Source: Podarcis liolepis (Eukaryota). Taken from it: 64,000 bases of DNA. The position numbers and the translations under genes were made by a program. The notes under the pieces are model-generated. The model ran no database searches. It was given only the letters and a program-made list of their open reading frames with translations, and was not told the DNA's origin. The first letter of the stretch is position 1; each line of letters opens with the position of its first letter. The DNA lies in assembly GCA_965112155.1 (NCBI GenBank), contig OZ218101.1; one strand, 5' to 3'. Of this stretch, positions 1 through 64,000 are shown one piece after another.

Positions 1-235
1 AAGCATTCAACGAAGGCCTAGGGCAGGGGTGGCTAACCTTTTTTGACTCGAGGGCTGCATTTGCTGTTCGCCAACCCTCTGAGAGCTGCATGGTAGTGAC
101 CAAGTGAAAGTGAGCACTGCCAAAATTAGTGTGTCTACCCTGAACCCACTGTCACTGCCATGCACTGAATGCACTGCTAGCAGATATGCATTCAAACATG
201 CCACACATACAGTACATGCTCCGGGGGGGGGGGGG

Positions 236-410
236 AACGGCTGTATCTCAGTGGTAGAGCATCTATCTTTCATGCGAAAAGTCTTTGGCATCTCCAGGTT
301 GGGCTAGAAATGTCCCGTGCCTCAAATCCTGGAGAGCTGATGCTAGTCAACATAGAAAACACTGATCTAAATAGAACAGTGGTCTAATTCCATATAAGAC
401 TATGTTCTCT
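236..410 (+). mobile_element. Squam3-like tRNA-derived SINE, decayed
   Basis: A-box-like head ctcagtggtagagcatct, followed by ggcatctccagg...cctggagagctg...ctatgttc, as in the squamate SINE. Confidence 0.7.
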
Positions 411-1099
411 CCCATCCCTTTCTCTCACACACAAAGAAACCCCATAGCACACGTTCTCTTTGCCTGTCTTTGTCTCTCGCATTCACACTCATCCCCACTT
501 CAGCATTGAGCTTGATTTGACTCATTCTCCAACAAGCCCAGCCATCCTATGGGGAGGAGAGTCTATTTCATTGGCAATAGCACTCCAGTTGTGGAGCCGT
601 CTATTGCCATTCAGCTGCTGCCTACTTAGACTGCCCGGGTTCTGAATTGGTTGTGCATGTAATGCATGGGGAAACATGGCCATGTCCTTTATAATAGTTA
701 ACAGATGGATTAGTGATTACAATTTTAATTATATTTCACCTTTTGCTCTTTTTGTTGCTGTTTGTTCTTTTAATCTTTATTTTAGATCATGTTGTGCTTT
801 ATTTTAAAATTGGTTGCGGATTTTTAATGTTTTATTTATTGCTTATGATAACATTTGTTATGTTGTAGTTAATTCTTTTCATGTTGTAAGCTGCTTTGAG
901 CATGGTTTGAACTGTGGAAAGGTGGCATACAAATAAAATTATATATGTATGTAATAGGATTAAAGGTGGTATATAAACAGTTCAAACTGTTTTTACTCAG
1001 AGAGAATTTTAATTGACTCTGGTAATTAATGGGCCTGGCAACCATTGGATAGTTATGATTTTGCTCCCAATTAATGGACCTGGCTTCCAGTACATTTCC

Positions 1100-1474
1100 A
1101 AGCACAATTCAAAGTGTTGGTGCTGACCTTTAAAGCCCTAAATGGCCTCGGTCCTGTATACCTGAAGGAGTGTCTCCACCCTGGCGTTCAGGCCGGACAC
1201 TGAGATATAGCTCTGGGGGCCTTCTGGTGGTTCCCTCCCCACAAGAAACGAAGTTACAGGGAACCAGGCAGACGGCTTTCTTGGTAGTGGCACCCGCACT
1301 GTGGAATGCTCTCCCATCAGATGTCAAAAAGATATACAGCTAGACTTTTAGAAGACACCTGAAGGCAGTTTTTAATGTTTGATGTTTTATTCTGTTTTTA
1401 ATCTGTTGGGAGCTGCGCAGAGTGGCTTGTGAAACCAAGCCGGATGGGCGGGGTATAAATAATAAATAATAATA

Positions 1475-1475
<1 letters not shown>
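1100..1475 (+). mobile_element. L2-clade LINE 3' end, 5'-truncated
   Basis: Encodes QFKVLVLTFKALNGLGPVYLKE (L2 ORF2 C-terminus); 3' UTR ends in an (AAT)n tail; homologous to the copy at 10210-10815. Confidence 0.85.
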
Positions 1476-1519
<44 letters not shown>

Positions 1520-1522
1520 TAT
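1457..1522. repeat. (AAT)n/(ATT)n microsatellite
   Basis: Directly visible; tail of the L2 copy. Confidence 0.95.
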
Positions 1523-2489
1523 TAATTTTATAAAGTGATTTCCTATTTTAAAGGCATAGTTACCTTGGTAAAGAGACCTAGCATAACAGTACATTATGTG
1601 GCATAAAGTGGAATGATAAGATGGAGACACTTTATTGCTATAGATTATTTAAAGGCTTCCTATTTTTTCTCACATAATCTGATAATAATTTTTATTAGTT
1701 TTCAATTACAATCCAATAATAGTCTCATTATAGCAATACCAATTTATAATACAATTATTAATACCAATTGTCCAAGTACTAAATTATATAATTTAGATAA
1801 GGTGGCCTCCTACGTGCTTGAATTGATGGCTTGATTATTTGCTTCATTTCTGCATTCCAGAATCTTATTAATTTCCATTACATTCCGGTCATAATAACAA
1901 TCCCTTATACAACAACTGCAGTATTAATAACTTCTATTCGTGTTGACACATTAAATGATTTATTTTTTAAAAAAATTCTCACATGTTCAGTCATCCCACT
2001 TGCCATCTTGCCGAAGGGTAAGTTTCTCAGGTTTTTAATCAAAAACAAGGCTCAGCAACACATATTGCCTGATCTGAGCTCTCACTTGTGCTGAAGTCTG
2101 GAGAAAGAAACAGCAGAAGTCTTCCCCACTGTTTTTCTTGTGTCCCCATTTCACAGCAGAATTTTGTGCATGCCCGAAACTAATTTATGGGTCCCTGCAC
2201 ATCTACTGAGGACTGTGAAAGGCTTAAGCAGGAAACTCAACCATTCTATCAAATTGATAAGCCAGATGTGCCTAAAGATAGCCATCCCCCCCCCCCCCGC
2301 CCGCCAAAACTTGCTAGATGTGAGGTGTTCTAATTCTTTTGAGCAGTCTGTATTTCTTCTAAAGTTACTGTAACTAATAACACAGGGTAGTGGGGGCAGA
2401 AGTGACACAAGGTTTATTTCGGGGATTAATAAGGCAATAAATGGTTCCTAGCCCTGATGGGTTTGTTTTACCTCTACTATTTACCTCCA

Positions 2490-2655
2490 CTGTGCCTCTG
2501 AATACCAGCTGCTAAAGGTCCTACTGATGGGAAAGGTGTTGTTTTGCTCAAAGCTTGCTTGTGGGTTTCCTCAGAAGCATATGTTTGGTCTCTGTGAGAA
2601 GTGGACATTGGACTAAATGGGTCCACTGATCCAGCAGGGCTGTTTTTTGTTCATA
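2490..2655 (+). mobile_element. Decayed CR1-tail-like retroposon fragment
   Basis: ttggactaaatgggtccactgatccagcagggct resembles a common squamate CR1/SINE 3' end. Confidence 0.5.
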
Positions 2656-4095
2656 ATAGCTATAGCCTAGACTCCCTTTTGCCAGGTTAATCGGAATAAA
2701 TTGTGAGCACATATAATGAAGACATACTCCCAGAGAGACACAATTCTTCTGCCATTTTTTGGCATCCTTAACTTTCATTTTCTTAGAGTCAAATAGCAAG
2801 TTTTGTGGATAATAATTGCTATCATATATTATAGCCAATAAATTTGTACTTACAAAAATTTGTTCCTTTTATAGTGTATGTTTAAATAATTCGGCAATCC
2901 CATTTTCCCTTCCTTAGTTTAAAAATGAGCTGTGTACATGCTGGGGGGGGGGGGTTCCTTGTGCAAAAGAGGTAATGGTTCAGAGCCCAGTTGAGCACCA
3001 GTGTTCCAACTCAGCATTTTGTTGCAAGCATTAACTTTTTTTCTTAAAATGCCACCTTTATTGTAATTTGTCAAAGAAATATTTAAAGTACCGTAAATCA
3101 AATAAGGCAAAACCGCAATTTAAAACTCTGCAAAGCATAACACACGTGAGGTGGGATTTAACTAAGTCTTACTCAGAGTAGGCCTGTTGAAATCAGTGGA
3201 TCTAACTTAGTCATTTTCATAAATTTAAACGGATCGGCTGTGAGTGAAACTTAATTGAATGCCACCCATGAAAATTATTGTTTGTAAGGGTTGCTCCACA
3301 CATCTGAGGAGTGTCTACTTTGGATTGTGCTCCATTTAGTCAAACCATCTATTCAAACAAATGAGCTAGCTCATATGTGCACAGTGCAAGCCACAGCTAC
3401 ATCTGGATTAAGATGATTTAGTGTAGGTAGGTATTATGTAACAATAGCAAAAAAAAAAAGTTTTTTAAAAATTGGTTTTCTTAACTAAGTACATTTTAAG
3501 GATAAGCTTCACAGCATATTGGAAGCTTTTCCTAGAAATATCCACACATTGATAAAAGCTACTCAAAGGAAGGCAAGAGGTAAGACAGTACTGCATCATC
3601 TGCCACCCACATGGTTATACAACATGAATATGTTGGCTATAAATGAGTATGGCCATACCTGTTGCTGTAAAGATGTGGCTTTTGGCTTTAGGCTTGGAGG
3701 ACATAAAAAATGTTAGCCCCTGGCAAGAAGAGGGTCACCTCTTCTGCATTTAATAGATATAGTTTAGTCTACATGAGATTCAAGATTCAGTTTCCTGTAT
3801 GGACAGAGTAGTTCAGTTCTTATGTCACACAGATGAAAGTGGGTCTATAGAGAGGTTAAATTGATTAAAGGCTTAAAATTGCTTTACAGGATATCAGAAA
3901 AGTACACTTGTTTGTTTCCGTAGATAAAGATTATATAGACTTTTGCCCAAGTCTGTGTCAATATTTTTTGGAAACAAAGTATGCAAGGACTTTTTAAAGC
4001 AGTTTGCCATGTATGCTTAGATTTTAACCATCCTTGGGGTTTTTTAGTGCTTTCTATAAAGATGAAGAACTAACTGTTTTCCCAATTTCTTTTAA

Positions 4096-4305
<210 letters not shown>

Positions 4306-7053
4306 TAATTTCAGGACTTTCGTGGATGACCATTTTAGTTATGCATATTCACCTACATGTTCATATGATGTTTATAGAGTTCTAACTCTATATTATAAGG
4401 TTATATCTGCAAGTTGAAGTTACCTGCTTTAAAAAAAGAGGAACTATCACAATATTCAGTCTGGATCTGCAAGTGTGGTAGAAACTGTCTGAACACAAGT
4501 TTTCTCTCCTGAAGACAAATCCTCAGAATGCAAAGAAAGTATGTTGAAACAACTTCTGCCATATTTGGAATATATGTCTTCACCCATTAGGAAGGAGCAG
4601 AATAATGACAGTTCTTGGTACTTCGTTTCTTATTATTTGTTTCATTGAAACATTTGTATTTTTATTTCACTGAAACGTGTATCTTGGTCTAGACTACAGC
4701 TATATGCTGTATCAATTTACTCTTCAATACCCTGCAGTTTTTCAGAAGATAATAGGATATTTGATCTACAATATGTTATCAGGAGCCTAATACTGTAGTT
4801 TAACAGCTGCAGTGTTTGGAATAGTAGGTTGTGCACTGCATGGTACCTTACTAATCATGTATATGAATCTTAAAATACAACAATGCAAGAAACTCAAAAT
4901 AACAACATTTTAACAAGATACCAAAGGGCAAAAATGAAAGTGATTTACCATGGACAGTAAAGTTATCCATCTTGTGTACCTACTATTGTGGAAGAAAGTT
5001 GTTTTAGAAGCTGTGGTTGCTAACTGTTCTTATATATCCTGTTCTTTCCTCCTTCTCATGCCAAGTAATACTGCTTTCTTTTTGCATAATTGGCTTCAGT
5101 GGTCTCATTTTTGTCTTCATGCTTCCCCCAATCTAAAACCCTAAAGCCTCCAAAGCTAATGCACTATGGAGTATGTTAAGAATGAGATGAATATTTATAA
5201 GCTTCTCTTTTTTTTTACTTGCTTTCTTTAGGACCACTTCACTCTTTCCTGGTCCACCTGTTGAAACAGCCATTTCAGTGCAGTATTTAAATCTGCTCCA
5301 TTTGGCAGCAGCATTACACCTCGCCCTTCCTTCAACTCACTAGATTTCTGTTATTTTTTCCATCTTTCCATGCTTTTAGTGTTGAATACAAGTGAGGGGA
5401 GATGGCAGGAGAATATTTTTACAAATGCTTCATCTTTCCATCTGAAACAAATTTAAAGGGTGAGAAGAGAACCATGTAACCTGAAGTATAGGACCAGGAG
5501 CGTCTCAAAGAAATGTCTTTAAAAAAATATCATTGAGATGGAGTCTTGAAAGTCTTAATATACAATTCTTTATAGTTTGGAAGTCATGTATGAAAGGGTT
5601 TTAAATAATCTGGCTTAGAATTTCACTCCACATGATTCTTTTTGTAGCTATCCTCTGCTGTGTCATTTTATAGAAAAGTACTCATGAGAGCCCCAGAACC
5701 AAACACTGTTTACCTGATTGTCTGAGATAAATCTTTTTTCCCATTTCCCCTTATTCTAGTAGAGCATGCTAAAAAGCTCAAAAGGCAAACAACTGTGGTA
5801 GTTTATAATATAGATAATGGTGAAGATTAAAGTGCTTTGAATGGAAGTTACAAGTCAGAATGGGGTAGACTTGTTGTTAGTGCTGTAGAAAAATCCAGGA
5901 GGAGACATAACTGATGATGGTTGGGAAATGTGCTACGTTTCTGGCATGTGTTGTGGTTAATATTGTGCCCATGCTAAAATATTCATGTTCATTTTCTCTC
6001 TCCTTCTCTCTGTTTTCAAAAGAGGTTTTGCAGAAGTACAAAACGGCTTTTGAACACCCCCCGGAACAAGCCAATGAATGTGCTGAGTGACCTTGAAATG
6101 CTATATGTTAGTTTGGGGGTGGGGGAAGAAATGTAGGATAATGTAATGGGGCACCACAGAGGTGGGCATACCTGACTGATTGCAACAGTGGAGAGGAACG
6201 TTGGGCACTGCATTAGTATGCAGCAGGTTCCAGTTACAGGTGTAACTTGGGCTGGGAAACCTAAAGGAAAATCTCTACTCAGTCACAAAGTTTGCTGGGT
6301 GGCCTTGAGAAGTCAGTGTTTGTAAACTTAATCAAAAGGGGTACTACAGAGGGGGAGGGATAAGGTTATCACATGTACACATCTGATTTTTATATGGGTA
6401 GTAGAAGTAAAAAATAACAAATGAGTCCCTCAGGATCAAGGATCATAAGCAGAAAGATTCACTCTTAGTAGGAGTTGTGTAATTAAAATTTCCAATGTTC
6501 CTTTATATGAAGAAAAAAGCATTTCTTTCATTTAAGTCCAATCATAGTTCTGTATTTCATAGTGCAGCCTAAATCAGTTCAATAAATGGTGCAACATTCC
6601 TGCCTTGGGATGTAAATAATGTTGCATTAGAGTAGCAAAGAATGGCATGAGAGGAATTTGCATCTACACAAATAATTATATACAACATTTATATAAATTT
6701 ATCTTGTCTTTTGTTCTCTTTGGGGACCAATGTGTTTCTTCTTTTCTGGTTATTAACCAGTTTTGCCGAGTGGTTGGAGGGTATGGTTAATCTTCTCCCT
6801 TCAAATTTAGTTGCAGCTTCAGAGTAGAAGATATTTTTTTCTCTTTCAATGTTCTCCAAAAGACACAAATATTGTAGATAGCCATTTTTTATCCATTTGG
6901 AAAACTTCAAAAGCCATAGGATGATAATACTCTTATTAAGTTCTGACAATTCAAAATGTCATAGAACTCTATGAATATAAAACACTTCAAAGGAATAAGT
7001 TTCAGCAATGGCTACATGTAATGATCTTGTACTGCTTGCAAAGCAGTGTATTA

Positions 7054-7189
7054 CAGGCATAGGGAAACTTGGCCCTCCAGGTGTTTTGGGACTACAACTC
7101 CCATCACCCCTAGCTAACAGGACCAGTGGTCAGGGATGATGGGAATTGTGGTCTCAAAACATTTGGAGGGCTGAGTTTCCCTACGCCTG
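7054..7189. mobile_element. Palindromic hAT-type MITE, 136 bp
   Basis: Ends CAGGCATAGGGAAACT...AGTTTCCCTACGCCTG with long internal inverted arms; 8-bp TSD gtgtatta/gtgtattg. Confidence 0.88.
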
Positions 7190-7295
7190 GTGTATTGTAT
7201 ATAACTGTAGCATATTTGTTTTTCATAAATGCTATTGTTGAAGTTGTCTGTGTATACTTAGTACTTAAAGAGTAACCATGATTTCATTTTATTAA

Positions 7296-7403
<108 letters not shown>

Positions 7404-9649
7404 TGAGGTCACCTTCATATCTTGTTTAGTTTTATTTTAAAAGAAGCATTCTGTGTAAGATTGTAAACACAGGTTTCCTCTACAGTCAAACCATTTTTAT
7501 TTGCTAAATGACTAAGATATCTACATTGCCAATTGCTGCCTGGTAATTTTATAATACTTCATTTTATGTTCATTTCCTTGTAGGGAGAGGAGAGGAAGAA
7601 TGTGTCAGGAAATTTTATATTCTTTGGAATTCTTATTTAATGTTAAGTAATTCATTTCCAGTATCTTAGAGATGTTTCATTCACCACCTTGTGAGAAATT
7701 ATTTAGAAGGCAGGTTATACATTTATTAAATAAAAATCTAATCCCCCTCCCCAATGTATAACAGTATCCTGTTTTTATGGCTGTTCACCTATAACACTAT
7801 AACAAGACAATTTATTAATTTGCACATTTGACTTTTCTGGAGTGGAAGGAATTAATATTCACTGTTGATCTATTTATTAAAGAATATAAAGAAGGAACAG
7901 TATCACCAGGCAGTTTAACACCAACATATGAACATATTAGTTTAGAAGTGAGTGGGACCAAAGTGGAGAAAAATCAGCCATAATGATCATAGCTGTCTCC
8001 CATCTGTATTTTATTATACTTTAGTCTGTATCTCATTTTTACTCATGCCCCTTTGTTATGTTTGAAAGATTGCTTCTGCACATGTAAAGTTGGCCCCTAC
8101 TTATTTGAGATAAGTTACCTACAAGTAAATGTTGATTTAATTGAACATGCATTTATTATAATACAAACAGCCTACATTTTATTGTGTTTCTGTGGCTGGA
8201 CAGAGGGTGAGATTCAGTTAGTGCAAGCAGTGCTTTCTTATGCAGCTAGTGTTCTTGTTCATCACCCTGTTGCAGCCCCCTGCACACTCCTGCACACAAT
8301 CTGCTCTGAAAGGTTGGGAGACATTCTGGAGCAGATTTTTTGGGCATGCCAGGGTGGGAGAAGGAAACTGGAAGTCCCATTGTGCAGGCAGATTTCCATT
8401 GCATAGGATAATACCAATAATTGTCTTGTAAATTTTGTGTATTTTTCATTATACAATTTAAATTAAATACCCATGTTTTATTGTTTACATTTAGAAGTGT
8501 TGTCATGCTAATTGGGGACTATCATACTTCATCAAAATTTATAGTTAATATTGAAGGTATCACATACCTGTTTTTAGTTCATAGCATTTGAGATTTATGA
8601 CAGAATTTATCTGAAGGACTACTTTTGGAAGATCACTTTGACTGCATGGAGATTATATAAAATTAAATAATGACAGGGATTATGCAATTGTTCTTATATT
8701 CATTCTTATATTTGAAGGCATGTATAAAATGTATTGGGTCTGCTGCATGGATCTCTTGGTTTAATTATTACTTGTTCACTGTGCTTGAGAAATATGGTGG
8801 TTTGGGGCTTCTTGGACACATTTACTTTATAGTTGCATTTTGACAAAATGTATTCAGGTTTTAGAGCTGCCATACTTATTTCAATTATAATCCTATATAA
8901 ATAAGTTCAAAAAATTATAGTTAGTTAAATACATTTTATAAGTTTTTCCCTACAATTCATATTATACATATATATAGAAGCCATTTTGGCAAGATAGCAA
9001 TAATAATAATAATAATACCCACACATGAAAGTTCCTACTGATGTCTGCACATAATTTCTTCAACACATTTGATATAATTCCCATAACAGAAATCTTTATG
9101 TGAATAATTGTGTACTGCACAATGTGATCATGTGTTCTTGAAGCCATCTCCTGAACTATGCTCCTTTCTATGTAAAAGTGTCAGTCAAACATTCCATTCA
9201 GGCTGGTACTTAATATGGGTACTTAGGAAAGCATGGATTGTCTCTTCTTGACGTGTTCACCTGATAAAATAGTGCTGCAGCTTCCTAACATACCTTAAGA
9301 TGTATGCAGGGGGAAGAGAGATTTCTAGATTAGGGTCTGCTGTTTTCTCTTCACATCCAAATGCTTCCAAGGCTTCCTTTTGGAATCTAATCACAAAGCC
9401 CATGTTGATTCCACACTCTTGCAGATAGGTGTTAAAAGCCTCATCTACTTTTTGTTGATTAGGGGTTTCAGAACAGCAGAGTGATGAAATGTTATTTTTA
9501 TTCGTCTTGCTCCCACAAGCCCCTTGCTCATACTGCTTCAGGTGGAGGAAAAGGGCTTTGTGTTTTCTGTTTCCATATATATATTTTTGAAAAGCAGCAT
9601 GTACAAAAATCTGATTGGTTTCCACATTGCTATAAGCATTGTGCATAGA

Positions 9650-9713
9650 ACTGGTTGTCCTAAGTCTATCTCCCTGGCAACACTGGTTGTCCTAAGTCTA
9701 TCTCCCTGGCAAC
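9650..9713. repeat. Perfect 32-bp tandem duplication
   Basis: actggttgtcctaagtctatctccctggcaac occurs twice in tandem. Confidence 0.95.
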
Positions 9714-10209
9714 AAGAGCCTTTTCACAAGTTATATAATAAATTATGTGTATAGTCAAGGTCTTTTCATAAGTTAAAAGTTTAATTTTTAAAAATTCCAT
9801 TTGTAGAAAAGAGAGAGGCTTCTAGTGGCTTTTCCTGTGGTTTAAAGATCACATTTATTTGTCTTAATGCTTATTAGTACCTTCTCATACTTCAACAGGG
9901 AAAGAATATTGCCCTGGGAGACAGCTGTGTGGGCATCTTCACCTACTTGCTAGACATTTCAGCTGACATTTATGTAGATAATGCAATAGGCTTCCATCTT
10001 TAAGTTTAGTGTAGGTGTGAGTGCCTTCAGTTATTTCCCGCATATTCACCTCATTTCATTAGGAGAAAGAAAATGCATTTCTGTACAGTTTCTCACAAGT
10101 TTGTTGCATTTCAAATACTATGGCGGTGGTAGAATTCATATGAGACAAGCAAGAAACAAGGAGTGAGGAACTAAGTAGGTAGGTCCTGGAATAACTAGAT
10201 AGGTAGGAT

Positions 10210-10815
10210 AATAATAATTTATATTTATATGCTGCCAGCCATTCTGGGTAACTTCTAACAAATTAAAACATCAAACACAGGAAAACATTAAACATTAAAA
10301 CCTTCCCTTTACAGGGCTGCCTTCAGATATATTCTAAAAGTCATATAGTTTATTTCCTTGACATATTACAGGCAGGCATTCCACAGGGTGGGCCCTCTGC
10401 CTGGATTCCTGTAACCTCAATTCTCTCAATGAGGAAGCTACCAGAAGGCACTTAAAGCTGGATCTCAGTGTCCAGGTTGAACGATGGGAGTGAAGACGCT
10501 CCTTCAGGTATACCGGACCAAAGCCATGTAGGGCTTTAAAGATCAGCACCAACACTTTGAATTGAGCTCAGAAGCATACTTGGGAGCCAATGTAGATCTT
10601 TTAGGATCAATGTTATTTGGTCCTGGCAGCCACTCCCAGTCACCAGTCTGGCAGCCACATTCTGGATTAGTTGTAGTTTCCAAGTCACCTTCAAAGAAAG
10701 CCCCACATAGAGTGCATTGCTGTAGTCCAAGTGGAAGATAACCAGAGCATGTACCACTCTGGCAAGACAGGGTGCAGGCAGGTAGGGTATCAGCTGGCAT
10801 ACCAGATGAAGATGG
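10210..10815 (-). mobile_element. L2-clade LINE 3' fragment
   Basis: Minus-strand peptides VVHALVIFHLDYSNALYVGL..KLQLIQNVAARL..LHWLP and VLIFKALHGFGPVYLKERL (L2 ORF2), with frameshifts. Confidence 0.88.
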
Positions 10816-10862
10816 ATAGATTTAGTTGTTTGGAAGGATTGGATAGCTAAATGGATGTGATG

Positions 10863-11106
10863 CACTGGCAGAGGAAGAGGAGTGCAGGGAGAGCGTACCG
10901 CCCCCAGCAGCACGATCCCGGTGGGGTGCCATCGCGGCTGCCCCCCCTGCCCATGCTGGGTGCCACACCCCTGCAGGCGGCACGTCACGCCCCCAGGACG
11001 CATGCCACGCCCCTGTGGGTAGTGCGCCACACCCCTGGGACGCGTGCCAGCCCCACCCCCGCCTGCTCTCCGCCCCCCGGTGCCGGAGAATGAAGCTCTG
11101 CCACTG
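10863..11106. mobile_element. GC-rich hAT MITE, 244 bp
   Basis: TIRs CACTGGCAGAG/CTCTGCCACTG (1 mismatch); perfect 8-bp TSD atgtgatg at 10855-10862 and 11107-11114. Confidence 0.9.
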
Positions 11107-12228
11107 ATGTGATGTAGATATATATTTGCAAGACTCAGAAGGAGACTCAGCCATATGATAAAATATTAACAGTTGGGTATACTGTGATTTTGCTCTGAGC
11201 CATTATTTAATGGAAATTGACTTCCTGGGGCAGATCTTTGCATGCTCTCCCCAAAACCATACAGCAGGGGTTCCGAAACTGATAATCTGTGGTATGTCTT
11301 TAAAAGTACAATAAAAAAATCATATAACATGTAGCACAGCTCATGGCAGTTGCTACAACAGAGAGAATAAACATTATCCCTCTGAATATGGTCATATTAT
11401 TCCAGTGCCTTCTCAGTGACTCAGGCTTTGTGGAACTGAAGACATGTGCCACTTTTGCCTTAGTGGATGATGATAGATTATCCTCTAGCTGGATATTTTG
11501 AGGAAACAATAGTAACTTGCTGTATGCAAACATAATCTATATTTGTCCTGTATTGGTGAAAAAGGATCTAGTGGACTGAGCATGGGTGCTTTAGATGTGT
11601 CTACAGTTGTGCATGGCTGCTGCTGTTGTTAAGTAGAGCATGCTGTCATAAATTTAGAAAAACAATACAGCAATTATACCTGGTAGCTGCATGAAACATT
11701 GGATATGCCAATATTTTCTTATTTTTTCCCATTTTCCTTTACAGTGAGGATTATTTTAATTGTAAACCTTAAAAATATGGAGAATTTATATTTTCTAGTT
11801 GTATGCATATATGGATTTATGTTTCAAGACAGCTCTTAGAGTTTAAGACTGTGAACTTGTTTGTTCACATTTCTAGGGCATATTTTTGTTTCTATTGAAT
11901 TAAAATAAACAAATAATATGATTAAATTTGCTTATTTATTTTTGGCACTGAGGAATGTATTGTAAGTGTGTGTTTATATGTATACACATGCTTGCATTAG
12001 TTATTTCATTTATTATTATTATTTTTAAAACTATACTATATTGATTTTCTGGCTGTTTTAAGAACAAGGCTAGGATTCTTAAAACAGCCAGAGACAGCAA
12101 AACCTATTGAGCTCATTGTTGAAATAGACCACAATCCTGTACACACTTGGGAGTAAGTTTCACTGAATTCAGTGGGATGTACTTCTAAGCAACGTGCATA
12201 GGATGGTGCTGTTAATTGATAATGCTAT

Positions 12229-12368
12229 CGGTACTTTTCTTCTAGAAAAATAGGTGCCAGTACTCACCATGAAATTGTAACAGTAAGTGCCACACTTTTT
12301 AACAGTAACAAAAAGAGATGCCAGTACTGTGTATCATTGAGTACCCCCCCCCCAAAAAAAAAGTACTG
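12229..12368. mobile_element. Small TIR MITE
   Basis: Ends CGGTACTTTT...AAAAGTACTG; flanked by gctat on both sides. Confidence 0.6.
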
Positions 12369-13003
12369 GCTATCAGTAATAATGTGAAAAACTGTTTAGA
12401 AATAGGACAAAAGTTACATTCAACTTGGCAGCTATTTGCATTTTTTAAACAAGACTTTAATAAAAATGATTTATAGAAATGTGAGTCCTTAATCTTCATG
12501 CTGTACCATTTCCCACTGATTTTAAAGTAACATAGATTATCTTTGAGATTCATCATAAAACACAAACTTTGACATGTGGTGAATATTGAAGATTATGGAG
12601 GCCAGAGTAAAACTGGGGAGGGGGAGAGTAACTCATTAAATTATCAGTGAAAGAGGTCAATGTGCACAGAAAGGATTCCTTTTGCAAGTAACACATTGAA
12701 TACATATTTATTAGAAGAATATCAGTAAAATTCATTGGAAATGGTAGATGGGTCACTGGGAGAAAAAAAGTATAATTCTTTTTTTAAACATCCTACTAAA
12801 TAACTATTTGTTGCAAAGGGAATTAAGAAATGAGGAATATGCTAGGGAAAATATCTAGGGTCTTACAAAGTATGTAAAAAATACACAGTTTCAAATACTA
12901 AGATCAATAATAAGTAGTTTTCATTGGGGGATGCATTGCTTGGCTTCTGCAGTGCATCTACTGTAAACGAGGGGGAAGGAGACCAGTGCTTGTAATATTA
13001 TTA

Positions 13004-13605
13004 CAGTGGTACCCCGCAAGACGAATGCCTCGGAAGACGAAAAACTCGCTAGACGAAGGAGTTTTTCGTTTTCTTAGCCGCTTCGCAAGACGCATTTCCC
13101 TATGGGCTTGCTTCGCAAAACGAAGCTTGCACCACAAGCTCCGGGGATAGCGGGGAAGCGCAGCGCGTCTTCCCCGCTGTCCCCGGACCTCTTTTGAAGC
13201 AAGGGGCGGCGGGGAGAAGATCGCTTCTCCCCGTTGCCAGCCCCGCAATCTCCGGGGACAGAGGGGAAGGCGCGCGCGCCTTCCCCTCTCTCCCCGGACC
13301 CCTTTTGAACCAAGGGGCGGCAACGGGGAGAAGCAATCTCCCCTCCGCCCCTTGCTTCAAAAGAGGGGACAGAGGGGAAGGCGCGTGCGATTCTCCCCGC
13401 TGCCCCTTCCCTTGCTTTAAAACAGGTCCGGGGACAGAGGGGAAGGCGCGTGGCGCTTCCCCTCTGTTCCCGGGACGGTCTCCATAGGAACGCATTGATT
13501 GATTTTCAGTGCATTCCTATGGGAAACCGTGCTTCGCAAGACGAAAAACTCGCAAGAAGAAAAAACTTGCGGAATGAATTAATTTCGTCTTGCCATACAC
13601 CACTG
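13004..13605. mobile_element. Tigger/pogo-type (Tc1-mariner superfamily) MITE with GC-rich internal repeats
   Basis: TA|CAGTGGT...ACCACTG|TA; subterminal (GC)AAGACG repeats; internal ggggacagaggggaaggcgcg units. Confidence 0.88.
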
Positions 13606-13739
13606 TAATATATTGCCTTCAGGGTACAGAGTGAAAGAAGCAAAGATGTCCTGAAAAACTCTTGTTTGTTTTCGGGAAAGTTGTTGCTTTACTTAGTGAG
13701 TGGTTAGGGATGATAATGGGCTAGAGGTAGTTAATGGAA

Positions 13740-14075
13740 GCTTAACTCAAACAAGACAAAAGTGTTCTTGGTTAGGTGGAAAAGGAACTAGGAATAGGGA
13801 TTAACCCTGTTTTGGATAGGGTAGTACTCCCCTTGAACACTCAGTTTAGGAATACTCCTACATTGAACTTCGCTTCTAGATGCTCAGTAGAGGCCATGGT
13901 CAGGGGTGCTTTTGTCCAGTTTATGCTGGTGCACATAGTGGCACATCCCTTATTTACACCAAATATAATTGCAGTGTGCTCTGTGTGGGGATGCCTTTGA
14001 AGAGTCTCTGGAAATTTCAGTTGGTCTACAAAGCACCAGGAAAGGTTTTGGTGAACACTGACAACTGGATGCAGA
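13740..14075 (+). mobile_element. Decayed L2 ORF2 fragment
   Basis: Residual peptides such as VEAMVRGAFVQ and GMPLKSLWKFQLV resemble the other L2 copies. Confidence 0.6.
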
Positions 14076-14080
14076 TAGTA

Positions 14081-14270
14081 CCGTATTTTTCGCCCTATTC
14101 GACGCACTTTTTCCCCTCCAAAAATGAAGGGGAAATGTGTGTGCGTCTTATGGGGCGAATGCAGGCTTTCGCTGAAGCCTGGAGAGCAAGAGGCGTCGGT
14201 GCGCACCGACCCCTCTCGCTCTCCAGGCTTCAGGAAGCTCCCCGCAAGCCTCGCTGCGGAGCACGCCCTG
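14081..14270 (+). mobile_element. Truncated pogo-type MITE (CCGTATTTTTCG family)
   Basis: TA|CCGTATTTTTCGCC terminus; near-identical to the inverted copy at 28310-28712; second TIR missing. Confidence 0.85.
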
Positions 14271-16017
14271 TTCTTTGGGCAGATGTCCGCAAGCCTTTTT
14301 AAGATATGCTGTATTTTTCAAGCATTACTGTCATTTGTAGGTCTCTTGCATTTTTTTGCAACAGAGATAGAAAGATTTTATGAATATATATATTTTAATA
14401 AAATATGTGCTGTGCAGTAGTTAGCAGGGCTGATGTCTTTGGCCTGTACTCTATGCTGTTGGCTCCACTTCATATATTGTGTTATGGTGTCAGTCTTGGC
14501 CCATGGTCTTGAGTTGCTGCTGTATAAATCACGGTTCCCTCAGATACTGAAGCTCTCATGATTCTAGCTCAGTTTTGGACTATTCAAACCTTTTTTTTGT
14601 TTTGTTTACATAATGCACTTCTTTTCCTCATATATTGATAATGTGAGTTTGTATTTTGCTTTTAGAAAACTTCATTCAGTGCTATCCATTCTGAGTGATT
14701 TACGCAAACAAATTGCTTACTGTTTCTTTGAAACTATGTAGTTCCCATGGATACTGGCATCTCAGTTTCTAAACTGTTAAAACTGAAGGAGCTGTACTTG
14801 AATTTAAATAGCTACGTCTTAATTCTCTTCTGTTGCATTATATTGTGTTTAGGTAGAGTTTTTTTGTGGGGAAAGGACCTTAACCAGTGTTAGAAACTGA
14901 GATATGAAAGCTAGGAGCTAAATGGCACATTAAACCTAGATTATGGGTGCAACAACGGAATGTCTAGGCACACTTTTTAATAACTAGAATACAAAGATGA
15001 AAATGAATGAACTGCAGCTAAAATATTATGTTCATTTTTCACGTGGTCCAGTCCTCCCCCTGCCCACCGTTCTAATATTCTTAAGACGTTCTCTAGAGAG
15101 CAGCTTCATTGAAGTGGGGAGGCAGAAAAAGGTCTTCCTTTCCTTCCACTCTGCAGTTTTAATCTGAAATCTTAGGTGCAGTACTGCACCCAGAGCTCAG
15201 AAACTGCTTGCACTAATGAAATTCCCTGTCACAAAATGCACCTAGATGTTTTGAACACTGACCATAAAAAAGTTTAGAAGAGGTGGGAGTCCATAACAGT
15301 AGTGAAGCTCTAGCTGTGTTGAAGGATGCATGAGCCTAGATATTTAGAACCCTGTAAATGAGCAACTTTCATACTTATATTTCATAGCAAGCACTGAAAG
15401 TTGCCTTTGTTTCATTGTGTATACTAATAGCCAGGACAGAAGACAGGTTGCTGAAAGCACATTTATGACTAGAAGCACTTAATCCTAAAACCTGGTGCAC
15501 CTGCAAATACTTTACATTTATTTTTAGATATACTACTGACATTGCAAGGATAATAAATTCACAGCCAGCTGTGACATTAGCGAATGTTGTTCACATTCCT
15601 TCAAATTATTCTGTTTGAATTTGAGACTTCTGGAAATAGCAGGAAGGTTTTGAACACAGTCAGTGAGCTAAACAAGAACCTTTCTGTGTCCTAAACTGCT
15701 TTGGGGACCCTCAGATTCCCAATACTTCAAAGAGTATGCTGTTAACAGGTCTTTGCTCATAATTTTAAAAGTAAGAAGTCCTACCCACCTTATAGCACTT
15801 CATGCAACTTGCTCCATGGTTGAATTATGCTCACTTGTGCTCATGTTATAAAATCTTCTTGGTAAGTCTTGGGCTTTGCCTGAGCTATAATTGACCCAAC
15901 TTTCCCCCCTGTGTTCTGGATTTCCATCAGGTTGTATTCTGAGGAACATCGTTATGGTGAATTGGGCACTCAAAAATAATTGCAGGAGAAACGGCATTCT
16001 TTTTATTTTCTTAGGGG

Positions 16018-16052
16018 TTTTGTTTGTTTGTTTGTTTGTTTGTTTGTTTGTT
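16018..16052. repeat. (GTTT)n microsatellite
   Basis: Directly visible. Confidence 0.95.
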
Positions 16053-17475
16053 GGCTGCCTTCTATGTACTTCCCCCAAACATGTGCTAGAAGAGTGGTGG
16101 TGCTTTGATCTATTTTCTCAGAATTAAAATGCATGTGCACAAAGAAAATGTTATGTTTCCCTTCCACCAGATCAGATTGGCTTATCTGTTGCCTACTTTA
16201 GCACAAGTGTAACTACAACGACTCACAGTGCAGTCATAATCATGTCTACTGAGTTGTAAGTCACACTGAATTCTGTGTTATTTTCCCCCTAGTAAGTTGG
16301 TAAGGCATTGCAGCCTACATTTCCTAGAAACATTTCTCTGGCTAGTTTGCCTTTATTTGTTGGTGATTCACAGCAGTTTTGTTTTAAGAATTGTTTTGGT
16401 AAAAAGTTACCTCTGAGGAATTGCAACCTTTGATTGTAAGCCGTATCTCCCAAACAATCACACCATACTTCATCTCCACTTCTAGTAAGTTAAAAGTGTT
16501 CTTATTAAGTATCCTTAATAAGAAATACATCTGTACACCAATAATACAGCTTTAATCCTTGATTTGTAGTCGTCATTTCTTTCTGACATGCCAGCTCATG
16601 AAAGGAATTCTTTTTGCCATGAAAAAAGGTCTGCTAAAATACCTCTCCTGGAAAAATTCCAGAAGGATAGCCATGTTTTACCTTGTCTGTAACAAATATA
16701 AGAAAACATATATTAAAAATAAATAAAAATAATTTCATCATTGTTTAAGTGCCAGTGGGCTCTTCAAATTAACCCAGAATGACCACGAGTTTCTCTGTAG
16801 TCCTGCAAGATTTATCGAGACTTGCCAGCATAGGATACAAATAAACTTATGCTAACTATGGAGCAATGGATGGCACCAACATGCTCTATTAGTGCTACCA
16901 TTAAAAAATGTTAAAGATGAAATATAGGTTTGTTTTACTCTTCAATGTGGATAAAACAGCCCAAAAATGTAGGCTTCCTTTCTACTGAGAAAAAAAATGT
17001 TATATTGCAGTGTTGAATTCCACCCTAAGTGGTTAAGTGTGCTTAGCAACACTAGTTTTTCTGTATCTGGAGCCTTAGAATGGTGCTTCTACATTCTGCT
17101 TTCTAATTTTCTTTATAAATGTTTGATTATTCAAAAAGAAAGAAAGCTAAGAGCCTGGGGGCCCTACTGGCTTGAACCCTAGTACATGAGTATCCCCTGT
17201 GCTCCTGCTGTGTCCTCTGTCACCAGTCCTGCCTCTGATTATTGAATAAGTAAACCAGGGATAGAAGGAATTAAAAAGAATGGTGAAGGAAAGATGCATG
17301 CATGCACTTGTGGGGAGGTGACATGGACATTATTTCTATATGAATACAGCTGGGATAGAGGGTGTTTGCAAAAGTCTGTGAACAATTAAAATCATTCCTT
17401 TGTTTCTAGATTTAAACGTATCATTGGAGCACAAAAAATAATATTATTGTACTCTGTTAATTTTGTTTTTTTCAG

Positions 17476-17517
17476 GATTGCACAGTATATGAAACAGAGA
17501 ACAAAATTCTTCATGTG
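17476..17517 (+). CDS. CNKSR2: CNKSR2 coding exon 5 (DCTVYETENKILHV), 42 bp
   Basis: Acceptor tttttttcag|GAT and donor GTG|gtaagt; in-frame continuation. Confidence 0.96.
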
Positions 17518-19230
17518 GTAAGTAGAATTTTTAAAATAACATATGCTGATAATGAACTCAATTATTTGAGTGCCAATTCTTATAGGAACAAAAACTGCAC
17601 CATGCAGGCTGACAAGGGTTGCAGGCTCCCCCCCACCCAAAAAAACCAACAACAGCTCAGTGAGTATTGTATATGCTTAGTGACCACAAAGCTGGCTGAC
17701 TGTTGGAGGGGCTTTTGGAAGAAGAGAAATATAATGGTTTATCCTGAAAAAGGGAATAGCACAGTGCAACATTTTCTTTCAGATCCCTCTGGTTTCTTTT
17801 AATAGTCTTTGATCACTTCAGCATTATCTTGAGCATTATCTTTTAAAATGCGAAAGTAATCAAAGAGTCAAATATGGTATGAAGCTTTCTCTTACAATGA
17901 GAGCCATCAGAGCCCTAAAGGGTGTCCTTACTTCCAAACAATAGAGAGACCATTCTTGCCACTCTTTCTGGCTCTTTTCATAAATATTCACATTAATCCT
18001 CATTAATCCACAGAGTTTCTTGCTTCCCTTTCCTCCTGTTTGTGCATGCTACTTCCCTCTGCTTCATAGAATCATAGATTTGTAGTTCCTCCTGGTTTCT
18101 CTCCAATCTGTGTGTCTTCTATGAAGCAAGGATTCACTTCCTCCTTCTCTTATATTTTGAAAGGCAATGTGTATATGCGTGCTTATAATATGCATTAATC
18201 TGATTCTGTACTGTGATACGGATTCTGGTAAACTAGTGGCTGTAAATAATGTAAGTATAGCTCTAGTCCCAATTCCTTGTGCTTAACCTTTTCTAACATA
18301 TAGTACCTCTGCTTGATTGCTGGTAGATAGCTTTTCCTCTGAAGCCCCTATGCCCACAGCCCATGCTATTCAAAAGTGTCCATTGAGAAGGCCGTTTCAA
18401 GGTTGGGAGAAAAAAAAAAAATTTGTAAGCAGCCTTCTCTTTGTGCAATTTTGGATTTAGCTAGTTGTTTTAACCTTACAGCAATCCAACAAGGGACGCA
18501 AGGCTGTGCCCAAGGCTACTCTGAACTTGAGAACTGGGTTGATATTTTAACCTGGATTTCCTACATCTTCTTTAATGGTAGGTGGCTGTGCACTGCACAC
18601 CCATGGAATAATAAATCAAATGGAACATTTGAGATATAGTCTGTTACAGAATTTACCAGCATCTTGTGCATGCCAGTAGAAAACTTCTAATTTATATTTA
18701 AATCAAAAACCTCAATACTCTCCATCATGAGGGTGCTGATAGAACAGTACAAGAAAAGGAGGTGTTAAAAAGTGAATGTAAATATTTGTAGATTGCATAC
18801 TGCTATTACAATCTGAAAATATGTACCTTGTTGTATTCTTAAGCCAAGTATTCAAGAAAAAAACCAAGAACAAAATCTAAGTCAGGTCCAGACTGTCTGA
18901 ACAGTCCTTAAACCATTTTTTACGTGGCACCACCATGGAAGTAGGGATAAGTGTAGAAATGTTGATGCTATTCGAATCCTTTCCCCAATCCTGTTCAGGT
19001 AGAAGAATTCCAGGTTTTTTGGATTGTCCTCTAATCATGATCTTTCTAGAATAAGGAACAGGGAGTATGCTTGTTCCCCAAAGAATGATATTCATTGCCA
19101 CTTAGATAAAATAAGAATTTAATCTGAATATGTAATAATGTATTTTAAAGGCCAAACATGATTACTGTCCACTGTGTTATGAGTTTTCATATTCTTGATT
19201 GTTAACGGAAAATACACTTTTTATTTCTAG

Positions 19231-19410
<180 letters not shown>

Positions 19411-19634
19411 TAAGACCTGTATTTGGCATATTTAGTTCTTCTATTTGTAGATGTGATCTTCAGTCAGCTAGTGGAAATTGCATATTAATAATTACTGTAT
19501 AAAATTCTTAAGGAAATATTGAAAAAAAATAGTAGCAGTGGAAAGCTACCTCTTTAGTACTGTATCTCTAGAGGTTGGTAAGCTTGCAAACCTGTGTCCC
19601 TCCTTTACGTCCTGAGTCGCATTAATGAGGAGCT

Positions 19635-19716
19635 CACAGTGCAATCCTATACATGTCTACTCAGAAGTTGAGTTCAATGGTGCTTACTCCCAGGTAAGTA
19701 GGTGCAGGATTGCAAC
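19635..19716. repeat. Representative of an old ~90-bp palindromic interspersed repeat (other copies near 12129, 16224, 40150, 41365, 42146, 51112, 55908)
   Basis: Shared pattern (G)CAATCCTA..CTACTCAGAAGT..TTCAATGG..CTTACTCCCAGGTAAG..AGGATTGCA with inverted ends. Confidence 0.75.
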
Positions 19717-22700
19717 GAGAGGCTCTGAATGCAATCAGATATTTAATGATGTTGCTTCTAGGTTAATAGGTTTAGGCCTGGGATGTGGATTTCTTGCATC
19801 CCATAAAATAAATTTATATGTAGCAGCTGAATGTTCTTAAAGAAAACACTTCCATATTGGTTACATAATGCAGGAAAAAAATCCTGGTTAATTTAGGAAA
19901 ATGTCCCACCCCCTTTTCTAGCAAGATTTATTGATAATGTTGTTACTTATATGAACTCCTTCGGTATATTTACAATAAGTTACGCTTGTTTCCTGGGTTC
20001 CTCATATTTGATATGAATGTTTATGCAACAGTTAATAAGCGCTAAGGGTTGTAGCCAAGGCTGAGCAAGTGAAATTCTACTTGTGCAACAAATTTTCAAT
20101 TTCCTCTCCTACAAGTGTTCCCCCAACCCTCTGCATCTCTTTTTGAGGTTGTGGTGGGGCTGAAGAAGTAGTTCTGTTTTCACATAAAGAAGTCTGATGT
20201 ACCAGCAGTACTGCAGCATGTGATAAAGCTCAAAGTCTTTATTTTAGTGGATACTTTTTATATGTCACCTGAAGCTTTTTCAGACTGGATACTATTTAAA
20301 TATTTTCAAAATTTGTTCATACTGTACTTGGTGCACTCTGCCCTGCCCAAACCCTCCATTCCTACTGTAGTACTATACTGCCGTTCATTCGTAATCTCAT
20401 ATTTGTCTCAGTGCCACCAGTTCAGGTAAAGACCATTTTCAGTACCATTGTCTGCTGTTTTTTCCATCTCACATATCGTAACTAATGTTGGTTCTTCATG
20501 GTTTCACTGAGATTCATAAACCTTTCCTAATTCAGCTCTCCTTTTATTGTTTTCTTCTTCCAGAAGTGCCCTTTAAGATGTGACCAAAACGATTTTATTT
20601 TACTGTAAATTTTCTATGTTTCAAGCCTCTATGGTTGATTTTCTGCTGCTTTGTCGGTTTAGATGGCAAGGTTCTCCATGCATGGAACTGTTTATTCATT
20701 ATTTGTTTGAACTGTATATGGTACAGTAAAGTTATGCCTCTTAAGAGTACTTCAAGAACAAAAAGTGGATGACAGAAACATTGAATGTGTCTTCAGATTT
20801 TTAACTTTTGCCTTTCCCCACTGTATTTTGTAGACAGTAAGCCAAGTGGTATCAATTTCCTGGCAAAACATGTAATTTGGGGATTCTGTAAAGTATTGAG
20901 TTGTAATGGTTCACTGCTTATGTAAACTATTTTTGACACCTATCATTGAAAAATGTTTCATGAGCTAAATTTGTGTAAGCTACTTAAATGTCTGCAATAA
21001 TGATTGCTATAGAAGTGTGAATGGGTGTCTTCAAACCTTGCTATGATTATCATGGGTATTCAGCAGTTTTGAAGGGTCTTCCAGATTTTTGTATGTCGGA
21101 AAATGTAAGCAGAACAGCTGGGTAACCAAATTTCCTGTAGAACTTTTGATTTATCTGAAAGCTATTTATCATTTATATAAAAAGCAGGGAACAAGGGCTG
21201 CATTTCCATGTAGGGAAACCTTGGGGCCCAGGCCTATGGTGGGCAGAGCAATGAATGACTCTTAACTTTTGCTCAGTAGGCTACATTCCAGCTACACAAA
21301 TGCCACAGGTTTCTGTGCGCATGTACATGCATCTATCCATCATTGTATCAAGAAAGCAAGATTATTATCACAGTTCAATAATACAGTCAAGCTAGGCAAC
21401 AGCCCTCTAGGAAAATGTGATGCACAAATGGTGAGGGTTGCAGTCTGGGGTGAGGTCCGAGGGCAGGATAAAGAAGTCGGGGGGGGATCCCATTCATCCT
21501 CTGGGCCTGAGATTTCTCACCACTGATCCCCATTTCTTACTGTTGCCAACTGGAAATAATGATAACAGAAGATAAATGAATTACAATAACACATGTTAAA
21601 AGAAGGCACGGGCAACAAAGACAAATAAAACCTCTTCAGCTAAGGTATAGGCAATATGAGCTCAAGAAGGATGGAAATAAGGAACAAAGTGAAGCAAATG
21701 TTTTTTTTGCCAACCTTTTATTGTGAGTGGTTTTTAGGAACCAAATGGTTGAACTATAGGTGATAAAAACAAGATAGAAACTATGGAAGAGTGGGCAGGA
21801 AATGAACTGGCTGCTTATTTTTTAATGAATGCATTTCAGCTTTTATCCCTTTTATATTTGAGGGCTCTAAGGCTTAATTGCTACTGACATTGTTGGGATG
21901 TTAGGCATTATTAATTTAGTGCACCATTTGTGATATCAAAGAATATATGTCTTTGCATAGCCTTGCACAATTGCATGCTACTAGGGATATACTTGTCAGT
22001 ATATGGAAACAGAGGGGCCAGCCTCTGTGGAGAGGGCTTGCAAATCGACAATACTGTGATCAGTGATTAATGTAAGAGGAAGATGTATACCATGTGCAAA
22101 GCCTGAGGTAAGGTATAGCTTGCAGAATTTTAAGACACAGGCAAGAAAATAGCTGTAGTGGTTAAGAAGCATCAAGATTCATTCATATGATCAATTTGCA
22201 GTTTTTTATCCAGATGGGTTGGTTTGTAGGAGGAGGGTAGAGATTTTACATCACTGGTTTAATTATAATCACTGGTGTGTGTTTCTGTGATCTAGATTCT
22301 CAAAATATGAATTGGGCTTGTTTAACTAACACTTGTTTAACCTGTATCGGGGATCATTATGTCACTTTTGCCTGGATTCAGCATTGACCAGCAACTCTAT
22401 ATTTAGTTTTTCTATATTCCAGTTTTGGCTGGAATCTTGATAGAAAAGAAAAGTCAGAGGTGCATTTTTATTATTGTGCTGATAAAACCTAATTTGGCAT
22501 TCCTGAACAATTAAATTCCCAAGTTCAAACAGCAAGACACAAACTTGAACAGAAAGAGAAAGAGAACAGGATGGACTTGTGGGCATTTTTGAGGGAAGGC
22601 AGGGAAATACCAAGTAACCAGTCATCACCATTCTTAAACTTCACAGCTAAGAACCAATGGAAATACAGTGGCAGGTTTTACAGGTAACACCACTAATGTC

Positions 22701-25700
22701 ATATAATCAATTGTATCAGTGGCCACTGAGAAACATATTAGGATTAACCTCTCTAGAATGCTATGTAACAAAATTATTACAGCATAGGTTTATGAATGAA
22801 CCAGACATCATTCTTACTGTACAATCATGATGATTTGTGATCATGATAGTATCGAGGTGCTTATATGAATGACACTTTCAATACTGGTTGTGCCTGAAAA
22901 TATTTTAGGGCAAATGTACTTCTTCATTTCTAATCACTATATGCCCATAGCTTCCTGCTGAAATCCTTTCCCCCCACAATTTATTTGGTTTATTGCTGTT
23001 CTGATTTTGTTGTGCTGTAGCACAAGAATGCCCCTTGCCCAGCAGTAATAATATGGTAACATTGGAAAGCATTGCAAAGCAATTAATAAAGCAGAATGTA
23101 TATGAACTGCCTAGTATAAATCCACCACTGATACATTAGTATTGCATCAATGGCATGTTGCAGAATATACCTGCAAAAAGGGTCATTCTAGAGGGGCCCC
23201 AAGTTCCTTTTATCAAATGCATTCAGTGCTATCCTCAGTTGATATATGCATACGGATACAGTGGGGGAAATGTAAATAGTGAGAAGCAAATGACATGCAA
23301 AATATACAAGCTGTGACAATTATGTTAAAAGTTTAAATATATATATCATAAACATAGAGACCTTTCACAAAGCAGTACTGATTATAACATCCAGACATTG
23401 CTAAGTTAATTTACAATTTTTTGACTGTTTCTAATATGTTGTTTAGACAAGACAGCGTTGTTCTCAGACTTGTAAACAACATCTGAGTTTAGTAAATCTC
23501 AGTTTTTGAACCATACAGTATCTGGGAATCCAATCAAAATGTTCCTTAAACTAAATCACGCAGGTTACATATTCTCTTTGTAATGTTACTCAAAGTTTTT
23601 TTTTACAGAGAGATTAACTGGATTATCTCCTATCAGAACATGATAGGTGCCTCAAAATCTTGGGGATTTATATTACTGAAAGATGCACATTAAAACCCCT
23701 TATTCACACTCAGAAGGTGTTCCTGTTTTAAATATGTCAGAGATAAATACTTCACATTTTGCTATTTATGTTCAAGTATAAACCCCAAACACCACTGTGT
23801 AGTATGTGGAACAAGTGTTTGGCAATTGTATTATATAGAACAGTTGCCATAGCTTATTTATTTGGTGATACCTTGCCACCTCATAAAGCTTCTGCTAGAA
23901 GTCTGCTCATGGGGTGCTCCTGCCATTAGAAGCAGTACAGAAGCTAGGGGCCACAGGAGTAAAGTGATAGCAGCAAAAAATCCTGCACCCATTCCCTACT
24001 CCAATGGAAGCCTCTGCTGAATCTGTTTCTTCAATAGACATAACGAGTTACTGTGTTGAACACTAATGAATATCCAAACTATTGTCTTTATTTCATTAAA
24101 TGACTGTTAGAAAAAAGATAGTCTAAACATAGTTACATCTTATATCCTATTTGTCTGAATAACGCAATTTGTTTTGAAGCTTTTTCTTTTAATATTTAGA
24201 AATAAAATAAATCTCTGTGCTTCAAGGAAGATCTTCTGCAGCGCATCCTCCCACCTGTGCCTTTTTTTGCTGTGAATGCTTTAGGTGTTCTGTCTCCCTA
24301 GAGTGGACTAATTTGCTTGACATTTCTCATCTTTGCATATTTATGCCCTTATTATCTTCAGAGTAATGACATAAAATTGTCTGTGGCTACGTACCTGAAA
24401 AGGGTTATGTGTTTTATGTCATGACTATGAAAATGGAGACATGTCCTATCTTCAGCTATGTTGAACTAACTTGTTTTGAGTTCTGGATTTTCCTTGCTTT
24501 ATGTGTACTGTTTCAGAAAACAATCAGCTGCCAAATGTCTATTTTTTGTTGTTTTTAAAGTAAAAGCAAGAAATTTGTTTTGGGACACAGGCTACTTAAA
24601 GGTAATCTAGCGGCTCTTTATTGGTGCTAGTTATAACTTGATATTTTTACATTAAAAGGATAACAAATTGCTGTTCTTTAGTGCTGGTCCCTTGTGCAAA
24701 GCAGGCTGACAAGACTCTAAAGCTCTATATAGTTATAAAGCACTATGGCTCCCCCTGCCCCATTCAAGCCACCAGAGGTCAGACGGTGTACAGATTTGGA
24801 GGAAGAATAAAAGAAAAGGGACAAATTGAAGTAACAGTGTCAATGTAATACTGCTGGAAAAAGACTCTATTTTCTTGAGTTTAGCATTTGATACAAGTCT
24901 GGATCAAAGCTGTAGTAACACCTAAAATGTACTGCCTGAGGTGGCCCCTCATTCCCATATTAAGGCTAGCCCTGCCTTGCCATGATAACAGAATGCTTTC
25001 AGTAATAGTAGCAAAATCAATTTCATCCTGCAGAGAGGTTTGCCTCTGCTGTAAAATCTGTAAAGGTTCTAGAATGTATATTGCATTTTACTGTCATTTC
25101 AATTCCATAAAGAAACCGGTGGTTCGATATGGCATGCTTGTGTTGTACTCTGAACACAATTTATCCTCTCTACTCTTCAGTGTCAGCAAAGTTACTCTGT
25201 AGGAAATTTACCTTTGTCTTTGATGCTGTTAGTAGATGGCGTAAAAAAATTACATTTACAGCCCATCATCACTTCATGGATTAAAGCTTTCAGGCTCTGT
25301 AAGGTCTTGAATATCTTTTTTTTAAAAAAGGGGGAGCTATTTCTGTGAATTCTTCTGGCTCCTCATTGTAAATGATAAAGGGTAATCTTTCAGATATGTG
25401 CTCTGCAATGGAAGTAGAACAGCCATTATCCCCCCCCCCCCATTTTATTCTGCACACTGCCTTGAGTGTTTCTTGAGAAAGAGAATAACAGGTGAAGGAC
25501 ACTCCTTTTTTTCTTTAGCAAGTGGCACACCCAAAATGTCAAGCAAATGAGCAAATTATTTCATCATAAAGACCCAGGCCCACAAACAGGAAACCATTAA
25601 AAATCATACACAGTGTCAAAAAAATGCAGTTTGTCTCCTCAGAGCCTACTCCAAGAACACACTGAAATGCTCAAAGGTGGAAAATGAAATTGAACACCAC

Positions 25701-27441
25701 ATGGGTAATGCTCAATCCACATAAAATGTCCCCTCAAAGGAAAAACCCAGCAAAATCAAATTCTTCCAGATGGACTAGGAGAAGGTGAAAGATTGACTTA
25801 ATGCCACATTTACGCATCAATGTACGCCTGAACCATACAGACAGCACAGTTGAAGGAGTCATAATACGCTGTGCAAAGCTGGTCAGGAATAGCATCATTT
25901 ACTGACCAGCCTCTGGGAATCAACCTAAATTCCTCAGCAGATTTTTTGGGGGGCAGTGCCTAAAGGAGGCATTTAGAAGCATTCAGGAGGGCATTGGCCT
26001 GCTCCAATTAGCTTTCTACAACTAAAATAAAACAAGATTTCATTACTAAATGCAGTGGTCTAATAATGTGAAGATAATAATATGTAGAAGACCATTAAAA
26101 CTATTGCCCTCATCTAGAAAATATCATATGGGTTGTTGTAAAAGTGGAAGAGGATCAACTAAAATATGCTTTGGTAGTATCCTGGGGCATGTTGTCTACA
26201 TTGTGTGATACAAGGTGGAAATATAGTACGATAGAGGAATTTAGCTTCTCCCAGCAACTATTTAATTCCACTTGACTAGAACATTTTTGAATGTGATAAT
26301 CAATAAAGCACCTTAGATGTAGGTTAGTATTCAACCAGTGTTATAACACATATAAACATTCCCTAGGTCATAAAAATATAGCTCATGTGTTCCATAGAGG
26401 CCTCAGTTCATGTACTATTTCTAAAACTAGGCATATTTTATTTATCTTTGTGATCCGTATTAATCAGCAGGTATGAATTGGTTATATACAAATTCTATAT
26501 ATAGTTCTTTGATCAAAATACATTCCTTCCTTTGCAGAATAATACTTTTACTTTATTTGTAGATCTAGTGGGTAAATAGAAGGCTCACAGGTTCTGCAGT
26601 TTCGCTGAATTGCTTTTATAGTTTTCAGGTTTTTTTTAATTCTCGACTATATAGTCACTATTTCAGTATCTCAGAATTATGATGTGCCTTTTAAAATATT
26701 GGATTTTAAACAATATGAGTTTATACTATTTATGTTACTGAGAAATACATGTAGTGATGTTTTGGTCAGCTGAGCTGGTTTCTAATTATTAACTCAGAAG
26801 ACTTTGAATTCTAAAAATGTTGGCATCTCAAATCACTTAGAATATCGATGGCATTGTAGTCTCCCCTGTGACTGCCCCCCCCCCCCCGATTTTACAGTTC
26901 ACTGTGTAAATCTGTATGCACTATGCACAGGATGTGCTTTGATGCAATAGTACCCTGGATTTGCCTATTTCAAGGGATTGTGTTTAGTGTTTATAATGGA
27001 GTGCCTATGGATTCTACTTATAAAATGGACACTTTCTCTGGTTATGTTCATATTATAACCTTACACTTGAGATCCGTGAATATGAAATTGTTCCCACCTT
27101 AAATAGCTCCACTGACATATAGTTCATTTCAGTTTTGCCGTGTGGATTGGGATTTCCCCCCCATGTCACTACAATATTTTTGCAGTGCTATGAAGTCACC
27201 TCTTAATCCACATTGTGAACCATTGCATACAAATGAGTTGCACCTAGAGACACCTGCCGCATCAAATAAAAGGAGCTTACATGTAGTTTCTTCTGACAGA
27301 AACACTTGGTATTCCAGTGGCATGTGTTAGTGGTATTACTCAAATGCTGCTAGAGAGATGTTAGATGGGTGAGACGTTTATATTGGATGGCAGTAGTTTG
27401 CAAGAACTTTACAATTTTTTCCCATGATGTCTTTTTCTTAG

Positions 27442-27549
<108 letters not shown>

Positions 27550-28283
27550 TAAACTTTGGATTGTGATTCCCCTTTTGCTTGCGTACGTGTGTATTAACTG
27601 CAAAGGATCAAGAGCATGTTTGGGGAAGGAAGGGGTGCACGTGGGAGAACAGCTTGAAAGAGCTTGGGCTAGAGTCGTGAGAAAGTTAGCTTCAGTAATG
27701 CATATAAACTGGACTTTGTTCAAGGGAGGAAAAAGTGTATCACGTCATACCTTGTCGTGAATTAAAGGAAATTTGTCTTAATTCACATAGGATTTTGTGC
27801 TGTAGTTTGCTGTGGTGCAGTAAACACATTTCCTATCTAATAATGTTTTTGGTTTTTTTATTGGAAATCAAATAATATTAAAAGCTGATAAGTTAATATC
27901 TCATCTAAGCAGCACACACAACCTTTCATGGCTTCTTTGTTTATAAAACTAGAGGTAATGTCACCAGATTCGAAGTCATTGTACCAACTACTGAGAGTTT
28001 GAGAAAGGATAGTCACTCTTGCAGACATTCACCTCTACACATATAGTAGCCATTTTCAGACTTATGCTTATTCATTTGTGTTGTATGAGAGGTATTCTCT
28101 AGGTTCCTCTAAAGGACAGAAGCCACCTTCTTACGAAGGAAACTCAAACTGCTGAAAATATCTGAAAATAGAATTTCCAATGACATTCTTAAATCAACCA
28201 TAGAATTCTTCTTCCCATACTCCACCAGAAGTGGAGTTAAACTTCAAGTCACCAATAGTAGTGTTTGTACATTGTTTACTATA

Positions 28284-28914
28284 CAGTGGTACCTCGTGTT
28301 AAGAACTTACCGTATTTTTCGTCCCATAGGACGCACCTAGTTTTTTTGGGGGGGAATAAAGGGGGGGAAATTTTCTTTATTCCCCCCCCCCCAGACCAGG
28401 TCGGGGAATCCAAACCAGGTCAGGGAACAGCGGGATGGCGGCGCTCCGCCTCCCCGCTGTCCCCCGAGCTTGTGGGGCTGGCGCTGGGGAGAAGCGCAGG
28501 GCGCTCTGCTTCAGCACTGTGGGAACTCCCGCGGGCTCCCCAGGCTTGTTGATTGCTTCCTGAAGCCTGGAGAGCGAGAGGGGTCGGTGCGCACCGACCC
28601 CTCTCGCTCTCCAAGCTTCAGCGAAAGCCTGCATTCGCCCCATAGGACGCACGCAGATTTCCCCTTCATTTCTGGAGGGGAAAAAGTGTGTCCTATCAGG
28701 CGAAAAATACGGTAATTTGTTCTGGAGGTCCGTTCTTAACCTGAAACTGTTCTTAACCTGAAGCACCACTTTAGCTAATGGGGCCTCCCGCTGCTGCCGC
28801 ACCACTGCTGCACGATTTCAGTTCTTATCCTGAAGCAAAGTTCTTAACCCGAGGTACTACTTCTGGGTTAGCGGAGTCTGTAACCTGAAGTGTCTGTAAC
28901 CCGAGGTACCACTG
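28284..28914. mobile_element. Tigger-type MITE (outer element), interrupted by a second MITE
   Basis: TA|CAGTGGTACCTCG...CGAGGTACCACTG|TA; internal TAACCTGAAG repeats; same family as 63940-64000. Confidence 0.92.
28310..28712 (-). mobile_element. Pogo-type MITE (inner, nested), 403 bp
   Basis: TA|CCGTATTTTTCG...CGAAAAATACGG|TA: 12-bp perfect TIRs and a TA duplication. Strand is given relative to the 14081 copy. Confidence 0.92.
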
Positions 28915-29769
28915 TAGTTGGAAAGCTCCTGCCACTACAGTTTCCCACAGGAAAATACATGAGGGTTTCCAACAGGTGTTCTACTGTAGGTTAGGGGCAC
29001 AGCCCACCACCGAAATGCTGCGACGCTTTGCATTCCTGGTACTTAATGTGCATGTCAGTAAACTAGTAACACACTCCATCCTGTGTCAGTTTGGCATGCA
29101 TGCTCACACAATTGCCTTGCTTCTCTATAGTAAAAACTTCATTGAAACTGCCTTGATTGAAGCTTCTGTTGGGATGAAAGTCACATCACAGTGACTAACA
29201 AGATCCTCTGATCAGTCCCTTTATCTAATCAACATGACTAATCACAGTGATAGGTCTGAGTTCTTGCAAATTTAGTTGAGGCTATAAGTGAGTTACTAAT
29301 GTGCGTGGAGCAGAACAATATGAACAATTACAGCCTTCCATAGTTCTGCTGAAGCAGTTTCCATTGTCAAACTGAATAATAATAATATGGTTAAACTGAA
29401 TAATCTCCCATATGTGTAAACATAATTTATTTGAACTGTGACCGGTATCAATATAATAGTAATACTTTCCATGTATTGCTCTCAACATAATTTGTCACTT
29501 AATAAAACATCTGCACAGATATTGATAATACATTTTTAGAACGAGTCCATAGATTGATGCTGTTGGTGGTGTTTAATATTTAGTGCTCTCAGAGCAAAAT
29601 AATTGAAAAAAATCCATAATATATAGTACTACTTGCCTTGTTTTATAAATATTAAAAGCATTTATTCCATAAGGGCTAAGTTATATTTGGAGGAAATGTA
29701 AAGTGGTTTCTAGTTTGCCTTAATAGATATCATTACACTGCAGTCTAATTAAATTCAATGTGATTAGAG

Positions 29770-30430
29770 CTTCTTCAAGAGCAGCCCCATATCCAGCCCA
29801 TTGCAGTAGTTTAAGTAGGAGGTCGCTTGAGCATGGACAACTGGGACCAGGCTATTCTAGTCCAGGAACAACTGTAGATGGCAGTTTATCCTAAAATGGG
29901 CATAATTCTCCTGGCCACAGAAGCCACTTGAGACCCCAGTTCCAAGATGGGATTCACGTGCCAAACCACTTGCACCATGAGGCTTTCCTCCCTCTCCCTT
30001 TCCATTATTGGCTCCAGGAAGTGGTGGTCATGAGAACCCTCAGAACGGTGTGCAGGGGCAGGGGAGGGAATTGTTCTATCTGGTAATCTGATATACTTGA
30101 ACGGATGGAACATTTGTAATATTGTGACATTGAATTCTACTCCATTAGTACTTCCAGTGCTCAAAATTTCTTTTTGAGGGAGAGTGCAATCCCTCCCAGA
30201 CCCGATGATGTACCTAATTCCCAGACACAGGAACCACCTACCATAGCACCTCCCTCATAACCAGTATTCAACCTCAGTTTACTGGCCCCCATCCAGCTCT
30301 TCACTGCTTTCAGACACCGATCCAACACCTTCACAGCCTGTCCTGATTCAGATGGAATAGATAGAGCTGCATGTCATCAGCATACAAATGGTACTTTGCC
30401 CTCATCCCTGCATGACAGCTCCCAGTGGTG
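29770..30430 (-). mobile_element. Decayed L2 reverse-transcriptase fragment, interrupted
   Basis: Minus strand encodes YADDMQL (gtcatcagcata at 30373-30384) and downstream LNYCN and QVASVAR remnants. Confidence 0.75.
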
Positions 30431-32764
30431 GGTGAATAAAAATCTAAAAAACAACACATCCATAAAAATAGGTGAAGCAGATCCTACCTCATGGCTAAGA
30501 AGGGAGAATTAGAGATTCGACAGTAGTTTTTTTAAATCCCTGGATCCAGGGAGGGCTTTTTCAAGACATGCCTTTCCATAAGCCCTTTCCAGGAAGTGGG
30601 GATAACTCCCTTCTATAAAGACGCAACCACTCCCTGCATCAGTCAAGTCAGTCCACTCCTACCATATTTTATTAGCCTTGATGGGCAAGGATTGAGACGG
30701 CATATAGTCACCCTCACTTTCAGGCTCCTATCCATGTCATCAGGCTGCGACAACTGAAACTGATCACACAAACTGAAACTAAACCATGATCCTGGGATCT
30801 CCAATGGGACTAGAATAAGCGTGACTACAGTGTGCTGTATTGGCACAATAATAGCCAATGTCTGTTACTAGATTGTAAGATCAGTTGTAATATTGTGAAG
30901 CATTCAAACAACTTGAATCTAGTGGTGGTAATCTCACTAGAGGGTTTGAGTGTTGCAAACGACATAGATCATAACAGTTTCCAGCCTTACATTTAGTTTT
31001 TGCTGTGTGTGGCATGTGCCATTTTAGAAGCTATATCCCACTTCTTTCTCACGCAGGTTGTTGCTTTACTTGCATGCATAATTTGAAAATAAAGTGTCTT
31101 GTTTGTTCAGAACTACTGGTTTTACTCAGTGCAGATTGAGTAAAACTTGTACAAATAATGGACTAAGTTTTCTCTAACTGTGTGATATCCCCACCATTTT
31201 TAGAAGTAAGAACCCTACCGCATGCTTTAGTCCCGTTCATTTCAATTCGCCATGGGAATGCTTCATTTTCTCTGGATTTTGATCTGAATCCTTCGAGTCA
31301 GTCCATCCTGAGTTTAAGCTGCATTGATTTAAAATGTTTAACTTTTGCCCAGTTGCTATCCACAGTGTTTTGTATTATCACTGCATTTTTAGAAATCTTC
31401 CAACTTCTAGAGGACAGAAGTAGGAATTGATATAAATGCCTTCTGATCATAGTACTTAAATTGAACTCCTGGTGTTCTGGGTTTTCTGTGGTGAAGAGAA
31501 ATGAGTGTCTGTGTTTACTTGCACTGGAAAATGATTTATTAAACTTCAGGGAAAAATATATTATGTGATTATCTTAAAAACTATTGCAGTTAGGTGAGAA
31601 TTTGGGACATTTTGTGTATTCCATGGATCACCACTCTTTGTGCCCTTGCACACAGAGCACCTTTGTCCAGTGGCACAGCAGACCTGGAGCAGCAGGGGAG
31701 GAGTCAACCTCTCATGGCACCCTTGAAAGATCCCATGGTTCTCATGAGGGGCTGATCCACTGAGTGCTTAAAAGCCTCAACTGCACAGCAGTCAGGGTCA
31801 TTATCTTGTAGAAGAGTTTTGTTTTTAAGTCACTGAATGTTCTACATGAGTGGTTTTCAGACTTACCACATCCAGGGAACCATTTCTGTTAATTTATGAG
31901 CTCAAGGATCTTTGTAAAATTCCTGTTGTTTTGAATGATTCAGGATGCATGTTCTAGGGAACACTTTCAGTACTCGTGGGTGCCCTCTATATCGGTCCTG
32001 AATTAAGAGTGCACCAGGACTTTCAACACCCATAAACACACACCATGCAGTCTAAGGAAAGATCAATAATGGCAGAGAAGCTGTTTTGGGGGCATCTTGT
32101 CAGAATAGTTGAACGCTACCCTGCTTGGATCACAAAACCCTTCTAGAGATTTTGTGAGTACTCAGTGGACACACAAAACTCAGTGTGTTTGTATTTTCTC
32201 TCCTTGTCTTGCAGCCCCCCTCAAGGAAAACGAGGGGGGGTTGTATCTGTTAGCAATAGGGAGTACTGCCCCCCATCCATTCATCTTGAGGAAAAAGCTA
32301 CATGAAATGTGCCTCTCTGGCTTGACGTAATGCTGCATGTCTCATTTATAACTGGGAAATGGAGGCTTGTAGTCCAGCCCATGATTCCTCAGTGAGGAAT
32401 AACACTGTGTTATTTGATCCAGATTATGTCCTCTTCTAGACTTTTAAGGCTCACTGAGAAAGTCTGGTGTTGTCCCATCACAAGTTCAAAACACCCAGCA
32501 CACTCAAAGGGCCTTAGAGCACTCCCATATTATTACCATAGTAGCTCACTGAGCTGTTGTCTGTGCAAATAACTTGTTCCACTTGAAGCCTTCTATATGT
32601 TGCCAGGACTGTAGCATTGAAAAAGAGAAATATTTTACTTCCTGGAAAATATAAATACAGTATAGAGAACTAACACAGAGTGCATAGCTTAATAATCTTG
32701 CTTTTGCGAAAGGAGAGATGATAGCCAGTAAGGATTGTATTCTTTATCATCTCTTTTATTTTAA

Positions 32765-32866
<102 letters not shown>

Positions 32867-35507
32867 TGAAGATGATGGTGTATCAGCAACACATGTTAAA
32901 ATGTGTTGTTTTACTGGTTTTAGTAGCTTTTGCATGAGAGATTTAAAAAAGACTCTGTAATTTTTGTGTATTTAAAAAATTAGTGTGGAAGTGAAATGTG
33001 TGTAAGACTACCAGTTTCTCATAATATTTACTAATACCAAATTTAGGTGGTTGAAAGCCTATTGGTTTGGAAACAAAGCAGAGCCACAAAAAATAAGGTA
33101 GTGGTTTCTCTATACTTAATGGCCTGCATAGATACACAGAAGTGTAAATTAAAGGCTAGGGCTGTAAATAGCCCTCTCAAGGATCTGTGAGCTTCAAGAA
33201 CATACAGAATGTTGAAGTTTCAGCCGAGTGAGTGAAGTGGGAAGAAGAGGGAATTAGTCTGATCCTTATCCTAGATTAGGGGTGGGGTGGATGCATCCCA
33301 TAAAAAACTGTAAAATGCTCACGTATGTGGCTGAGAGCCATCCCATCTCTTACTATGTTGCTCAGTGGGTTGTCCATTTGCTTTTCTCACCCCTTGAAAC
33401 TCTCTCCATGAGGCCTGAGGTACAGGACTCCTATTTCAGCTGTCTGGAATGCTAAGCAAGAAACCTGTGTATCAAACAGGTATCTCTTTGGAGTTAACAC
33501 AGGTTAAACCATTTCCTCTCTCTTTTGGTCATTTACACATTGCTTTAATATAGCATGAGTTCAATACATTTACTCACATTTAATATTCTATAATTTAGAA
33601 TATTTTATTCTGAAGTGCTTTATTTATATTCACATAATTTTAAACTGCACTTTCATATCAGTCTCAGTCAGTTTTATTGCACATAGCCAAAGGCTGCCGC
33701 AATGTACACAGAATGTGCACTTTCATATGAAAATATCACAAGGCAGTATAAGAACTGAAAAGACAGTGTCACACTGAAAATAATTAAAACATCAAACACA
33801 TTAGTAAGAGCTTAGGTTGAAAGTGTGTCTGAAGAGAGTTTTTAGAAGACATCTAAAAACAAGGTATGGCTCCTGCTGAAGCCTCTATTGACAAGGAGAT
33901 CCAAAGGGCATAGTCTGCCACATAAAAAGCTCGGCACTTGTTAAAGGCGAGCCCAACCTAAGGGGCATGGAGGTTTACCAAATGTGCCCCATAGGAACAC
34001 AACAGTGATCAAGACAGATCATAATTACAGTAAAACTGTACAGGGAAAGTAATATTTGTAGGAATTGCTATCCTTAAGAGTAATTCTGAAGCATCATAGG
34101 ATGAGACTGCCATAGGACAGCTTTCATAGCTACACAGGCTGGGCAATTTTTGTTGGGTTCACGGTTGGGAATGGAAGGATTAAGCACTCTTCCCATGCAC
34201 TGTGGTCCCCTTCCTGCCTCTTAAACCCCTCCCCCCCGTGTGTCACATGTAGTTTTTTCCTGTAGGGGTTTCTTTACACAGTCTAAATGGTGCAAAAACC
34301 TAGATTAGGAAGGGTATGGGATAGATTCTGGGATTGTCACTCATTGCACCCCAATTGGCAATATGAGAAAGACTGTGCTGCTGTTTGGGATGGAGGGCAC
34401 CTTTCTGGATGAGAAGTAGAGTATCAGATGGACACTAGTTGTGGGGGGGGGGATTTCCCTGATTGCTGCTATTTGACCTGTTTATTGAGCATTCTATTCT
34501 GATTTGTTTGTGGGAAGGTTTAAAACATCACATCAAGCAATTGTTACTCCATACTTTCCAGTTTATTTAACCATCACTTTGCTTACTGCAAAAAGTCTAA
34601 CTTGCGGGGCTGGGGGATAGGTTTGCCATAAAGTGATTGAATCCCACCTGCACAATAGCAACTGTCTTGAAGTGCCCTCTTTATTAGAAGCTGTTAGTAG
34701 GAGGATTCCTCCTGAAGGTGAGAAAGGCAAGCGAAATATGTTTTAAGTGGTCTTTGAACTTTTCTCTGGTCTGCTGAGTCAAGTTGAGATTCAGCTCTAT
34801 GGGAAATTGCAGTGGTAGGATATACATGCCACAGCAGTGTGAGAAATTCTGTCTTAGTAAGTTGGAGACTAATACTTTAATTCTTTACAAAGAGAGTTGG
34901 GCAAGATTATTTAGATAACATTGCAGGAATGTAAGGTACTTGTCTTTAACATCTAATGTAAAGAACATTGGATTGGCTATGAGTGCTGTGAACTTAACTA
35001 TAGTTATCTGTTAAGGGATGTAAAATCCAAACAGGTAAACTTGTGAAGCTAATTTAGCATAGTTTTTCTTACCATTCTGCAAGGTTGATGTTCAGTGTTT
35101 TGCAGAACATATCAAAACTGAGGAAAGCAACACCAAAAATCAGTTATGTCTGGCAAAGGAGTATAGCCAGGACACACAATAAAGGAGTCACAGCTGCACT
35201 TTTTGAAGGACAAAGCCTGTTAGCCCACAGGACTAGAGAAGCAGGCTGGGAAAAAGAGGTGCATGTTTGGGCCCCACCAACACCAAGCTCACCTTTTGCA
35301 TGCCTGGTATTAACTTTCAAGTTAGATGCAAAAGTGGAGAAGCTTACAGGTCTAAGCCCCACACCCACACTACACATTCCCTAAAGCAGCTTCCAGGTAC
35401 TCAACAACAGCTACCAGTCTACAGATTCAACTGGGGCTAAAGGGATTGCCTGACTAGTCCTTGCTCTGTGGAACAACATATGTGTCAAATGTAGGACCTG
35501 TTCTATG

Positions 35508-35637
35508 AAGAACATAGGAAGTCCTTCGGCTGTTGGCCCAAGTAGTACAATAGCTCTCCAGGGTTTCTTGCAAGGTTCTCTCTCCCAGTCCTACCTGGAG
35601 ATGCCAAGGATATACTGTACCACTGAGTTATGGCCCA
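35508..35637 (-). mobile_element. Squam3-like SINE, internally deleted
   Basis: Reverse complement of the head (ccactgagttatggccc), cctacctggagatgcc, and tail (aacataggaag). Confidence 0.65.
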
Positions 35638-38600
35638 CTAGAAAAGGTGGGGGAAAGTCTCCCACATTGCGCACTTGAAAGCATATGCAGTCTCCAAGGA
35701 CCAAACTAGATGTATATTAAATGCCTGTTTGCACTTACATGTACAACCCTTTCGTTCCCTGATGTGGTCTGACAAGATATTGCTCCTTTGAAGCTGTTAT
35801 TTACAGCTGAAGAAAGCCCTCTATTGGGTATTGCTTCAGAGTTGATTTAGTAAGCAGCAGCTGCCTCGGGGCTATGTTCATTTGTGCTCTTTATAGTATT
35901 GGGAGAGGGGAATGTCTTTAAGGCTGTTGGGAGGACTGCAACAAGACCCAAGAGGGATAGTAATGGTCGGTAGCTGCAACATGTAGTCTGTAGAGGTTGG
36001 TGAGCATCAGTGAGAGAGAGCTGCCACCTGTGCACTCATCCGTGTTCCTCCTTGAACTACTTTATGTTTTGGGGAGGTTGGGAGAGACTCATCACTAAAG
36101 CTACAATTTTTCCTACGCTGAATGGAGCAGTAGTATAAAGCTTTGCTCAGCACCTGCTTGTTCTGCTCCATGTGGCCAGGCTGCTCTCCTGAATTGCAAA
36201 AGGGTACATTAGGTTCTGAGTAGCCATACAATTATTGAAGAGGAGTGCCTGGCATTTATCAGTGTTTGAAGGCTGATAACCTCTAGCCAATCCCCTTTCT
36301 GAAGAATGCATGTTTTTGGTGTCCTGTGTGGAACCATTGCTGCTAGCTGATGAGCCAGGAAGCATTGATTATGCCACACAATTGAACTAAATTATTGTTG
36401 ACAATATTGCAGACATGGGGAGATATATGCTGCAGTCTCTCTCTTCCCACCACCTTTGCTTATCTATGTGGGATGTATTCTTGTATCCCCAGCTGGCGTA
36501 ATAGAGCAGAAGTTCCTGCTGTGGAAGGGAGATGATCCTGCAGCAGAGTACTTGTAAGGGGTCTGAGATAAGTGGCATTAATAGTGTGTTCTTCCTCTAT
36601 TTGTTTTGAAACCAGGCTGTTTGTATAAAGTGTAGTATTTTATCATAGAGCCAATCACCAAAGTTCCCTCCAAGGGTATATGACATGAAACTAGATGTGA
36701 TACCAAGTGTCTGGTCATCTGAGCTGTGGAATCTGTTTTTAAGGATTTATATTATGTTGTGGATTTGTTGTGATTGAGTGCAGAGTTGGTTGCAATTCTA
36801 TACACTATTGTGATGGTGTGGACAAAGCAGAAGGAAGTGAAGGGGCAATGTATTTTGGCTCTGCCTTGCTCTCAGTAGAAGTTTTGCTTTGCTTCTTTTG
36901 ACTTCCACCTGCCTTGAATATAGCCCATTTCCATCCCCCAAGGCAGTACAATTGAAGTGAAGCAGTACTGGGGAGAAGCTGCTGTAGCACCAGGTCCCTG
37001 CAGTAGTATTAACTTGAAGATCCATTGGCCATGAGGCCAATAGGCCCCTAAGTCAGTACTCTTGTTTATAATGGCAGTGAGGTTATTCTTACAATAAATC
37101 ATTTCTGTTTTGCTGCCAAGGGAATGATATCAGTTTAGAGACAAATGCTAAGGATTAATTCCAATGCCAATTTTGCACTACAAATAGTTTGATACCTTGT
37201 ATAGCCATACTATAGGTTTTCGGAATTGCACACAATTGCAAACTGTGCATCAGTTTGTATATGCTGAATGTGGCGTAATGGTTGAGAGTGTAAGCTTTCA
37301 GTTGGAATTAGCTAGCTGATTCTTGTTAGCATGCAAGAGGTCATAGTAGATATTTGAATTTTTCTTGCAGTTCCAGATATGCAGTTGAATGAATTGGAAG
37401 ATTTTATACACTTGAATTAGTTAAAGTTCTGCCTAATTATAAAATAATTCCCATGTAATACATAGCCAAGATATATTCTGTCAATTGTGTATAATTTAGT
37501 TTAATGCAGTAATAGTATGCAACAATACAAAAATTAGTTTTTCTGCTTATTACTATGAATTAATGATGGTGTGGCAGTGCAAACAACCTCCAAGTATACA
37601 AATTAATATTAGAAAATTTATGAATCTTGCATTGATATAACAATGTTATAGCTAATTCAGACTTCAGTTTACTATGAAACAATGCAATCTTGCAGCAACA
37701 ACAGTTGAAGAAACAGTCATCAGAATATTTGCTGAACTCAGTGGACTTTGGGCTACAATCTGTATTTGCTGGAATATTTCCTGCCTGCCCTTATTTAATT
37801 AAATAAAACTGCATGCATTGCATGCTGGATTGTTCACTGATCACCCTTTTGTTCAACCAAGTAAAACAACTGAAGGTGAGATCCAACTAAATCATTCTCA
37901 GAGTAGACCGATGGAAAGCAAAGGACTTAAGATACTTAACACTTATTACAGTGGATTGATTAGTCTGAGTATGACTAATATTGGATATCAACCTGAATCG
38001 GGGTGGGGAACTCCAGGCCTGGGGACTGAATGTGGTCCTGCAGGCCTCTTTTCTGATACCATAAGTTGCCATGAGCCATAGGTCACATTTCTAATTAAAA
38101 TACGTTGTTTTAAAAAATAAAGAAGTTTCTAGAGGAGAAACATGGTAGCAAGAACTGCTGCAGAATACATTCTGATAGGTTCATAAGGAGTTGCAGTTCC
38201 TTCAAGGAGTTCAGAACTAGGATACACGGAGTTATCCATTTACTGTAACTTTAGAGCCCCTTTCCACCTTTGTTTTCACTCTTCCCCAGCAACTTGTTTT
38301 GTCCATACAAAATACTTTATGTTTCCTAGTCCCACTAAAATGGCTATTTTTGTAGTCCAATTACTCAAGGGTCTTATTGCTCAAAGGGAATTTCCATTAG
38401 AGGTTTTCCTTAATGGAACAAACTAGGCCTAGTTGTAGATGTAAGCCTAGTCTTGTAAAGGAATAAACCATGACAGCTCTAGATATGAATGATCACAGTT
38501 CAGAAAAAGCATCATTCTGCATTTGGTAAGTAGAGCAGAGTCATCCATTCTTCTGTGCCAAGTTCAAGCAGAAGTGCCGGTGTGTGAGGGTGATTTGAGG

Positions 38601-38947
38601 GGGCGGGGAGCAGTGGTTGCACATGTGATATCAGGATGTTGGGAGTATCTGTGGGTGGAACTGAATGTGGCAGCTGCGTGGCTACACGGCTCCTTCTCCG
38701 CCTCTTCCTGGTGCTGCCACTGGCGGAAGGTTGCTTAAACCCTCCTTCCTGCCCTTGGCAGGAGGAGGAGAAGGAGCTGGCCACTGGAGCATTGCCACAC
38801 TCAGCTCTGCGCTTCGCCTCTGTATTTTTTTGGACATGGGAGGCAGGCCCCCATCCCCAAAATATTCAGGGGCTTAGCCCCCAGGAGCTGGTGGGGGGGC
38901 TAAGTTCAAGTAACCTTAGTTTATAGATACCTATTACTATAGCACAT

Positions 38948-38992
38948 ACACACACACACACACATTTTGTGTGTGTGTGTGTGTGTGTGTGT
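38948..38992. repeat. (CA)n-TTT-(TG)n inverted microsatellite
   Basis: Directly visible. Confidence 0.95.
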
Positions 38993-39288
38993 CAGTGTTC
39001 TCTCATCACATCTTAGTAAACAGTTTGATTCTCTCAGTGCTGGTGGTACTGGCACAAGGGAAAGAACAGTATAAAATAATGAATACCGAACAGATGGGTG
39101 ACCTAGTCATCCTTGCATCATTATCATTATTATGAAATTTACATTCTGTCTCAGAGGTCCACCTTTAGTTATTATAGTGAAGAATGTAATTCTCCACTAG
39201 CTCAGCAGCTCAGGGCAGTCTGTAATGACTTGTACTAAAACAGAAAGGTGGATATGTTGGTCTGTAAGAAAAACAAACAAAAATCCAC

Positions 39289-39349
39289 AAACGCAGTTGG
39301 TTAGTAGGGCTAACCAAAACGCAGTTGGTTAGTAGGGCTAACCAAAACG
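39289..39349. repeat. Perfect 28-bp tandem duplication
   Basis: aaacgcagttggttagtagggctaacca occurs twice, followed by a partial unit. Confidence 0.93.
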
Positions 39350-39599
39350 TCACAAAATTGAGACAAGCTTTCAAGCTCTCCAGCACTCTGCTTCAGGCAA
39401 AATGCTACAGAAAGTGCAGGGTGTTAGCAGGAGGAAAAATAAAATCAAAATGTCCAAAATTTACGATGAATGTTGTAGCTTGTTTTGCCTAGTTACCGGG
39501 GAGTAACTATAGGTTACAATGTATCAAAATAAAACAACTAGTTCTACATCTCCATTGATGCTGTCTATTTAGTGCTTTTCAAACAGCAGTCATATAAAC

Positions 39600-40827
39600 C
39601 AGTGTTTCCCAACCTTTTTTGGGCAAAGGCACACTTGTTTCATGAAAAAAATCTCGAGGCACACCACCATGCCAGATGGGGAAAGGTCACTTTTTACTTA
39701 TGTAAAAAAAAAAAAAAAATAGTAACAGCATAGAAGGTAATGGTTAGGCTAGCATCCCTCTTCCAAATATGCTAGGTTTTTATTTGCAGGGACTGTTCTA
39801 CATGGGAAAGCATTCAGCACTGTCATTCTCCCATCTGCCATCTGAATTGGTACTATTCTGGGTCAACTTACTCTGCTGCATGTGTAGATGAAAATGGCAC
39901 CAAGTGTGGGGGAGGGGGCAGAACAGGTTTCAGATACAGGATATTAAGCATACACGTACTTCAGATTGAACTGGTTGCTTGCTTTGCAAGTTTTCATTCC
40001 CAAATGACTGCCTTGGCAAGTGCAATACCTACCAGGCTCAACGCCGGTCTCGCGCTGCCGCTTCCCGCGCTCTCAAGGACCCGGGAGGAGGAAGGCGTGA
40101 AGGCAATCCCGAAGGCGCGAAAATGTTATCAATTGCTTCTTCTTGTACAACTGCAGCCAGATCCTACCCGTATTTACTCTGGAGTAAGCCCTAGTTTGTT
40201 CACGGGGTTTTGCTCCCGCGTAAGTGTGCACGAGGGATGGCAGCCTTAAATATCGGGGAGACGCAGGAGTCGCCTGCGCTGCTGTAATTCCCCCTCCTTT
40301 TGGGGAGGGAGGTGCTGGGCTACTGTGTTTACTTGGAAGTCCCACGGAAGTTAATGCATTATTAGGCTACTACTGGCTTAAGCCGGTGCCCGCCTTCATC
40401 CCTAGGCGAGAGGCACAGAGTTCTGTTCCGCCCGGGCGCTGCCTCTTTAAACGAGCGTGTGGTTGAAGAAGGCGCTTGCCCAGCTCCCCTCTGCGCCTCG
40501 GAGGGCGGGTTTGAGCACGCGCAATGCGCCGCCCTCCCGCCCTGCGCCGCCGCCGTCTCGCGCTCCTCCCTTTTGCGCGCGCTGCCCCGCCGCCGCCCCA
40601 TTGGCCGGGTCCTGTCAGCTGATCCTGTGTTATTTCCTGTGTGTGAGGGGAGAATCGAGAGAGAAACCTCGGCACCACCACCGCGGAGCCGCCCCTGGCT
40701 CGACGAGGATCCTCGCCGCAGCTGCCCCGCCACTCGCCGCCCGGCTCGCCCGCCTCCCTCCCACGGCACACCAGGCAACGTCTCGTGGCACACTAGTGTG
40801 CCGCGGAACACCGGTTGGGAAACACTG
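39600..40827. mobile_element. Non-autonomous hAT (Charlie-like) element, 1228 bp, with CpG-island-like cargo
   Basis: Perfect 15-bp TIRs CAGTGTTTCCCAACC; perfect 8-bp TSD atataaac (39592-39599 and 40828-40835); subterminal GGCACAC motifs; no transposase ORF. Confidence 0.93.
40040..40780. promoter_or_regulatory. CpG-island/promoter-like segment inside the hAT element
   Basis: Dense non-repetitive CpG sequence with GC boxes (40503, 40529, 40537), reverse CCAAT (40600), CGGAAGT (40345) and E-box CAGCTG (40616). Promoter function is inferred only. Confidence 0.45.
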
Positions 40828-43699
40828 ATATAAACCACTTTTGAAACTAGGGGGTTTTTAGAGTAGTTTGTGATGAAGCATTGTATTCTGCCACCCTCAG
40901 AAAGATAACATACCTCCTGAATAAGTGCAAGCCATTTTGAGGAATTAAATACTGGCTATATTTCAAAAGCCTACTTCAGTCCCGTAAGACCAATAGATCC
41001 TAGAAGAGGTGTGCCTCTCCCCTCCCCAATTTCTTCTTTGAACAGTTAAGCCCACTTCGTATCACAAACAGTTTTTGAATTTATATCTATTTAAAAATAA
41101 GTTACAATCCCTTGTGGGGAAAAGAAAAAAACCCACAGGTTTTAAGTATATTTGGGCTAATTTTGAGGTTCTGTGAATCTGGCCCATTATTACCTGGGCT
41201 ATGACCAGAACATTTTTTTAATGGGGATTTATTTTATTTTATTTTAAAAATGCTGCTCTCCATTTCCCCTTTCACTAGGCCCTCAAACAGAACATCTGAT
41301 CCATAAGTGATTAAAGTTAACCCTGTTTAAAAAATTTACAAGTGATTTGAAGACATGGTCTGAAGGCTGTGATCCTAAGCATAATCATCTGAAAGTGAAA
41401 GCTATTGATAGGATTTCCAAGTAAAGAAGTTTAGGATGTTAAGTGTATAAATACAGGGGGCTTTGTAAAAGGAAAACAATTATATGATTATTAAAATAGC
41501 TCTTATACTTTCAGAATTAAGTTATTGATCAGTTTAAAGTTATGATTCATATATAAGGCTCTTCCGACTCCAAGCATTTTTCACAATCATGCCTAAGAGG
41601 AGGACTTGGAATCTGTGACTCTCTTCACCCTAAACTTCTGTGTCTCTGTCATTCCAGGCTCTGCCTCTTATCAACTGTAACGTGAGTAATGCATCCTGAG
41701 TCAGAGGTAACACCCACCTACTACTTGACAGAGTCAAACATTTGGGTCAGTAAAGCTTCCAGCTTAAAAGGACCTTTTGCTATTAGACTATATTCACAAA
41801 ATTGCATTTTAATGTTGTAAATTAAGTAAGTTTTGAGTACTCCTTTTAATTTTTAAAATCAGGTGCTTTTTTATGAAACCTTTAAAGCGAGAGCCTTACT
41901 CATATGAAGTCTTCAAGAAATACACACTTCAGGGCTTTATGATTAACACACACTCCTGTTACTTCAGTTCACATAATTTAGCAGCACTTTTACAAATAAA
42001 TAAATAAACATTCATATTAATTATACTGTGTTTAAAAGCTCTGCATCCATTATTAAAAGTATTGCTTTTGATCATTATTAAATTACATTAAATAGACCAT
42101 AATACAAAAATAGATTGCACCTAGTTATTTGGAAAAATTGTCTTTGGCTGCAATCTTATATAAACTTACAGAGGAGTAGTCTCATTCAACTCAATGAGGC
42201 TTACTTCTGAGTCAGCACATATATGGTTACATTGTTGTTATTTGTTTGGTTCCATATTTTAACAACTACAGAGATATCTAAAGAGCTACGTATTGCATTG
42301 CATATTAAAATTTGAATTTTAGAGACAGCATAAATACAATGTAGGGTGTTTTTATAGTGGATAATGTATTGACTTCATTTTTTATTTACATAAATGTGGA
42401 CAGGGCAAGCAGTGATTTAAACATTATATATCTCTTTTAATTAGCTACCAAAATTTTATGCAGTGTACTCCGCTGTCTATCATAATCAGAATAGAGAACA
42501 TTGTATTTTGGCTAAGAATGTGCTTATAACTAGATGAAGGAGTTTGTCAGAAACGAATCCTTGACTGAAGAAAAACTAGAAAATCCTATCAGCAATTCCA
42601 TGTTCCTTTCTAGACAATTTATTATTAGATATTTCTGATGACACACCTTTTGCTATCTAAAATATACTCAATCTGTCTTTTCAGAAATAGTCATTTAATT
42701 TACTATGCTTTTGTGATAATTTTTATGAAAAGTACTATGTAAAAAACAAATCAGCCATCTTTGGTCAAAAGGTCTACTATGTGTCTGCCACTGCCATTGT
42801 TACATTAATACTGTAAAAGGGAAATTTGAATGGCACAGTTCATTGGGAAAAGACGAAGTTCATGTTTGTGTATATGTGTGTATAGATTAAGATTCTTGCA
42901 CACCTTTAATCTGTTATGGGCTAAAGATTGGGCAGGCAGTGAAGAGGTACGGGGTCAAGGTTAGGAGAGAGAAACAAGAAGCCCTAGATGGAAAGCTCTG
43001 TAAAATATCTGGAATGCTGGGGTATTATACAAATTCTGAATGTTTGTGTAGAAAAACTTCTCTATCAGCAAGTTTTAAAAGAAGATTTAAATACCCACCA
43101 AACACTATGATTTGAGAGAAGCCTTGATTTCTTGGCAACTCTTAAGGATTTGGACAATAGGTCAGGTTTTTAAAGAGGCAGACCTTCTAACTGCTATATG
43201 GCTCCTTCTCCATCTTTGGCTTGCTCAGTAACATACACTATGTAAATGGGAGCCAAGGAACCATCTTCAAATGCTGGAAGAAGCTGTCAGTGGTCAACTG
43301 CAAAAATAGGGTCTAGTTTCCGGTCTTCATATTTTTAACTGAGCCCATGCATGGATCCTGCAAGATGGTATTTTACTGCTACTTTCTCTGAAGTGGATTC
43401 CATAACTTCTAGCTCAGATTTAGCATACTTCTGGGCAAGGGCATAATTTTTAAATGGCTCATTGGCAATAGTGTTTCCTTCCCCCCCTGCAGAAAGAATA
43501 AATCTAGATTAAATAGAAGAAATGTGGGCTGACATTTTGATGCTGAAGATAGCATATGGACAGTTCCAAAAAACCATACATGCACCAGAAACATCAATCA
43601 TGCAGTAATCACCCATGTGGAACCACCCTTTGACTGACATAGTCATGCAGATCAACAAATGAAGTTAGGTAGTTTTTCAGGGAAAGACTATAGGTCAAT

Positions 43700-43820
43700 T
43701 AGAGAACACATATTTGCAATCCAAAATTTCAAGGTTCAATCCCTGGGAATATCAGTTAAAAGGACGTTGCTGGGGCTTAGACTAGATGACCCTCAGAAAC
43801 CCTTCCAATTCTACAATTCT
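43700..43820 (+). mobile_element. Decayed tRNA-head/CR1-tail SINE
   Basis: B-box-like ggttcaatccctgg, followed by actagatgaccctc...ccttccaattctacaattct. Confidence 0.55.
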
Positions 43821-45030
43821 TTTGTTCTTTTACCTTCCTGCCACTCCCCCCCCCCCCAATAGTAAGCAGCAGGAAATCCACTGCTGGGAGGTGAGGCATG
43901 TGTTCCTATCTCCTTAATGACTGTCCTGCAAATGAGGATTGGAATTTTTATAATTGGATTGGATACAAACCTGTTATTGTATGAATGGAAAGGCTCCTTC
44001 CATTTTCACAGGGAGTGGGATCCAGTGAATTCCACCACTTCCTTCTGCAGCTCTGAGCTTCACTTTGCACACTGTTCTGGAGAGGGCTGAAGAGAGGAGG
44101 CAAAAATCACTACCTACTGTCAGTAGAGTTGTGCTGAGCACAAGTCATAATGTAACGCAGCAAAATGTTTAAGCCAATTCAGTCCACTATGGATTTTAAG
44201 GAACAAAAGGTTAAAATACGTAGCCTTTAGTTAACAGATTCTGGCAGATTTAGCATACTGATTGAGGCCTGCATGCATGGGTATTCCTTGCTCTATGTCA
44301 TATTAATAATGTTTTCTAAACAATAAGCACTTAAGCATCTAGGAGGTATATGCGGTAACAGAAAAATAGATAACCCTTATTTAGATAATTCCTGTTTACA
44401 GCCTTATAATATATGGGCAGGATTCATATAAGAAAGTTAATTTCCCCTGAAACATTAGGATCATGTAGATGCTGAGCCAAAGGATGAAAAGAAAGGCAGG
44501 GGGAGCTTGGAAAAACATGAGGGGAAAGGCTTAACTTTTTGTTTCTGCTTTAAAGGAAGCAGTTTGTATAGTTATGCTGTATAATTTCTTTGTAAAATGT
44601 TGTAGTAGAAATCAGAAAGGTATGAGCAAAGACTAAGAAGAGAGCCTGAGCAAAGAAATGTGCTTCAAATAAAATGAGAAATCACTGTGAGGTCATAAGA
44701 GCACATCATTCGTAGTAGAGAATGGAAAGCCTGGTTATCAGCTAGACACTATTCAAAGTGCAACGTAATAGTATCTTGATGTATTTATTGACTTAAATAT
44801 TACAGTATTTGGCATCAGGCATATTAACAAACCAACCTGTTTACTGTTTACTTTCTTCAAAGAGTACCCACACGAAAGATAGCACAAAGTATAGTGATTT
44901 GGTACAACCATCCTTGAGATTGCATGCAAACAACCCTATTTCAGGGAATATGTATATACTCCAGATGATGATTACACATTGAACTATCTTGTACTTACTG
45001 AAGTTGCAAAAATAAGATTGAAAGCATGTT

Positions 45031-45129
45031 GGTTGTGGGTTTGAGTCCCACTTTGGGCAAAAGATTCCTGCTTTGTAGGGGGTTGGACTAAATGACCCTC
45101 TAGGTCTCTTCCAACTCAATGATTCTAAG
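45031..45129 (+). mobile_element. POM-like SINE (tRNA-derived, CR1 3' tail)
   Basis: gggtttgagtcccac..gggcaaaagattcctg..ggggttggactaaatgaccctc..ttccaactc..gattcta. Confidence 0.7.
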
Positions 45130-47989
45130 TTATTAAAGCCTATTGAAATCTTTGAAGCCAAGAGAGAAGAAGCTGAGAAGGATTCCCTGTGATCAGGGAC
45201 AGGGTTCTAGACCCTAGCATTTATTTGCTGGGATGGGGAGCCTTATTGGCCTGAGGGTTACCTGCTCTTATGAGCAAGCTTCTGGGGGCACATGCCCGTA
45301 GCAGGGAGGCGAGAGAGAAAAGGGGATGCAGCAGCAGATATGACTCTTTCTTTTGTATAGTAAGCTACATTTCAAGTACTGTACACAGAAGTGAGAGGTT
45401 TTACACATACACACACACACACACACGCACTATTCAGGCAAAAGTACTAGAGAAAGATGCATAGCAGGTCTCATGATGGGTGTGGCCTGGGGGCTAAACC
45501 AAAGCTCTAGGAGGAACACATTCAGTCTCCTCATCTGAAGTTCTTCATCCCTGCCTTACATGAAGCAGAATACTTTATGCAAAAGAAGCAAATAGTAACC
45601 AATTTGTATAATTTAAATATGTGGCATAATTCCTTCTGGACCCCAAATTTGGTTCATATCGTTGCAGAATTTTTTATGGCTTTATTTTTCAGACAGAATA
45701 CATGCAGTCTGCTTAGTCCCCTGCATAATTCTGTGAATATAGTTAATATAATAGTTCTCATTAAATTATGAAAGAAGAATAATGCAAATTAGTGCAGACT
45801 ATAAGAAATATTTGTTGAATATCAGTAAGAAAAATGTTGAAGGATCGTCTGAGATGGAGATGCAGTTTCATGTCAGGATATAGTTTTCAATTTATTCTTA
45901 CAATATACTGTTTAGATTAGGTTCCTAGTACTTTTACCATTATATATCTGCAGTAAATTTATTGCAGCTAAATAATTTTATATAAAATTCACTTTTGATT
46001 GGATGCATTTTTACATTGTGTTGGAATGGAAACATCCAGTAATCAGCATTTGTCCATCTTGCTTATATGAATTGTTCAAAGGTATTTGGAGTTTAAGGGA
46101 CAAGCTTCACTTGTTGTTGCTATGTCATTTGCTAAACAATAACAAAATTGTTCTGTGTACAAGTACACAAGCACACATTCCAGTCACCACGGGGATCCTA
46201 CAGAATGTGGTGTCCTTGTGATGAATGATCCTTGCCATGGCGATAATAATTGCTGTATTGATTTCCGCCATCACATTGAATTTCCATGCCTCTACTTTCA
46301 TTTTTCTGGCCACTGACTGTGGGTGTCTAGAAATTATTTCATCTTCATTGTGATAGACACACAAATGTGTTGGAGAAGGGAGGAACATTCACAGACTGGT
46401 CTGCTACACATTCAAAATTTCTCCCATTTTGGAGAACAAATTAGATGCCTTTTATATACTGCAGTCTATTATTCATTTAACATAATGGTTTAGGAGACAT
46501 CAACAGCAGCATCTCATTCCCCTAGCCTGATGTCTTTGGATAAAAGTAACAGCTAACAGTTAAGTTGCTCTGTACATATGATAGTACCAACTGTTTAAAC
46601 CTATTTGTTCATTTTCTAAAGCTAAGGATTTGGTCGCATTAATTAGGAAAAGCCTTCCTAAATGTTTTGTGTCTATTCTCTGTGCACCAATTTTATCACT
46701 GAACCAGAAGTGTAGGACGCTTGCTCTTGAAAAATCAAGTATCTTCACCAGAGCTGGAATGTAATTAGACTAACGTAGCAAATTTAGTCACTATGCTACT
46801 GGTGTGGAAGGATTGCTATACCTGGTAGATGGTAGGTGACAGATGGGAACTAGTAGAATACAAGCATCTTAGGAGATATGTACTGAAGGGGTCAGAAGAA
46901 CATCCAGTGCCAGAACTATTAGCTGCTTCAGGTGATAATATAGGCCAGTTAAAAACATTAGTTCTGTCATATGTGCCTAATATGCCATCATGAAGGTAGT
47001 GTCATGACTTCTGTGACTGCATTTCCACACTTCAATGCTATATATCCGACACACACCTTGATCTTGAATAATTGACATTTATGTTTGTAGTTACTGATGC
47101 TCATTGAAATTTTTGGAGCCATTTAGAATTGCACTGCTAAAGCATGAAGCATTTATAGTATACTTTGGTTTTATGATGCACTCAAAACCAGACTATGGGG
47201 TGTTTTTGCTTTTGTTGTCTTACTACTCGTCCATACTTGCACTTGTCCTGTGCGTAGAAAGCACAGGTCTGAGAGGTCTTCTGATCAGTGCATAGGCACT
47301 GGTCTATGAATTTTCCCCTTGCTCCCCTCCTTTCCCAGGAGAAACCTGCTCTTTAGGTTAAAATCAGAACAAATGGCAATCCACAGAAAACCCAACTGCC
47401 GTTTGCCCCAACTGAGCGCTAAAGAGCAGTATTCCCCAGGGGAAAGCAGTGGAATAAGAGGAAGTCTGGATAAGCCCTTAATTTTTGATCAGTCTGAAAG
47501 AACAATTTTTTTATAATTAATTTTATAATGGCACAACACATGAAGTCTGGGGGAGAGGGATAGTAGCATGCTTGATTATAGAGAATAATAAAGTATGAAA
47601 TATGTAGCTAAAATAATGCTAGTATTTTTTAAACTGTAGGGCAGTGTCCTTTAAAGTCCTTTAAATGCATAAGCTTCTTTTATGTTTTGATCTTCCAGTG
47701 CTCAACTGTAACTAGTTTCAAACAAATTATTAAAGGATCACATAAAAATTAAAAGAAGCACCCAAACAAGCTTAGCAACAGCAGCAACAGCAGCAGTGTA
47801 CAGTATTCATTATTTAGGCTTAAATGGCACATAACCTACTTTATTGCATCCTGATAATACTGATTTTTAGATGGCATGGTTCAGTGATGTAAACTGTGAC
47901 ATTTTAAAAAAATTAATCTTCTAAAACTTTGTTGATTTTACTAATCTTATTAAAAAGGGAAGATTACACTGTGAATATTGTGCCTCAAT

Positions 47990-48185
47990 NNNNNNNNNNN
48001 NNNNNNNNNNNNNNNNNNNNNNNNNNNNNNNNNNNNNNNNNNNNNNNNNNNNNNNNNNNNNNNNNNNNNNNNNNNNNNNNNNNNNNNNNNNNNNNNNNNN
48101 NNNNNNNNNNNNNNNNNNNNNNNNNNNNNNNNNNNNNNNNNNNNNNNNNNNNNNNNNNNNNNNNNNNNNNNNNNNNNNNNNNNNN
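47990..48185. other. Assembly gap (196 N)
   Basis: Run of N characters. Confidence 1.
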
Positions 48186-51100
48186 ATCATACACCATCAT
48201 TTTAGCTATAGATTATCTCAGTGCTGCTTTATTGTGCCTCATCTCAGCAGCATATGTGGATTTAGTCTTGTATGCTTTGACAATGGTTTTTGACATGATC
48301 TTTGCACATTTATTCTCTAGAGTTCAGTTAACATTAAATCCCAAGCTTGCAAAATTTAGACAATCTTGTATTCCACAGTTGCATATATTTGCTCTATTTC
48401 ACAAAACTTTAGATATGCTTTCCACCCTATATATAATGTTTATAGGTTACTATGCAACATTAAACAGGAAACAGTTTGTTACAGTATGAAGTCCTGATTC
48501 AATAAAAATAAAAAATTGAATAGACTGTGGTTTAACCACATTGTTAAATCCTACATTCTCCATCTCTAGACTCCCACCCCACCAGTTCAAGTGTATATAA
48601 GCAAGAGACACACCTACAGAGTAGATGAAGAAAGTGGTAGAGCCCTGATTCATTGTTGTTGGGAAAGAAACAGTGGATAGTTTCCATGCCAGGAGCCTCA
48701 AGGTCTTCCTTCCTCTACTCATAATTAGACACAGAGCAAGGGGGTAGGGGTGAGGAGCGTGTGGCAAAACAACCTGAGTTGGAACTCAGTAAAGAGCAGC
48801 CAAAGTAAGAAGCTTTTCAGGGTCCTTTGGGCAGTGCAGCCAGGTGGATGTCAATGTAACTCTCACAGATGTGGAAATGTAATTTCCGCCTTGGTTAGGT
48901 TTCTTTTACTTTCCAGGCAAGTAAATAACAATTAGTATTCTTCACATATTGGTTTCAGCCCCAGACAGGCTTGTACCTCCCTTTGTCTATTCTTCTGACA
49001 AAGGTGGGTACACTTAATGAATGCCATTGCTGTGAATGTTACTGAATGCCCTGCCTGCCTGCCTCTACTGCTGTGCTCTGATTTGTTAAGGAAGACTGGA
49101 ATCATGTAATAGAATAGGAATGATGGCAATAAAGGAAAGTAAAAATATATAAAGGAAAGGGAAATAAAAATAATTCTTCATATCAAACCATAAACCATCA
49201 TAGATTGCTGTTTGGTTGCCTGCTAAACATATTGTCAGTATATTATAGGAGTGACTTAGAACATAAAATATGATTAGAATTTGACAAACACTGTCTTAAG
49301 CTTTCAGTACACCTTAGTTGAATATAGTATTTTGCTGACCTGCTTTTTAACTGATTCTTTTTTCTTATTTTAAGTTAAACCCTAACTCTGTATTTTTGTT
49401 TCATTGTAAAAAAAATTGTTATGATAAACTGGACTTGTATACAATTTAATTAACAGTTGAAGATATAAAGGCTTGTTGCTATTTCTAAACTAAAATATTG
49501 ATCTTTTGATTAATATGTCACTTAAAATATGTATCTTGAAAACCCTTTCCTTTCTAAATGACACTAAGGAACACTGTTTTCCTTCTTGGGTATAATCCAG
49601 AATAGTTTCAGTGTTCCTGTTTAAAACAAAAAGCAAGACGTGGAAGAACACTAAAATAGCCTTTAAAATGTTTTTTATAAATGTATATTTATTAATATAG
49701 ATGTAGGCATAAAGCTAAAACTATAGAATTCATTTTGCAGGATGGGGGTGGGATCACAGTCTCAATAATTGTAAAACATAAATCTTACATGACTAACAAA
49801 AGTCTGTTTGCTGATCGTGATAGTTCAAAATTTGATAGATCTAAGATGTTATTCAAATCTGAAAATGCAAGTTCAATTGGAATTCCTATTTTATAGCTTT
49901 GTAAAATATTTGTTCTCATTTTTATGTTCTGATCTGATCTTTTATCCAAAAGAGGTTATTTACTTTCAGTGAGCTCCTATATGTACAAGTTAGAACATTA
50001 GTAAAGAAAACTGATGGGAAATTAACAAAACCCTCTGTGTAAACATGGAATTTTTAACTGTATAATATACGTCAGTAGCTTTTAGTCTTACTTTTCATGA
50101 AAAGTTAGCAACTTGCCTTCTTAAGACTGATACACTGTTATTTCAGTAAATATGCCCTTGCATATTTATGCTTACACCTTGTACCTTTGCATTAATGTAA
50201 TGTGTAATATTATAGCATGATTTATTAAATATGTTCCTTAAGCAAAAAGTATGTTTATTTTGCAAGATACGGTTTGCATAATGAAAAGTTGAATATGCAT
50301 TACACTTTTGAAACACATAGGACAAATGCTTGTTCCAAATGATCTGGAGAACATTCCTACACTTTCAGATAAGCATAACTTTATACTAACAGGGGTGCCA
50401 TTTCCATAGTCATTTTGCAGCCATCTTGGTAAATGGGCTGCATTTGAATAGTTGAGAGATATTCTCACAAGTTCACAGAATGGGTCTGCTTCCCCATTTG
50501 TAAAACACAAGTATGTTTCTATGACCAGGAACAACTTTTAAAATACCACCAAGAGGGAGATGATGTTCTTTAGCAGATTGCATTGCAAATCCTCATGCTC
50601 TGGACATTAGATAAGGCAGCTTTTTGTGGGCGTGGGGAGAAGAGAGACACCTGGCTAAAGCAGCCAGATACAGAGGACATTTCTCGAAATACCAAAGCCC
50701 CCCTCTCCCATGCACCAGCCTGATAATCATTTAAAATTAGTAATGATTTTAAAGTTGTTTTACCAGTACCAGACAATTTGACTATAAGCAGAATTTACTC
50801 GAACATGTCATTCCCAAACTTTTGAATGTGGGGATTCCCACAAGAACACAAACTTATTTTGCATTGTTTTCAGTGCATTCTAAGGGATAGTGAAATGGTG
50901 CTTAATTTATCAAGATAAGATAATATAGGTAATATAGTATGTGAATTATATCAAAAACTGTGACTCACCTAGTGATTCGCTCTTCTTTTATAGCATTCTG
51001 CTTTTAATCACTTTTAATGAGTGAAGTAAATAAATTTTACTGTTTATTCTACCCAACAGTCATTTATGCGGAATGTGGAAATTCAGTTTTGGGATTTATT

Positions 51101-52990
51101 ATTCAGAATATGGCTGTGATCCTTTTCAGAAGGTAAATCCCATTAAACATAGTGGGACTTCCTTCTGAGTAGACGTACATAACAGCACCATAACTGTGAC
51201 TAGTCTTTGATTTCATTCCAGCATGCTATTAGTGGTTAGACACAGAAAGTACTATGGTCTCAAAGCAATCCTAAACATAATTAATTGGAATTTGTTGTTT
51301 TTTTTAATCAGTCGGACTTGCAAGTAAATATAGTTATATTTGGACTGTAAATTAGTAGCCAAATATTTTTTCTGGAACAATCCAGAGTATTATTGTTATA
51401 TTACTGTTCCTTAGTGTTTTGCTGATGTATGTTCTTAAATTGTCTTTCAAGTTTAAAATATTCATTGCAATCCTAATACGTTTTACAAAATTTGCAAAGT
51501 GAAATTTCAGGATTTATACAAGATTTTTAGATCTCCCCCCCCCCCATGTTCCTTAGAGGGATCACAATTTGACCATACCCTTTATATTGTTTTGGTAATC
51601 ATAACTTCTATATAGTTTTTATTTAACAGAGCATTGAAATAAGCATATTATTTTTCCTCAAAGCTATTGGCTTAAAAAAATATGTTTCTTTCATTTCCAG
51701 GTTTTAAATATATTTTTTATCACCCTCTTTTTGTGATATTTGTTTCATTTCCCAATCTTGTTATTTCTCTTTTTGGAAGGAGTGGGGACGGAACGATGTT
51801 CTCTTTTGGTAGTTTCCAATAATGTAAATGATGCCACACAAAGCTAAGTACTAGTAAACTTTAATCAAAGATGGGTTTGCTGCTGGGGAACCTACTATTC
51901 TGCCTTCTGGAAAATACTCCTTTTAAAAAGTGCTTTGGACTTATTTAGTAATCTATATAATGCTGTTTCAACAGACAAGCCTGAAAAAATATATAAGATC
52001 CCTGAATATGAATTCTGTGTATAAGGTTTCCATTTATGTAAGTCAACATTGGTGTAGTTCTAAATAGACAAATATATTTCTCAATGTTTATCCATAATTA
52101 TCCCTTTGATTCTAACCTATAATTTGTCCCTATAGTCATACAACATTTCATGTTTAGAAGTTTTAAAATTATTCTGTGACTGTCATGTTCTGCTGAGGTT
52201 CTGCTGTTAATTCAACATGAGCAATCTGATACCTTAAATGATTTTTGCTAAATGAAATGTTTCTCTGCTGTGCTATTTCCCTTGAAGAAATACAATCTTT
52301 ATCATTAAAGGGTCACACATTCAGTATATTTTTTGTTGTTACTCCCATTTGATTTTTGCTAGTTAATAAATATTTTTTAAGCACAGAAACTTTCTTGTCT
52401 GATGGACAGGACAGTCCTATGATCTCACTGTTCCTCATAGCCACTGCACAAGGCTATCACCAGGGCTAAAGTTGTGCTCAATTAGCTCAGCCAATGGCCA
52501 TATAAACAAAAGGAAAGTTTCCTTTACTGGGGGTTGCAGGAACTATGAAGCAGGCAAGGAGACCACTTGGGTGCAAGTGGTGGAAAACCACATGTGAATC
52601 TGAACAAACACAAATAAGAATTTATTATCAAGCCTATGGTGGTGGCATCTCCTTCTCTATTACCACCCAACTGAGGAGTTCCATCCATTGGTTCAGGAGC
52701 TTACCTGGTTCATTAAAGCAATACGAGGCTACCTAGGATCTAGTCTTTTGCTGGATGGTTTTGAATTGTTGAAACCAAAGGATACGGAGAAGTATTTAGA
52801 TAAGTAGGCCTAAAGCATAACCACATATTCCTTGCTCTTCTTGGCCTGTAACATCTAGCAGAAAGAAATTGGCTAAGTCCAGGAGTTAGTGAATGCCTCT
52901 TTGTGGAATGTGGAGATGGGAGTGGGTGTGGGGTTTCACCAGAACTGAATGCCATGGTTCTGTAACATGTTCCTTGGACACAAAATTGTG

Positions 52991-53115
52991 GTCATGCTGG
53001 CCACATGACCCGGAAGCTGTACGCCGGATCCTTCAGCCAGTAAAGTGAGATGAGCGCCACAACCCCAGAGTCGTCTGCGACTGGACCTAATGGTCGGGAG
53101 TCCCTTTACCTTTTT
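52991..53115 (+). mobile_element. Sauria SINE (Squam1) 3' fragment
   Basis: gtcatgctggccacatgacccggaag...gagatgagcgccacaaccccagagtcg...actggacctaatgg, ending in a cctttaccttt tail. Confidence 0.88.
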
Positions 53116-53597
53116 ATTCCATCTGAATCAGGAGAGATAGCTGAGCTATTTGACTGATAACTGGAGGTGGTGATGGATTGGATGTGAGACAATAAAATGA
53201 AGCTGAATCTTGAAAAGGGGTTTCATGTGTGAGTGGTGGGGAGGCAGCCTGATATGGATGAGGTTGCACGCCTCTGGAAGGAGCAGGTTTGCAGCTTGGG
53301 TTGTTCCTGGTGCTCAGGTGGACTTGGTAACTGGAGCCCTTTGGCTGGTTTACCAGCTATGGCCGTTTTGGACAGAGATGACTTGGCCACTGCACTCCAT
53401 ACTCTGGTAACTTCCAAATTGGATTATTGCAATGTGATTTATGTGAGGCTGCCTTTGAAGACAAGTCAGAAATTTCAATTTGTCCAAAATGCAGTGGACA
53501 GATTACTGGCTGGGGTTCTGTTTAGATCTTGCGTGACCTCTGTTTTAAAATAGCTGCACTGGTTGCCAATCTGTTTCCAGACCAATTCAAAGTGCTT
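53116..53597 (+). mobile_element. L2-clade LINE ORF2 fragment
   Basis: Peptides WM*DNKMKLN, LATALHTLVTSKLDYCNVIYVRLPLK..QFVQNAVDRLL and LHWLP. Confidence 0.85.
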
Positions 53598-54409
53598 ACA
53601 TGTTCCCCAGTGCTGCAGTGGGGCAAGACATTCCATTCATTGGTGTTTTGAGTGCTCTGTGTATCTCAGGGAAAGTGAAAGATAAAGGGTGTTGGGGAGT
53701 CCTGCTTCATTGTTTGTGCTCCTGCTCCATTCCTTATTCATGCAGGGTGGAGTGACTTCTCCTTGCATCTCTAGTTGTAGCAAGTGTTAGCAGTGCACCC
53801 TTCTCACTTTGTTGTAAGTCTTGGCTGTTTGTGCAAAGGGGACTTTTACCACAAAAGTCTCACTGGGTGTCTATAAGTTCAGTGCCCAAGGATGCTCCAG
53901 ATCTGTAAACATATCAAGTGTCAATGTATGTTCATAGAGAGACTTATAAGCCATCCCCCCCATTTCCAACAGATTATAATTCAAGGATGCTCTGTTGGAC
54001 CTTTGATGTGTAATACTCGTGATTACAAGGAAACTTGAGAAGCTTTAATGTTTGAATGGATTATTTCAAGCTTTTTTCAAGTTAAAATGTTTACATAAAC
54101 TTTGCAATAAATCAATGTAGTTTCATAATAAATTACACGTGATGCCATTTAACCAGTACCATGAATTAGAAAATTATTTGGTTTATAACTAGCTGAAATA
54201 TTTGTTGCTTCCACGTGTCTAAGTTGTTTTTATGTGTTTAGTTCATGTGTTTTGCAAACATAACTCAAATTATTGGGTATTTCTATAGCCAAGTTTCCTG
54301 CATATTAGGACAGGTCAAACTTTCTTCCTGTGAGTTAGCCAAGGTAACACAGACAAAGGTTATTTCTCACAGTTTAGCAAAAGAATTTGAGCCATGGGCT
54401 AATTTGCAG

Positions 54410-54960
54410 CTACTGGGGGGTGGGCCTTGTCTCCCCAGAATTTCACAGGGCTTCTGCATATCAAATGGCTGGGTAAGATCCAAGGGGAGGGGCATTGGGC
54501 CTTCTTAAAGTGCCGGTTGCCCCCAGACTCAGCCTTTTTCCTTTTGGGGCTGAATTTTCCAACTCTCACTGCATCAGTTTTAGAGACTCCCACTGAGGCG
54601 TGAGTGGTTGCTGGTTTACAGGGCCAGAAAGGAATTTTACTTTTAACCGCAATGGGCCTTCCATTGAAAGGTTTTCACTTTTCTCTCAGTGGATAGCAGG
54701 TATTTGTTAGGTGTCTTCTACAAATCTATTAGTTACAACTTGAGCAGAAATGGCATTGGGTAGGATCTGAACATAAGTGTCTTTAGGAGGTGCACCAGCT
54801 GGCCTGAGCATGGGTGGGCTGGGTCTGGTGTCACACATCTCAGGTTACCAGCAGGATTCCAGCTGCAAGTTGTGCACCGTGCTGGGTCAACTTCCAAGGA
54901 ATTCCCTAGTAGGTGTTCTGGGATGGTGTTTTCAGACCAGAAATCTTACAGGATGACAGA
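54410..54960 (+). mobile_element. Old copy of the 56430-57180 repeat family, opposite orientation
   Basis: Colinear blocks similar to the reverse complement of 56790-57070: ggggagg..gcct.cttaa..ctttt.cc.tt..gctga..ttttcc, then acaactt..ggcattgg. Confidence 0.45.
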
Positions 54961-56429
54961 CCCTGACCCAATGCCATGCCAACCCTGCTTACCTCACTGT
55001 GGTCAAGAAAAGTTCCAGCCTATTTTCACCCACTCCTGTGTCCTGGTCATTATTCACTCTCTACCTGGCCTAGGGAGGGCCATCACAATGTGCCTGGCAT
55101 GCAACTGTATCTTCACTGTTATTAAAATAAAAATTGAAAACTTGCTGGCTGCCTTAGGAGATGCAGATAGAGTGAACATGATAGGGAACAAGTCTACTCT
55201 GCAGCATTTATTCAAATTCAAATAAAGCAAAACCTGTGAGAAGGAGAACTATGCAAGACATTCAGGTGCCACATATTCACCCAATCAAGGCCCATACCAG
55301 AATTTGAAACTATGGGAGACCATGCAATTTTCCTAGCAATTGTTTCTCAGTCTGTATATATTATACAATTGCTGTATTTTAGCAACAAATTGTATTTGTA
55401 TATAATTTTGCTCCTGACATTTCAATCCTCCCTTTTTCACACACAGTGGAGTATCTTTGTTTTCATCTTACCATGAGTCTTTAGGACTCTTGCTGCTATT
55501 AAAAATCTATGTACACCCAGCTGTGTGCTAGCAGCTATGGTGAGGATATGCAATTGTGAAATCTGTGTTTTACTGTTTGAAAACTCCTGGCTGTAATATA
55601 AATGCTAGTAGACATGAGCCAGTCTTTCTGCTTGAAGGCTGAGAAGCATACCTAAACAGTTGCACATCAACTTCCTCTCAATCACAACCCATGGTGGGGA
55701 GAGCAAACCATCCTTGAGGGAGATGTGATGCTGCACTGCATAGACAAGGTTGCTGGGTTGCTGTGACAATCAGATTGAGTGTAATGTAGTAATCACTGTA
55801 TAGTTTCTGATCCAGAAACAGACACGCTCATCAGGCAAATTTGTTTTCACTTGTTTTATATCTTGTACAAAAATATACTAGACATAGTTTTTTAATGTTA
55901 ATTTTTGAGTGCATTCGGAAATATTTCTACTCAAAAGTAAATTCAGCTAAATTCAGTGGGACTCTCTCCCAGGTAAGTGTGCATAGGACTGCAGCCTCTG
56001 GATCTTTTTTTTTTAAAAAAAATGAAAACCACTGAAATCTGAATTACTATTTGTGATTTAATAAATTAAAACTACATGAAATTAGTGCTTCTTAATTGCA
56101 TGACTGAAATTTTACAAAATCTGAACTATAAAGTGTGTAACATGTCATGCCATTTTCTAGGAATGCCTGGGAAGGTTAAAAATTGAGAAGGTTATATTAC
56201 TCAGAAAATTGTACTCTACAAAATGGAACACCTTGTTGGAATTCACCTGTTCATGCAACATTGAGCTCATATTTACAATGTCAGCTACTCGTTTTGTTTC
56301 CATCTTGAATATTGCCTTAATAACAAAAATGACTCAGTTATTTAAATTAATAGTTAAGTGCATCTGAAGAATAAGATGGCAGTAACCATGAAAAGAACCA
56401 TCTGATTGAAATTGGCTTGTTTGCGTGGC

Positions 56430-57180
56430 AAGACCCCCCTCCCCCATGTGAAATGAAGACACTGGACACGTTATTTAAGGTTAATGGGCATAAAAAGGCC
56501 ACAACTTTATTGATTACAGAATTGAAAGGTATTGGCCTTAGGCATTGGCTCCTATCGACTACCCGGCATGGAGACCGGGAAGGGTTGTCCACAAGCCGTG
56601 GGAGTCCTGTTGAAGTACGCCAACTAGGATCCCACGGGTGCCACCGCTCGGGGGCGTGCCGGAGGCCCTTACCTCCCTAGGTTTCGGACAAGGCAACGCC
56701 CCCCGGAGTCCTCTACCGGACTACCCTTTCCTTGGGGGAAGGTGATGGCGCTTCCTTCCCCCCCCATTCATTTGCCTAACAATAAACCCCTGCCAATGCC
56801 TAACCGCCAATACCGCGGAAGTTGTGACGATTGCTACGAGGTAGGCGAAAAAACCAAAAGGCTGACAGTGCGCCAAATTGGAAAAATTCCTACCAGGCCC
56901 CTTGCGACGACCAACCGGAGTCCAAAGCAAGGTCATAGCTAGCTAACCTAAGGGTGGGTGGGATGGGAAAAACCGCTCAGCTGGCAAGGGGAAAGAGAGC
57001 GGTCCCCGGGCGTGCCTGGCCTTAAGTAGGCTACGCCACGCCTCCCCAGCCCGCCGATTGGCGGGCAGGGTCGCAGGCACGCCTGGGGATTCCCTGGGGC
57101 AAAAGGCCAGCCCCCGCATGGGATGTGGGAGGGATTTCTGCCCGCAACCCCCTCTCCTCCCAAGCTCGGAAAGGGCTTTG
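56430..57180 (-). mobile_element. LTR-like terminal-repeat remnant, probably from a tyrosine-recombinase (DIRS/Ngaro-type) retroelement
   Basis: CpG-rich ~750-bp block. The minus strand reads GC box and CTTAAG, ending near AATAAAGTTGTGGCC. There is an internal inverted copy of the terminus and no TG..CA ends. Family assignment is from memory. Confidence 0.55.
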
Positions 57181-58899
57181 TTAATGTGAACCTTTTGAAG
57201 AAGGTATAACTTGAACATACTTTGGATTCCATATGTTGGCAAATGGTGCTCAGGCAGCTTCTTGTCAGATAACAATCTTTATTTCATTAGTGCATCACTA
57301 CTTTGGACTGTTCATATCTTGATTTAGAAGCAGTGGCAACTGAGGAACCCCCTGCCTTGCAAACACTGAAACTAACTTGATAATTTCTGTTATGGAATGT
57401 TGAAGCCACCTTTGGCTGTCATAATGAATTGAGCATGGCACATTTCAGTCTACATTTGAATGATAATGGGGGAGCCTTATTCATGAAGTTTCAAAAGGTT
57501 GCTAACCAAGATTATTAAAATCTAGAAATCAAATAACATGTGGATTTTTTTTCTGCTAGCACCTTTGAAGTGATGCTATCAACCTGAACCACAGCAGGAC
57601 GGCCATAAACTGCCATTCTGTAATTATTGAAAATGACTTCTGAATGAGAAACAGTATTTATGCTTGCCTCAATTTTTCAGTGGTGTTTATCTATTTGCTA
57701 ATGCTGTGCCTTTCAGTCAAGATTATTGGGATTCAAGAGATGTTTTGCTGCTTATGGTAGACATTTTTCACTCCTGCTCTTAAAATTGAAGCTTTGCTAC
57801 TCTGTGTATTGTTTTGGATCCAGAATAATGTCTTCTATTTTAGTAGGTACTCCAGACATCTTTCTCCTTAGGCCAGATTTCCAGAATTGAGAGGGAGCTC
57901 TTATTTCTCCTTCAGTTTTTGAATCTATGTCCATTTTTAATGTTCATGTTGATGTATATCTATTCCATTTTTGTGTGTGTCTTTCCATCACATTACATCT
58001 CACTGTACTACCAAGCATATCTTGCCAGATTTTGCAGACCTCACATTTCAGTCTCTGTACCCCACAAAGGTGTCATGATTAGTATTTACAGTAAAGTCCC
58101 AGTTCCCTGTCACAATTTATTCATTTTTCTTCTTACAAAGGATTATCTACTATGCCCTCTATCCCTGAAACCCCAAAATGAAATATTTGTGCCCTGCTAT
58201 ACTGCTATAGGTTAAACACAATGTGATTGCTAGTGTAGATGCTAAGTCCTAAGTTGTGTTTAAATGCATTGGTTACAAGAAAAATCACAAAACAAGTCCA
58301 TTGTTTGGCAAACATAAAAATGTATCTGCTTACTTTTAATATTACAGTTAAAATAAAAGCAAATTAACTATCCTGGAAATTAGAGTTATTACATGCTATG
58401 ACAACTAGAAGTGGGTGGACACCCCCCCAAGCAAGTACTATAGCTAAACAAGGACATAGGGTTTAAAATGTGGTGTTAACTGAAAAAGTGTGTTTTAAGG
58501 AACACCCCTTGGTAAAAACATTGAAGAACATTGTTTATATGACTTCTGTGAAGCTAGGGACCAAAACATGTAACATTGGGAATATATCCAGAAAGAGATA
58601 TTTCAGCTCTGTCTGTGTGATGCAATTTATATTAAACTCTAGGAAAATGATTTGTCTATGTTGTAGCTTAGGAAATTTGCAATATGTAGGCACCTAGTAG
58701 TTGGGGAAATGGGTGGATTGAAACAATCTTTGTAATGTCACCAGTATATATTCCCTGGATGACATGGCATACTTTTATCCATGCAACTCACAAAGAGGTC
58801 AGCTATGCAAACATTGCATTTTCTGGTGCATAAACATTTAGATTTACTGTGATAATAAAAACATGAAAGTGATTCAGTGATAATCACATATGCATTTAA

Positions 58900-59058
<159 letters not shown>

Positions 59059-59441
59059 TGAATTGTCATCGTCGATCTTCCTGATAATTTGAAATTGCTC
59101 TCATAACAAAGTGAAACTACATCCTTTTTTGGGAACCGGGGGGGGGGGGGGAGGTGTGAAATTGCAAACTTCTGCTACCAGATTGCAAACTTGGCAATAT
59201 AAAGAGGAGATCCACAAACCAAGATCCATAAACCAGCTGTCACCCACCCATAGACATGGCAGTCTGTGTGTGATTCATATTGCCTTTACAGGAAAAGTTA
59301 CTGATGGTAGAAGAAATCTCACCCATTTTCAGTGACACTGTTTCCTGTCCTTGCAGTTTTGAGGGGGGGGGGCATACAGAAAATGGAGTTTCAGAGACTC
59401 AAAGGAGTATAGCAATATTTCCTTGGTACTGGATACTCAAA

Positions 59442-59561
59442 TTGTTCATGTTAGTTTTGAATAGATTTCTCATATAGTTTAGAATTCTGCCACTTCATTT
59501 TGTTCATGTTAGTTTTGAATAGATTTCTCATATAGTTTAGAATTCTGCCACTTCATTTTGT
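59442..59561. repeat. Perfect 58-bp tandem duplication
   Basis: ttgttcatgttagttttgaatagatttctcatatagtttagaattctgccacttcatt occurs twice in tandem. Confidence 0.95.
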
Positions 59562-59609
59562 ACAAATTATAGCAGCTATTGCAGGCCAAGGTGCTAGGCC
59601 TCTTCTGCC

Positions 59610-60511
<902 letters not shown>

Positions 60512-62587
60512 TAGCCAAGAGCCAGCACAGTCATTTGGCCTTAACAGTCAATACAAGGCTCATGCTATGAGCCTCAGCCTGCTTTGCAGATCAGCTTCTT
60601 CACCTCCTCTTTTCACCTTCTCTGATTCTTCTCCCAATCCCTTCTGTTCCACACATACACATGCCCACTTTTCTATTTGATTATGGTTTTTGGTCCTCTT
60701 GATTATTTTGTACAGAGTGTTTCTTTTTTGTACTTGTTCATAATTTTCATGCAAATACCATGTACGCAAAGGCCTCTCTCCTGGGTTTACATGGTGCTCT
60801 TCAGACTGCATTCGCATCAGTATTCACCCCTGAACTTCACTAACTGCCTCAGAACATGGAGGTTCATTTGCTGCTTCAATGACTAATAGTCATTGATAAA
60901 ATACTGTTTCAGTGTATTTGCGGCTTTTTAAAGACACCCGTGCTAGTACTGTGTCTGTGCTAATTAACTTCATAGCTAATTCTGCACTATGCAAATTATT
61001 AATGATAAATGCTGATTTATTTTAGTCCTGAACTTCCGCAGATGGTGAATCTTTTTGCTGTTATCTCTTCATTGTGTTTATTGTTTTATAAAGCTTTAGC
61101 TTCTCCTTTTCCCTCTTCTTCTGCCTGCTCCTCTCCCCTCTCTGGCTGTCAGATTCTTAACTTGCTGTTTATGAGCCTACCATAGATTTAAAACCATTGT
61201 TTAAGGTTTCACTGTGTAATATTAAAGTCTGACTTGTGTGGACAATTTTCTTGGCTGAAAATGTCATGCTACATAAATCCTGAATCTGTCTGAAAAGTGT
61301 TTGAGCCTTGGTTTAGCTCTATAAATTACCCTTTCAGACGTCTCTTCTTTCCTTGAATGATACTATTTTATCTATATAGCTGTTATTTAAGTAAAAGCTT
61401 TGTTTTTTCCATTTTCAGTGCACCACAATTTAAGCTTCAATTCTGAAATGGCAAAACTGAAAGCAAAATCACTTTTTAATTCACTTGACTTTTAAATGTG
61501 ACTCCTTTAAGTCTAGAGCACAGATAATTAGATTGAAGGAATACTACAATATCTGATAATCTGTCAGTTTTTACCTGGAACACACATAAAGAATTGTGGC
61601 AGCTGTTATTTACAGTTTTCACAACAATAAAGCTAATATGGTCCGTTAGCTTTATAAAAAGCTGGATGTCTTTTCTTATTTGCATAGAAAGTTTTGTATT
61701 AATTTTAAATCCAGATACAAATTTAAAAATAAAATTGTTGCCAGACTGAAAAGAAAATAAGTTTTGCGGTCATATTTATATAACCTAAAATGTACATTAC
61801 TCTCCCATCTTATTCCTGATTACTTTAAATCTTGGCTATCTCTTTGCCTTCCACTTGCATCTTAGAAGGTCAGCCCTGCTTCTCTCAAATTGTTGCCTGT
61901 TGTAGCCATGGCATCATCAGTTCTATAAACTTATGTTTCCACATGAGGCCTAGGGATAGGCTAATTGATATAAAGAATATCAGCAGTTCTTTTTGAAGAC
62001 ACCATGTTTGCTTAAATAATGGTTCTTGTGCATATAGACCTCACATGGACATAGAGGCTAATACTGTAACCATATGTATGCAGTCTCCACCATATTGTAT
62101 GTCTGTCCACAGAATCTCACATACAATTGTTCAGTCTTACAGACTGAATTAGGGCTTTCCGTGTTATAGATACTGTTGGTGATCAATTCTTCAGCCTTTT
62201 TAAACATGATATTCCGCAGTAATTTTTCCAGGACATTGGGTTACTCCTACTGCTATTTTGTATCTAATTTATTGCTGGAAAAGACTCAATCTTTTGCTTT
62301 CATTGGAGAGCTTACACAGTAAATCCTGCGGATGTATGCATATGGCAAGTTTTATTGAATGCTAAATCATTTTATGATTACCCTAATGTAAGTTATTATA
62401 ATGTGAAGAGTTAGATCAGGTTAACAATATTTTAGAAGAATTCAGATTGATGGGTCTATTTAGAGGGGGAAACTTTTTTTCTTGTATGCACATAGGAAAA
62501 TAATTCCAAACCATTAAGTTACAAGAAGCCTACTCATGATAAATTACTTTCGTATCACATGAAGAAAGTGTAAATACATTAATCTAA

Positions 62588-62740
<153 letters not shown>

Positions 62741-63939
62741 TGACCTCAGACACAAATTGTACATTTAATTGTGTTTTAATATACATTTACAGAAATTATT
62801 GAATATATTTATAGACGTTTTTAAAATGTAAATTGTCCTTATTATTCCAGATCATTCTACACAATGCAGGTTATGTGGTTAATGTTTGAAGATTCTTGTT
62901 GACGGTTCATTACCAGTGTCACAAATTGGCAGTTAAGAACAAATTGCCAACTTCTTCTCAATTTTATAAGACCATTCATGATACTATTGCAATTTGATTC
63001 CCAGAGTGAAGCAGCAGGGATGTAATTGAAACTCAACCCTAGCTTTTGAGGAATTTCCCCACACATATTTGAACAACATAATTTAAAATCTTATTATTTC
63101 AATGTCAGTGAAATACTCTTGTGAGAATATATGAGATGTTATAGAATTCATCTTGATAATACGTATTCTTCATATTTGTTTGAGTTCAGTGACACATATT
63201 CCAGGTAAGCTTGGATAAGCCTGAAGCCTAAGAGCCCTTGAAGGCAAGGATCATGTCGGCTGCTGGCTGGCCCTGAGTAGAAGGAGGATGCTTAGGTGGG
63301 CTGGCAGAAGCCTCCTAATAGAGATGAGAAAGCTGTAGTGGTGCAACGAGGGGAGAAAATAAGTTGAGGGTGAGATGAGGAGATCAAATCAGATCTACAG
63401 CTTCTGTTTACTTCTCTCCTCCTCTAGTTTGCACTTGACTGCATAAAGGCAGTCTGCATTCCCCTGTTTTAGAGACCCTTCTTCTTCCTTTTCTTTTTAA
63501 AAAGAATACACAGGTCTGCAAACATTAGGGCTCCCTTGAGTCCTGAATGGTAGCAAATAGATGGAGTGATTGCTATAAGGTTCTCTACTAATGGTACTAT
63601 ATTGCAGCTTGCATACAAAAAAAGTATCCTATAGCTTCAAAGTGAGCTATGATTAATTCCCCCTTTTCCTCATAGTTGATGAGAATATAAAGTTATTTTA
63701 AAAGTTTGAATGAAAATAAGAAACGTTATTCAAGCAAAGACAGAATATACAGTATAGTTTCTATGATTCTCCAAACATTTTTATTGAATTGTTTGCAGAG
63801 CTCGGTTAAGGAATAAAATCAGCTTTCTTTTAACATCACAGTCAGATTCCCATAGTCTATTCTATAGAAACATATTATAGGAAGGTTTGGTCTGAAAAGT
63901 CTGTGTTAAAGCGAGTAGCAGCATTGGAGGCATGTAATA

Positions 63940-64000
63940 CAGTGGTATCTCTGGTTATGTACTTAATTCGTTCCGGAGGTCCTTTCTTAACCTGAAACTG
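63940..64000. mobile_element. Tigger-type MITE left end (runs off the window)
   Basis: TA|CAGTGGTA...; uninterrupted homologue of the 28284 element. Confidence 0.88.

Follow-up and report, generated by a model that had tools for sequence, protein, structure and literature searches.

A probable non-autonomous Buster-type hAT element with host-derived, promoter-like cargo within CNKSR2 of Podarcis liolepis

The locus and its surroundings

The DNA analysed here, a single 64-kb stretch of Podarcis liolepis contig OZ218101.1 (hereafter the window), carries part of CNKSR2 on its plus strand, as had been proposed in an earlier note on the same sequence. Pfam matches to the CRIC, PDZ and CNK2_3 domains were obtained in six of the eight exons tested, and the first exon tested matches the CNK2 chain 9K1L_A (E 5e-40). 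The CRIC domain is encoded by exons at 4102-4304 and 7313-7400, the nearest identified exon upstream of the element described below covers positions 37-57 of the 81-position PDZ profile (32771-32839), and the nearest one downstream begins the CNK2_3 domain (58924-59057). The exon that would complete the PDZ domain was not found in the called bases of 32840-58923 with eleven motifs; the identified exons on either side share one phase, and the interval contains a run of N. Because this run separates the element from the next identified exon, the element most likely lies just after the exon at 32771-32839.

The window also holds a number of other insertions and duplications. A MITE at 28282-28916 has a second MITE nested inside it (28307-28715); a truncated copy of the inner one, 90% identical, lies at 14079-14251, and the outer one recurs in part at the end of the window (63940-64000). 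The GC-rich 693-bp segment at 56487-57179, with a CpG observed/expected ratio (o/e) of about 0.67 and bounded by a 7-bp direct repeat that could be due to chance, is a candidate insertion of no assigned type. Perfect short tandem duplications occur at 9650-9714 (32-bp unit), 59442-59561 (58-bp unit) and, 250 bp upstream of the element, 39289-39349 (28-bp unit, self-complementary). Two old interspersed repeat copies of about 350 bp, which we take to be SINE-like, are 69% identical and lie in opposite orientation at 1081-1427 and 10237-10589.

Ends, target site and class of the element

The element occupies 39600-40827 and is bounded by terminal inverted repeats (TIRs) of 15 bp, at 39600-39614 on the plus and 40813-40827 on the minus strand, that agree at 15 of 15 positions. 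Immediately outside them stands the 8-bp target site duplication (TSD) ATATAAAC, identical at all eight positions (39592-39599 and 40828-40835). No other pairing of TIRs of at least 11 bp with an 8-bp TSD exists in the 64-kb window, and none arose in 30 shuffled windows, so that the ends recognised in the earlier note stand as described. An 8-bp TSD and a short TIR of 5-27 bp starting with YARNG characterise hAT elements (PMC3014272, PMC3517528), and the TIR here, 15 bp long, starts with CAGTG. The TSD has TA at positions 4-5 and thus matches the Buster consensus nnnTAnnn (PMC3517528), this being a single site that is weak evidence when taken alone. The 16-mer at the left end agrees at 15 of 16 positions with the TIRs of the Anolis elements SPIN_NA1_AC and hAT-N3_AC (Table 1 of PMC3014272), a likeness that provides a lead, and only a lead, for placement among the Busters.

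Inside the TIRs lie the left subterminal region (39615-39669, its inner boundary being approximate) and the right one (40763-40812), both read on the plus strand. The motif GGCACAC, a putative transposase site, occurs within them at 39628, 39658, 40765 and 40787 on the plus and at 40802 on the minus strand. All of these copies fall within 65 bp of the element ends, in agreement with the confinement noted before; three further copies are found elsewhere in the window, outside the element. The earlier suggestion of a young insertion is compatible with the intact ends and plausible, but not proven by them, because the absence of mismatches among 23 paired TIR and TSD bases bounds divergence only below about 12%.

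Both ends of one TIR element enclose the insert, an arrangement that is among the defining features of Pack-TIRs, and the presence of TIRs and an 8-bp TSD sets the element apart from Helitrons, which have no TIRs and end in rolling-circle termini. Taken with the analysis of the interior below, 39600-40827 is probably a non-autonomous Buster-type hAT with host-derived, promoter-like cargo. It would work like a Pack-TIR, and membership in that group is likely although unproven, because the parental promoter was not found.

Composition and anatomy of the cargo

CpG islands are conventionally sequences longer than 200 bp (or 500 bp) with a GC content above 50-55% and a CpG o/e above 0.6-0.65. The stretch at 40037-40827 (791 bp, GC 0.63, o/e 0.94) lies above all of these thresholds in a window whose CpG o/e averages 0.23. 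The island reported in the earlier note is therefore real, but the gradual transition into it is not: composition steps abruptly at 40036/37, from a single CpG in the 367 bp of 39670-40036 to 67 in the 726 bp of 40037-40762. The cargo to the left of the step, segment L (39670-40036), is AT-rich and CpG-depleted (GC 0.42, o/e 0.06) and resembles long-methylated host DNA, possibly intron 1 of a gene pointing leftward. An A17 run stands near its left end (39704-39720) and is not preceded by an AATAAA on the plus strand; a minus-strand AATAAA occurs at 39784, downstream of the antisense splice donor described below.

To the right of the step, the cargo begins with block A (40037-40123; GC 0.67, o/e 1.24), which contains an E2F-like site on the minus strand ending at 40122. 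After a less GC-rich stretch (40124-40400; GC 0.52, o/e 0.64) comes a plus-strand segment resembling a promoter core (40401-40723; GC 0.68, o/e 1.0), in which composition and a motif scan place GC boxes, an NRF1-like site near 40519 and a reverse CCAAT at 40600-40604, followed by ATG-free sequence of 5'UTR-like character. The cargo closes with block C (40724-40762), where GC content reaches 0.87.

The promoter motifs listed in the earlier note fare unequally against dinucleotide shuffles. GC boxes are in clear excess (7 against 1.7 in shuffles, P=0.003, uncorrected for the 11 motifs tried), whereas the CCAAT box (1 against 1.07, P=0.67; extended form P=0.10) and the ETS-like CGGAAGT (1 against 0.11, P=0.10) occur within chance, as does the E2F-like site (P=0.28). 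The NRF1-like site reaches P=0.005 with a pattern that was defined after looking at the sequence. The reverse CCAAT has a TGACAG hexamer at a distance of 7 bp. The DECA-CCAAT composite bound by TALE, NF-Y and Sp2 joins a TGATTGACAG-type decamer to a CCAAT about 11 bp away, the oligonucleotides being listed in the supplements of bioRxiv 10.64898/2026.02.16.706105 (PMC6023610 is cited as background beside this preprint and PMC3517528). This composite was rejected here, since only the TGACAG half is present and at 7 bp. The CpG island and the GC-box excess together support a promoter-like character of the cargo, as judged from base composition and motif content.

A minus-strand sequence that could act as a 5' splice donor (40027-40035, last exon base 40033) is placed at the island edge and faces segment L. 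Scored with a donor matrix, it reaches 4.1, within the range of 3.1-7.9 shown by eight real CNKSR2 donors (a ninth was left unscored); sites as good number 83 in 128 kb, and a given point has such a site within 15 bp with a chance of 0.02-0.04. Donor and island edge together suggest a fragment of a head-to-head promoter, a reading absent from the earlier note. The interior is otherwise non-coding and non-tandem, as stated before: none of ten ORFs tested, out of 32 listed, has a Pfam match, transposase included, an Rfam search of the element returned no match, and the element contains no tandem array.

Host origin of the interior

Young transposable elements in this window are as rich in CpG as the cargo (o/e 0.99 and 0.94, respectively), and the island itself is for this reason not diagnostic of capture. 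The TA-flanked Mariner-type MITE at 13004-13606, with a GC-rich 111-bp tandem, a palindromic interior and an o/e of 0.99, illustrates that such elements can resemble CpG islands without any promoter having been captured. The young MITEs of the window as a whole, with CpG o/e of 0.74-0.99, nonetheless stand in contrast to segment L with its 0.06.

Evidence also comes from a passenger within the island. The window holds seven decayed, palindromic copies of an interspersed repeat of about 85 bp outside the element (12124-12204, 16231-16318, 19642-19721, 42142-42228, 51109-51183, 55914-56000 and 63181-63232), or roughly one per 9 kb, and an HMM built exclusively from these seven recovers a further, minus-strand copy at 40162-40248 in the cargo, with E values from 1e-7 to 3e-6 across three rounds and 23.5 bits against a maximum of 4.9 in 500 dinucleotide shuffles. 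This copy is 57-64% identical to six of the outside copies, which are 56-72% identical among themselves; its divergence equals theirs, and it must therefore long predate the intact TIRs and TSD. It folds no better than shuffled sequence (z -0.26). A second remnant of the repeat, over the ETS-like site, was dropped after appearing in one of three rounds only, at E 0.47.

The cargo copy differs from the others in its CpG content, with five CpGs in 87 bp against four in the 550 bp of the seven outside copies (Fisher P=0.003), which have none or one each; at the columns where the cargo copy has CpG, none of the six aligned outside copies does. Such retention would fit residence in unmethylated DNA. 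The old repeat could instead have landed inside the interior of an older transposon. An argument from older transposon passengers has likewise been made for the hobo elements of Anolis (PMC3014272). Because of the old repeat and of the CpG-depleted segment L, there is strong indirect support, drawn from sequence, for the interior being host DNA. The earlier claim of a captured host promoter thus holds as far as the host-derived and promoter-like nature of the cargo is concerned, given the repeat, segment L and the GC boxes; that it represents one housekeeping promoter is not established, since a relative of the element shares only two blocks of it.

A relative with a partly different interior

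This relative, P0001, was the one match when a 155-aa plus-strand ORF of the element was compared with 1.84e9 cluster representatives, and is a 140-aa ORF from one 2635-bp contig. Its last 35 residues correspond to the end of the cargo and the right hAT end (32/35), running through the junction into the target site and ending in Ile-stop, as encoded here by the right TSD, while residues 42-68 are identical to a second window ORF at 40042-40122. By back-translation, the whole 87 bp of block A (40037-40123) is compatible with residues 40-69 without mismatch. Over 40724-40830 the differences are few and all fall in block C, where at least three were counted (10 of 13 residues agree, against 51 of 51 elsewhere, Fisher P=0.007); the right subterminal region, once translated, is identical to the P0001 terminus. 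The residues outside these common blocks, 41 ahead of the first and 35 separating the two, do not align to the corresponding segments of the window. Their local scores of 16 and 20 lie below the shuffle maxima of 23 and 25, and of 200 shuffles 55 and 64 did as well as or better than the anchored alignments.

From its sequence, P0001 appears to be a structurally different relative of the element, and at least part of the cargo is thereby supported as mobile. Block A standing beside the same right end with other neighbours implies either that the interior of the family has been shuffled or that the P0001 contig is chimeric, and P0001, known from one ORF, may indeed be an assembly chimera. Since only two blocks are common, the cargo may be a mosaic, and the partial likeness at block C could be explained by template switching between homeologous, GC-rich stretches. 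Two other derivations of P0001 were rejected: as a multiply deleted derivative, its non-shared parts would not be expected to score within shuffles, and as a spliced transcript, its junctions lie, on inspection, off GT-AG sites. On its left side, P0001 breaks from the window sequence no more than 4 bp away from both the putative donor and the composition step. This breakpoint does not form a canonical splice junction, and the coincidence of position is explained well by neither a contiguous nor a mosaic reading of the cargo.

Searches for a parent or for further relatives were otherwise negative within their scope. Self-BLAST revealed neither a parent nor a second copy of the cargo in the window, which extends about 39 kb to the left and 23 kb to the right of the element. 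A protein search with the 197-aa minus-strand ORF found no match among 1059 candidates, P0001 as query found itself only among 92, and a stacked profile of five reading frames gave one weak match (E 7e-3) among 8000 longer proteins scored. Exact protein look-up retrieved none of ten ORFs, for which GTG and TTG starts may have been read differently. Patterns of the right and left ends had no match in prokaryotic genome contigs, and the 15-bp TIR string did not occur in the literature searched.

Origin of the cargo

The element has two ends of about 65-70 bp, presumably moved in trans by a Buster/Charlie/SPIN-like transposase, and between them about 1.09 kb that was probably copied from the host genome, comprising a CpG-depleted piece and some 0.73 kb of CpG-island DNA. 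The latter would stem from at least one unmethylated promoter region of CpG-island type, to judge by composition and GC boxes. Most likely, the cargo entered a shorter element through template switching while that element was being repaired or replicated, and moved afterwards; this route is inferred from published Pack-TIR models, the lack of a nearby parent and the relative with its swapped interior. As a head-to-head fragment, the cargo would offer an E2F-like site, a short exon, the donor and an intron in the leftward direction, and GC boxes, CCAAT and 5'UTR in the rightward direction. Such a fragment and a mosaic of separately captured pieces are about equally likely. A broader proposal is on balance unlikely, namely that this lizard lineage harbours a Buster-type hAT family, active in recent times, which time and again takes up and exchanges promoter modules of CpG-island type (here the head-to-head fragment with first exon and donor) and scatters them as ready-made, unmethylated two-way promoters.

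One alternative origin is in-situ gap filling, in which a shorter hAT inserted first and filler was copied in later without transposition, P0001 being another allele or an orthologue of the present insertion site with different filler. Among animal Pack-TIRs no route is commoner, and it accounts for 91 of 97 cases in primates (PMC8277862); the Ile-stop of P0001 is the same as that encoded by the right TSD here. The Ile-stop does not, however, fix the locus of P0001, because the usual NTCTAGAN target (PMC3014272) also produces it if its first base is A. Gap-filled and single-copy Pack-TIRs mostly copy DNA from within 15 kb (160 of 281 cases), while multicopy ones lie far from their parents (PMC8277862), and the failure of self-BLAST to find a parent in the window leans towards the multicopy route. 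Gap filling is accordingly considered improbable.

A second alternative regards the interior as the element's own sequence, that of an autonomous Buster-type hAT shortened by deletion, with a GC-rich end region containing its own promoter or UTR and with the old repeat embedded. Blocks A and C do travel with the right end in P0001, young transposable elements of this genome are CpG-rich, no parent was found, and the non-autonomous hATs of Anolis are reported to be mostly deletion derivatives (PMC3014272). Yet none of the ten ORFs tested shows a transposase remnant, segment L adjoins the intact island in the manner of methylated host DNA, and a repeat passenger diverged by about 40% is far older than the intact ends, all of which makes this origin quite improbable. 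Capture of host DNA by template switching, followed by transposition, remains the preferred reading.

Possible effects on CNKSR2

The earlier note went on to propose a CNKSR2 lacking SAM, CRIC and most of PDZ, transcribed from the element as a working internal promoter. The GC-box and CCAAT core and the UTR-like stretch do lie in the sense orientation of CNKSR2, and an effect of this kind has been demonstrated experimentally for the bat element HelibatN3 (PMC4778049). Unlike HelibatN3, the sense cargo offers neither start codon nor donor: 40620-40827 contains no ATG and no donor scoring above 2.5. On the sense strand, 40.6-43.6 kb contains 143 GT sites; the one at 41008 (2.6) is the first to exceed 1.5 and the one at 41825 (4.5) scores highest, 41681 (3.2) being a further candidate, and these three cryptic donors precede AATAAA signals at 41995/42003. 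A sense transcript would thus depend on a cryptic donor in the flank, 0.2-1.0 kb out, and its cryptic first exon would contain the upstream ATGs at 40873, 41201, 41221 and 41250. The truncated protein is not supported, because the only good donor of the island (40033) is antisense and faces away from CNKSR2, and transcribed Pack-TIRs in humans are, according to PMC8277862, mostly driven by host-gene promoters. A functional internal promoter for a truncated CNKSR2 is on these grounds very unlikely. Short non-coding transcripts, or silencing, are likelier than a truncated isoform; most likely, this is a near-neutral intronic insertion from which nothing more than short non-coding transcripts, in one direction or the other, would arise.

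That the element is an assembly artefact or foreign vector DNA can practically be discounted, as nothing positive favours it beyond one N run elsewhere in the window, the TIRs and TSD are clean, the repeat in the cargo is native to the window, and the element has no match in 72,556 plasmids or 50,697 phages.

Comparison with known systems

Pack-hATs have been described before, as have hATs that capture DNA in lizards and Helitrons that capture promoters in bats. Plant Pack-MULEs resemble the present element as TIR elements with captured gene fragments (summarised in PMC8277862; see also PMC5861414), and differ in belonging to the Mutator superfamily, in their long TIRs and in their plant hosts. 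The statement in the earlier note that Pack-type TIR elements are best documented in plants understates the animal record, which includes 370 Pack-TIRs, of which 208 are hATs (Tan et al. 2021, PMC8277862). As here, non-autonomous hAT ends enclose non-TE host DNA in these animal elements. Their median cargo is 224 bp (PMC8277862), in contrast to about 1.09 kb of promoter or CpG-island type in the present case, and their parents are identified, whereas none was found here within the window. Cargo from the 5' side of genes is known among them: Pack-hAT-N8_XT of Xenopus tropicalis is present at three loci with a 291-bp piece of the CAPSL 5'UTR, and the fly element Ssk-FB4 carries 5' upstream DNA (PMC8277862). 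Multicopy families are rare (4 of 281 unique cases; PMC8277862). The one lizard row of the survey (anoCar2) lists zero Pack-TIRs and also zero annotated hAT elements (PMC8277862), for which reason lizards are effectively unsurveyed.

A further parallel lies in the hATs of Anolis carolinensis (hobo-N1 to N15_AC and orphan hAT-N families; Novick et al., PMC3014272), which combine common ends with swapped interiors of extraneous genomic DNA, often containing older TE fragments, and undergo inter-element recombination. The TIRs of two of them, SPIN_NA1_AC and hAT-N3_AC, are near-identical to those of the present element. The documented capturers, in contrast to this Buster-type element, belong to the hobo clade, with an 11-bp TIR and an NTRNNYAN target, and the word 'promoter' does not occur in the main text of PMC3014272. 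Within the literature searched, which took in few subscription journals, no description was found of this element or of any squamate Buster hAT that carries a promoter, and the family may already have an entry in Repbase/Dfam.

Promoter dispersal at scale in vertebrates has so far been shown for bat Helitrons. HelibatN3-NUBPL, HelibatN211-SRPK1 and related elements have spread 15 gene promoters in 4,690 copies, the promoter travelling together with the 5'UTR, the first exon and some of intron 1; sequential capture has produced mosaics, and chimeric and truncated transcripts have been demonstrated (PMC4224331, PMC4778049). If the present element were a lone insertion, it would be an ordinary example of DNA capture by a lizard hAT. 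Should its parent be a gene promoter and the element multicopy, promoter dispersal would extend to the cut-and-paste transposons of squamates, and matched copies of one CpG island in many settings would allow methylation and promoter activity to be tested. A promoter-dispersing family of this kind would do with cut-and-paste elements what HelibatN3 does in bats, and would serve as a natural test, in a reptile, of whether CpG islands retain their state after being moved. The Helitrons move by rolling-circle transposition and lack TIRs, whereas the element in CNKSR2 is of the cut-and-paste type and known from its sequence alone; what the two would have in common is that both are vertebrate DNA transposons carrying promoter-type cargo.
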